From the NCBI RefSeq assembly GCF_004010195.1, contig NC_057718.1, positions 49,563,239 to 49,627,238 on the forward strand: a stretch of DNA of 64,000 nt. Reading direction: 5' to 3'. Shown in pieces: positions 1-64,000 of the stretch. Under the pieces are notes generated by a model that did no database searches, had not been told where the DNA came from, and saw nothing but the letters and a program-made list of their open reading frames with translations. The DNA comes from Chiloscyllium plagiosum. Its lineage: Eukaryota. The stretch's first letter is position 1; the number at the start of each line of letters is the position of its first letter. Both the position numbers and the translations under genes were made by a program.

Positions 1-1071
1 GAATGATAAGGTTGAATGAGACCAGATGGATCTGGGCCCTGACATTATAACTTTATTGCAGCTCATGTAGGGCCTCAGTCTGCTTAATGGACTAACAAGA
101 GTGGTTAGTGTTCTAACATAGTGGTTTTTGTTGAATTAAGGATAATGGGCAGGATCGCAACATTGGAGTCCCAGTGAGAGGGCCTCAGCATTGGACACAA
201 GCAGACTCTTTGGAAGAAATGGTTGCTGCAGAGACCACACGAGAAAGCCTGAGAATTCATTAAAAAGAAAACATTCTCAGATGTCACCTGCTGAATATAT
301 TTTTAAAGCTGCCCAGGGATTATTAGGATTATCAATGTGGAAGGGGACTCTTATGTCTCAATCATTAGATGTTTAGAGAAGTTCGATGGTGCCGTAACCT
401 GCCACTGGCTGCCTCTATGTAGTTTTAAAACTCCAGGTTCAGTGGTCAAGGGTGGGGAGGGGGAAGGGAAGGCGGAGGGCTTTAACCCATCAGCACTAAT
501 AAAATTCTACCATCTTGGGATAAGTCACTTAACTGGAGCCTTAAACAGAACTATTAGCTGCCTGCCTATGTGGTGAAAGCTGTTGATTTCATTGGAACCA
601 CCAACAGAATGTCAACGAGTGGCAGAACAACACTGGGGAGAACTTGCCACACACCTTCACTCTACCTTCTAGTTCCAACTCCGTAATGGTCTCCACAGGG
701 CCAGGAAAATTAAACTTTTATGATGAGAATGAAGTAGATATCTACACAGCAGTTACTAATAGGTATATGACATTCCAGCTGTCAGGCTTTACATTTACAT
801 ATGTAAAAGCTGCTTGATTCTGGAGTTATGACATATAAACTAACTTGTAATTGATCATGAGGCATTTAGAAATATTTCCACAGGATTATTTCAAACATGT
901 AGTTTAAGAAATAAAATTGACAAGCAATGCAAGACCCCAACTTACTCAAGAAGATAATAGGTCCCCTACTTGTTGAAACATGTATATTTTCCTTTCAATC
1001 AGAAAAGTATCTGGAGGCATGGTAGCTCAAATTCTTTTCAGATAAACATTATTGTGGAAATTTCTAAATGG

Positions 1072-2031
1072 TGTTGCGATACAGTGACAGCAAGGCAAAC
1101 CAAATCAGCCTCACTGTCGCTGGATTCACAGCATAGTGAAATTAAAACATTGAGTGACCCTCAAATTTGTTCAATTGTTTTTAGCCAGACTTTATGAATA
1201 ATGGTTCTTGGACACCAAGTTTATAACTTAAACAAAATTGATAATTTATTATTGATAATGTAAATTTAGCAGAACACAGATAAACAATGAAGCCATCAAA
1301 TTGAATACCTATAATCTAAGACCAACCTTCTTTGTTCATAACTACCAATCACACACTGACTGACACAGTTAAGGGAAAAGTTAAAGAGGAAAATTAACAC
1401 ATTATAATTTGCCAGTTTGATAATCATTTCAGCGATGAATACCATGCCTTCATGAAATCCTCAGAACCTGGGTTGTATTACAAGCATATAGGCTTGCATA
1501 TCATGTTTTAGTTATGAAGTAACAGGTCAACGTAAACCTCAGAAAACTTTCAGAATTATTCACCACTTCTTACATACTAGGATTCTTTTCTCAGAGCATT
1601 CAACAAGTCAATAGCTGGAGTGAAACAACAGGGACAAAAACAAAAGCAACACTGTCCAATAGCTTCCAAAACTCAAAACTGCCTGCTGCTGAAAAGCTAG
1701 TCAGAACCAGTTCACTCTTTGTTTTATCCTTTTTGCTTCAACATTCTCTTTGATTGGTTGACCAACACTCTCTTGATTAATCAATTGAATGTCCATCCTG
1801 TTGCCAGTCCTTGAGCATAGCAACATCTCAAACTTTGACACTGTCCTTAGAGCAATAATTAATCTGCATCATCCTTCCAGGCCAGTTCCCAACAAACATC
1901 TGCCTTTTGTTCTCTCGTTTGATTTTAAAACAAACTGTTCTTCAAAGCTGAAAGTTCAATTTTTAACTTCAACTTACTAAGTCAAACCAAAGTGAGAAAA
2001 GTAAAAGAAAAATAAAGTGATGGTCATAACA
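1072..2031 (-). mobile_element. Solo LTR (TGTT...AACA termini, Gypsy/Gmr1-like)
   Basis: Starts TGTTGCGA and ends TCATAACA (imperfect terminal inverted repeat). Exact 4-bp direct repeat ATGG at 1068-1071 and 2032-2035. No coding content. Orientation is inferred only from TTTATT (AATAAA on minus) near 1245. Confidence 0.6.
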
Positions 2032-2845
2032 ATGGCAACGAAGCTTCATGGCAGATGGCCAGTACTGGTGCCCCATCATGTTGGAATTAGATTTCCTGAA
2101 TTCCCAAACCCAGTTGTTGCTATCCATAAAAGAGTCAAGTTATTCAGGGTTTTTTTTATGACCTTCCCTTGCAGACTATGAAAAACATATTAATGGGAGA
2201 TACCTATTTACCTAAATTATGTTTCATGCAGGATAAGAAAAAGTCTGAAAAAGTGAAGAAGCCAATAAAATGAAGGAGGAAATGTCGGGTTGGATTATGA
2301 CATGATGAAGCTCTGGTGATGTCAACCTTAAGAGACCACATAATATTACCAAAAAAAGTGTATCATGCTATTAAAAAGAACAATAAAGGATAAATATCAA
2401 GGCTTTATATATATGAAAATAGATGAAGGCACAATGCAAAACTAATAATATAATTTAAACATATATCGCACAATTTTTCTCTTTACATTATAAAATAGTC
2501 TCAAATAATGCTGCTTATGATTGCTTAATTAGCATAGATGAAAACTTTTAAGTTACAGCAACAGAAGAGTAATTACATAGATCAGCACTTACTAAATGGG
2601 AAGAGAAACACTTGTAATTAACATCACACACTTGTAATCTACATTAAGCAGTGTCTCTTTTTGCTTTGTGTTCAATTTCCTCAAAACTGTCTCCGGTTTC
2701 TTTCAAGAAGTGGGAGAATGATAAATAAAGCTTTGCATACGTAGGATTTGCTTTTGTTCCTCTATTTTTTCCTGCAGAACACCAACTGCTCTCCTCTTTG
2801 TGCCTTTTTCACTAACAATCAGAGTAAAAATAAGTAAGTGCATCA

Positions 2846-3679
2846 CTGGCCTGTGACCAGTAGAGCGCCACAAGGATCGGAGCTGGGTCCTCTACTTTTT
2901 GTCATTTATGTAAATGATTTGGATGTGAGCATAAGAGGTACAGTTATTAAGTTTGCAGATGACACCAAAATTGGAGATGTAGTGGACAGCGAAGAGGGTT
3001 ACCTCAGATCACAACAGGATCTGGACCAGATGGGCCAATGGACTGAGAAGTGGCAGATGGAGTTTAATTCAGATAAATGCGAGGTGCTGCATTTTGGGAA
3101 AGCAAATCTTAGCAGGACTTATATACTTAATGGTAAGGTCCTAGGGAGTGTTGCTGAACAAAGAGACTTTGGAGTGCAGGTTCATAGCTCCTTGAAAGTG
3201 GAGTCGCAGGTATATAGGATAGTGAAGACGGCGGGAGGATCTGAGCTACAGGGAGAGGCTGAACAGGCTGGGGCTGTTTTCCCTGGAGCGTCAGAGGCTG
3301 AGGGGTGACCTGAAAGAGGTTTACAAAATTATGAGGGGCATGGATAGGGTAAATAGGCAAAGTCCTTTCCCTCGGGTTGGGGGTCCAGAACTGGAGGGCA
3401 TAGGTTTAGGGTGAGAGGGGAAAGATATAAAAGAGACCTGGGGGAACGTTTTCACACAGAGGGTGGTACGTGTATGGAATGAGCTGCCAGAGGATGTGGT
3501 GGAGGCTGGTACAATTGCAACATTTAAGAGGCATTTGGATGGGTATATGACTAAGAAGGGTTTGGAGGGATATGGACCAGGTGCTGGCAGGTGGGACTAG
3601 ATTGGGTTAGGATATCTGGTCAGCATGAATGAGTTGGACTGAAGGGTCTGTTTCCATGCTGTACATCTCTATGACTCTA
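2846..3679 (+). mobile_element. 5'-truncated CR1-clade LINE (HER1-like) with an internal deletion
   Basis: ORF 2838..3308 has RT motifs PQGSELGPLLF, KFADDTK and WQMEFNSDKCEVLHFG. The sequence jumps at ~3232, where the RPxLEYCVQFWSP block is missing. Ends in a CTATGACT-type tail. Confidence 0.92.
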
Positions 3680-4424
3680 ATAGTCAAAGCATAACTCTCA
3701 TGTTGGGCTGAAGTAGCCTTTGCATGAGCTTCCCACTTAGTGTCAGAGATACATTTTTGGTCAGTTGGAAACAGGAACCAAAAATGACTTTAAGCACTAT
3801 ACATTGGTTTGTAGAGATAGTAAAGAATGTTATTTGTTGCACAACTTCAAAAAAATTACAGTATACAGGCAGAAATCAATTGCAGCATAGCCAGCAAGGT
3901 TCAGTGACTGTCGAGCATATGGAATATGTGTTGTACTTATTTTTCTCTGGAGGATTTAGTGACATGCCATTATACATTCCTGTCTGTTAGCTACATTATC
4001 ACATGACTGTTCTTCACAATTGTTGATGTCAACGTTTCAGTTATTGGCTAGATAGTCCAGTACCATTTTGGTTATTTCACCATCATGATTTCCAAATTCA
4101 AGGGATGTTAAAATGAGTTCAATGTCAATACCATCATTGTATGACATGTAACTGTCAATATCAATGATCAGCAGGTGAAATATTTGCTGTAAAGCCCGCA
4201 GACAAATGTAAGTATTCTGCAATTCTCAAGGCACGAAAAATAAATCCCTTTACTTTATCATCAACAAACTGCATGAGTTCAGTACGTATTATTCTTGACA
4301 AGTATGAAAGTTTCCTAGATTCACTGTTTCCAAAATGTTTTATATGGTTGACAAGAAATAGATCAAATTTAGCAATGAGTTCTATCATGCAAAGAAAGTT
4401 CCTGTTATGAGCCAAACCAAAGTA

Positions 4425-4522
4425 TTTTGAAGCAAGGTCACTAGATTCGAAACACTACTTGATTTCTCTCCACAGATACTGCCAGACCACTGAGTTTCTC
4501 CAGCAATTTCTGTTTTTATTTC
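4425..4522 (+). mobile_element. Degenerate Penelope-like terminal (pLTR) remnant
   Basis: TGAAGCAAGGTCACTAGATTCGAAAC followed by CAGATACTGCCAGACCACTGAGTTTCTCCAGCAA resembles the hammerhead plus GATGCTGCCTGACCTGCTG..TTCCAGCAA block of the PLE ends at 41709 and 56823. Confidence 0.45.
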
Positions 4523-5197
4523 AAACTTGTCATTGCCTCACCCAAAAGCTAGTTCATGTTCGGTGAAAGAAAGAAACTGCAATAATACAATCAAATCCCT
4601 GCCTCCAGTATTCATGCTCCATTTTCATCTATTTCCCTAAGTGTTAATCCAAGGTTATCACTTGTTGTCTTATTAAATACATAAGCAAAGCTTTGCTATG
4701 ATCCTTAGAGTTCTCATAATTTTGCATGTAATTAGGGTTTCACTGGTTATTAAATCCACCATTAGCTGGTGCTATGAATGATGTTGACAAAGGTTTGCAT
4801 GCAAAATAGTAAACAAACTCAGTCATTGGAGAGTACACTGGCCACTTCCAATTTTATTTTCCACCATTAACATTTAGCGAGTGAAATAGATCCTTTGGAC
4901 AATATCTATTTTGAAAAAAAATGGAAAGAATGGTAGATACTGGAAATCAGATTTCTGTTTTTGTTTTTGTTTTTGAATGATCACTTTGATTTCTCAAATT
5001 GGCCATTCTAATGCTGACACTTTGAGGGGTGTTTTTCTATCCACAATCAAGTATCATCTTCAGTCAAGCCACTCAGAGGTCCAAGATAATTGGACCCTGA
5101 GTTTCTCTTGCCTTGAACTGGGACTTGGTCTCTGTAACATTCTCAAATGTCAAAGTCACATCCACATCCTAGTAGAAGACATGGATGCTTAATATTA

Positions 5198-5392
5198 AAG
5201 GTAATGGTAAAGTTGCCATAGTCTGACCAGACCATAGAGCTGCTCTCATTTTAGAGAGAAAAAAACTAGCTGCGGTTTACCACTCCTCAGGCAAGGAGAA
5301 ATGTTGAAAATAAAAGTCTTTCATGGTAACCTCAGCAGAAATTGAACCCACACTGTTGGTATCACCTGATTCCTCCATGTACCCAGCTGAGA
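5198..5392 (-). mobile_element. tRNA-derived SINE (second family, ACTTTACC-type tail)
   Basis: Reverse complement matches the copy at 28335-28530 (CTATGGTCTGGTCAGACTATGGCAACTTTA vs GATGGTCTGCTAAGGCTGTGGCGACTTTA). B-box-like GGGTTCAATT on minus at ~5340-5350. Confidence 0.6.
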
Positions 5393-5689
5393 CTTTTGAG
5401 TTGAGATTCCTGTTTTATTAAGTATTAACTTGCTTTAGCTGCCATTCAAGGTGCTGCTTCTTTTTTCTCTTCTGATACCCATTTTCAAAACTTCTCTTTA
5501 TTTTTAACAGGCCTTCTGTAAAATTGACAGAAATAAAGCCAAGACAATGTCTTTGAACTCAATCTTTTATGTATGCAAATAAAGCCGAAGTAAAAAAAAT
5601 GCAATACTAACATTTCAATGGTATCTATATGAACATGATAGCAATTGTTTTTCATGCTTTCTTAGAACTAAAAGGATCACAGAATATAG

Positions 5690-5765
5690 AGAGAAAGCAG
5701 GAGCAAGTGTTGAGTTGGATGATCAGCCATGACCATATTGAATGGCAGAACAGGCTTGAAGGACC
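5690..5765 (+). mobile_element. CR1 3'-end fragment
   Basis: GATCAGCCATGACCATATTGAATGGCAGAACAGGCTTGAAGG matches the CR1 3' ends at 36415-36470 and 58035-58095. Confidence 0.55.
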
Positions 5766-7161
5766 TCAAGGTATGGGTATATGAAGAATGAAGTCAGTTG
5801 CTAACCCACTTCCTTTCTGCCTAGAACCATACTGACCCCATGTCATGGTGAACATATAAAATATCAACCAGCTTTAGACCTATTGATGACTTAAGATGTT
5901 AATTGAAGACCATTTAATGTACCTCTGTCACTATAAAATGTTGGTTGGGAAAAATAGAAGATACATGACCAACTCATTACTTTACCAATTTGAGGTTAAA
6001 AAGTGACATGGAAAGTGGGTAACTCCTTTGGCATTTCATCAATGTCCATCAAATGCACTGTCCAAAGATGGCACCCACTTGTTTGTATCTCTTCCCATTA
6101 CTACCAGAACACAAACTCTCACTTCCTCAGCTCCCCAGTCTTTCCCTGACAAAAAGCTAAAGCCATATTGTTCCATCACACATCCTGGGATCTCTTTCTT
6201 GTAATTCCCTTGTCTTCCCAGTAATGCTCAGTGTACATTATGGCAGTATTGGGACAACTCATATTGGCCAATTCAATTGGCTGGCAGCTGTTGAGGGTGG
6301 CACTTATTTTCCTGGGGGGTAGATTTTTCACTGGCAGGTCATTAATAAAATCTCTAGTGCATTGTTTGAGTGGTTGTTTTATAAAATCCATAAAATGGGA
6401 TGAAAATGCAGCCATCTCCCCGCTATAAAATCTATCTAAACATATGGTAATCATATGATATATGCAAGTTTCATTACATTCTAAAGGAATACAGTCTTGT
6501 GTTAGTTCCTCAGCAAAAGGTAACAATATCATGACACATGTAAACTTTACACATTTAAGGTCTCTTGATTTTGATGATATCAGTGAGTATACTCATCATT
6601 AGAGATTGTTCACAAGTTTAAGGAAAAACAAATTATGCTTTCATAGGTTGTTTTGTGAATATGTTTAAAAGAAGTCACCACAGTAGAAATGTTTATGAAT
6701 AATAGATTGCATCAATTATGGCTGTTAAAAAGTTTATACATTGCAACTCAGTTGCCAATTTAAGATAATGAGGTTTTCAGAGCTGGAAACAGCTGGCATA
6801 CCTTGTTAAATATTCAACTCTGATTGTTGCTATTTGAAGTTACTAAAACAAAAATGTTATTTAAAAATTTTCTGCTACAACTCACACATTCACTCTCAGT
6901 TGGGTATATTTTGACACTCTAAATACAAATCTTAAGAAAGTCAATTCAAACTAGTAATTTTTCTTATTTTTGGAGTACACATTCTTAGATTAATTCTCTG
7001 ATGTTTGTTTCATATCATGCTCGAGTTAGAATTTTAGAGTTGGTTTGAGAGCATGTGCTTCAGAACAAATAAGTTTATAAGATGCCTTCTTCTACCTTAG
7101 TAAAGTCACTTGTTACAGACAGATCTACTCTGCAGAGCTACAGTAGTTGTACTGTCTAGTA

Positions 7162-7879
7162 TAGAGTCATAGAGTCATAGAGATGTACAGCATGGAAACA
7201 AACCCTTCAGTCCAACCTGTCCATTCCGACCAGATACCCCAACCCAATCTAGTCCCACCTGCCAGCGCCCGGCCCGTATCCCTCCAAACCCTTCCTGTTC
7301 AGATACCCATCCAAATGCCTCTTAAATGTTGCAATTGTACCAGCCTCCACCACATCCTCTGGCAGCTCATTCCATACATGTACCACCCTCTGCGTGAAAA
7401 AGTTGCCCCTTAGGTCTCTTTTACATCTTTCCCCTCTCACCCTAAACCTATGCCCTCTAGTTGTGGACTCCCTGACCCCAGGGAAAAGACTTTGCCTATT
7501 TATCCTATCCATGCCCCTCATAATTNNNNNNNNNNNNNNNNNNNNNNNNNNNNNNNNNNNNNNNNNNNNNNNNNNNNNNNNNNNNNNNNNNNNNNNNNNN
7601 NNNNNNNNNNNNNNNNNNNNNNNNNNNNNNNNNNNNNNNNNNNNNNNNNNNNNNNNNNNNNNNNNNNNNNNNNNNNNNNNNNNNNNNNNNNNNNNGAATT
7701 AAACTCCATCTGCCACTTCTCAGCCCATTGGCCCAACTGGTCCAGATCCTGTTGTAATCTGAGGTAACCCTCTTCACTGTCCACTACACCTCCAATTTTG
7801 GTATCATCTGCAAACTTACTAACTGTACCTCTTATGCTCGCATCCAAATCATCTATGTAAATGACAAAAAGTAGAGGAC
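7162..7879 (-). mobile_element. 5'-truncated CR1/HER1-like LINE (same subfamily as 2846-3679), spanning a gap
   Basis: Minus ORFs give SKFADDTKIGGVVDSEEG and FFTQRVVHVWNELP. (TAGAGTCA)n tail at 7162. Closely similar to 2846-3679 in reverse complement. Confidence 0.92.
7526..7695. other. Assembly gap (N run)
   Basis: Run of N. Confidence 1.
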
Positions 7880-9965
7880 TTCCCAAGTTCACAAAGAGCT
7901 AATGTCATCAAGTTACAACTTTTTGGGGAACATATTAATGCATAAGTACATTTTATGAAATGCCAGTTGCCCAATAAATTTAGGACTTGGCTAGATTGAG
8001 AAAATATTGCAAACTTGAATGTTTAAAATTCTTCCTAAAAAATTGAGTAAACATAGTGTTGGACTTTACATAAAGCCACCTTCTCCACCATCATCGACTA
8101 AAATATTTGTAAGGATAGCCACCAAGAAGCTGGTTTCCCAGTAGTAATTATACACTGGAAGCAACAATAATTATCTAAGATTGACATTTCTTTCCCACTC
8201 CCCAAGTACCCCCTCACCTCTGCAAATCAATCTAATTGAAGGACAACTCTGTGGACCCAACAGCACCAGAATTGAGGATTGGTTGCTACTTGCAGCCAGT
8301 TCCCAAACAAGAAGAAGTGATGGAACTGAATTCAAAGTAAGCATCAGGTATCAACAAGAATTGGTTGGCATACCCCAGCTAGGGGGCAAGAGGTTGAAGG
8401 GCTGACAAGCTGGGTTTGAGACACTGAAGAAAGGGTTAAAGTTGGGGGCATGACCTTGGGAGGGATGCCTGTGATGGGGGCTTTATCTCTTTGCTCAACA
8501 CCAGCCCATGTAGTAAAATCTGCAAGGCTATCCATCTAGCAAGATCTTTCCTCTGCTGTGGGTAAAATAGCAGCAGAGGTAGAAAACAATCCTTAAATAT
8601 CCATTTACAATAGGCTTGAAGGCAAACAGGTCTCCTGACACATCATTTGCCCATTGTAAAAATTGGAGGTAGGCTGGCAATGTGCAGTGAAGTGGTGGCA
8701 AAGCCCCGCACTGTAGTTTTGAAGAAATCATCCTTCAAATACAATGGGGCCATTTAACCCAGTCCACAAAGCACTGAATAATCATGATTTAAGAAATTAA
8801 CTGTTGCACATATCTGTAGCCTAATTTATTTTCCGTGACAAATGTTTAATGTATATCTAAAATTCTGTTATCTGATGTTCAACAAAGAGGCTGACCCACA
8901 CATGAATTAATCAACAGTTGAGTTAAAATCAGAGATAGAGGAATTCTATGTGAATGTGTTAAGATAATAAATTGCACATTATGGCATGTGGTTATTGGGT
9001 TAATGACTTCATGAAAAAGCACAAACAATGAAGCAAATGTGAACAAGTAAAACCTCTGGTCTAAAGATAAAATAAAGACAAAATAAAACTCTTTCCAAAT
9101 CTTTGTTTCAATCATTGCTTTTCATTTCTGTGTATTACTGATGTCAAATGAGGACCAAATGGGAAGATACATTGGTCTTTCCCAGCCTCTGTTGTCAGAA
9201 TTACAAAATAATTCAATACTGGTAATCAAGGTATTGCAGTGAATCAATGTGAATTGACAACATGGAATAATCATGTTTATGATTAATTGATCAACACCAG
9301 TAATGTTATATTGAGGTACTATAAGAAGATGCAGACCTCATTTCTTCTCAAGGTTGTAATAAAACTTGATGTTAACATTATTCTTCCAAGTTCTAGGCAG
9401 TCACAATTCATCCCATGATCTGCAAGAACAGCAGAAAACTATGAATGCAACATTCGCAGTGCTAATACCTTGTTAGAAATAGAAAGGATGGGAGAAAACA
9501 CAACTGGTGTGAGAATATTCGTGAAAGTATTAACTGTGTTTCCGGTCTTAGAACTTGACTTACCTGAACTGTTTCTATCCAAGTTGAACTATTGTATGCA
9601 TCCCAATTTTTGCTTTCTCAAGTTTAACGTGTGTAAACCTGAACGTATCTTGCAGATAACTAGTTTGGATGAACATTACCAGATGTAATTGGATTATAGT
9701 AAACAGTAGTCAGCCTCAATTTCCTCTCTCAAAACTGACCAGGACTCCATGATAATTCTGGATTGCAAAAATAGCCCTTGGCTTTTTCTCATCTATCATC
9801 AACTTCCTCAAAATCCACCCTGATATTGAACAGCAATGTGGGAGGAATTCATTGATTTATTTGTCACTCAGATTGAGACTGGTCAGTTGACTCAGATGCT
9901 TGTTAAAATGGTGATAAAAGGGTAGAGTGCTTGCTGTGCCACTTTTCTATTGGTGAGAAAGTAAA

Positions 9966-10864
9966 GGATGGATTAGTAAATTTGCAGATGATACTAAGGT
10001 AGGCAGAGTTGTGGATAGTCCCGAAGGATGTTGTAGGTTACAGAGGGATAGATAAGATGCAGAGCTGTGCTGAGAAGTGAAAAATTGAGTTTAATGTAGA
10101 AAAGTGTGAGGTAGTTCCCTTCAGAAGAAGTAACAGGAATGAGAGTACTGGGCTAATGGTAAAATTCTTGGCAGTGTAGATGAACAGAGAGAACAGGCGC
10201 ATAAATCCCTGAAAGCTGCCACCCTGGCTGATAGGGTTGTTAAGAAGGCATATGGTGTATTGGCATTTATTGGTAGGGGGATTGAGCTTTGGAGCCACCA
10301 GGTCATTCTTCAGCTGTACAAGACACTGGTAAGGCCGCACTGTATTGCGTACAGTTCTGGTCACCGCATGATAAGAAGGTTGTGGAAGCTTTGAAAAGGG
10401 TTCAGAGGAGATTTACTAGGATGTTGCCTTGGATAGAAGGAAGGTCTTTCAAGGAAAGGCTGAGGGAACTGAGGCTGTTTTCATTGGAGAGAAGAAGGTT
10501 GAGAGATGACTTAATCGAGACGCATAAGATAATCAGAGGGTTAGTTAGGGTAGACAGTGAGGGCTTTTTTCCTTGGATGGTGAAGGCTAACATGAGAGGA
10601 CATAGCTTTAAAATGAGGGATGATAGATTTAGGACAGATATTAGGGATAGTTTCTTCAGTCAGAGAGTGGTAGGGGCATTGAACGACCTGCCTACAACAG
10701 TAATAGACTTGCTGATGTTAAGGATATTTAAGTGGGCATTGGACATATATATGGATAATAATGGAACAGTGTAGGTTAGATGGGCATCAGATTATTTTTC
10801 ACAGGTTATAGCAACATCGAGGGTCAAAAGGCCTGTATTGCACAATTATATTCTATGTTCTATG
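9966..10864 (+). mobile_element. 5'-truncated CR1-clade LINE
   Basis: SKFADDTK at ~9975. ORF 10289..10774 has YCVQFWSP, RVQRRFTRML and FSLERRRLR. CTATGTTCTATG tail. Confidence 0.92.
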
Positions 10865-10931
10865 ACTATCCAGCCCAGAGGCAAATTGAGCCACTTAAGT
10901 ATCCAATTACATTCATCTTCTAACCAAAAAA

Positions 10932-12503
10932 AAGGAGGTGGTGTTGTGTGTTTTGGAGTGCACTAAGGTAGACAAATCCCCAGGACCTGACAGGATCTAT
11001 CCCAGAATACTGAGCGAAACAGGTGAGGAAATTGCTGGGCCTTGTATGAAATCCTTGTATCCTTTTTAGTCACAGGAGTGGTCCCAGAGAACTGGAGAAT
11101 AGCCAATGTTGTTCCTTTGTTTAAGACAGGCAATAGGGATATTCTAGGAAATTATAAGCCAGTGAGCCTTACATCAATGGTAGGGGAATTATGAGAGAAG
11201 TTTTTTTTATGGATAGAATTTGCTCACCTTTGGAAAAATACAAACTTATTACCAATATGCTGCATGGCTTTGTGCATGTCTCACAAACTTGATTGAGCTT
11301 TTTGAGGAAGTGACAAAGATGATTGATGAGGGCAGGGTGGTAGAGGTTGATGAAATAGATATAACAAGGCCTTTGCTGAGATCTGTCATGGCAGGCTAAT
11401 ACAAAAGTGAAGCCACATGGGATCCATGGTAAGATGGATGCACAAGTGGCTTAGTCATTGAAGACAAAAGAGTAATGGTGAAAGAGTGTTTCTCAGATTG
11501 GGGATCTGTGACCAGGGGTATTCCTCGGGGATCAGTGCTGGGAGTTCTGTCGTTAGTAAAATATAAACAATTTGGTAGAGAATGTAGGTAGCCTGATGAG
11601 TAAGTTTGAGGCCAACACAACAACTGGGGAAGATGTAGATCGTGAGGAGGATTGCCAAAGTGCACAGCAGGAGATAGACAGGCTCAAGACTTTGGCACAG
11701 GAATGGCAGATGGAGTTTAATCCAGACAAGTGTGATATGGGACAGTTAATGCAGGAGAGAAGTATACTGTAAATGACAGAACCTATAGTAGCATCAACAT
11801 ACAGAAGGATCCAGGCATGTAGATCTACAATTCCCTGAAAATGGCGACATTGGTGGATAGTTGGTCAGGAATGCAGATGGCAGGCTTGCCTCCTTTGTTC
11901 AGGGCATAGAGTATAAAGATTGGCAACTCATACTGCAGCTGGATAGTACTTTAGTCAGGCCACATTTGGAATGTTGTGTGCAGTTCTGATCACCACCCTA
12001 CTGGAAAGACATGAAGTCTTGGGAGAGGGTGTAGAAATAGTTTAATCGGATGTTGCCTGGTTTGGAGAGTATTAGCTATGAGGAGAGATTGCACGAACCT
12101 CGTTTGGTTTCACTTGAATGTTGAAGGATGAGTGGTGACGTGTTAGTTTACAAAATTATGATAAGCAAGGATAGATTGGATAGTCAGTTTTTTTTTCCAG
12201 GATAAAGCTGTCACTTCCTAGGAAATGTAGGTTTAAAGTAAAAGGTGGCAAGTTTAAAGGAGATGTGAGAGGTAGGTATTTTTAAACAGAGGGTGGTAAG
12301 TGCCTGAAATGCAGTGCCAGAGGACATGGTGGAGACAATTACAATAGCAGGATTTAAGACACATTTTGGTAGATATATGAACAGGTAGGGAGTAGAGGGT
12401 AGAGGCGGTGTAGAGGCAAAAGTATTTTAATTTAAATAGGCATCATGTCGTTGCAGTCTTGGTGGGACAAAGGACTGTGTTGTGCTGTTCTTTGTTTTTT
12501 GTT
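10932..12503 (+). mobile_element. Older CR1-clade LINE, RT region to 3' end
   Basis: KSPGPDRIYPRIL (~10972), WRIANVVPLFK (~11092), WQMEFNPDKC and CVQF motifs with many stops and frameshifts. TGTTCTTTG-like tail. Confidence 0.9.
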
Positions 12504-12944
12504 CGTTGCTGGAAGATGGACCCTTCACCCCATGGGGGAACCATTTGGTGAAAGATTCCTTTGGTCTTAGAGTTGGAGTTCTCCTAAACAGTTGCATTAT
12601 ACCCCAAGGAGGGAACAAGTCCCTCAAACACCACCCAGTGGTTATGGCTAACCTGGCAGTAACAACGTACTGCCCTCAACAATTTCTCCCCATTGCTGAA
12701 ACATATCTAACTATCCCCAGTATCCGAGGTTCCTTGATTGGGAGTACAGCCTATTCATATTGCACCTTCTCTTCTAGTTGCGTTGGCCACTGCCATTTGA
12801 TAACTCCTCAGCAAAGTTCATCATGCTGTAAAAGCTATCTGGACTATTGACAACTGAAAGATTGATTTTTTCCCACCATCATCCTTTCAAATTGAAATCT
12901 AAATGCTCTAATTGGCCTAATGTGGTAAAGGGAAACTTTTAGGT

Positions 12945-13065
12945 TGAGTTCTTCTTCAGAAGAATCCTGTCTGTCTCTCCACAAATGGTGCCATACTTGT
13001 TGAGTTTCTCCTGGTCTTACAGTTTTCATTTGCAATCTCCAGCATCCATAGTACTTTGCTTTTGT
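12945..13065 (+). mobile_element. Degenerate Penelope-like terminal remnant
   Basis: CTCTCCACAAATGGTGCC...GAGTTTCTCC...ATCTCCAGCATC resembles the pLTR end and tail at 4465-4520 and 51227-51264. It is preceded by an inverted CTGAAGAAG (TTCTTCAG on plus). Confidence 0.4.
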
Positions 13066-13657
13066 AAATACTATAAGGGAGATGTAGACAATAGATCTAA
13101 CTCCTTCAAGATACAGAGATGTTTTTCTACCTAGGTCCACATGACATCATCACATTGGGCAGTGTTAATATACTCTTCACAATTAAATTTTTCAGAGCCT
13201 AAGACCTTATACAACTTCTCCACATAAACTTTTTCTTCATTATTAATGAACACATATTTATGTAAACAATAGATTTACCCCCAAATCTCTAACAGCAGAA
13301 ATTAAGTGGTCTGGTAGTGTCAATACTGTGCCAGCACATATTCTCTTTAAATTTGAAAAACTGGTTAGCCATTGGCTTGAAGACAGATGGCATTGGATAG
13401 AAGTTTCCCCTCCCTGGTTTGACATAAGTAATAATGAGATATGAAAGATGGGAAAATATAGTGTGAATAAAATAAAATCAGAACCTTGATATAAATTTTG
13501 CAATTGCCCCTTCCAACAACTTCAGATTCCTGCCATTGAGCTGCAATAACCCGATATTCATGCAGTTGCTTCTCATTAAAGCTCCAATTTTTGGTAGTTC
13601 TGTTGAAATTCTAATTTTCCTCTCCTTCTCGAAGAAACTAGATTGTGGAAATTCGGT

Positions 13658-13965
13658 GGGCGGCACGGTGGCACGGTGGCACAGTGGTTAGCACTGCTGC
13701 CTCACAGCGCCAGAGACCCGGGTTCAATTCCCGACTCAGGCGACTGACTGTGTGGAGTTCGCACATTCTCCCCGTGTCTGCGTGGGTTTCCTCCGGGTTC
13801 CTCCCACAGTTACAAAGATGTGCGGGTCAGGTGAATTGGCCATGCTAAATTGCCCGTAGTGTTAGGTTAAAGGGGTAAATGTAGGGGTATGGGTGGGTTG
13901 CGCTTCGGCGGGTCGGTGTGGACTTGTTGGGCCAAAGGGCCTGTTTCCACACTGTAAGTAATCTA
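13658..13965 (+). mobile_element. HE1-type V-SINE (tRNA-derived)
   Basis: A-box (TGGCACAGTGG), B-box (GGTTCAATTCC), V-domain-like TGTGTGGAGTTCGCACATTCTCCCCGTGTCTGCGTGGGTTTCCTCCGGG, and a CR1/HER1-like 3' end GGGCCAAAGGGCCTGTTTCC. CpGs are retained, so the copy is young. Confidence 0.93.
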
Positions 13966-15969
13966 CTTTAAAAGTAAGCCAGAGTGGATACCTGGCAGTG
14001 ACAGCTCGCTGACTGCCTGTACCAGCCATCATACAACTATTTAGTTAGAACAATGTCACTGCATCTTCCATCGCCATTATCTTTCTTGATCCTTCCTCCA
14101 TACAAATTGGTATCGTCAAACCACCAACCTCACCATATTATTATGTATGCCCTTTCTCAGATCAACCCATACATCAGCTGTTCAACTCTTTACTTTGGTG
14201 ATGTTGATGATTTACATCCTTATGATAGGTCATCTTGGACACAGGGAACACAAACACATCTACACAGGATACATCTCATGTCTCTTGGCTTTCTTTCTTT
14301 GTGATCAATCACTTTTCCTTGAAGCTGCCAACTTATGTATACTTCGCACCGCTTTCTTGGCACACACTTACTGGCTTTGGCACTGACATACAGGATGCCA
14401 GCCTCTGCATTGGGTCACATTGCTTTCCATAGTGCACATAGTCTTCAATGCTCAGTTTCAGGCTGCCAGGCCCTGTGGCTTGCATTGCATGTTTAGCTCA
14501 GGCAGCTTGAGATGATAGTGGGGAACCATAAACAGTCAATATGTCAGCCAGGTGGAAAAGTGGGAAGAGATATGTCGGCAGAACCATGTTACATCAATAT
14601 CAGACCTAGAGCATGTGCCAGCAGTTTATGTAGCAAAGACGCACATGAGCTTTAAGCAAATAGCAATGTGTGAAAGTCAAAGGGAATCAGTCTTTATATA
14701 GGTAAAGGGAAATTACAGTCAGTCTGAGGGCACAGTCACAGAGACTGATCCTATTCCATCCCAGGGGCTTGACCATGGTCAATCCTGCATGGAAAACAGG
14801 TAGGTCAGTCCAGGCACTGTTAAAATACCAAGCTGAAGGATGGCCTGTGGTCATAGGGGGCCATCCTACCGGTTCAGTTCAGGTTATCAAATGAGCTCAG
14901 TCTGGGGATTTTGTTCAATTTTGATCAGGAGGCATTCATTATGCCTTGGAGAAAGAAGTTTGGGGATGAGCTTCATTACACTGCATCACTGAAGGAATGA
15001 TGACATTGTTAGAGGGCAACCTTAGATAGATGGGTGGCAGCTTATAGCAAAACAGAAGGGACTTAAGAGTTACGGGAATCAGGGTTTAAATAGGTCATGA
15101 TAACTCAGGCCACTGCATGGGTGGGGGGTGTTGGGGAGAGGGGAAGGGGGGTGGGCGGCCAGCAGTGTAGAGTCAACCATTGAATAGGAATTTCCAATCT
15201 CTTGGGCCTAGGGTAAATAGTTATATAAAAGGATTCAATGGGAATGTTGGGAAGGCTGAAAGGTCATAGGGCAACAAGGACAGTAACACAAAACAGGGCA
15301 TAAAGGCTAGGGGACAGCTTGTGTATCACAGACAAGGCCTGTAAGTTAGTCTCACTGAAATGAGGTTGGAAACTTAGATGCTGGATTGAAAGTCAATGGT
15401 GCAATAACTACACGAGATAGCTGACATCATACACAAAAGTGGAGTTGGTAAATTACTTTATGTGTTTTGGGGATGGGTTGGAACCTTTGGAATGGGCAAT
15501 CCTGCTGGAGGCAATATTAATGAATCATTCTTCTCCTGACTAAATAACATAATTCATCTGGTCTCAAAGAGCGCTTCATCAGCTGGATATGCATCATCCA
15601 AGGTAATAGATTTAAAAATATGATCTCAAGCTATCATGACAATTACAATGTGTGTCCAACTCTTAAGAGAACAAGGCACTAAAAAATGGAACCCGAAATT
15701 CCAATCTCACAACTCCATTCCACAACAAGCATTGGAAGACAATATTTTGCAGCTGCCAGATTCACACCTCGAACTGTAAATATGCAAGGGCATAGGTGGT
15801 AATGTGAGAGGGAGGTAGATGTGCTATTATTGTGTCCTAATGGCAGAATTCAAATCTGAGTGTTGCATGAAAACTTTGGTTCTGTAATGTTCATTGAGTA
15901 AGGTCACTTATTTCATAGCTTCTTATGGAGACAATACAATTGTCACCTTGGGAAGACATCATGCCAAAT

Positions 15970-16254
15970 GGGGTGGCATGGTGGCTCAGTGGTTAGCACT
16001 GATGCCTCACAGCACCAGGGTCCCAGGTTCAATTCCAGCCTCCAGCGACTGTCTGTGCGGGTTTCCTCCGGGTGCTTTGGTTTCCTCCCACAGTCCAAAG
16101 ATGTGCAGGTCAGGTGGATTGGCCATGCTAAATTTCCCGTAGTGTTAGGTGCATTAGTCAGGGGGAAATGGGTCTGGGTGTGTTCCTCTTCGAAGGGTCG
16201 GTGTGGACTTGTTGGGCTGAAGGGCCGTTTCCACACTGTAGGGAATTTAATCTA
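15970..16254 (+). mobile_element. HE1-type V-SINE
   Basis: Same A/B boxes, body and 3' tail as 13658, with a short internal deletion in the V-domain. Confidence 0.9.
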
Positions 16255-16806
16255 AACTAGTAAGAAGAAGCTTCACCATTATGGATGGGAGGACTCAAGA
16301 GTTCTTTCAATAAAATTGCATAATCTCTTTGACATTCCCCACAGGTTATCTGCTCAAGGATCTCACATGGAGAATGCCACTGCAGCTTTGATTCGCAGCA
16401 AAGATAATCAAGAAGCAGACAACAGTTACAACTCTGCTCGCAAGCTCACAAGATCATCAACCTCTAGAGGGTGCCACACAGCTCTAGAGGGAGAGGTGTT
16501 AAATGAAGCTCTGTGCTGACCAGCCTGTGAGACAACTCTGCTAAATGTAACTCTAAACCAAGATGGCATTAATGGGGACTTTGCAGGATCAATTAGGGCT
16601 GGGTTTGCCATTGTCAGTTTTGAAATCTTGGTCAGTGCTAAGTGCTTCATTCCATTGTTGAAGCCAGATCATGTATGTTCTTTCCCTGAAGGTCACATAG
16701 ACCAGAAAGTTGGGAGGGAGTTGCCCAATGTCCAATGTTCAATGTGCAATAAAGAGGTATTTGAAGAATTACATCGTTTGTGAAAAATATCTGAGAGATA
16801 AATATA

Positions 16807-17096
16807 TTAGATTTCCTACAGTGTGGAAACAGGCCCTTCGGTCCAACAAGTCTACACCAACCCTCCGAAGAGTAACACACACAGACCCGTTTCCCTCTGA
16901 TTAATGCACCTAACACTACAGACAATTTAGCATGGTCAATTCACCTGACCTGCACATCTTTGGACTGGGGGAGGAAACCCACACAGACATGGAGAGAATG
17001 TGCAAACTCCACACAGACAGTCACCCATGGCTGGAATTGAACCCAGGTCCCTGGTGCTGTGAGGCAGCAGTGCTAACCACCGTGCCACCATGGCAC
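16807..17096 (-). mobile_element. HE1-type V-SINE
   Basis: Reverse complement of the 13658/15970 family. Confidence 0.9.
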
Positions 17097-19237
17097 AGGA
17101 TCCTCCAGCAGAGAAATGACCCACAGAGCAGAACAAGGGTCAACTAGTCCTCAGGCCAGATACTCACCATTCTTTCAAATCAATTCAGTATGTATTCTGA
17201 GGAAAGTGTGAAATATCCACCACTGTCCATTTGTAAAGTCAGGGACTTGGGAGATTGAGGTAATGGTAAAAACAATAGAGTTATATACATGACTGGATAA
17301 TGAGTTAACTCTGGGAAAAAGTGCTGATGGGAGGCATGTTGTATGAGTAAATGCTTCTGAAGGCATTAATGTACATATAACATTGACTTCACCCATTCTC
17401 AGATTTCACATGTAGTCTCTGGATAGAGATGAGGAGTTCAACTTTCGTATTTGGAAGGAGCAGATGCATTAGTTCCTGCTCCCAATGGTCCGAGCTATTA
17501 TGCTTGACTAAATATAGTTGTACTTATCTAATAACCAATGAACCTTCTTGCTACTTAAAAACAGTGCCTCTGTTGTACATACTCTATGTTGGTGCATCAT
17601 CCAACACAAATCACTGGATAGATCCAAGGTAAGGCAACAACAAAGAAAGAATGATGGCAGTGATCTACCTCAAACATCCCTTACTCAGCATCATTAGCTG
17701 GTAGAGGCAGCATGTACATTATTGTACCATAAGTACCACCATTGCCAATAAACCTTTTTTTTTTAATTTGAAGAAATTCAAACTATTTTCTAAACTAATA
17801 TATGGAAGTTCAGAATGAGATGTAAGGCCATTTGGACTACTTAATATGTTTTCTCTTCTCCACAGCCACTCTATTATGATTGGTGCACAGGTCATTCAGT
17901 TTCCTGAAGAAAGCTTCAACATATTTTCCTCTACCACTTAAGATAAAGGCCAATATAAAATAATCACAAATTATCTTCCAAACATAAACACAGCATTATT
18001 TAGTTTGACTGTAATTGAATTTGACCTTAAGTTTGCTTCTTATATTTGTTTTGATGTTCCCTGGAACTAAGCTAGATTGACATAGAGTTTGCTTTTCTTT
18101 TTCCTGTGTTTCAAGTGCAATTGGTTACTAGGCATGCTAATCTAGCTGTGAAATGGCCTATTTTCAATCTGCACAAGTGCTGGGCTGGTCCAACTTAAGA
18201 TTCTCTGTAGTTCTGTCTCTCCACCAAGTCTAGGTAAAGAAAAATAGTTTTGTTGCAGTTTTAACATGGGAAAGCAGGTCACTGGGACTAACTAAAAATT
18301 TTCCCAACAGCTGCCACAAACACAATGCAAAGAAGAACAATCTCCTTTATTGCATGATTCGATGACAAAATCCATTTTGTGGAGTCAGGCAGAGCAGGCA
18401 TGTTTTACAATTAAGAGGCTGACAAAGTTGATGTTTTGAGAGTGTGTCTTTAATTAAAATGAAGGTGGCAATGTGACCTGTTCTGAAGTTTTCCTGACAG
18501 TAAGTCTGAGTAGTTTGATTGTTCAAGTTTAACAGAGGCCCAGATTGTTTAACTGGGAAGATGGTGCAACATGTTTATACCTAGAAACAACAGCAGCAGC
18601 CTGTGTGTAAACAAGCTCTGAAGTCCGAGAGAAAGTGCAGTTCAGAAACAATTGTGCTTTTAACTTTCTATTTACTTCCAAGATAGATGTGAATTGGGGT
18701 CTCACTGATAGAAATCTGCATCTCTGGCTGGATCTCAAGCCCAGGTGATTCATATTGCCATAGAGATGGGTTGAGGGGGTAAGAGTTTCTAGAATATCCC
18801 TGAAACTCAAAGGGGAGGGAGTTTCCCAAGGCCCAGGACAGAGTTAGAAAGCAGTTACAGGTCAAACTTTATGTGGCTCACCATGCAGCAATATTGAAAG
18901 CATTCTGCATCGAAAAGATCAAATGAGTTTGGAAGATTTGTTTAGCTTTAGCTAAAGGGATAATTCTCTAAGGAACATTGTATTGTGAAAGACAATCTTT
19001 TAATTAAAAGTTCCCATGCTGAGAAAGGAAAAGATAGGAAGTAAATTCTCCGGAGTTAAATTTGGACAGGTTGTGAGAGAACTCAATACCAACCTAAAGG
19101 ACAGTGTAAATATACCAAATAGTGCTGTTTGTTTTGGTTTGTTAAAAATTCTGTTCTATAACTTAAAGTATAAATTGCCTATATAAATAGTTTTTAGTCA
19201 ATAGTGCTTTTATACTATATGTTACAATAAATGTCTT

Positions 19238-19429
19238 ACAACACCAGGTTATAGTCCAACAGGTTTAATTGGAAGCGCACTAGCTTTCGGAGCGTCAATC
19301 CTTCATCAGATGCCTGATAAAGGAGCGGCGCTCTGAAAACTAGTGTGCTTCCAATTAAACCTGTTGGACTATAACCTGGTGTTGTGTGATTTTTAACTTG
19401 TACTCCTCAATCCAACACCGGCCTCTCCA
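19238..19429 (+). mobile_element. Non-coding fold-back Penelope-like mini-element (family B)
   Basis: 72-bp inverted arms (19238-19309 and 19314-19385) around a 4-nt loop, then a 44-nt unpaired tail. 12-bp TSD AATAAATGTCTT at 19226-19237 and 19430-19441. Hammerhead motifs sit at the inner end of each arm. Confidence 0.82.
19281..19309 (-). ncRNA. Minimal hammerhead ribozyme motif (CUGAUGA core; stem II partly mutated)
   Basis: Minus strand reads CTGATGA-A-GGATTGACGCTCC-GAAA-GCTA. The mirror copy 19314-19342 reads CTGATAA-A-GGAGCGGCGCTCT-GAAA-ACTA. Together they give stem II GGAGC/GCTCC and a palindromic stem III AGCT. Confidence 0.7.
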
Positions 19430-22388
19430 AATAAATGTCTTGGATTCTGAGATTTTGTTGAGTTTTCTGTTCAGCTATTAACTGGAATTTTTTAAAAGGT
19501 TTTGGCATCAAACCAGTATTTTTCTGAATTTATCCTCTCCTCTCCATAATCAGCTGTAATCCCCACCCCGGGACTTCCTTAGAACTGTTAATAGTGAAAC
19601 AGTCAGCCTGAAAGGGGTGGGGTTTGCCTTTATTCCAGTGATCTTAATATAAAGAGTAGATCAGTGGTGGCAGTCAATCAAAGTATGTTAATGAGAATGA
19701 AGAATTAATTTCAATCAATCCTTGGAATACCTAGGCCAAGTGCATGTGATTCATATTGTGCTGAATTTGCACCCAAACGTGTCAATATTGCAGGCTAAAT
19801 TGGATTCTTCAAGCTTTAACATCTATCAGAATGATTGGTACCCATTAATCTCAGCTGTCAAATTCATAATATATGTTCCCAGTAAACAAACACCTATATC
19901 AGAATTGTGCATTTAGATGGTCCTGATCATCTTAGAACAAAGGTTACATGAAGATTGTATGTATCATGTTGCTTTGATGTACAATATGAAAGTTTGACTT
20001 TAATCCACTGGGTCATATTGCAACTGTGAAGAGCCTTGTAAATGCAGATGAGCAATGTGAATACAGATGAATTAGCCTATGTACTATAGCAGCATAGATA
20101 ATCGTAACATTAACTAGGTCATGTCATTGAGAACACCACTGCAGTACAAGAGCTCCTAATGAGACTACTGTTGGCAGTGACCATGAATTGGATATGAGCA
20201 AATTAAAGATAAATCACTTACAACTCCGTAATGAACCATAATCAACCAATTCACTTCAAGGTTAAGAATGTTAGAACAGATTCTGCTCTCTCACTTGGGA
20301 TATCTCCCTGACTTTCTCATTCATGCACCAGCACTAATAGCTCTTTCTGTTAGGCCATTGGATGATGGATGCTATGGAGCTGATCTTATATTCAACGTTA
20401 GGAAATAAGCAAACTGCCTGCTGGTAAATGATGACCCATTATCTGTGATTAGTACTGCCAGGAGTCCATGTATTGCAAAAGATGTGCACAGTTTTTCTAT
20501 CGGTGTCCCCAAGTTTGACAAATAAACTCAAAGCACATCCAACCGCTGACGAGCATCCACAGTCACTAAGAACATTGAGCCTATGAAAGGCCCTGCATTG
20601 TTGACATGTAATCGAGCCGAGGGTTTACTAGCCATTCCCACAAAATACAGGGGAGCAGTTGATGTAATTTTTATCTCTGTTGGCTGTTTCAGTTTTGCCA
20701 TGATTGGATCTTTCTGTATCCAAAGTCTGATATTGTCAGGTGTGACTGGGAGTGTGTCCAGAAAATTTAAAGCCATTGCAGACTCTTCCAGGGATGGTAC
20801 CATCAGTAGTCTATAGGCCTGAAGCTATGAGTGGCACTGCCTTGTCCTCTTTAAGAAGACCCAGCAGGGGTTTGTGTTCTATTATTAATATAAATCTACA
20901 TCTGTAAAGTTATTAGTGGAACTTCCTGACTCCCAATATGACCTCCAAACATTCTTTCTTTTATTGGGCATCTGCATTAGCCGAAGTCCTGGATGCATAC
21001 ACTATTAGGCATTCCATTCCATTGGGCCACGTATGAGCTAATAATATCACACTGCCATACAGGGAGGCACTGTATGTCAATACCAGCGCTCACTTGGGAT
21101 CATAATGCCAACTCCTTAGGGGATGATAGCTGTTTCTTCACTTCCCTGAAAGTGATGGCTTGCCCTTGCAGTTATTTCCAAGGTTGACCCTTTTTAAAGG
21201 TGTTGATGTAATGGCACCAGAATTGATGCTGGAATGTATGAACTTTACAAAATACTTCACCAGTTCAAGGAAAGACCTTAACCCCAGCATAGATGTGGGA
21301 GCCAGGACATTATTGATCAACTTCACTTTATCTTCCAATGGGTGCAACCCGGTCTTGTCAACCTGTAACCTAAACAGGTTGCTTGAGGTGGCTGGAACAC
21401 ACATTTTTCCCTTCTAGAGGTATATTTGCCTGGGAGAAACATTGACAGTCTATGTCCAAGTTCTCTGAGTGCTCCTTATTGGTCTTCCCTGTTATTAGCA
21501 TGTTATCTAGATAATAGTGACCTGGGGTAGACTTTGTAATATGTTCTTCATCAACCGCTGAAAAATGACACGGGCTGACGATACCCCAAATGGCAGTCTC
21601 GTATATTGGTACAAACCTTTATGGGTATCACTTGTAGCATACTTCTGAGAATCCTCACTTAACCATAGCTGCAAGTATGGCTCATGTTCAGCTTCAGGAA
21701 GGACAGCAGCCATGCCAGCTTTGCATATAAATCCTGTATGTGAAGTATTAGGTATTTATCCAGCTGCGAAAAGTAGTTCACTGTTTGTTTAAAATCTCCA
21801 CAAAGGCAAACTGACCCATCAAGGGTCACACTTGGTACGACTGGGGATGCTCGCTTTGCAAACTGTACTGGTTTGATGCTTCCTTAGTTTTCTAACCTCC
21901 TGATTTCTGCCTCTACTTTTTCTCATAAGGCAAATCACACTGGGTGGGTCTTTCAGAGTCATAGGATTGCTTCCTGGTCAACATGAACGCGACCTTGGTT
22001 CCTTTGATAGTCTGTAAACCTTCCTGAGAAACCTCCAGATATTTACTTAGAACTTCACTCAGGCAGCCATTTTCTAATCGAAAAATGTTGAACTGATATC
22101 AGTGATTTTGCCCCATCAAGCTTTGGCTCGAGCATTTTACTACAATCAATGGTAACTGAACCAACTGCTTCTCATGAGAGACCAGGATCAAAGTTGTACC
22201 CGTACTCTGTAAAGGTTCCCCAGTATCGGTTCAGTCTAACCAAGGTCTTGCTCAAACTTAAGGGTTGGTATCCAGAGTGAATTTTGTTAAAGACTGGTCT
22301 GCGATCACTGAAACAGCTGCTTACTCCAACTCAAAGATGACTGTTTTGAGTGAATTTCTTCACAAGCTTACATTTCTCCTGCCCCCAC

Positions 22389-22788
22389 TGAAGTAACTCC
22401 AGAGAAGCTGTATACCATCACCAAGGCATTCTTCATTTACACACAGAGAATCCTTGACACTGATCCAGCTCCCTCAGGGTTAGCTCTCAGAATAAACAGG
22501 ATGTCTGACACTCCTGTTCTTTTTTTTTACCTTTTTTTCTTTTTTTTGTGCAGGTGAGAGACACAGTGAAAGCCACAAGGTTTACAAATCTTTATTCAAT
22601 TTCCACCACCAGGAAGAACGGAAACACCCAAGTGGCCAGTGACAAGCAGTGCCTTCACATCAATGCTGCGTGATCACCCTCCTGTTCATATCTGACTGGC
22701 AGGGCTCCCTGATTGGACCAGGTTAATAGCCGCAATCAGGGAACTAATATTCTATAATGTCTACCTGGCTGTCCTCATGACAATCACT
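22389..22788 (-). repeat. 5' LTR of the minus-strand Gypsy, interrupted by a retroposed insert
   Basis: Ends ...TTACTTCA on minus at 22389, followed by a PBS-like GTGGGGGCAGG. The outer TG end is not preserved. The two halves rejoin across the 22520-22678 insert. Confidence 0.65.
22520..22678 (-). mobile_element. Short polyadenylated retroposed insertion (probably the 3' end of an L1/Tx1-type element)
   Basis: T-rich tract 22520-22547 (poly-A on minus), AATAAA on minus near 22590, and an exact 9-bp TSD CTCCTGTTC at 22511-22519 and 22679-22687. Confidence 0.75.
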
Positions 22789-25634
22789 TTCGTGAGAAGA
22801 TTACTGATTACAAAATGGTGGCATGTTGACATTCATACTACTCTAAAAAGAGAATATCGTTCAGCTTGTCAGAGATGATCAAGACTGCTCATGTCTGGAT
22901 GTCAAGACCTTTATGTTAAGGCACCAAGTAAGTTCCTTTATGCTGTCCAACTCCCACAACTATCTGCATATTCCTAACATGCTCAAACTGCAACCTATGT
23001 TGCAACTACTTCCATCTGCTCTATTATGGAGGCACCAGTGGCATTCCCAAAACCTTCACCCACAAGAGACTAGCCCTCTAGACATCAGCTCCTACTCCAT
23101 CACTGAGGAAGAAAGCACAAATCCAGAATATGGAATGACAAGGCCATTTTCTGAGCCCTCCATCAGCTCAGATACTTTCACCTCAATGAGTACCACAACT
23201 CGATTTGGCACAGGAGCACATCACTGACACATGTCTGCAGCTGGTAGAGGAAGCAATGCCCTATGTCATTGGCATTCAGTGCACTGCCCGAAACCAGGTC
23301 TCTGCTAAGACCCAGGCAGAAGAAAACCGCATGTTGTCAGTGATTATTAACTGTGAAAATGCACAAATAGACATGGGTGCAGTAGGCAAGTATGTTGGAG
23401 ACATTTTGTAAACTGAATCAAAGGTTGGAGGAGACTGTCTGCTCTCTGTGAGTGTGGCAGCAGCCTTTTCTTATTAATTTTGCATGATTAGGATTTGGTG
23501 GAGGGTGACACACTCTCCACGTCATGCTCCTGAGAATGAGCTCCAGGTGCTGCCTGAAAGTCAAACCTGCCAACACCCCCACCATGCATTCATTTGAGTA
23601 GCTGTCCCTAACAACCCTTTCAGTTTCCAGGCTCCACATATTCCCATAGACCTCTTTCCCTGAGCCATTCAAATTGCCTATTTTCTCTCACCTAGGCAAA
23701 GCCATATCCACTATCAATCTATCATAGCCCATCCTGATATTTTATGATGTGGTGAGGCTGATGTTTCACTGATACCAATTTCCATGGAGAGAAAGCGAGG
23801 GAATCACCATGAGATGCTGAAAATGAAGGATAACATGCAGTCCCAGAAAAGGCAAATATGTGCACAGAAATAGAGTCCTAAAAACATAACAGCAAAACTG
23901 TCATCTAGCCATTGAAACTTTAAGGAGAAAATTGAATTATCCTCAATGTTCACACACACACACACATACACAGATAAGCAGGTTAAAACTGTGGCCAGAT
24001 TTGTTTAATCAACAGCAGAACATCTGTTTTGTTACACAATACCTGTACAAAGAAATCTGGGCTCTGAAAATAAAAGTAACCAACAAGGAACGGAATGTGT
24101 TTGTATCAATGAGAATGCTGCACAACAGGAGAAAATATGAATTATATTTGATGTGGCTTTGCTGATTACATTAATTGGATTGCAATTAAACAAGTAAACA
24201 TCATGAGACATTGTATAAATTCTTTAATGATCATTAATAAATTCTTTATAATGATCCTACTGTCCTTCTGCAAGAATTTGGATTTTGGCTGTTGAATCTT
24301 CCAGTTTATATTCAATTTCATCTGGTGTAATATAGTAAGGGAAATGTTTGGGTGTTCAGACCTGTGTAACAGCCAGACTTCCATGAAGTTTCAAATCTTT
24401 ATGCCAGAAAGCTCATGACAGAGAAGGAAGTTACTGAATACCTAAAATTAACACTATAGATTAAAATATTCTATTTACCAATCCAGGTCCAGATAATGCT
24501 GTTGTCTGCTGTTATATTTATGAAAATAAAATTCCATTGTTTGCCTCACTGAAAACCATTGAACAGTACGGTTGCCATAATAGGCTATGAGTTTTGGATT
24601 TGGGAGCCACTGGGGACTGGGCCCAAATTATGTGCAGTTCTATACTAGCTTTCTGGAGTGTAATTTTTGTTGAAACTTCTGCTCAAACTTATTTGTATAC
24701 CCCTGAATTTAAAATATTCAATGAATTAGCACAATCAGGTTGCACTTTCAAATGTAATTTTAAACAAAATGGATTGTAAAATATCCTTGACATATTTAAG
24801 AATGGTGACCCAATGTGGCTTAAAATGGTCTCAGAGAAAATAAAAATGTTTAATCAGAGTTTTTAAATCTCCACCTATGAATAACTTGATGTTAAATAGT
24901 TACAGATGAGTTAGGAAAATTGTGTAGAGCAATTTATTGTTAACATTTGTGTATATAATTCAGTTTTTTTGGAAACTCTTATTAAAACTGGCTTTAATCA
25001 CTTCTTGGTACCCGAATAAAACCTAGGTAGGACAACTAAACAATACTTATGCTGAAGAAATTTTCCTAACTCAGAGCTTGAACACTGACAAACTTTATTG
25101 CATAATGTCATGGGGAGCACACCGTTCCTTAGAATGGTCCATGCCTCTCCCGACTCCCGGCTGCCGCAGATTTATAGAGTTTAACAAATGCCAAGCTGAC
25201 AGTTTTTCAATGAGACACAGAACCACAAGATAGTCACTGGATGATCTACATGGGCATACACCAGGCAGAGTCTGAGACTATACATAATGAGTTACTGCTC
25301 TCAGACCTTGAGTCCATGCACACTCAAGATACTATATTCGCCCGTTGGTCTTGATAAGGTGGGTATAGAAAGAATATTTCCTCTTGTGGGTAATCCAGGC
25401 ATTATGGCTGAGTTGCACTTCCTAAACAGTTCATGAGTTGGGTAGGAAAAGCAGAAGTTATGTGGTTGTTACAGAATGTTCTAGCAGGCTAGGGTCACCC
25501 AGGGCAAGGGACCAAGCCAGGCGAGAGCAACACTGTGACTGACCAAAATCTCTGCAGCAAAAACAGCTTCCACACTTAAGTAATTTGTTAGTTTTTTTTC
25601 AAAGAGTGACACGTACTGCAGTTAAAGGGAAGTT

Positions 25635-26830
25635 TGGATTCCCAGAAGGCATTTGACAAGTTTCATTCTAAAAGGTCATTGTAAAGGTGATTGCACAAGG
25701 TAGGAGTTCATGAAATTGGGGGTAACATGCTACAGTTCTGGAAAAGAGGCATACAGATGCTGCCAGACTTGATGAGTTTCTCCAGCATTTTCTATGTATC
25801 TTTCCAGTTATGTACAATCCTGGATAGAGGATTGATTGGCAGAAGAATACATATATAGATGTTTTTCAGATTTACAGAATGAGATAGGTGAAATCTCAAC
25901 TTTTTAAAATTTCTATAAATAACTTTGAGTAGAGTGAAGGCGTGGTTGCTAATTTTGCAAATGATGAAAAGACAGATCCAAATGCATGTTGATAAGGGCA
26001 CTTAGGGAGGTTACAAACAAATATAGTTGGATGGCAAGTTTAGGCAAAAATCTGGCATATGGAATATGATATGAGAAAATGTGAAGCAATTAATAACAAA
26101 AAGCAAAGTATCACTCAAACAGGGTGACTGCAAGGTGAAGAGGGTATAAATGTTCCCGTGCATGAAACATAAATTAATTAGTATTCAGGTACGCCAAGTA
26201 ATTAGTAAAGCAAATGGAATGTTATCTTTCATTATGAGAGGAACTGAATATTAAAATAAGAATGTTATGCTCGAACTTCAGCTTCGGTGAGACCTCAGCT
26301 TGAATACTATTTGCAGCTTGGTCTCCTTATTTAATGAAAGACTCAAATATGTTGTAGGTGGTTCAACTTAGGTTTGTTAGATTGAAATCTGGAATGGGTT
26401 GATATGAGGAAAGGTTGAACAGGGTGGGATTAATTCCTCTGGAGTTGAGAAGGGTGATTGATTATTTGATTTAAGCGCATAACATCCCAAATGGTCTTGA
26501 CAATGTGGGTGTACAAAGGATATTTCCTCTTATGGGTGAGTCCAGGCAGTTTAAAGGTCAGGGGTTACCTTGTAGCTCAGAGATAAAGGAATTTTTTTCC
26601 TCAGAAAAACTACAATTTTAAAACTTTACCTCAGGAGGTGGCAGAGGAGGAGTCATTTTTAAGAGAAAGGTAATTGAATTCTAGTTAAATCACGGAATCA
26701 ATGGTCATTGGGGGTAGATGAGAATGTAAAATTCAAACCACAAGCTGACCAATTGAATGGCTAGGCAGGTTTGAGGAGCCACATGTCCTACTTTTGCATC
26801 AAATTTATATGTTCATATTTATGTTCATAT
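25635..26830 (+). mobile_element. Old CR1-clade LINE
   Basis: LDSQKAFDK-like TTGGATTCCCAGAAGGCATTTGACAAG, ANFANDEK (FADDTK relic), W-HMEY-MRKCE, and CR1-like 3' end AATTGAATGG...CCTACT with a (TTATATGTTCAT) tail. A PLE-end-like relic sits at ~25750-25820. Confidence 0.75.
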
Positions 26831-27719
26831 GTACTTATCCCAAAAGCCCCCAAAATGGGCTCAATTGGAGATTAATCCAGTAACTTTTGTGAGTGGTGGG
26901 AATTCTCAGTACAATATTTTCTAAAATAGTACAAGAAGTTGATTTATTCTATACATACTTTGTGCTTACAATTAATTGTAGGTAAATTACACTGAAAAGA
27001 AACAATAGAATATATCAAAAACTTTGAAGCTGACCTAGTTTGGTAAATCCAGCTCATTTAATCTAAGTACCATTTAACGTCTTGTGCCAATGAACCTCTT
27101 CGGCACTGATAACTAACTATTCCAAGTCTGGAGTTTCATTCTCCCTAGTTTTAAATGTTGATGAAGATTTTGAAAATGCAAAATTGAAAATAACAGAGAA
27201 AAAAACTTTTCCTTTCCATCTCTTTTTTTATCTTTCTCTTCTCATGTTTTTTGTTCTTCAATTTCTCTTTGTGTGTTATAATTTGATATTGAACTCAACA
27301 GTTAATCTCACTCCCTTAATAATGCTTCTGTTGTTAATTTCACCCTGGCTCATTGATAAAGCAGGCATACAGTTAATTGGCTTGTTTACTCATTTCCCAT
27401 ATGTCTTATTGCCTAGCTGCAATACAATCAACCTGCACTTTCAGCCATTTACAACATATAAACTTTTACCTCAAATGATAAGGGCAAGTCTAACTAATAA
27501 CAAGTACTATTAGATATCTTGCAACAATAAATTATGACCAATTATAACTACACACATGGTCTTCAAAATTAAAATTAAATGTGAGACTTTCTAAAAAAAA
27601 ACTTACATGTGAAGTACTAACTTGCACTACTCGTGAAATTGTTAAATATTGTTTCATAAAGTGCAGTGCCCAAAATTAGACACAATACACAATTAATGTA
27701 TTGGAGTTATCTAAAGGAA

Positions 27720-29042
27720 TAGCTTGTGCGGCAGATAAAAATAAACCAGTAGATGTATTGTACTTAGATTTCCAGAAGGCATTTGATAATGGAAAAAAAA
27801 TCAAAGGCTATTGCAGAAGTGTAAGGAGTAACATATAGGCATGGATTAACAGGTACTGTATAGGCATGGATTAAAGATTGGTTGGCTAACAGGCAAGTAG
27901 AGAGTCAGAATAAGTGGATCTTTTTTCAGACTATCAGAATGGCATGAGTGGTGTGCCACAGGGATTAGTTAGTTAATTACAATTTATAAAAAGATTTGGA
28001 AGAAGGATTGGCAGTGTGATAGCTAAGTTTGCTGTTGACACAAAGCTTGGTAAGAAAGTGAATAAGGAGCCTTTAAAGTTTTGATAGGTTAAGCGAGTGG
28101 GCAAAGAGCTGACAAATAAAGCAAATAGAGAAAGAGTGAAATTGTCCATTTTGACAGAGAGTGTCAAAAAAAAACATATTATCTAAATGACAAGAATTTG
28201 CAAAGCTCTGAGATGCAAAGAAATCGAGGCGTTCACGTGCAATAGTCAAAGAACGTTAGCATGCATGTGGAGCAAGCAATCTGGAAAGCTGATAGAGTAT
28301 TATGGTTTGTTGCAAGGGGCATCACATACAAGGTGGTGATTAGCTCAGTTGTCTGGACAGCAAGTCTGCAATATACAATGAAGCAGGCAGAGTGGGTTCA
28401 ATTCCTTCACCAACTGAGTTTACTATGAATGGCTTTTCTTCTCAACATCAGGCGAATCCATGACCGGTTGTGTCTGTCTCTTTCTAATTAGAAAGTATCC
28501 TGATGGTCTGCTAAGGCTGTGGCGACTTTAACTGTCGAATGCAATAGAGAGTTTATGCTTTGTTTATAATGGAAAAAAAAAATCAAAGGCTATAGTTGAG
28601 AGCACATCTGGGAGGCTGTGTATAGTACTAGTCAGCATATATATGGAAAGATGTTAATGCACTGGAAGCAGTTCAAAAAACATTTGTTGAAATGAGCATA
28701 TTGTCTTATGGGGAGAGACTAGACAGGCTTGGCTTTTATCCTCTGAAGTTTAGAAACATCAGAAGTGATTTAATTGAAACATGTAAGATCCTGATGGGAC
28801 TTGCCCAGGCGGATGTGGAAAGATTATTTCCCCTTGTGAGAGAATCTAGAACTGGGTGGCAGTTTTAAAAATAAAGGGTACCAAATTTAGATAAAGATAA
28901 AGAGGTATGTTTTTTTCTAAGAGTGTTGTGAGTCTTTGGAATTCCCTTTCTTAAAAGGCAGTGGATGAAGAATTTTAAAATATTTTTAAGGCAGAGTTAG
29001 AGAGGCTAACAAAGGGATGAAAGATTTTCGAGGTCATGCAAG
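27720..29042 (+). mobile_element. Old CR1-clade LINE, upstream part, split by the Gmr1-like provirus
   Basis: VDVLYLDFQKAFD (27750-27788), SGVPQGL, AKFAVDTKL and the CR1 C-terminal blocks. The sequence resumes after the 3' LTR at 36390. Confidence 0.85.
28335..28530 (+). mobile_element. tRNA-derived SINE nested in CR1
   Basis: A-box TAGCTCAGTTG and B-box GGGTTCAATTCC. The 3' end matches the minus copy at 5198-5392. Confidence 0.65.
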
Positions 29043-29765
29043 TGTTATGAAGGTGTAAGGGGTACAGAACCTTTAAGAGAGTTAAAAGCTAGCAGAACTA
29101 CATGATATAGCACCAAGTGTTCTGAACAAGTAGCAATGTAACATTTGGTCGAACAGCTAGATTAGCTGTGTTGTTTGGAGACAAAAAAAAATTCAAATTT
29201 GGCCAATCAGTTTAAATTATGCCCCAAAAATCAAACTCCAATCAAGTTTGAATTTAGTATTTTGACAATATTAACACCAATGAAACTATCTGATCAGTGT
29301 ATAAAACCAAAAAAAAATTGTAAGTTGGAGGAGAACTGCCAAAAGTCCAACAGATGTAGGCTGTTAGTGAGAACTCTCTGAGAGGTATCTGTCTGGAGAA
29401 TGAGTTTACAGAGACAAAACATCAACAGTGACCTGGATAGCAGATCTACAGAGGAAGATACCATGAGAAGATTTGATAGCTGGCTGGTTTTGATATTTGA
29501 ATTTTTCTGTAAATCTTAAATGGGAGATTTATTAGACTAGTATCGTAGAGGGAAAGGTAAAAGATAGGTTAGAGAAAGGAGTTGTAAACCATTGTTAATT
29601 AATTATTCTCTTTTATACTTAAAAAAAGCTGTTAATTTTCACTTTAAATAGTGACTTTGGGGAATAGTTTCATGCCTCTTGAATTTTAATAGATTACAGC
29701 ACGGGTTAAATCATTTTTGTATTGCAGGTTTAAATTAGGGGAGGGGTTTACCCTATGCCGTAACA
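29043..29765 (+). repeat. 5' LTR of Gmr1-like element
   Basis: TGTTATGAAGGTGTAAGGGG...CCGTAACA. Colinear with 35660-36389, roughly 85-90% identical by eye. TATAAAA at ~29300. Confidence 0.95.
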
Positions 29766-29768
29766 GTT

Positions 29769-29794
29769 TAGGGGCCCGTCGTCAAGATTTGAAC
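29769..29794 (+). promoter_or_regulatory. Primer-binding site complementary to tRNA-Pro (degenerate)
   Basis: TAGGGGCCCGTCGTCAAGATTTGAAC, 3 nt after the LTR, compared with TGGGGGCTCGTCCGGGATTTGAAC, the complement of the vertebrate tRNA-Pro 3' end. Confidence 0.75.
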
Positions 29795-29949
29795 TGGTTT
29801 CGAGAGATTTGAATAGATTAGGGGGTACAAAAACTGCCAGCAGATTGAAACACTTGCACGTTAGTGTCCTAGATCTTTAAATAAAGCATGGGTGAGGCAA
29901 TTTATTTACTTCATTGACTTGTGGTTGATTAAATTAAAAAATGAGAGAA

Positions 29950-31300
29950 ATGGCTCTTAGAATTGCAAAGGAGATTCTGGGGTTTGAAGGTAATTGTCAA
30001 ATTTGCCAAGAAAGTTTAGAAGGAATGAAATTAATGCCATATGTTTAGAATCAGCAAATAAATTAGATTTGGGTTGAACCAAGGACAAAAGTAACTTGAA
30101 ATTGTAAGGGAATTGCTCAAACACTTAGGTGTGTCAGAGAAACAGACTAGTACAGTAGAGGTAGAAAAGCTTGAGGAAAATTGAGTTAGAAGATAAACAA
30201 TGGGAGAGAGAAAGAGAAAGAGAGAGAGAAAAGAAAGAGAGAGAGAAGAAACAGAGCAAGAAAGAGAAAGAGAGAAGAAAGGAAAAGACAAAGAGAGAGA
30301 GAATTTGAACTTGAGAAGTTGTGAATTAGTTAGCAAAGTCAGGTTAACAGAATGGAGATTAAAAGAGAAAGTAGTGATATTTATAAAGATGTCAAAACTC
30401 TGCCACATTTTGATGAGAAAAAGATGTTGAAGCTATCTTTATTTCATATGAAAAATTGGCTTGGCAGATGGAGTGGTCTGAGGATTTATGGGTAATGCTA
30501 GTTCAGACTAAACTGGTAGGCAGAGCAAATACTGAGGTATTTGCCGCGCTGTCAGGAGATTATGAAGAGGTTAAACAAGCTATTTTAAGTGCTTATGAAT
30601 TGGTACCAGAAGCATGTAGACAGTGGTTCAGAAACACAAAGAAGGAACCAGGTCAGACTTATGTTGAGTTGAGAAGAATTAAACATAGCCATTTTGATCG
30701 ATGGGTGCCTGCTTTAAAAATAGATAGGACCTTTGAGGCTCTAAGAGAGTTTATTCTGCTGGAGGAGTTTAAAAACTCACTTCCAGAGATGGTAAGAATT
30801 CATGTGGAGGTACCAGAAGCATGTAGACAGTGATTCAGAAACACAAAGAAGGAACCAGGTCAGACTTATGTTGAGTTGAGAAGAATTAAATATAGCCATT
30901 TTGATCGATGGGTGCCTGCTTTAAAAATAGATAGGACCTTTAAGGCTCTAAGAGAGTTTATTCTGCTGGAGGAGTTTAAAAACTCACTTCCAGAGATGGT
31001 AAGAATTCACGTGGAGGAACAGTAAGTTCAGGAAATGAGAAGGGCAGCAGAATTAGCAGATGAGTACATGTTGGTGCATAAGACAAGCTTCCAGCCTGAA
31101 TTTCATTTTGTGAGGGATAGAAGTTGGGAGAAGGGGAAATCCTACATATGAAAGCAAGAGTAGAGGACACTGATAAGAGTTTACCACAGGATAAAAAAGA
31201 AGCCCAAGAGGACGGACAAGAGGTGAAAGGCCTCAGGTGTTTCCACTGTGGTAAAGTGGGACATGTAAAGTCACAGTATTGGTTGTTAAATTAAGGCACT
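29950..31300 (+). pseudogene. gag: gag of Gmr1-like element (coiled-coil, SCAN-like capsid domain, zinc knuckle)
   Basis: ATG at 29950 (MALRIAKEILG), E/R/K-rich coil 30200-30300, AILSAYELVPEACRQWFR...FILLEEFKNSLP, and knuckle CFHCGKVGHVKSQY at 31238-31279 (last Cys mutated). Multiple stops. Confidence 0.85.
30602..31015 (+). repeat. 207-bp tandem duplication inside gag
   Basis: Units 30602-30808 and 30809-31015. I count four substitutions between them. Confidence 0.95.
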
Positions 31301-31429
31301 GTGGGAAAAGATGTGGTAAAAGAAGCTAAGCCAGTGGCCTTAGTGAAGGTTGTAAAGGAGACACCAAGAAGAGCAGAGGAGCTGCAGGAGAGTGCACAAC
31401 CTAGGCAGGAAGATAGTATCAGATCCTTA

Positions 31430-31730
31430 CAAAGAATTTGCCTCTGTGGGTAAAGTTTACTCAGAAAGAACAGGAAGAGAAAGACAAGAAGTGATAATTT
31501 TGAGAGATACAGGATCTAACTAGTCGCTGATAGTAAGGGACAAGCGAATATGCACTCTTTCTGATCTGTTACCCAAGAGTGTGGTAATTTGTGGGATGGA
31601 TGGACAGAAATTTATGTAAGACCAGGTTGGAGTGCCAACTCAAGACTGGGGAGGTAACAGTGGGAGTGATTGACACTGTGTCAGTTCCAGGAATTCAGTT
31701 TGTTCTTGGGATGCTTTGGCAGGATCCCAG
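31430..31730 (+). pseudogene. pol: Aspartic protease domain of Gmr1-like pol
   Basis: VIILRDTGS at 31491-31517 and downstream GIQFVLG. Confidence 0.8.
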
Positions 31731-32169
31731 GTGGGAGTGATACCCCTTGTTGTGGAGAAGCCCAAGGAAGACCAAGAAACTGAGGAGTTAAAACAGAAAT
31801 GTCCTGGTATTTTCCCAGACTGTGCAGTAATCAGATCCCACTATCATAAGTCACAGCAGAAATCAAAAAGTAAAGAGAAAGATGAAACAGTTGAGGTTCA
31901 GTTAGCGAACACCCTGTTTGATGCAATGTGCAGGAAAAACCTGAACAGGCAGAGGGTCAGACAGAAGTGTTTAGTCCTGAAAGGCTAAGGGACTTGCAAT
32001 AGCAAGACAAGACAATAAAAGATATATATGTAGATGCGTACTCCGAAAAGGACTCAGAGAGTATTCCAGAAGGTTATTATCTGAAAGATAATATCTTAAG
32101 ATGAAAATGGAGACCATGGCAGTTTAGTGCAGAGGAGAAATGGCTCAAAGTGCACCAGATTATTTTGTT

Positions 32170-34040
32170 AGTAGCATACAGACAAGAAGTGTTATGGTTG
32201 GCACATGAATTACCTGTAGGAGGTCACCTAGGGGAATGAAAGACTCAGGCTAAGGTCCGAAAACATTTTTATTGGCCTGGAATGCACAAGGATGTGGATA
32301 ACATTTGGAGTACATGTCATACACGCCAAATGGTAGGTAATAAAACCAGCATTTTCATTGCCAATTCCAGCATTTGAAGAACCTTTCATGTGGGTTATAA
32401 TTGATTGTATAGATCCCTTACTGAGAACTAAAAGTGGGAATCAGTATTTGTTAACCATAATGGATGTGTCTACCAGGTTTCTGGAGGCAATTCCATTATG
32501 AAAAATCAAGGCAAAAAAGGTAGTAGAGTTAGTAGCTTTCTTCACTGGTATGGGTTACCCAGAGAGATTCAGTCAGACCAAGGGTCAAACTTTACTGCTA
32601 GGCTGCTTAAGTAGGTTATGAAAAGCTTAGGTATACAGCATTTTAAATCCAGTGTGCATCTTGCTGAATCCCAGGGAGCTTTAGAAAGGTGGCATCAGAC
32701 CTTGAAGACCATGTTAAGAGCATACTGTCAGGACTACCTGAATGATTGGGATAAAGTTATCCCATTTGTATTGTTTGCCATTCGAAATGCCCCAAACGAA
32801 TCTACTCAGTTCACTCCCTTCTAATTAATACTTGGGCTTGAAGTAAGAGGTCATTTGAAATTAATTAAAGTAAAATTGACAGGACCAAAGTCAGAGATCT
32901 CACACTTAGATTATGCATCGAAGGTGAGGGAGAGACTAAATTGAGTTGGTGAGTTAGTTAAATAGCACCTAAAGAGGGCACAATTTAGAATGAAGCAGGT
33001 GGCAGATAAAGCGGATGATGTGTTAGTACTGTTATCAATGATAGGAGATCCCTTCAAAGCCAGGTTTAGTGATCCCTATCAAATTGAGAAAAAGTTGAGT
33101 CAGGTGAACTATCTAGTAAAGATGCCAGATAGAAAAGAAAGGTATAGGGTATGTCCTGTGAACATGTTGGAACTGTATTATACTGGAGAGAAAGAACTGG
33201 AGAAACGTGTTAGTTACTGCCCCACAGAATGAGGAATCAAAGCCAGATGATGTGGATTTTGAGGTGCCTCAAAATAGCTTAAAAATGACTGGAGGCAATT
33301 CCATTATGAAAAATCAAGGCAAAAAAGGTAGTAGAGTTAGTAGCTTTCTTCACTGGTATGGGTTACCCAGAGAGATTCAGTCAGACCAAGGGTCAAACTT
33401 TACTGCTAGGCTGCTTAAGTAGGTTATGAAAAGCTTAGGTATACAGCATTTTAAATCCAGTGTGCATCTTGCTGAATCCCAGGGAGCTTTAGAAAGGTGG
33501 CATCAGACCTTGAAGACCATGTTAAGAGCATACTGTCAGGACTACCTGAATGATTGGGATAAAGTTATCCCATTTGTATTGTTTGCCATTCGAAATGCCC
33601 CAAACGAATCTACTCAGTTCACTCCCTTCTAATTAATACTTGGGCTTGAAGTAAGAGGTCATTTGAAATTAATTAAAGTAAAATTGACAGGACCAAAGTC
33701 AGAGATCTCACACTTAGATTATGCATCGAAGGTGAGGGAGAGACTAAATTGAGTTGGTGAGTTAGTTAAATAGCACCTAAAGAGGGCACAATTTAGAATG
33801 AAGCAGGTGGCAGATAAAGCGGATGATGTGTTAGTACTGTTATCAATGATAGGAGATCCCTTCAAAGCCAGGTTTAGTGATCCCTATCAAATTGAGAAAA
33901 AGTTGAGTCAGGTGAACTATCTAGTAAAGATGCCAGATAGAAAAGAAAGGTATAGGGTATGTCCTGTGAACATGTTGGAACTGTATTATACTGGAGAGAA
34001 AGAACTGGAGAAACGTGTTAGTTACTGCCCCACAGAATGA
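32170..34040 (+). pseudogene. pol: Integrase of Gmr1-like pol (core and C-terminal part duplicated)
   Basis: AHELPVGGHLG, FYWPGMHKDV, IIDCIDPL, GNQYLLTIMD, IQSDQGSNF and ESQGALERWHQTLKTMLR. Confidence 0.9.
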
Positions 34041-34096
34041 GGAATCAAAGCCAGATGATGTGGATTTTGAGGTGCCTCAAAATAGCTTAAAAATGA
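32481..34096 (+). repeat. 808-bp tandem duplication inside integrase
   Basis: Units 32481-33288 and 33289-34096. The ORF track shows identical peptides offset by 808 (32618/33426 and 32990/33798). No differences seen by eye. Confidence 0.95.
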
Positions 34097-34249
34097 AGAA
34101 GTCCTTGAGCAGTGGGATAGGTTAGTGAACTATCTGTCTCAGCAGCATAGAACACAGTTGAAAGATTTGTTACTGCAGTATAAGGACATATGTAAGAATC
34201 AGTTGGGGAGGACTAATGCTATTGTACATTAAGTAAAATGAGGGAATAC

Positions 34250-35485
34250 TGTTCCGATAAGACATCACCCCTATCGGCTTAATCCTTTCAAAGCCAGACA
34301 GGTCCAGATGGAAGTGAAGGCCATGCTCGATGAGGACATCATCGAAACAAGCCAGAGCAAGTGGAGTTTGCTGATCGTCTTAGTTCCCAAACCGGATGGG
34401 ACTCAACGATTCTGCATAGATTATCAGAAGGTCAATGCCATTATAAAATTGAATTCATATCCAATTCCTAGATTGAAGCACTGTATTGAGAAAGTCGGAC
34501 AAGCCAGTTACATCACCAAGTTGGACTGAATGATACTGACAGGTATCTTTATCAGAGACAGTGAAAGACATTTCTGTGTTTATAACCCCAAACAGTTTAA
34601 AGTAATGCTCTTTGAAATGAAGAACACCCCCGCCACATTCCAAAGACTCATGAGTTGAGTTGTGGCTGGGTTAACAAACTGTGCAGTCTATTCGGATGAT
34701 GTAGTGATCTTTAGTAAGCTCTGGAAAACTCACATGTTACAGTTGGCAGAGCTCTTTGACTACAAGAAGCAAAATTGGTAATAAACATAAATAAAACTAA
34801 TTCACAAAAGCAGAGGTGATGTTCTTGGGACATAACATTGGTCATGGAAGGTTGACCCTATGAACGCAAAGACGAAGGCCATTGAGGAATTTCCATGACC
34901 AACCTCGAAGAATGAGGTGCTTCGATTCTTAGGACTCAGCGGGTTCTATCGTAAGTTTGTTCCAAAGTTCAGCAGTGTAGTGGCACCATTAACTGATTTC
35001 CTGAAGAAGAACATAAAGCTTTGGTGGACAAAACAATGCCAGAGGTATTCAACCATTTGAAAGCACTATTAACCACTAAACCAGTTTTAGCTACACTAAG
35101 CTTTTTGAAACCTTTTAAAGTTGTCATCGATGCTAGTGACATAGGAGTTGTAGCTCCACTGCTACAGGAAGATGAGGATGGGATTGAACTGCCAGTTGGT
35201 TACTTTTCGAAGAGGATCAACATCCACCAGAGGAAATACTCCATGATAGAAAAAGAACCTATTGAGTTTGGTACTGGCCTTACGACATTTTAATGTATAT
35301 GTCACGAACAATGTGTCAAAGACGGCTGTGTACATGATCATACTCCTTTTACATTCTTAGAACACTTAAAAGACAAGAATATGAGACTATTTTGTTGGAA
35401 TCTTATGTTACAAACTTTTAATTTAAAAATTGTACATGTAGCGGGTTGTAAGAATGTAGTCGCAGATACATTATCGCAGATTTAA
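34250..35485 (+). pseudogene. pol: Reverse transcriptase and RNase H of Gmr1-like pol
   Basis: HPYRLNP, LVPKPDGTQRFCIDYQKVN, YSDD at 34689-34700, RFLGLSGFYRKFV, VIDASDIG, YFSK, YSMIEKE and NVVADTLS. Confidence 0.92.
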
Positions 35486-35659
35486 CTGATAAAGCTTAGA
35501 TGAGATTTGTATTTATCCAATGTTCCATATATATGGGAAGAAATTAAGATAAACTTAGATTAAAGTTATCTGTATGTCATTCTAATGAGTTTAAAAAATA
35601 GAATAAAAATGAAGCCATCTTTCCATTATCATGCTTCATTTTTTACTTAAGTGAGGAAG

Positions 35660-36389
35660 TGTTGTGAAAGTGTAAGGGGTACTGTATCTTTAAGAGAGTT
35701 AAATGCTAGCAGATCTACCTGATACAACATCAAGTGTTCCGAATAAGGTAAGAATGTAACATTTGGTTGAACAGCTTTTAGTTGCTTGGAGACAAAAAAA
35801 CAAATTTAAATTTGGCCAATCAGTTTAAATTATGCCCCAAAATACCAAACTCCAATCAAATTTGAATTTAGTATTTTGACAATATTAACACCAATGAAAT
35901 TATCTGATGCTTTGGAATATAAAACCGAAAAAAAATTGGACAATTAGGGGAGAACTGCAACCCCAAGACTAACAGATGTAGGCTGCTAGTGAGAACTCTC
36001 TGAAAGGTACCTGTCTGGAGAAGGGGTTTGCGGAGACAAAACATCACCACCGACCTGGAGGGCAAATCTGCAGAGGAAGATACCAAGAAAAGACTTGATA
36101 CAAGGCTGGTTTTGAAATTTGAATTTTTCTGTAAATCTTAATCAGGGGCTAGTATTGGACTAGTATTGTAGAAAGGAATGTGAAAGGTAGGTTAGAAAAA
36201 GAAGTTGTAAAGAGTTGTTAATTAATTATTCTCTGTTAGACTTTAAAAAAAAATAAAGTTGCTAATTTTTACTTGAAATTTGGGGAATAGTTCCTTGCCT
36301 CTCAAATTTTAACAGATTACAACATGGGTTAAATCATTTCTGTGTTACAGGTTTAAATTAGCAGGAGGGGTTTACCCCATGTTGTAACA
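35660..36389 (+). repeat. 3' LTR of Gmr1-like element
   Basis: TGTTGTGAAAGTGTAAGGGG...TTGTAACA, preceded by purine-rich AAGTGAGGAAG (35649-35659). AATAAA at ~36252. Confidence 0.95.
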
Positions 36390-36495
36390 CAGGAATATAG
36401 AGTTGATGTTAAAATCAGATCTGCCATGATCTTTTAGAATGGTGGAGCAGGCTCAAAGGGCCAAGTGACCTATTCCTGCTCCTTGTTTATATGCT
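36390..36495 (+). mobile_element. 3' tail of the CR1 interrupted by the Gmr1-like element
   Basis: CAGATCTGCCATGATC..GAATGGTGGAGCAGGCTCAAAGGGCC..CCTATTCCTGCTCC is the same CR1 3' end seen uninterrupted at 58030-58100. Confidence 0.85.
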
Positions 36496-37619
36496 GGTAC
36501 TCCAGTTGAGGCTGATCTAGGATTTAATAACAGTTCATCACAACTTCTTTATTTTTGTAGCCAATGCACTCATTTATAAATTCAAAAGTCCCATGTACCT
36601 ATATCGTCAATTTCTCAATCTAACCTGCCATCTTTAATACTGTTCCTCTAATTTCTTTAATATTGTAACGATATTCTTCTTACCAAAATATATCGCTTCA
36701 TATTTCTCTATTAAATTTCAACCACCATTATGCCCATCCAGTTCATCTGCCTACCCATGTCAATCAATCACTGGTTCCCTTAAAGTTCACAACATTTGCA
36801 AGATCTGTTTTTTTGAGTTGCTTTTATTTTCTTGTTGCGCTGATGACTCCCAAGACATAAATATAATGCAACTAACTCCCTCATTGTGTCATAGGTCTTC
36901 CTTGAGCTCTTCCAACAAAGCAATCCAATCCCAGCAGTAAAGATTTAATGTTAATGGATGACATTCTGCTAATATATTCAGGAGGGTGGAAGTGACGAAT
37001 GGTATCAGAATCCATTTGCTACTGAAACTATCGTCCTATTCTGTGTTTTAGATTGTCCAAAATTGAAGTATTATTTGGGTCCAGTAAAGTCACCAGCATT
37101 TCAAAGAAGGTTGCGTCATAAAATCCATGTGGAACAACACTTATTAAATATCCATAGATTAAGTAGCATTGAGATGATAAGTTTTAGGAAAAAGAAGCAA
37201 TGAGTGGTGAACTGTTGTTTCGAATTGGCAGAGATTATACAGTTGTTTACAGGTCAGTATTAGGGCCAGTGGCTTTCATTGTTCCATATTAATAATTTAT
37301 ATTTGAGTGTACAGGGCATAAGAGAGATAGATCAAGGAGAGATGATAATCAAAAAGAATAAGAATTCATAGACTAAAGAATTATGCTCCTGTGTGAATGA
37401 GAGATTGGAACACTGTTGGATTTGCCTTCAGAAAGGAGGTGGTAACTGACCAGATGGACCTTCATGACAGTTGCTGACATTATACTGAAGATAAGGCAAA
37501 GGTTTTTGGAGAAATTATAAAATTGAACATTATATGATAAAGTAAAAGGAAAGACTTCAGAAAGATTAGACTACGATAAAAGTTTCTAAAATTATGGAAG
37601 AATAGAAAAAAATAAAACA

Positions 37620-38265
37620 CATGGAAACAAGGCGCAGGAGTTCAGTGCTCTGAGCCTGCTCTACCATTCATATGATTATGGTTGCTCCTCTACCTCAATG
37701 CCATATTCCTGCTTTCTCTCCATACCTTCTAGATGCTGGTAACATCGAAATATTTATCTCTCTTTCTTGAATATATATACTTATCCTTTACAGTCTCATA
37801 TGATAGAGAATTCCCCAGGTTCACTCCTCTTTTGAGTGAAGGAATTTTCCCTCATCTCAGTCCTGAACGTTTTACTCCTGTGCCGTTTCCCCTGGTTATA
37901 GACTCCTCATCCAGGGAAAACAATATTTTTGCATCCAGTCTATCCAGCCCTGTTAAAATGTTATACTTTTCAGTCAGATCCCTCTCAGTCTTCTAAACTC
38001 AAGTGAATAAAGGCCCATTTGGACTAATCTCTCCTCAAAGGACAGCCCCTGTCAAACCTGGTATCAGTCTAGTGAACTTCCACTGCACTCCCTCTTTGGC
38101 AAATATATCATTCCTTAAATAGGGAGACCAAGACTGCAAATGATACTCCAGGTGTGATCTCACCAAAGCCTTGCATAACTGCTGTAAAGTACTGATACTT
38201 CTGAATTCAAATCCTCATGCAATAAAGGCCATCATATCATTTGTCTTCCTAATTGCTTTCTGCAG
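37620..38265 (-). mobile_element. CR1-clade LINE 3' portion
   Basis: Reverse complement gives HLEYHLQSWSPYLR, EGVQWKFTRLIPG and SLEFRRLRGI, ending in the CR1 3' UTR at ~37630. Confidence 0.8.
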
Positions 38266-38892
38266 GTCATGGAAACTAGAAAAAGAATGTTTGTAGTGGT
38301 TGCTGAATCCAGTTCGAGGGAATATTGATACATAGTTAAAATTAGATGTCAGATTGTCCTTAAATTTTGGTCTTAAAAGGATGAGAACAGGTTAAACTCA
38401 ACTATATTTTCATACCTAAATGGCACATCTGTGCTATAGACTAGCTATGAGCATACATTATGAGACCTACTTATATTGTATGCATGAAATGTCCAAACCA
38501 GTAAAAAACATATTGAGGAAATTCAATTGGAAAGGCCAGAATATATAATGCAAAGCAAAATTGCTCATTTTAATTGCATTACAATTACCTCTCTTCCAAG
38601 GGCTCCTGCCCAGGAGTTCTTTTTTTTCCAAAATCTTTTCATTATTTTCATAATAATGCTGAATATTATTTGCAGTTTGACTGTCAATGTAAGACTGATT
38701 GACTGTTGTACGTTCATGGTATAAGTTTTACCCAGTGACATAATAGGAAATATTCATCTAATTTGCCACTGTGCCAGCACATCTTGAGACAACATGATCC
38801 ATCACTAAAACATAACCTGTTCTGGACAATTATGTACATGGTTTAATCAATGTATTAAATGGTTTTCTTATGAAAATTCAACAAGGGGGGAT

Positions 38893-38906
38893 CCAAGATG
38901 GTGGCG
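38893..38906 (+). promoter_or_regulatory. YY1-like site at the L1 5' end
   Basis: CCAAGATGGTGGCG at +9 of the element. It is one C>T change (at a CpG) from the YY1 consensus CAAGATGGCGGC. Confidence 0.55.
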
Positions 38907-39056
38907 ACCCAGCAAGTCTGAGTCTACAGTGCTCCTCCCAAGACGTGGGCAAAGTGGGTCACCCACCCCCACCACACTCATCAAATCATTTAAAATAGCT
39001 GTTTAATTTAATTAGTTGCTTAGTATTAAATTTAAACAATCTAATCTTCAGTAAAA

Positions 39057-39728
39057 ATGACTAAAGGGAAGGGAGCCCGCAGTTCTCAGCAAGCAGGAAC
39101 CCCTCCCCCACCCTCTCCAGCTGCAGCTGAGGCATCCGCAGCCGCCCCGGGTGACTTACCTACGGTGGCGAGCCTTGTGGAAATCATCTCCAAACTGGAT
39201 GCGAAGATCGACGCTTTTGTTGAAGAATCCCCGAGGTCGATGGGACTCACTCTCGGCCGCGCAGCAAAAGCATGACCGAGACATTAAGGAAATCGAGCGC
39301 CGAGTCGGAGGGGCGGAGCTAAAGGCCGCGACTTCCGAAACTACAGCGTAATCGGCCATGGATCGGGTCCGGACTCTCGAACAGCGAGTCCGGACCTTAG
39401 AGAATCATATTGATAACCTCGATAATCGAGGTCGTCGAAAAAATATTCGTTTTCTGGGCCTTCCCAAATGGGAAGAGGGAGGCCAGCTTACAGCGTTTCT
39501 CGAACAGTGGCTGCCACAGCTGTTAAATCTGGAGGCTGGATCAGGCCAGGTAAGGGTAGAATGGGCCTACCGGGTCGCAATACACGGGCCTGGCTCAAAC
39601 CAGCGTCCCCACCCTGTCCTGTTCTGGCTGCAGAGCTATAGGGAGAGGCAGATACTCCTAGAAACCTCTAGAAATCTTGGAAAAGATTCCCAAGTCATGA
39701 TCTATAAAAGATCCAAGATCATGTTATT
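39057..39728 (+). pseudogene. L1 ORF1 (coiled-coil + RRM), frameshifted, C-terminus deleted
   Basis: MTKGKGAR..., heptad region, LDNRGRRKNIRFLGLP and VEWAYRV, typical of L1 ORF1p. Confidence 0.88.
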
Positions 39729-40044
39729 CGAGGAAGCCTTCTCAAAATTGATGGCTCTTGGTGCCATCATACAAATATAGGGGGAGACTTTAATTGTATT
39801 ATGGATCCGGAAATAGATAGGGTTCCCAAGAGTACTGCAGGAGTATCTCCCAGATCTAGACAATTGGTGGATCTGAACAAAGAATTAAGATTAGTAGATG
39901 TATAGAGATGTCTTCATCCACCGGGCAGAGATTTTTGTTTTTCCTCCAATCCACATAAATGTCATACCAGAATTGATATGTTTTTGCCCCCTCGATTTTT
40001 TAAAATTCCATATCATCCTGTAAAATAGGTAGTATAGCAATTTC

Positions 40045-40893
40045 NNNNNNNNNNNNNNNNNNNNNNNNNNNNNNNNNNNNNNNNNNNNNNNNNNNNNNNN
40101 NNNNNNNNNNNNNNNNNNNNNNNNNNNNNNNNNNNNNNNNNNNNNNNNNNNNNNNNNNNNNNNNNNNNNNNNNNNNNNNNNNNNNNNNNNNNNNNNNNNN
40201 NNNNNNNNNNNNNNNNNNNNNNNNNNNNNNNNNNNNNNNNNNNNNNNNNNNNNNNNNNNNNNNNNNNNNNNNNNNNNNNNNNNNNNNNNNNNNNNNNNNN
40301 NNNNNNNNNNNNNNNNNNNNNNNNNNNNNNNNNNNNNNNNNNNNNNNNNNNNNNNNNNNNNNNNNNNNNNNNNNNNNNNNNNNNNNNNNNNNNNNNNNNN
40401 NNNNNNNNNNNNNNNNNNNNNNNNNNNNNNNNNNNNNNNNNNNNNNNNNNNNNNNNNNNNNNNNNNNNNNNNNNNNNNNNNNNNNNNNNNNNNNNNNNNN
40501 NNNNNNNNNNNNNNNNNNNNNNNNNNNNNNNNNNNNNNNNNNNNNNNNNNNNNNNNNNNNNNNNNNNNNNNNNNNNNNNNNNNNNNNNNNNNNNNNNNNN
40601 NNNNNNNNNNNNNNNNNNNNNNNNNNNNNNNNNNNNNNNNNNNNNNNNNNNNNNNNNNNNNNNNNNNNNNNNNNNNNNNNNNNNNNNNNNNNNNNNNNNN
40701 NNNNNNNNNNNNNNNNNNNNNNNNNNNNNNNNNNNNNNNNNNNNNNNNNNNNNNNNNNNNNNNNNNNNNNNNNNNNNNNNNNNNNNNNNNNNNNNNNNNN
40801 NNNNNNNNNNNNNNNNNNNNNNNNNNNNNNNNNNNNNNNNNNNNNNNNNNNNNNNNNNNNNNNNNNNNNNNNNNNNNNNNNNNNNNNNNNNNN
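40045..40893. other. Assembly gap (N run)
   Basis: Run of N inside L1 ORF2. Confidence 1.
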
Positions 40894-41708
40894 AGGGTTT
40901 TGAATATGATTCAAGCCTGTCATCAGGGAAAGATACCAGGAGTAGTGGTTTCATTAGACGCGGAAAAGGCATTTGATAGGGTTGAATGGTCATATTTGTT
41001 TTACACATTGGAAAGGTTTGGCGTTGGAAAGGTGTTTACCAAATGGGTCTCAACATTGTATAGTAATCCCAAAGCGGTTGTGGTTACCAATGGATTAGGT
41101 TCGGATAGCTTCAGTGTGGGTAGGGGCTGCCGTCAGGGATGTCCTCTCTTGCCATTGTTATTTACGGTAATAATTGAACCACTAGCAGAAGCTATACGGG
41201 CTGATCCTAATATAACGGCCCCGAGGATTGGTACAGGTAAACATAAATTTACCCTTTATGCAGATGATGTTCTTCTATTCCTCAGTAATCCTCTGATGTC
41301 CGTGCCTCGCTTAATCCAAGTTATTAATACATTTAGCGCATTCTCAGGCTATAAAATTAATTTCTCAAAATTGGAGGCTATGCCAATGGGTGGCCTTGCT
41401 ATGATACCCCACTTAGTGGACGGATCCCACTTTCCCTTTCGGTGGTCCCTGGAGGGTTTCTTATATTTAGGCATTTTTATTACCCCAGTATTTGGTCAGT
41501 TATACAGGCTAACTTTGTGCGTTTACTGGAGAGGATAAGGCAGGACCTCCAGCGATGGGGAGACCTTCCAATTTCTTGGCTGGGTAGAATAGCACTAATT
41601 AAAATGAATGTCCTGCCCCGTTTCCTATACCCCATGAGAATGCTTCCGGTGATGCTGCCGAGGCTGGCGCTACGTAAATTATATGGCTGGTTGGGTTCCT
41701 TTATCTGG

Positions 41709-42428
41709 AGTTGAAACTTTATTGCTGGAACAGCACAGCAGGTCAGGCAGCATCCAGGGAACAGGAGATTCGACGTTTCGGGCACAGGCCCTTCTTCAGG
41801 AATGAGCAGAGAGTGTTCAGCAGGAGAAGATAAAAGGTAGGGAGGAGGGACTTGGAGGAGGGGAGTTGGAAATGTGATAGGTGGAAAGAGGTCAAGGTGA
41901 GGGTGATAGGTCGGAGTAGGATGGAGGCGGAGAGGACAAGAAGAAGACTGCAGGACAGGAAGGCGGTGCCGGGCGGGAGGGACCCGGCGGAGACAAGGTG
42001 GGGGGAGGGGGGAATGAAGAAACTGGTGAAGTCCAAGTTCATCCCCTGTGGTTGGAGGGCTCCCAGTCGGAAGATAAGACGCTCCTCCTCCGACCGTCGC
42101 GTTGTTGTGGTTTGGCGGTGGATGAGTCCAATGACCTGCATATCCTCGGTGGAGTGGGAGGGGGAGTTGAAATGCTGTGCCACAGGTTGGTGGGGTTGGT
42201 TCGTCCGGGTGGCCCAGAGGTGCTCTCTGAATCGCTCCGCAAGTAGGCGGCCTGTCTCCCCAATATAGAGGAGGCCACACCGGCTGCAGCGGATGCAGTA
42301 GATGATGTGGGTGGAGGTGCAGGTGAATCTGTGGCGGATATGGAAGTTTCCTTTGGGGCCTTGGAGAGAAGTGAGGGGGGAGGTATGGGCGCAAGTGTTG
42401 CACCTCCTGCGGGCGCAAGGGAAGGTGC
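41709..42428 (-). mobile_element. Penelope-like element fragment (Neptune-type; family A) nested in L1
   Basis: Minus strand translates to TFPCARRRCNTCAH (Cys linker) and IIYCIRCSRCGLLYIGETGR..ERFREH (GIY-YIG), then QPQGMN and a pLTR with a hammerhead. CpG-rich, so young. Confidence 0.92.
41768..41803 (-). ncRNA. Minimal type I hammerhead ribozyme motif, core intact
   Basis: Minus strand: ATTC-CTGAAGA-A-GGGC-CTGT-GCCC-GAAA-CGTC-GAAT. Stem I is ATTC/GAAT, stem II is GGGC/GCCC, stem III is loop-less and palindromic (ACGT), and the cleavage triplet is GUC. Confidence 0.85.
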
Positions 42429-43999
42429 ACAGATGCCACTTTTAAACTCTGGAGATCCAGGGGTATCTCATGGCTAGGGGACCTATTTAAAGATGGGGTC
42501 CTGATGTCTTTTGAACAGCTGCGTCAGAAATTCGGATTACCTAATGGAGACTTCTTTCGATACTTAGAAATTCGAGATTATATACAGAAGAAGACTACGT
42601 TATTAGATAGTCTTTATAAATCAGATAGAGAATATAGAGTACTACAACCAATGGGGGTATCTTCCGTCAGTACTATTTATCATTTACTACATGATGAAAT
42701 ATCGGGAGATATGGACAATCTGCTTAAAACATGGAATCAGGATTTGGGACTAGAAAGCTCTATAGAAACGTGGAATGACATTTGGGAAAATGCCAGAAGA
42801 ATCACCATCTGTAACAGAACTCAGGCTATCCAGCTGAAGATACTTCATAGGGCCCGAATCTATTGGCAAAATTTAAGGCAGGAGCATCCCCAATGTGTCC
42901 CAAATGTAAAATAGAGGTGGGCACTCTTGTACATTGCCTATGGACCTGTCATAAGATCCTTAGATACTGGACTAAAGTAGCAAGTACCCTGACAGAAATT
43001 TTAGGAACGGAAATTAAAGTGGACCCTGTATCTCTCCTTTTGGGCTTTTCGAACTTACCCTCCCTGGATATGCATGGGAAGAGACTATTTTCTATTCTCT
43101 CTTTCTGTGCAAGGAAAAATATTTTGGTAAACTGGGTGGCTGAGGGCCCCCCTGGACTTTCAATTTGGCACAGATCAATTATGGAATGTATTCCCCTTGA
43201 CTTCCTTACAAATATGGTGCACCGAAAGACCAAATTATTTCATAAAATATGGCAGCCCTTCTTGAATTATATGAGTACAGATATTTCGGTATCCTAACAA
43301 GGGCTTTTATTTAATTGAGATTACGAACCTGGCTGGTTCGGGGCTCCTTGGGAGAGAAATTCCGCACGAATACGGGTTTTGTTCCATTTAATGTTAACAC
43401 ATTCCGAGCATGTATCTATCTCACTACCCAATTTCTGTGTTATCCGTTGTTTTTTTTTTCTTTCTCTTATTTGAATCATGTAAGAGACTTAAATATACAC
43501 TCTGGTTAGTTGTAGGTTAGATTAGTAGTTAGTTGAGTTTTGTTTTTTTTTATTTATCAGTATTTTTCTTTTGTTAAATTTTGTTTATTATTATTCAACA
43601 AAATACTTTTAAGACCTTCTGTCTTTGGGACATTGACATTAAAGGTATGGATACAAAACATGCTGCTCCAGGCAAATTTCTTACAATATTTGTTCAGAAC
43701 AAATGGAAAGTGTTACCTGAATGGTTAATTGCATGGATTGAATGCATCCCTTTGTGCTTTGAGCTGTGTTAAAAGTGACTTGCCTTTTTTTTACTACATT
43801 GTATTCTATTACAAATTGGTTCATTCTGTAAAGTTACTTTATTTCATTACTCGCCCATTGTCTGAGTGACAGATACATGAAATTATGCAGTTCAATTTAT
43901 AATTCATTGTGAATGAAGCTAAATGTAGAACATTAAATTCTTAGTAAGTGCTCCCTCTGATTCTGTGAAATGGAAAATTATATCAATTAGTTGGCAGTC

Positions 44000-44380
44000 G
44001 TAGATCAGTTGCTAATATACTTATCTCTGAGTTGCAAAGTCCTAGTTGCAGATTCAAGCACTATTCCAGATTTTAGGTATAAAAATCAAGACCGGCACTT
44101 CAAAATTGAGGAAGCACTGCACTATTGGAAGTGCTGTCATTTGAACGTGAAGTGAAACTGAGGCCTTGTCTCTCTGCTCAGGTAGATGCCAAAGATCTGA
44201 TAGTACATTTCGAAGAAGGGCAGGAGAGTTATCTCAGTGTTAAAGTAAATATTTATCCTTCAATCATTACGATAAAAATACAAATACCAGGTCCTTGTCA
44301 TATTAATATTTGTAGGAGGTTACTGTGGAGATTGGCTGCCTGGTTCCCTAAATTACAACTGTAACCACAAAATATTCTGA
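44000..44380 (+). mobile_element. Deu-domain SINE (SacSINE1/AmnSINE1-related), old
   Basis: Degenerate tRNA head, then TGAGGAAGCACTGCACTATTGGAAGTGCTGTC...AAACTGAGGCC..CTCAGGTAGATG..AAAGATC..TTTCGAAGAAGGGCAGGAGAGTT..AATATTTATCCTTCAA, which matches the Deu domain as I recall it. Confidence 0.72.
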
Positions 44381-47300
44381 TCAGCAAAATTCCTGAAAGT
44401 GATGAATCATTCATGTATACTGCACTCTATTACTGAGTCCCTGGCTTATAGCCTACCGATTCTCTATCACTGTAACCTGACATGAATGCAATAGGTCACA
44501 TTGTACCACAGAGTGTAACCACAGGTTCATAAGCAATGCTTCTCATGTTTCAGTAAAAGAGTGCCTTAAGGCAAGGTAATTTTATGTTGGAATTGAGATA
44601 TTTACGCACATTGACTAATGTATTCTGGATTTACTAAGCGGGGTCTGATATTTGCCTATGGCCTGAATACTGGTTCAATGTCATCTTGTGCAGATGAAGC
44701 TCATTCATTCTGAATAGCTGCATTAGGGCTTTTGCACTATATGACTGAATATTGTTAATTTTCTTTTCTTTGGATAAATTTATAGTGTCAATATTTTCCT
44801 CACTCATTCAGAAAGTGTGGCCATATGAATTTCGCCCATTGTGAGCTTGAGAGTGCTAAACCAATTTATTTCTATGCAATGCAATATTAAATAATTTTCA
44901 TAAATTATAATTTTACTATAAATCAAATGCTCAATATACTGTTATTCAACCATGGCCTTCTGTAACATTTAGTGTATCTTTCAGTTTTGTTAGAAGTTAG
45001 TTTTGGAGGTTCAAGTCAGATAACTATTTATGAGGGGTAGATCTTAACTTTTTAGAATACTATAAAACTGGTGACAATGAATTAACCAGTTTATTTTACA
45101 TTTTTCCTGATGGTTAATTTCAGTGAGTGAATTCAACAAAGAAATTATTTGGTTTGCATGGACCAGTTTGGGCCAAAGGGCCTATCTCTATACTGTCAGA
45201 CTCTTGACTCTAAAGGGAAGATTTACTATCACTTGTTTTATTGAATAAGAGTTAAGACCTAACTTCAGATCTCTGTGAATGTGTGGCATGTTGACATTAG
45301 ATAAAGCATCACTTAATTTGGTACAAAATCATAGAAACTGATAATACTGGATAGTATATTTATGAAAATTCTTGTTAATTTATACATATGAATCAATTGA
45401 ATCTATCCATGACCTGGCCAAAGTTGCTGGTACATTTTATCTCAGGGAATCTTCTTTCTATATTACAACTTTGTACACTGGTGGTGAAGTGCTGAACTTA
45501 CATCTGTTTTTTGGCTATCAAAAGAGATATTTCATGTCTATCAATGTCTATTAGCATAGTGTCTGATCTATAAAGATCTACAATGTATTGATATCTTTTG
45601 GTGATCTGAGGACAATTTCAGACACTTTCTTGGTTGTTATAGACTCACAATCCTTTGGAATTAAGGTTCCCTGCATTCATTCCCATATTATGGGGTAAAT
45701 GAAATTTAACATATAATCATCATGCAGGAACACCATAGAAATCTTTTCCAAAGGCATTTCTACACATTCTCTGCCTCCGAGAACTGCCTTCCTCCAAGCT
45801 TTCTTGCACTTCTTCAACACTCGCATCAAGCAAGTTGCCACTGGCTTCATTTGAATATATTAGAGTGTAATGCTGATCAGAATTCTCTGAATTTAGAACA
45901 CTGTTGTATTCAGAGTGAATTATGTTGGTTTACAAATTGGACCTCATTTTACCAATTTCTCAGGTGAAGAACTGAGTGAAAATATCTAATATATTCAGAG
46001 TTACCCTGCATACCACAAGTACCTGAGGACATTGTTGGATTTTGCCATCAATGATTTTGCCAGTCATCCCAGGAGGTCACCTTAAACATGTGTGGGATGC
46101 CTTGTATACAAAATGAAGGGACTACTGTCTATTTGATGACTTTTATCTGGAAATATAGCTTTTGATAGATTTTCTAGTTCATGATCCTTAAAGGAACTGA
46201 TAGATGTTTCCCAAAGCAATGCTTTTCATCTACATTCATGTGGAGCCAGGAGAGGCAGGAGTTCTCACACTTGTTTCACATTCTCGATGCAAATCCCTCA
46301 CTCCTAATCCAAGTGTCTGACTCAGCTGTTATTGCTCTGTGTCAGATAAATCATCTACACTGGAACACATGATTGTTGCATACAGCACATGATGCTGAAG
46401 CCTGAGAACATATCTTAGGCATTCCGCAGGTTAAACTCTTTGATGTGTTTTGCAGTGGTGCTGCTTATTTTGGCTGAAACTTTCATCCTCGGATGTACCT
46501 GGAGATATTTAAATATGTGGATTTCCATCAGTCAGTAATATTTCTCTCAATGCAGGTTTGTTTTTGACATTCTGTCCACTAACATCTGTCGTGTGTACTG
46601 TTTACATCTAGCAAGCTCATGCTTGTTGATAGATATTTAAATCTCTATGCCACCACCTTTCCCCAGTATAGTCAGGACTTCGCAGGAGAAACTACTGCAT
46701 TTCCTTTGGGCACCTTTTCTCCTGCTTCTTCTCACTGTCAACCGCAGAAGGACCAGCATAACAAATGGTGGTTGTCAGCTCTAGGCAATGAAATGGAACT
46801 TGCCCCATCATCTTATACTTGGTCAGCTTGAAGTCACTGGTGTAAAGGATGTGAGGGCGCTGGCTTCGGGCCAGGCGTGTGCTGCTGTCCTGAGAGATTG
46901 CAGGATCATGCAACTCTAACTCCTTGGTGGCTCAATCTACAACATGTCACTTCACCATTATCAGTACATTTCTCTTCTGCTGCCACTGATAGAACTTCAG
47001 GAAGATGTGATGGTGGCAGATAAAGGCTATGAATGAGTAGATATCATCCACCTGGAATGGGGAGGGAGGTGCGAGGTAGAAGTGGATGGAGCATTCTGCA
47101 TGTGTGATGTTTCAGTGGGATATGAGCATAATAATGTGGTTCCTCTGTCAGTAAACTCATTTCAAAATGACGTTATTGACCTTATCAGCATCTGTGTGTT
47201 TCCCTCTAACCCAATGCTTCTGTCCATAATGAAACTACTCGCAGTTGACATCCTCTCATCAATGTCCTCTGTATAACAGGCATTGTGCACTACTTTGTGC

Positions 47301-47585
47301 TGCCAAAACATAGGGTAAAGAATAATACAATGATGGAATAAACCCAAGTATTGTGGGGTAAAGTAAGAGACTTGAATGTATATGGTTGCTAAAGTGGAAT
47401 CAGGGAATTTTAGAATTGTACACATGAGATATTTCTGTGGGGTAGCTTTCCAATCAGCCCTGGTGAAGAATGACAATTTGGGGTCTTAACCCTTTGAACA
47501 CTAGAATGAAAAACTGCTCGTTATTTATAATGAACAAGCTGTGTGGAATTCTCCACAAGACCATTACAATACTCCTCCCACCCCA

Positions 47586-47696
47586 TAGTATTAGGTGAAT
47601 GTAGGGGAATGGGTCTGCGTGGGTGGCGGGTCGGTGTGGACTTGTTGGGCCAAAGGGCCTGTTTCCACAGTGTAAGTAATCTAATCTAATCTAATC
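47586..47696 (+). mobile_element. 3' fragment of HE1-type SINE with (TAATC)n tail
   Basis: Matches 13857-13965 and ends TAATCTAATCTAATCTAATC. Confidence 0.85.
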
Positions 47697-47805
47697 AGAC
47701 CGAGGGAGTGCTATAATGGAGAGGATAGGTTTTTCTTTGATTTTTCGACTGTTAGATTGGTATTAGAAATAAACAAAGCAGAAAGAGCTTGGCTAAATAA
47801 ATCAT

Positions 47806-48760
47806 AAGTCCCCATTGGAGAAATTGGGAAATTTCAAACCAGCATCTACAGGAGAACAACACATACGGACCAAATATTGAACTACAGAAGCAATCACCCC
47901 AACATCCACAACGAAGCTGTATCAGAACATTATTTCAATGAGCCAACACACATTGCAGCACAGAGGAACTACCAAGAACAGAGGAAAATCATCTATACAA
48001 TGTATTCAAAAAGAATGGGTACCCAATGAACACAGTCTGCAGATTTCTCAGCAACAAACCCAAACAAGCAAACAAAATGTGTCCAGAAACCTTAGCCACT
48101 CTCCCCTATATCAAAGACACCTCAGAAATAACTGCCAGACTACTCAGACCTCTTGGCATCATGGTAGCCCACAAACCTACCAACACACTAAAACAGCATT
48201 TAATGAACTTAAAAGACCCTATACAGACAACAAGCAAAGCTAATGTAATTTGCAAAATACCGTGCAACGACTGTAACAAATGCTACATTGGACAAACAGG
48301 CAGAAAACTAGCCACCAGGATACATGAACATCAACTAACCACAAAACGACATGACCCACTCTCACTATTATCTTTACATACAGATGAGGTAGGACACCAT
48401 TTTGACTAGGACAACATGTCCATCCTAGGACAATCCAAAAAGAGATACGCATGAGAATTCCAAGAACTATGGCATTCCAACTAGAACTCTATCATCAAAC
48501 ACATTGACTTGGACCCGATTTATGACCCTCTGAGAAAAAGTACATGAAATGACATCACATAGGAAATAACATCACTACAGGAAATGACATCACCAATCCA
48601 AAGAAACCTAAACATATAAATCATCAGGAGTGCTTCGTCTGGAGGCTCACTGAAGATGTTACCTGTATGGTAGTGAAACGTCTGAAAATGAACCATCTAG
48701 CTCAGTGAGCAAACCCACATCTAGAACCTCAACCTGAGCTACAAATCTTCTCAAAGCTCA
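47806..48760 (+). mobile_element. 5'-truncated Penelope-like element (Poseidon-type; family C)
   Basis: SIYRRTTHTDQILNYRSNHP (RT thumb), TLPYIK, NVICKIPCNDCNKCYIGQTGRKLATRIHEH (GIY-YIG), then a pLTR with a hammerhead and a tail. Confidence 0.92.
48647..48685 (+). ncRNA. Minimal hammerhead ribozyme motif
   Basis: TCA-CTGAAGA-T-GTTACC-TGTAT-GGTAGT-GAAA-CGTC-TGA. Stem I is TCA/TGA, stem II has wobble pairs, stem III is palindromic ACGT. Confidence 0.75.
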
Positions 48761-48946
48761 CTAATAATATTGGTAATTATAAACTTTATAAAATATGTGG
48801 CTGTATTCTACAATCCCCTGCAAGGTGTAGCTCTTGCAAGGGGCACATAAATATGATGGGTACCCACAGCCTTCGTGTCCATTCTCAACCCAGTTGCCAT
48901 AACATGAGAAGTGGGTATGGTGTCCACCAGCCCTTAGGCCTTTCAA

Positions 48947-49446
48947 NNNNNNNNNNNNNNNNNNNNNNNNNNNNNNNNNNNNNNNNNNNNNNNNNNNNNN
49001 NNNNNNNNNNNNNNNNNNNNNNNNNNNNNNNNNNNNNNNNNNNNNNNNNNNNNNNNNNNNNNNNNNNNNNNNNNNNNNNNNNNNNNNNNNNNNNNNNNNN
49101 NNNNNNNNNNNNNNNNNNNNNNNNNNNNNNNNNNNNNNNNNNNNNNNNNNNNNNNNNNNNNNNNNNNNNNNNNNNNNNNNNNNNNNNNNNNNNNNNNNNN
49201 NNNNNNNNNNNNNNNNNNNNNNNNNNNNNNNNNNNNNNNNNNNNNNNNNNNNNNNNNNNNNNNNNNNNNNNNNNNNNNNNNNNNNNNNNNNNNNNNNNNN
49301 NNNNNNNNNNNNNNNNNNNNNNNNNNNNNNNNNNNNNNNNNNNNNNNNNNNNNNNNNNNNNNNNNNNNNNNNNNNNNNNNNNNNNNNNNNNNNNNNNNNN
49401 NNNNNNNNNNNNNNNNNNNNNNNNNNNNNNNNNNNNNNNNNNNNNN
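48947..49446. other. Assembly gap (N run)
   Basis: Run of 500 N. Confidence 1.
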
Positions 49447-49834
49447 GTCGTTGATTAAGTGGCTGAAGGTGGTTATACTGAAGACAATAGCCTGAGGAAC
49501 TCCTGCAGAGATGTCTTGGGGCTGAGATGATTGGCCTCAATTGACTCTAACCATCTTTGTTTGTGATAGGGCTGATTCCAATCAGTGGATAGTTTTCTGT
49601 CTGATTCCCATTGACTCCAGTTTTGATAAGATGGAACCAAAACTAGCATCACTGCGCAGGTTATTCTTTTGCAAGAGTTGCTAGATCACATTATTAATTA
49701 CTCCTTACATGACTTTGCTGATGATTGAAAGTGACCAAAGAGTGTAGTAATTGGCCAGGATGGGTTTATCATGTATTTTGCCCAAATTTCCACGTTGTGG
49801 AATTTTCTATATTGTTGGGTAGATAGCAGTGTTG
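49447..49834 (-). mobile_element. Old CR1/L2-group LINE RT fragment (target of the following PLE)
   Basis: Reverse complement gives ANYYTLWSLSIISKVM, KLESMGI and SQPQDISAGVPQ..INDX. Confidence 0.7.
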
Positions 49835-51264
49835 AAAATGTGTTGCTGGAAAAGCACAGCAGGTCAGGCAGCATCCAAGGAACAGGAGAATCGACGTTTT
49901 GGGCATAAGCCCTTCTTCAGGAATGAGGAAAGTGTGTCCAGCAGGCTAAGATAAAAGGTAGGGAGGAGGGACTTGGGGGAGGNNNNNNNNNNNNNNNNNN
50001 NNNNNNNNNNNNNNNNNNNNNNNNNNNNNNNNNNNNNNNNNNNNNNNNNNNNNNNNNNNNNNNNNNNNNNNNNNNNNNNNNNNNNNNNNNNNNNNNNNNN
50101 NNNNNNNNNNNNNNNNNNNNNNNNNNNNNNNNNNNNNNNNNNNNNNNNNNNNNNNNNNNNNNNNNNNNNNNNNNNNNNNNNNNNNNNNNNNNNNNNNNNN
50201 NNNNNNNNNNNNNNNNNNNNNNNNNNNNNNNNNNNNNNNNNNNNNNNNNNNNNNNNNNNNNNNNNNNNNNNNNNNNNNNNNNNNNNNNNNNNNNNNNNNN
50301 NNNNNNNNNNNNNNNNNNNNNNNNNNNNNNNNNNNNNNNNNNNGTCTTTTCGGAATGCTGATGGGGGAGGGGAGGGAAATATATCACTGGTGGTGAGGTC
50401 CGTTTGGAGGTGGCGGAAATGACGGCGGATGATACGTTGCACATGGAGGTTGGTGGGGTGGTAGGTGAGGACCAGTGGGGTTCTGTCCTGATGGCGGTTG
50501 GAGGGGCGGGGCTCAAGGGCGGAGGAGCAGGAAGTGGAAGAGATGCAGTGGAGGCATCGTCGACTACGTCTGGCGGGAAATTGCGGTCCTTGAAGAAGGA
50601 GGCCATCTGGGTTGTACGGTTTTGGAACTGGTCCTCCTGGGAGCAGACGCGGCGGAGACGAAGGAATTGGGAAAATGGAATGGCGTTTTTATAGGGGGCA
50701 GGATGGGAGGAGATGTAGTCTAGGTAGCTGTGGGAGTCGGTCGGTTTATAGTAGGTGTCCGTGTCGATTCGGTCACCCGAGATAGAAATGAAAAGGTCTA
50801 GGAAGGGGAGGGAAGAGTCTGAGACGGTCCAGGTGAATTTGAGGTGGGGTGGAAGGTGTTGGTAAAGTGGATGAACTGTTCAACCTCCTCATGGGAGCAC
50901 GAGGCAGCGCCGATACAACTTCTCTTTCCAATCCTCCCACTTCCTCCAAACCAAAGGAGTAGCCATGGGCACCCGCATAGGCTCCAGCTATGCCTGCCTC
51001 TTCATAGGATATGTGGAACAGTCCATCTTCCGCAGCTACACTGGCACTACCCCCCACCTTTTCCTCCATGGAGTGGGAGTGGTCTTTTCGGAACGCTGAT
51101 AGGGGAGTCACGGAGGGAGTGGTCTTTTCGGAACGCTGATAGGGGAGGGGAGGGAAATATATCACTGGTGGTGGGGTCCGTTTGGAGATGGCGGAAATAA
51201 CGGCGGATGATACGTTGTACATGGAGCTCTGATCTCCGGCATCTGCAGCCCTCACTTTCTCTCA
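49835..51264 (-). mobile_element. Rearranged Penelope-like insertion (family A), TSD-bounded
   Basis: 15-bp direct repeat TAGATAGCAGTGTTG at 49820-49834 and 51265-51279. Contains a minus pLTR with a mutated hammerhead (GAAA>AAAA), a gap, a minus RT part, a plus-strand RT piece (QTKGVAMGTR), a duplicated minus piece and a plus-strand tail. Confidence 0.9.
49983..50343. other. Assembly gap (N run)
   Basis: Run of N. Confidence 1.
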
Positions 51265-52074
51265 TAGATAGCAGTGTTGTGGTGTACTGCTCCTCACCTC
51301 TCACCAAGCCCATAAAATTCAACTGATGCGCTCAGTGTCAAGATATCCTTCGCTTGAGGAGTGAACTGATATCAAATATTGTGTTGTCCATATCCTTTAA
51401 ACAGTAGGACTCCAAATCTTCAAAAAGGATTAACAGAAGTATTTTCCCCAAAGGATTAACTTCTCAGGATATGTTTCATCTCTTTTATTAATTGATGCAT
51501 TTGTCCTTAGCGCAATTATTTTGCAGTTTCTTGTCATGTTCGAGGTTTGTCGTGTTTTCTAAACTGCATACAATTCAAATAAGAAAAATCAATGGATGGC
51601 AGAGAAGCACAGTGGAATGGAATCCTAAATTTCACATTGTAGAAAGATAGCATTTGTGTTTACACCTGCTTAAGGAAATCTTCGCATTTCAGACATTTTA
51701 TTTGAGAAGTGTGAGGCAGTATCTAGATCTCACCCTAGTGGGATCAAAATATCTGCTAGTTATCCCTGTGCTCTGATACCTTCCATAGGGGCTTGAGCAG
51801 TAGCCTGGCAGCAGCATTCTTGTCCAACACCTTGGTCAAGAGGATGTATGGGGGAGGGAATCTCAAAAAGAGCAGAAAGTAATTTTACACTACCAAAACA
51901 GAAGAATCTGACTTAACCATCAACTTAAATGTTCTCAGATTAATAAAAAAAAACCTGTCTAACAACTCTGGAGAGGCATAAATCACTATTATTATACAAA
52001 ATAGTGGCTGGGAGAATCAGTCTCTATTGAAACTAGGAATATCCTGTATCTGTGCATGTTATTTTGGCTCATTG

Positions 52075-52780
52075 TATAATATTCTCTTCTCCAGGTTAGA
52101 GGTGGTAGGTTCAAGTTCTGTACCAAAACCTGAGCTCATAATATTGACTGCAATTTCAGTATCGTACTGAGGGAGCATTGCATTGGTCAAGATGCTGTCC
52201 TTTCAGATGAATATTAAATCAAGGCGCTGACTATCCTTTTCAGCGATTCTGGTCAAAAGGTCCTCCATTTGAAGGACAACAGAATCCTTGCAAACATAAG
52301 TCTCGCAACCAGTACCACTAACGTTCAATTAGGGGCACGGTGGCTCAGTGGTTAGCACTGCTGCCTCACAGCATCAGGGACCCAGGTTCAATTCCTGCTT
52401 TGGGTGACTGTCTGTGTGGAGTTTGCACATTCTCTCCATGTCTGCGTGGGTTTCCTCTGGGTGCTCTGGCTTCCTCCCACATCCAAACATGTGCAAGCCA
52501 GGTGAATTGGCCATGGGAAATTGCCCATAGTGTCAGGTGCAAGTGTAGGGTGGGTTGCTGTTCAGAGGGTCGGTGTGGACATGTTGGGCCGAAGGGCCTA
52601 TTTCCATACTGTAGGGATTCTAATCTAAAAATTACTATTTTTGGCCTTTTGCTTCTGCAAGTTGCCGGACAGATTTACCCAATTAATAATGGCCACTGCA
52701 ATTCAGGTGAGATCCACTCAATAAGGTCCTTCAAATGATTTGTCAATATGAAAGGCTTTCATATCAATTTAAGACTTCTT
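52075..52780 (+). mobile_element. Old Deu-domain SINE interrupted by an HE1 SINE
   Basis: GGTTCAAGT B-box, then GTACTGAGGGAGCATTGCATTG..GATGCTGTCCTTTCAGATGA..TTAAATCAAGG, similar to 44100-44170. The remainder lies after 52627. Confidence 0.6.
52332..52627 (+). mobile_element. HE1-type V-SINE
   Basis: Same A/B boxes, V-domain and tail as 13658. Confidence 0.92.
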
Positions 52781-53559
52781 TTCTCCAACACCACTCCAGC
52801 AACTGCCTAATTAGTGTGATATAATGCGATTCATGAAAATCACGAGGAGATAACTGATCACCGTTGTGTCAGGGCTTCAGGACTGTGAAGCCACCTTGTG
52901 ACAAGGTCACAGAGCTTAATTAGCATAATTAGCACAGTGGGGTCCAAGTTAGAACACACTACAAGAAACATTCTGGAAGATACACTGTGAGACACTTTGG
53001 AAAAAAAGTAAAGTGAGCACATGGACATGAACACATGAAGAAGCTATTTAATCCTTACTGACGTAACTATAATGTAGAGCCTGGTGTATCAATGATTGCC
53101 ATGGAGAGCAATATTAATATAAAAGTCTGAAAGAAAGTGTTACTTTGAAATTTAGCCCTAAAGATATTTCTTGATTTTGCTTTCTCCTCGATTAGTCTGT
53201 CTTGAATTTAAATCCAGCATATTAAATCAAATCACATGAAATAGCAGGCAGAGAGAGATTTTAGGCATTACACTAGAATATTTGACAACCTACTAGGTAA
53301 AGATGTAAATGATAGAGTGTAACTAACAAGGTTATGATCCAATAGAAGAAATAAAATTATTGAGACAGCTTTGATAGAAGGAGCCAAGTTTTGTCATGAG
53401 AGGTGAATAATTGGTGCAAGACCATCTCTTTGCCATTTTTCATGGGCTTTGCTGTTAGTATAACATCCAAAAGGTTTGTTTCCCTCTCCCACGCAATTGG
53501 GAATTGAGTAAACATGCCAAGCAAGTGTGAATTTTCTTATGCAATGAGATTAAGCAATT

Positions 53560-54758
53560 AACGAGTTTTGAGAAGATTTGTGACTCAGGTTGAGGATCTG
53601 GAAGTAAGTTTGCTTGCTGAGCTGGAAGGTTTGTTTTCAGATGTTTCGTCACCATACCATAACATCATCTTCAGTGAGCCTCTTGTGAAACACTGATGGT
53701 ATGGCCCACTTTTTATTTATGTGCTTCGGTTTCCTTGGGTTGGTGATGTCATTTCCTGTGGTGATGTCATTTCCTTTTTTTCTCAGGGGGTGGTAAATAG
53801 GATCCAAGTTGATAGAGTTCCGGTTAGAATGCCATGCTTCTAGGAATTCTCGTGTGTATCCATATTTTGCTTGTCCTAGGATGGATGAGTTGTCCCAGTC
53901 AAAGTATGTCCTTCCTCATCTGTATGTAAAGATACTAGTGAGAGTGGGTCATACATCTTTGTGGCTAGTTGATGTTCATGTATCCTGGTGGCTAGTTTTC
54001 TGCCTGTTTGTCCAATGTAGTGTTTGTTACAGTTTTTGCAAGGTATTTTGTAAATTATATTAGTTTTGCTTGTTGTCAATAGAGTCTTTCAAGTTCATTA
54101 GCTGCTGCTTCAGTGTCCCAGTGGGTTTGTGGGCTACCCTGATGCCAAGGGGTCTGAGTAGTCTGGCAGTCATTTCTGAGATTTTTTTGTTGTAGTGGAG
54201 AATGGCTAGGGTTTCTGGATGCATTTCGTCTGTTTGTTTGGGTTTGTTACTGAGAAATCGGAGGGCTGTGTTCATTGGGTACCCATTCTTTTTTAATAGG
54301 TAATTTCCCTCTGCTCTGCGTAGTTCTTCTGTGCTGCAGTGTGTGGTGCTCATTGAAATAAGTTCTAATGCAGCTTCATTTATGGATGTTGGGATGATTG
54401 TTTCTGTAGTTCAATATTTGGTCCGTGTGTGTTGTTTTCCTGTTGACACTGGTTTGAAGTTCCCCATTGGCTGTTTGCTCTACTGCGACATCTAGGAATG
54501 GCAATTTGTTGTTGTTTTCCTCCTATTTAGTGAATTTTATGCCAGTAAAGGTATTGTTGATGGTCCTCTAATTTGTTTTGTTTTCTAAAGAACAAGAAAT
54601 GATGTCACCACAGGAAATGACGTCACCAACCCAAGAACATAAAGAAAATGAGGGCTATACCACCAGTGCTTCACTGGAGGCTCACTGCTGATGTTACCCA
54701 GTATGATGATGAAACATCGGAAAACAAACCTTCCTGCTCAGTGAACAAACTTACATCC
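53560..54758 (-). mobile_element. Penelope-like element (family C) with 5' inverted pLTR
   Basis: Minus ORFs give NIIYKIPCKNCNKHYIGQTGRKLATRIHEH. A tail-less inverted pLTR lies on plus at ~54590-54758. 13-bp TSD AGATTAAG(C/G)AATT at 53547-53559 and 54759-54771. Degenerate hammerheads at 53637-53677 (-) and ~54682-54721 (+). Confidence 0.92.
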
Positions 54759-56694
54759 AGATTAAGGAATTGTCAGTGAAAAGCACAGTCCAAACCAGGA
54801 ATGGTTAGAGTAATGAATTCACTTCAATTCAGATTTCTAAAACAAGAGGGAAAGACAAATTGGACTGAAAAAGAAAGAAAAATGAGTGAGAAAGAAAAAA
54901 AGGTAAACTTTTAATAATAATGAAAAGCTTGAAGGAATGGAATTCAACATTTAAAGTTTTTTTCATTAACATTAATAGTAGAAGTTAAGGCTCATTATTC
55001 TGTTATTACTACATGTCGGCTTTGACAAGATTAGTCTGTATTTATGACATTAGTGCTGAAAAACTATACTGTTTGATGACATAGTTTCTTGGATCAAACT
55101 CCAGTGCCAGCATTACGTGGTCTGAATGCTTCCTTCTATGTTAGATCACATAACATATCCCACATAGGCTGGGCACATGTTGAGACAGATGTATGAAGTT
55201 GATTGATAACACTAAATATTTACATTGCTCTAATATTTCAGTCTTACACATACTCTGGGTCCTTTGTTTACTAAAGTTACTGCATTACGTATGCATGACT
55301 GACACATTACACTGTCTCCATTACAATGAAAATGTGAGTGAAGATGAGTCAAGTACCTTTATAGTGGAACATCACACATTGTGAACTGTCTTAAAGGTAC
55401 AGTGCCCATCTGATTTTGAATTCATTCAATGACATAATATTTAACACTTCCGAATAGGGAGCCAGGTAGCAAGACACTGTTTTGTTCAGTTTATGGAAGA
55501 GCCATGCATCGTGCACAGCAACTTTGAAATTTCTAATTTAACTGTGCATCTTCAATCACATACATATTGTTTGCCTTTTCATTATTTTTATAGCGTGATC
55601 CAGCCTTGTAATTTTGTTCAGCAACATGATCTAATTCAGAAGTACAATATTTTGTGAATAGTCCAGAAATACTGCAGATTGGCTGAGGTTGGTATTCTCA
55701 ACACCTTATGAAAACTAGTCATGCTGACATTGTTTACTAGGGTTTACCTTCATTCAAACTGAATAGAATTGCTTCCTCTGGTAGTCGAGTATATGAGATT
55801 TAGCTGACTGAAAATTATCATCTTATAATGGGATTTTTGAGGAATATTTACATTATTTAAATTATAACATAATGTATATAATACACAGAAACCATGAAAT
55901 GCCCATAATGTACAGATGAGGTAAAAAGTCAACTAAATATAATTCCTAAGCTCCACTGCAGGATTGGAACAAAATTAAACATGGAACAAGTGGAATAATT
56001 TCTGTGGATATGAATGCGAAACTGTGCACTTCTGCTAAGCAACACCTGGTCATTTAACTCTGCTGATTTTGGACATGCTGTGTGAAAATTATTTGTCATA
56101 TTCATCTTAAAGAACAACAATAGTTTTATTGGATGTGTCATGCTTTGAAATGTCATGAGGCACTTTAATATGTAAATTTGTTTCAGGCCTCATTTGGAAT
56201 TTTCTGTGTTGCATTAATGAAAATTGACATCAGACAACAAGAAATGTGTTCACTTGCTGGATTTACAGTTAGCATTAAAATGTGACATCAGCATCACATT
56301 TGCTTATATCTAACTCAGGATAAATCAATCTAATATCTTGATTTTCTTCAATGTGGAGAGTATCTGCTATATTAACAAGAAAACAAAATCCTTTAGGCTG
56401 CTAAGTGTTTGTGCTCAATGTGCAGTATAACTCCAATGGATCCTAAACAGTTTCTAATTAACCTTATCAGAGACGTCACTATACAACTCTGGAGTAGGTG
56501 AACTGAAGTGAGGTCTCGTAGCTTAAAGGTAGTGATACTACCATTATGCAACAAGGTTCCCAACCTCTGTCAGGAAGAGTGATGTGGGACACCTGGAAAA
56601 GGAAATCACACCTGGTAAGGGAGCCCTCTAAGTTTACTTGATATAGTTTAAACAAGGTTGAACAGATATATGAGACTGGTAGTTTTTCAATTAA

Positions 56695-56913
56695 GGAGAA
56701 AGTGAGGTCTGCAGATGCTGGAGATCAGAGATGGAAATGTGTTGCTGGAAAAGCGCAGCAGGTCAGGCAGCATCTAGGGAACAGGAGAATCGACGTTTCG
56801 GGCATTAGCCCTTCTTCAGGGTTGAAGAAGGGCTAATGCCCGAAACGTCGATTCTCCTGTTCCCTAGATGCTGCCTGACCTGCTGCGCTTTTCCAGCAAC
56901 ACATTTCCATCTC
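56695..56913 (-). mobile_element. Non-coding fold-back Penelope-like mini-element (family A)
   Basis: Perfect 91-bp inverted repeat (56728-56818 and 56823-56913) with 4-nt loop GGGT, a 33-nt unpaired tail at 56695-56727, and an exact 14-bp TSD AGTTTTTCAATTAA at 56681-56694 and 56914-56927. The arms are homologous to the PLE ends at 41709 and 49835. Confidence 0.92.
56792..56819 (-). ncRNA. Minimal hammerhead ribozyme core
   Basis: Minus strand: CTGAAGA-A-GGGC-TAAT-GCCC-GAAA-CGTC. The mirror copy on plus starts TTGAAGA (C3 lost at the fold). Confidence 0.8.
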
Positions 56914-56927
56914 AGTTTTTCAATTAA

Positions 56928-57280
56928 TTCATTCTCAGAATGTGAACATCACTGACAAGGCCAGCATTTGTTGTCAAACCTTGTTACATTTGCAGGGCTT
57001 GCTAGGCAATTGCATATGGTTGTTAAGTATCAACTGCATCGCTGTTGATCTTGAGTTACATATACAAGAGATTTGCTAGTGGTGGAAGCTTTCCTTCCCT
57101 GAAGGAACAAGTAGCACTGGACACACGTTCATGAATCAGATTGACTTTTATGACTGTTCTCTAATTTCACAATCATCATTGCCTCCTTTTTATCTCAGAT
57201 TTATTTCATTAACTGAATTAAATATTTTCAGAAGCTTAGACATTTAGATAGTTCAGTAACCTAAGCGCTAAGCCACTATA
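56928..57280 (-). mobile_element. Old SINE-like interspersed repeat
   Basis: ATTCATTC..CTGACAAGGCCAGCATTT..GGCTTGCTAGGC..TTTCCTTCCCTGAAGG resembles a common shark SINE. Recognised from memory only; there is no second copy in the window. Confidence 0.45.
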
Positions 57281-57784
57281 GTGACAATAATAGTAGTACA
57301 TAGAGTCAGAAAATCTTCAAATTTAAGGAAGCAATACAGGAAAAAGCCACGCAATCCATCATTTTTGAATCCAGAACTAATTCTGTTTTGTTGGTGTTAT
57401 AATGTTCTCCATTTCAAATATATATATAATTTTCCCTTATAAACTTCAGTTGTATCTGCCCTGTGGCAGAGCACTTTATTTATGGTCTAAGAAACCTTTT
57501 GATAAAAACATTCTCCTGAACTTCAATGCTTTCTCTGAGTGACAAGCTAAGATTGATAATTTCTCTATGATAAGAAATTACCTATACTAGGTAGCTTTCT
57601 ATTTGTTCAGCCTTTCGATTGCCTCTTTTGTTTCCTGCTACAGTGAATAATCTCAAAATCTATTTCTCAGTGGTCTAACACATGCATAAACTTCAATATA
57701 ATGTCCTAGAAAATATATATCAATTACAAAAAGGAAGTTGATCTTGGAATATCAAACTAGGCAGAAATCTGAGCATTCAGACTC

Positions 57785-58110
57785 AATAGAGTGGATGTTT
57801 CCACTGGCAGGTGAAACATAACCTCAAAATTAGGGCGGGCAGATTTAGGACTGAATTGAGGAGGAACTTCTGAACCCAAAGGGTTGTGACCCTATGGATT
57901 TCCCTGCCAGGTGAAGTCACTGAGGTTTCCTCAGTAAATGCTTTTAAAGTTAAGATAGATAATTTTCTTAAACAGTGAAGGAATTAAGGGTTATGGTGAG
58001 AGGGCGGATAAGTGGAGCTGAGGCCATGAACAGGATCAGCCATGATCTTACTGAATGGCAGAGCAGGCTCAAAGGGCCAGATGGCCTACTCCTGCTCTTA
58101 GTTCTTATGT
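57785..58110 (+). mobile_element. CR1 3' fragment
   Basis: FRTELRRNF..QRVVTLWISLP and the CR1 3' UTR GATCAGCCATGATC..GGCCTACTCCTGCTC. Confidence 0.85.
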
Positions 58111-58129
58111 CCAGTTAATTAAATAATAT

Positions 58130-58900
58130 GTTGTAGATTTTAACATTTTCTGCATTAGGAATTCTGATGTTAGGCTAACAGGTCTGCAGTTTTCCAATTC
58201 CTCCATCCCTCCTTTCTTAAATATTGGAGTTACATTTGCAAACTTCCAACCTGCATGAACAATTACGGAGTCCATAAAAATTTGAAATATCAGCAATATC
58301 TAAAAAAATCAGCAACACATCTATTATCTTTACAGCCACCTCTTAACACTCTGGGATGTTGTCATGGTCAATGATCAATCGCCAACGGGTGTTATGGTCC
58401 ACTGAGGAAATTCAATGTCACTGGTCATGGGTTCTGTGGGTCCTTGTATGGCTGATAAGCCTGATCTGAGAGCTACAGCTCTGACTGAACCAACCAACAC
58501 CAACAGTTGTAATGTATTGTGATATAGGTCATCAGGTTCAGTGAATTGATTTCCTATAAGTCTCAGTGTCTTTTTCTAGCAATTTTAGTAATGTAAATAT
58601 TTTGCAGTTCCTCATTTGCATTTATACCTAGATTCTCCATTATTTCTTGGAGATCTTGAATACTTTCTTTCAGTTACTTTCTGTGCCATTTCTACATTGC
58701 CCAGTATAAATTCTTCTGACTCTTGTCATGAATCCACAATTTCTTTTGTTGCTGATGTTTTTCCTTTTTATTTACCTATAAGAGCTTTTGCATTCTGTTT
58801 CACGATCCTCTCTAGTTTCCTCTCCATTCCATTTTTTCCTTTCTTACTCATTTTCTTGGCTCCCCTTTCCAAAGTTCTAAAGTGCTTTCAATCTTTTGGC
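58130..58900 (-). mobile_element. Old CR1 ORF2 fragment with a ~170-bp unrelated insert (~58359-58525)
   Basis: Minus ORF WKFANVTPIFKKGG..NCRPVSLTS. The KSPGPDG-like block (CATCAGG on plus, ~58530) is separated from the following HPRVL block by the insert. Confidence 0.75.
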
Positions 58901-59788
58901 ACTTATATGAGGCCACACATTCAAGGTTGGTCTGTCTGAATACAGATAGTGTTGGGCAGCCATATTCAGGGGAAACCAGGAATAGAATTTTACAGTTTGC
59001 CACTTACAGGTTTGCACTGTATTTCTTTGATACAATCTGAGACTTCTTCTAAAACACACACTGACTCAAATCCATCCAGTAGCAGCAATGATGAGCAGAT
59101 TCCTGCTGCATCCAAAGATTCTCCTGACCTGATATTGTTGTGTATTTCTTCTGGGATGTTTTGGGCCTGATTGCCAAAACAATGTGCGTTCATTGTCCCT
59201 TGTGGAACTCCATTGGACCAGAGTTGAATTGTGGAAAGACAGGAAATGCCACCTATTTATGATATTGGCTCCAATTAATCTAAGTTTAAAGAACCTGTCT
59301 TTGAATGCTATTCAATGCTTGAGTGAGTAGGTAAGGACGTGAATGGGTAGCTGGGTGAATGGATGAGTGAGTGAATGGGTATGCGGATGAGGTGGTGTGG
59401 TGGGTGAGTTGGTTAAACGGATAGGCAGTTGAGAACAAAAGCATACTCAATGCTTGGCTTTTTTTCATTTGTCTTCTTGTCTCCCAGCAATATGTCTTCT
59501 TCCTATTATCAACTTTGCTTTCTTTCATTTTGTGTTACCTCTCAGGTCTACCTCTTCCCAAGCTGGTTTAAATCCACCCTAAAGCACTAGAAAATATTCC
59601 TGATAAGGATCTCAGGCCCATTAAGCTGTTACCTGTCCAACTTTTACAAATCCCACCTACCCCAGTACAGGTTTCAATGCCTCAGTTGCCCTTTCTCCAG
59701 CTGTATATTCAATTAATCAATCCTCCTGTGCATCCTGCTCACTGATATATAGCACTGGAAGCAATCCTGAGATTACTGCTCTCGAAGT

Positions 59789-61830
59789 AGCGAACAAAGA
59801 TACATCCCTCCCTGATGTGCTCAACATTTTCTATGCTCAGTTTGAGCAGAATACCAACACATCCACTATCTTTACAGCCATCTCTTAACATTCTGAGATG
59901 TTGTCATGGTCAGTGATCACTTGCTAATGAGTGTTATGGTCCACTGAGGAAATTCAATGTCACTGGTCATGAGTTCTGTGGGTCCTTGCATGGCTGATGA
60001 GCCTGATCTGAGAGCTACATCTCTGATTGAACCAACCAACACTTGCAATGTACTTTGATATAGGCCATCAGGTTTAGTGGATTGATCTCCTGTAAGTCTC
60101 AGTGTCTTATCTAGTAATTTTAGTAATGTCAATATTTTGCAGTTCCTCATTTGCTTTTATACCTGGATTCTCCATTAATTCTCGGTTAATTTCTGTGCCA
60201 ATTCTATACTGTCCAGTATAAATTTTCCTGTCACTTGTCATGAATCCACATTTTTTGTTCGTTGCTGATGTCATCTGCCCCAACAGCCCTGGATGCACCT
60301 GTGCCCATTGTCACCACTGCAGATGTCAGATCGGTCCTCCTGGAAGTCAACCAAAGGGAAGGTACAGCCTGGACAGAGGAGCACTTGGATCCTGTGTGGA
60401 ACAACTGATGGAGGTAGTCACTGATATCTTCAACCTCTCCCTCCTACAAGCTGAAGTCCCAATCTGCTTCAAGACGACCACAATCATCCCAGTACCTAAG
60501 AAAACACATGCAATGTACCTGAATGACTATTGCTCTGTGGCTCTGACCTCCATAATCATGAAGTGCTTTGAGAGGCTGGACATGGCCCACATCAACTGGA
60601 GCCTCCTAGCTGCCTTGATCCCCTACAATTTGCCTACCAATGCAACAGGTCCACAGTGGCAACCATTTTCCTAGCTCTGTACTCATCTATGGAACATCTG
60701 AACAAGGACACCTACATCAGCCTTCTGCTCATTGACTAAAGCTCTGCCTTCAACACCATAATCCTCTTCAGATTGATTTCAAAATGTCGAGACCTAAGTC
60801 TCTGCTCCGGCCTCTGCAACTGGATCCTCAACTTCCCGACCCATAGCCACAATCAGTAAAGATAGACAACTGCACCTCCTTGACGATTCCCCTCAACACT
60901 GGAGCTCCCCAAGAAGGTGTTCTCAGCCTCTTTCTGTACTCTCTGTAAACCCACAATTGTGTAGCCAAATTCTGAATGAACGCTGTCTGCATGTTTGCTG
61001 AAAACACCACAGTGGTAGGATGGATATCTAACAAAGACAAGTCAGAATACAGAAAGGAGATAGAGTGCTTGGTGATGTGGTACAATGACAAAAATCTCTC
61101 TTTCTCAATGCCGGCAGAACTAAAGAACCTGATCAATGACTTCAGAAAGAAAGGAGGAGAACACACTGCCATCTATATCAACAGAGCTGAGGGTGGAGAG
61201 CGTCAAACTCCTCGGAGTGATGATAATCTGTCCTAGATTTCCCATGTAGATGTAACGGTCAAGAAGGCACAAAGCTTCTTCTTTCTGAGGTGCCTCAGGA
61301 AATTCAGCATATCCATAAGGACCTTCACCAACTTTTACAAATGCATAGAAAGCATACCATCCAGGTGCATAACAGCCAGGTACAGCAACTGCTCTGCTCA
61401 GGACCATAGGAAACTAGAGAAGGTTATGTGCACAGCCCAGACTATCACGGAAGACAACCTGCCATCCACGGATCCCATTTACATGGCTCAGGAAAGACCC
61501 ATCACACTCTGATAATGCTCTTCTACAATCTCTTCCATCAGGCAGAAGATCCAGAAGCATGAACAAACATGCCAGCAGGTTCCAGAACAGCTTCTTCCTG
61601 GCTGTTGTTAGATTGATGAATGGACTCTCTAACTTCAAGTAATGCTGATCTTGCTAATGTTGGTCTTGCTCTGCACACTTCCAGTGCAACGTAACCTATA
61701 TACCTCTGTCTAAGATTTTTTTCCACCCTATGATCTGTATATTCTTGCTTATTATGATCTGCCTGCATTGCTCAAAAACAAAACTTTTCACTCTACTAGG
61801 TTCATGTGACAATAAATCAATAAAATCAAA
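59789..61830 (+). mobile_element. 5'-truncated Rex1/Babar-clade LINE
   Basis: [60 protein letters not shown] and NSFFLAVVRLMN. (AATAAATC)-type tail. 7-bp TSD TCGAAGT at 59782-59788 and 61831-61837. Confidence 0.9.
59855..60271 (+). repeat. Dispersed direct copy of 58313-58758 inserted into the Rex1 element
   Basis: Colinear from CAACACATC to GTTGCTGATGT, roughly 85-90% identical by eye, with small indels. Confidence 0.92.
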
Positions 61831-63004
61831 TCGAAGTTCTACTTTTTAATTTCCTTCCTGAATTCTGCTTTCAAGGTGTCATCCTACCAATGTTGACTGG
61901 CACCAAAATGGACCATAGCTTCTGGATCATTTCCCTCCCCCAGAAGGATGTCCTGCAGCCTCTCCATGATATCCTGGATCCTGGGAGGTAACACACCATT
62001 GTGAGGTCATATCTAATCATGCAGAAATGCCCATCTGAGCCCTTGATTATAAGAATCCCCTGTCTCTATTTCCCTTCCATTTTTTTTCCTTGCTTGCCTT
62101 CTCCCCACCCTGCACCCCTTGCTCATACAGCTGAGATTCTCATGTTCCTGGATTAGCTTTAGCGGCATTCCCCGGAGGAATGACTGTCCTCATCAGAGAC
62201 TGAAAAAAAACCTGATGAACACATGGGATAGGCTTAAGGAAATCTTGCACTACCCGCTTGGTGTTCTCCTATTTCCTCTCTGCTTGCTCACTGCTGACGT
62301 GTTGTGTGACCATTGCCCTTGTTTATCCATGTTGTCCTCTGCTTTGTAGATCCTTAACAGTGACTTCAGCTGCTGCTCAAGTTCTGAAACCTGTAGCTCA
62401 AGGTTATGCAACTGATTCACGCACATTGTTGCCTGGCATGCACGGTATACTTATGATATCCCATATACACAGGATGGACACTCCACTTGGTCCACACCAC
62501 CTATCTTCCCATAACTCTAAAAGCTGTTTGTTAACTTTAGAATAAGCATAAGCTTACTATAAGAACTTATTTGTAGCTTCACTTTATTTATGTTAATGTT
62601 ATATTCCATGAATTATCTTCCCAGGAATAGATGTATTCTTTCTGGTAAGATCTATTTACTCTGCAGTAGGTGGTAATTGTCCAATTTAATTTCATAAGTG
62701 CAGGAAAACCCTTTTCTATAATAGTATACAGTGTCTGCATTGTTATACATCAGAATATATATCATTTACAGTAAAGAAAATAAAGCAGTGTAGTCATACC
62801 ATAAAATTAAATCTCTTCAAACAAAGAGGATAAAATAACTTTGAAACAAAGCAGAATTAAAATCCTTTAAAATAACAAAAAAAAACAACAAAGACATGAC
62901 AGCAGTAAAAATGACAGGAAGAGTTACTTTCAGAGATGAACAAAATAAAACACAGAAGTGAACATTTTTATTTGTTCTTAAGATGTAGAATTGTTTCCAA
63001 ACTA

Positions 63005-63900
63005 GAGGCTAAATCAAAGGATGAGCAGGTAAATACACTTTTGGATTCAATCTGATGAGGTTATGACTCAGCAAGGCATAAAAGAAGCAACAGATACTTC
63101 TGATGAAGTTCTGCAAGTCTTTGACAATTGGTTTAATCTCAGAACAAATAAAATTGTTGAAAGGACAAGAAAGAACAGAAGACATCAGCATCAAGGAGGA
63201 CCCATAAATAGTTTCCTTGGTGATCTTTACAGATTCATGAAAAAAACATGACCACGAAGCATTGAAGTCAGAATTCATAAAAGTCAGAATTGTTGTTCGA
63301 ATTATTGCCAAGTCTTTGTCAGATTTATTGCAATCTAAATAAGATTTGACTTTGGGGAATTCCATTGAAACAAAAAAATCCATAAGCAAAACAGATCACT
63401 CCTAATCGGAGAGCGTCAGTATAATGCATTCAGTTCTTAAAGCACAAAAACCTGAAAGATACAAGTGAGAAGCCAAGACAGGGAGCAGACAAAACCACAG
63501 ATTGTAAGAGTCAGTGTCAACATTATAGACTGAGGAATCCCACAGGCACAAGTTATTAAAAAGAATAATGAATCTGAGAAATAGCAGGTCTCTTCTAGGA
63601 GGTCTGCAGCAAACTATGACAGAGCAACAAAATGTCAAGTAGAAACTCACACAAAGAAGTTACTTGGGTCAAACAGGTTACAATTGTCAAAATAAATAGC
63701 TATTTCCATGAGAAAAACCTGATCCAAGTCAAGCAGCTTTGGTAAGAATGTATTTACATCAGTGGACTTCTCACTAACTTTAAGCTTAAGACAGAGGTGT
63801 ATTTCAATGTTTTTTCAGACAGTAGATTGTTTGCAGCCTAGAACAGTACAATTGTGTGATCAAGGTGGAATAGCTTTCAAGCTATCAAGATCGAAGATAT
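63005..63900 (+). mobile_element. Highly decayed Ty3/Gypsy gag(-protease) relic
   Basis: EQVNTLL, NKIVERTRKNRRHQHQGGPINSFLGDLYR and ALKSEFIKVRIVVRI..SLSDLLQ..DLTLGNSI match the ERxxFNRRxQ..GE..FITDLY..IRDRIVVG..LTL Gypsy gag pattern. FKLKTE (an FKLDTG relic) lies at ~63780. Confidence 0.6.
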
Positions 63901-64000
63901 TGCAACAAGTAACTTTGTAACACAAGAGATGATAGATAATTAAGAATGTACAAATACATCATCAAGACTTATCACTCTTGAGCAAAGATATGCTTTTCTT

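What the first reader, a model, noticed from the sequence alone, without database searches (positions are those of the whole stretch)
56681..56927. Perfect 91-bp hairpin retro-insertion made of two back-to-back hammerhead ribozymes
Seen: exact 14-bp TSD, 33-nt tail, zero mismatches between the arms (very recent), and a 4-nt loop directly abutting the CUGAAGA core. The arms are the terminal repeat of the Neptune-type PLE at 41709 and 49835. The fold point is the 5' edge of the catalytic core, not the GUC cleavage site, and the unrelated 19238 element folds at the same place. Inference: reverse transcription stalls or switches strand at the folded ribozyme, producing stereotyped ~200-bp palindromes. 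These may be dead-end products or a self-propagating non-autonomous class that looks like a MITE but moves by retrotransposition. Any read-through transcript from either strand would form a long dsRNA hairpin able to yield siRNAs against the parent PLE. PLE hammerheads and inversions are known; I do not know of a description of a ribozyme-fixed fold point, but I cannot check the literature here.
Basis: partly seen in the sequence, partly recalled or inferred. Interest (0 to 1): 0.75.

Follow-up and report, generated by a model that had tools for sequence, protein, structure and literature searches.

The report
Penelope hairpins stop at RNA start
This 219-base mirror-image insertion is one of an estimated thousands of short stubs of a Penelope-type jumping gene, and it likely forms when both cut DNA ends copy the element's RNA up to its capped start and are joined head to head, not when copying stalls at the ribozyme.

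Summary
The hairpin is real: 91-bp perfect arms, 4-nt loop, 33-nt one-sided tail, exact 14-bp TSD. It is not two working ribozymes: the plus arm has lost C3, neither arm keeps stem I, and the duplex dominates folding. It is not a self-copying family: 47 of 90 unselected copies are short hairpins, with 40 different junctions, and this junction occurs twice in the genome. Arm ends pile against a sharp wall 4 nt 5' of the core (70 of 115 ends at 123-130, 2 at 131-170, 5 near the cleavage site). In the 19238 family the wall is 8 nt 5' of the core. Both walls start an initiator-like CA, and cDNA ends there often carry an extra C, as a 5' cap would give. Best reading (0.7): two cDNAs, primed at the two known Penelope RT start sites, run off the capped RNA start and are end-joined. 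The RNA start itself is inferred, not observed. Inverted pLTRs with a tail are known; I found no paper on a capped-start fold point. The scan reached this reading before on other DNA, including this genome.

The parts
56681..56694 (.). Left target-site duplication (14 bp)
   Evidence: exact repeat of 56914-56927
56695..56727 (-). 33-nt PLE tail, on one side only; its outer end is the likely outer RT start
   Evidence: matches tail at 51227-51261; present in all 90 sampled copies by selection; tail = interval between two RT starts in PMC11167929
56728..56820 (-). Tail-bearing arm (first cDNA): pLTR end with intact core, stem II, GAAA and GUC; matches the parent to position 126 from the tail end, 3 nt short of the wall at 129
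56819..56822 (.). 4-nt loop; the first two bases are parent-derived, the last two are not in the parent (junction insertion)
   Evidence: comparison with long copies L107 and L170
56823..56913 (+). Tail-less inverted arm (second cDNA): begins inside the core (C3 absent), ends at the tail boundary, the likely inner RT start
   Evidence: 42 of 47 inverted arms end at positions 28-44 and none within 10 nt of the tail end
56914..56927 (.). Right target-site duplication (14 bp)
41709..42427 (-). 5'-truncated copy of the parent PLE (sister subfamily): GIY-YIG end of ORF plus tail-less pLTR
   Evidence: 94% to L170; GIY-YIG PF01541
49835..51264 (.). Longer insertion of the same PLE: long tail-less arm at one end, tail alone in the opposite orientation at the other, 15-bp TSD (49820-49834, 51265-51279)
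   Evidence: sequence, blast
19238..19432 (.). Hairpin of a second PLE family, same architecture, tail on the right
   Evidence: 17,399 exact arm matches in the genome

Best explanation
The element is a dead-end insertion of an endonuclease-bearing Penelope-like retrotransposon, likely made of two short cDNAs that were primed from the two cut target strands, likely ran off the capped 5' end of the element's RNA just before the hammerhead, and were then likely joined head to head. Steps: (1) the GIY-YIG endonuclease cuts both strands about 14 nt apart (TSD shown; enzyme inferred). (2) One DNA end primes RT at the outer start (tail end), the other at the inner start about 33 nt further 5' (end positions shown; two starts and extension of both strands shown in vitro for another PLE). 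(3) On an RNA that begins in the pLTR, these starts lie only about 129 and 95 nt from its 5' end, so both cDNAs are short run-off products and often gain a C opposite the cap (wall and extra C shown; RNA start and cap inferred). (4) The two 3' ends are trimmed by 0 to about 15 nt and end-joined with microhomology or small insertions (junctions shown; pathway inferred). The ribozyme sits at the fold only because it is the first thing in the transcript.
For: Sample: the first 90 of 5,036 exact hits of a tail-side 40-mer, not selected for hairpins: 47 short hairpins, 21 short copies without an adjacent inverted arm, 19 long, 3 gapped. Of 115 short-copy ends, 70 lie at 123-130, 2 at 131-170, 5 at 94-101 (cleavage site 97/98): a one-sided wall at 129. 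Family 2, 74 arms: 19 end before the core (or were not matched), 34 at 0-8 nt 5' of C3, 3 at 9-10, 18 long. Both walls start at the A of a pyrimidine-C-A initiator-like motif (consensus recalled), and neither follows a splice-acceptor AG. Base after the wall, hand tallies of the first 100 listed rows: family 1 C 44, A 8, T 48 (19 T rows are the self-complementary junction, mostly counted twice; of 777 hits) against C 30, A 70 one base earlier (of 489); family 2 C 71, A 16, T 13 (8 rows are substitutions in long copies; of 2,569). In 19 of 37 family-1 solo loci where a TSD was found, C lay outside the TSD in 7 of 8, whereas A or T was target DNA in 10 of 11 (Fisher p = 0.0012). Two independent cDNAs: the tail-less arm reaches further than the tail-bearing arm in 30 of 47 hairpins, less far in 14, equal in 3; TSD-bounded solos come in both sizes, 9 at 93-96 bp and 10 at 125-131 bp; the extra base occurs on both arm types and on both arms of one locus, L201/L202. 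Literature: two RT starts flank the tail, both strands are cut and extended, dimer predicted, ribozyme cleavage not needed (PMC11167929, parts 1-2 of 4 read); Penelope's transcription start and initiator lie in the pLTR (PMC2377424, PMC8557442, passages); an extra G marks the cap in full-length L1 insertions (PMC11702581, passage).
Against: No RNA start was observed: poly(A) single-cell reads showed no place where many molecules begin. No full-length copy with a 5' pLTR joined to the ORF start was found, so the source RNA is unidentified. This copy has no extra C and stops 3 nt short of the wall. About 18 of the 44 family-1 C rows could be templated by the opposite arm, and the one-base-earlier control is inflated for A by element sequence. 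In family 2 the TSD test gave no support: only 6 of 31 loci had a TSD, and the one C among them was inside it. In the family-1 TSD test 18 of 37 loci were dropped for lack of a TSD, the loci were picked by eye as not followed by element sequence, and only 1 of the 7 C cases is a single extra base (6 have 2-11). The family-2 motif fits the strict initiator consensus only in part. Later deletions at palindrome centres could create some of the arm asymmetry.
Confidence: 0.7

Rival explanations
1. One cDNA runs off the RNA start, folds back on itself and copies itself; asymmetry comes from later deletions at the palindrome centre, and the tail from endonuclease resolution.
For: Some junctions show short snap-back on stem II (L038, L075, L120). 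Arms usually share subfamily variants (1.2% mismatch). Self-priming was proposed for junction palindromes in rotifer PLEs (PMC3846280, passages).
Against: The tail-less arm holds sequence missing from the tail-bearing arm in 30 of 47, and the reverse in 14. The extra G sits at the start of a tail-less arm whose partner stops 13 nt earlier (L074). Tail-less TSD-bounded solos exist. No inverted arm copies into the outer tail (0 of 47 within 10 nt).
Confidence: 0.1
2. One reading: RT stalls or switches strand at the folded or protein-bound hammerhead.
For: Ends cluster within 10 nt of the core in both families. The PLE hammerhead is protein-assisted in vitro (PMC11167929).
Against: Stops come after the whole motif has been copied; offsets differ (4 and 8 nt); the limit is one-sided and sharp; the extra C is unexplained; 19 of 90 copies pass straight through; no strong structure at the wall in the parent RNA (z = -0.39).
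Confidence: 0.08
3. The wall is an uncapped processed RNA end, or a master copy that itself begins with a G there, so the C is templated without a cap.
For: Fits the wall and part of the C excess; no cap was assayed.
Against: The predicted ribozyme cut is 31 nt away. Sequence after the C is not shared among loci. The same base appears in two unrelated families, both at initiator-like sites.
Confidence: 0.07
4. A self-propagating, MITE-like palindromic family moved in trans by the PLE protein.
For: One junction recurs in 5 of 47 hairpins and three others twice; one loop type recurs in 7 of the 30 best-match loci (26 distinct places).
Against: 40 distinct junctions in 47. The 5-copy junction uses a 2-nt microhomology and its members differ at the outer end. 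The recurrent loop spans different parent subfamilies. This exact junction has 2 genomic hits, the second in another subfamily at 92% identity. Common variants are shared with long copies.
Confidence: 0.04
5. Library or assembly fold-back artefact.
For: The assembly is gapped in repeats; no read evidence across this site was obtained.
Against: Exact TSD, one-sided tail, and dozens of independent loci with their own TSDs and post-insertion arm mismatches.
Confidence: 0.01

Closest known systems
Insertions of endonuclease-positive Penelope-like elements with inverted 5'-truncated pLTR and one-sided 30-40 bp tail (PMC8557442 and PMC3846280, passages; PMC2377424, passages)
   Same: Head-to-head inverted pLTR, tail on one side, variable TSD, palindrome at the junction; parent ORF with RT, Cys linker and C-terminal GIY-YIG.
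   Different: Here the unit is minimal (no ORF), makes up about half of the sampled copies, and ends at a fixed wall with an extra C. The passages read explain the junction by self-priming on an antisense template and the tail by endonuclease resolution, not by two run-off cDNAs.
PAc (Anolis Poseidon) in vitro mechanism (PMC11167929, parts 1-2 of 4)
   Same: Two RT starts bracket the tail; both target strands cut and extended; ribozyme cleavage dispensable.
   Different: The parts read do not address inverted copies or where cDNA ends; different PLE clade.
Minimal type I hammerheads of metazoan PLEs (PMC4209133, parts 1-2 of 4)
   Same: Core, extra base before stem II, palindromic minimal stem III; that paper notes pairs of motifs 100-700 bp apart on opposite strands in Schistosoma.
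   Different: Here the motifs abut, one lacks C3, stem I is lost and the duplex sequesters both.
L1 twin priming and cap-derived extra G (PMC11702581, passages)
   Same: Second DNA end primes a second cDNA; TSD kept; microhomology junctions; extra base from the cap.
   Different: L1 twin priming inverts a different, non-overlapping part of the RNA; here both primers copy the same 95 nt, giving a palindrome.
Non-LTR retrozymes (bioRxiv 10.64898/2026.07.22.740005, part 1 of 5 and passages)
   Same: Short, non-coding, hammerhead-bearing, PLE pLTR-derived.
   Different: Retrozymes are head-to-tail tandems; these are dispersed head-to-head single events.

Membership tests
EN+ Penelope-like element (parent and insertion) | Single ORF with RT and C-terminal GIY-YIG | tested here: met
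   L170, 754-aa 5'-truncated ORF: PF00078 32.5 bits (cut-off 29.6), PF01541 21.7 bits (cut-off 22.6, just under); window copy PF01541 24 bits
EN+ Penelope-like element (parent and insertion) | pLTR with minimal hammerhead, one-sided 30-40 nt tail, inverted truncated copy, TSD | tested here: met
EN+ Penelope-like element (parent and insertion) | Full-length partial-tandem copy with 5' pLTR | tested here: inconclusive
   none found among 20 long-frame loci and 29 upstream extensions; assembly gapped
Neptune/Nematis clades | CX2-5CxxC motif between RT and EN | tested here: met
   motif at aa 531 of the L170 ORF; definition from PMC8557442
Neptune/Nematis clades | RT phylogeny separating Neptune from Nematis | not tested
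   no reference set fetched
Functional minimal type I hammerhead (arms of this element) | Core C3-G8 (or compensated pair), GAAA, NUH | tested here: inconclusive
   met on the minus arm; not met on the plus arm (U3 with G8)
Functional minimal type I hammerhead (arms of this element) | Stem I of 4-5 bp and an accessible fold | tested here: not met
   1 bp or none; duplex -195.5 kcal/mol, forcing stem II alone costs 20.5
Functional minimal type I hammerhead (arms of this element) | Self-cleavage | not testable with these tools
   needs an in vitro assay
MITE-like self-amplifying palindromic family | Copies share one internal junction from a master | tested here: not met
   40 junctions in 47 hairpins; this junction twice in the genome
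MITE-like self-amplifying palindromic family | Symmetric terminal inverted repeats | tested here: not met
   33-nt tail on one end
Non-LTR retrozyme | Head-to-tail tandem units each with a hammerhead | tested here: not met
   head-to-head single unit
Capped-start run-off cDNA (proposed reading) | Extra C at the wall that is neither parent nor target DNA | tested here: met
   family 1: 7 of 8 against 1 of 11, p = 0.0012; family 2 tally C 71 of 100, but its TSD test was inconclusive
Capped-start run-off cDNA (proposed reading) | RNA 5' ends observed at the wall | tested here: inconclusive
   poly(A) single-cell reads, no start peak

The most novel reading that the evidence does not exclude
Every EN+ Penelope insertion is made by a dimer that primes two cDNAs, one from each target strand at the two tail-flanking starts, and the genome's thousands of stubs are 'strong-stop' products of short capped RNAs fired from the pLTR's own promoter. 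If that promoter survives in the stubs, they re-seed as a SINE-like pool whose hairpin junction is remade at each jump, and the extra base maps PLE transcription starts from DNA alone.
Probability: 0.3. Interest if true: 0.72.

Novelty: new variant of a known kind. Interest (0 to 1): 0.5.

Why it matters
How Penelope-like elements form inverted repeats with a one-sided tail is stated as open in PMC8557442. A two-primer, run-off model links the in vitro double start and two-strand extension to genomic structure, and predicts stop position, extra base and arm asymmetry in an existing in vitro system. It also gives a way to read PLE transcription starts from genome sequence. About 2,600 hairpins are estimated for this subfamily alone (47/90 x 5,036); they are potential dsRNA substrates and could be mis-annotated as MITEs. 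The single locus is ordinary; the interest lies in the family-level pattern.

Tried and rejected
Rfam gathering scan: no hit. Cleavage-site fold point: rejected. Splice acceptor at the wall: no AG before either wall. Telomere-like origin of the G/T-rich loop: considered, not needed, since it arises from parent bases plus small insertions. Search for a full-length parent: long open frames were gap artefacts or 5'-truncated; upstream extension reached only about 310 bp; no shared sequence beyond the tail in 171 family-1 and 35 family-2 flanks. Sequencing runs: no RNA holder listed. Raw poly(A) single-cell reads of organism C: X19 laid 1,987 reads on L107, X20 none; depth rises about 3.6-fold at the wall on both strands and a few joints switch strand there, but read-through of genomic stubs or RT artefacts explain this, and substitution counts cannot separate editing from subfamily differences. 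Empty-site test on the left flank plus tail in four contig sets: flank contigs match without differences but none bridges the site, so no answer. The subfamily label failed (all 'other'); only its variant table was used. One search's end finder stopped early at close mismatches and was replaced. Literature searches found no description of PLE palindromes ending at a capped start; subscription papers and Repbase reports are outside the library. I did not open supplements of PMC11167929 or PMC4209133, which may bear on this; those of the bioRxiv preprint are closed. PMC5625713 was read in passages only (lizard Penelope heavily A-to-I edited).

Full report
Observation. The element spans 56695-56913 between exact 14-bp repeats at 56681-56694 and 56914-56927. 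It has a 33-nt tail, a 91-bp arm, a 4-nt loop and a perfect inverted arm. Folded as RNA it gives -195.5 kcal/mol, z = -30.9 against 200 shuffles. The arm matches PLE ends at 41709 and 49835, and the tail matches 51227-51261. The minus arm keeps the hammerhead core, an extra A, a 4-bp stem II, GAAA and GUC. The plus arm has U at C3. The loop replaces the 5' strand of stem I in both, and forcing stem II alone costs 20.5 kcal/mol. These are two remnants of a ribozyme, not two ribozymes likely to fold. Rfam has no hit.

Parent. [quoted passage not shown] This is an endonuclease-positive PLE with a Neptune/Nematis-type linker (PMC8557442, passages); I ran no phylogeny. I found no full-length copy.

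Family survey. A tail-side 40-mer has 5,036 exact matches in the 3.56-Gb genome. I took the first 90 in contig order: 47 short hairpins, 21 short copies without an adjacent inverted arm, 19 long copies, 3 gapped. Numbering from the tail end, the cleavage site is 97/98 and C3 is 125. Of 115 ends of short copies, 70 are at 123-130, 2 at 131-170 and 5 at 94-101. The rest trail off to shorter lengths. This is a one-sided wall at 129 with trimming behind it. The outer end of the inverted arm is at 28-44 in 42 of 47 and never within 10 nt of the tail end. The 47 hairpins have 40 different junctions; the commonest (5 copies) uses a 2-nt microhomology. The junction of this locus has 2 hits genome-wide, the other in a different subfamily. 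Common variants occur in short and long copies alike. Twenty of 47 hairpins have perfect arms, so this copy is typical of a young subfamily.

Second family. The 19238 arm has 17,399 exact matches. Of 74 arms, 19 end before the core or were not matched to it, 34 end 0-8 nt 5' of C3, 3 at 9-10 nt, and 18 are long. The wall is 8 nt from the core here and 4 nt in family 1, so it is not fixed to the ribozyme. Both walls begin at the A of an initiator-like pyrimidine-C-A (consensus recalled; strict fit in family 1, partial in family 2). Neither follows an AG.

Extra base. In hand tallies of the first 100 listed rows, the base after the wall on the cDNA strand (the parent's G excluded by the pattern) was C 44, T 48, A 8 in family 1. 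One base earlier it was C 30, A 70. In family 2 it was C 71, A 16, T 13. Caveats: about 18 family-1 C rows and many family-2 C rows could come from the opposite arm, 19 T rows are the self-complementary junction, and the control is inflated for A. A cleaner test used 37 family-1 loci not followed by element sequence. A TSD of 10 bp or more was found in 19. There, C lay outside the TSD in 7 of 8, while A or T was the target itself in 10 of 11 (p = 0.0012). The same test on 31 family-2 loci found only 6 TSDs, and the single C was inside its TSD, so it adds no support. An extra G at the 5' junction is the known mark of a reverse-transcribed cap in full-length L1 insertions (PMC11702581, passage), and Penelope's start site and initiator lie in its pLTR (PMC2377424, passages).

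Two cDNAs. The tail-less arm extends further than the tail-bearing arm in 30 of 47 hairpins and less far in 14, so neither is simply a copy of the other. TSD-bounded solos fall in two sizes, 9 near 95 bp and 10 near 129 bp. The extra base is found on both arm types and on both arms of L201/L202. The window's 49835-51264 insertion has a long tail-less arm at one end and only the tail at the other. In vitro, an Anolis PLE cuts and extends both strands, starts RT at two sites that bracket the tail, and does not need ribozyme cleavage (PMC11167929, parts 1-2 of 4).

Mechanism. Shown: TSD, tail, the two outer-end positions, the wall, junction diversity, the C excess. Inferred: the wall is the capped RNA start; each target strand primes its own cDNA; the 3' ends are trimmed and end-joined. 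Confidence 0.7. A stall at the folded ribozyme would be expected on its 3' side, does not explain the C, and finds no strong structure at the wall. RNA data did not settle the start and the empty-site test gave no answer. Unexplained: why the tail-less arm more often reaches the wall, and which loci supply the short RNA.

Comparison and novelty. Inverted pLTRs with tails and junction palindromes are known (PMC3846280, PMC8557442, passages), as are opposite-strand hammerhead pairs (PMC4209133, parts 1-2 of 4) and siRNAs from Penelope inverted repeats (PMC3681739, passages). Nine literature searches found no account of a capped-start fold point, within a library that lacks most subscription papers. 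My reading was noted before I opened the scan's earlier findings; one search then showed that other follow-ups, two in this genome, reached the same reading. They are unchecked and not independent support. One of them reports ends also at the cleavage site in another genome; here that site holds only 5 of 115 ends. Verdict: new variant of a known kind; ordinary locus, useful family-level mechanism; interest 0.5.

Noticed in passing
window 49820-51279: PLE insertion with a 15-bp TSD: long tail-less arm, an internal inverted ORF piece (50915-51067), a further ORF piece (51096-51226) and the tail alone at the far end; looks like two cDNAs with template jumps.
   Followed up: partly
window 47825-48765 and 53557-54466: Inverted pair of a third repeat, each with a hammerhead-like core and GAAAC (48650 +, 53674 -); probably another PLE family.
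   Followed up: no
window 41000-41708 and 42428-43297: The 41709 PLE copy interrupts a LINE-like ORF2 (frames); no TSD was looked for.
   Followed up: no
L073 (about 800-1000 nt from the tail end): A hairpin of the 41709-type sister subfamily sits right behind a long copy and folds at the same wall.
   Followed up: partly
L221 upstream 1500 bases: A hairpin is inserted next to a roughly 30-bp tandem repeat that abuts the 5'-most PLE ORF sequence recovered.
   Followed up: no
L038, L075, L120: cDNA end appears to snap back on the stem II hairpin and add 4-6 templated bases before joining the target or the other arm.
   Followed up: partly
L170:5010-5088; L107:850-1037: The ORF reads through the hammerhead region of the 3' pLTR, and a predicted helix pairs sequence upstream of the wall with sequence downstream of the ribozyme; it could form only in read-through RNA, not in RNA starting at the wall.
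   Followed up: no
L246 and G000:C1:64155496: Arms ending at the wall are joined to sense pieces from far upstream in the parent (ORF 5' region; pLTR upstream of the wall), suggesting a second cDNA from a longer RNA.
   Followed up: no
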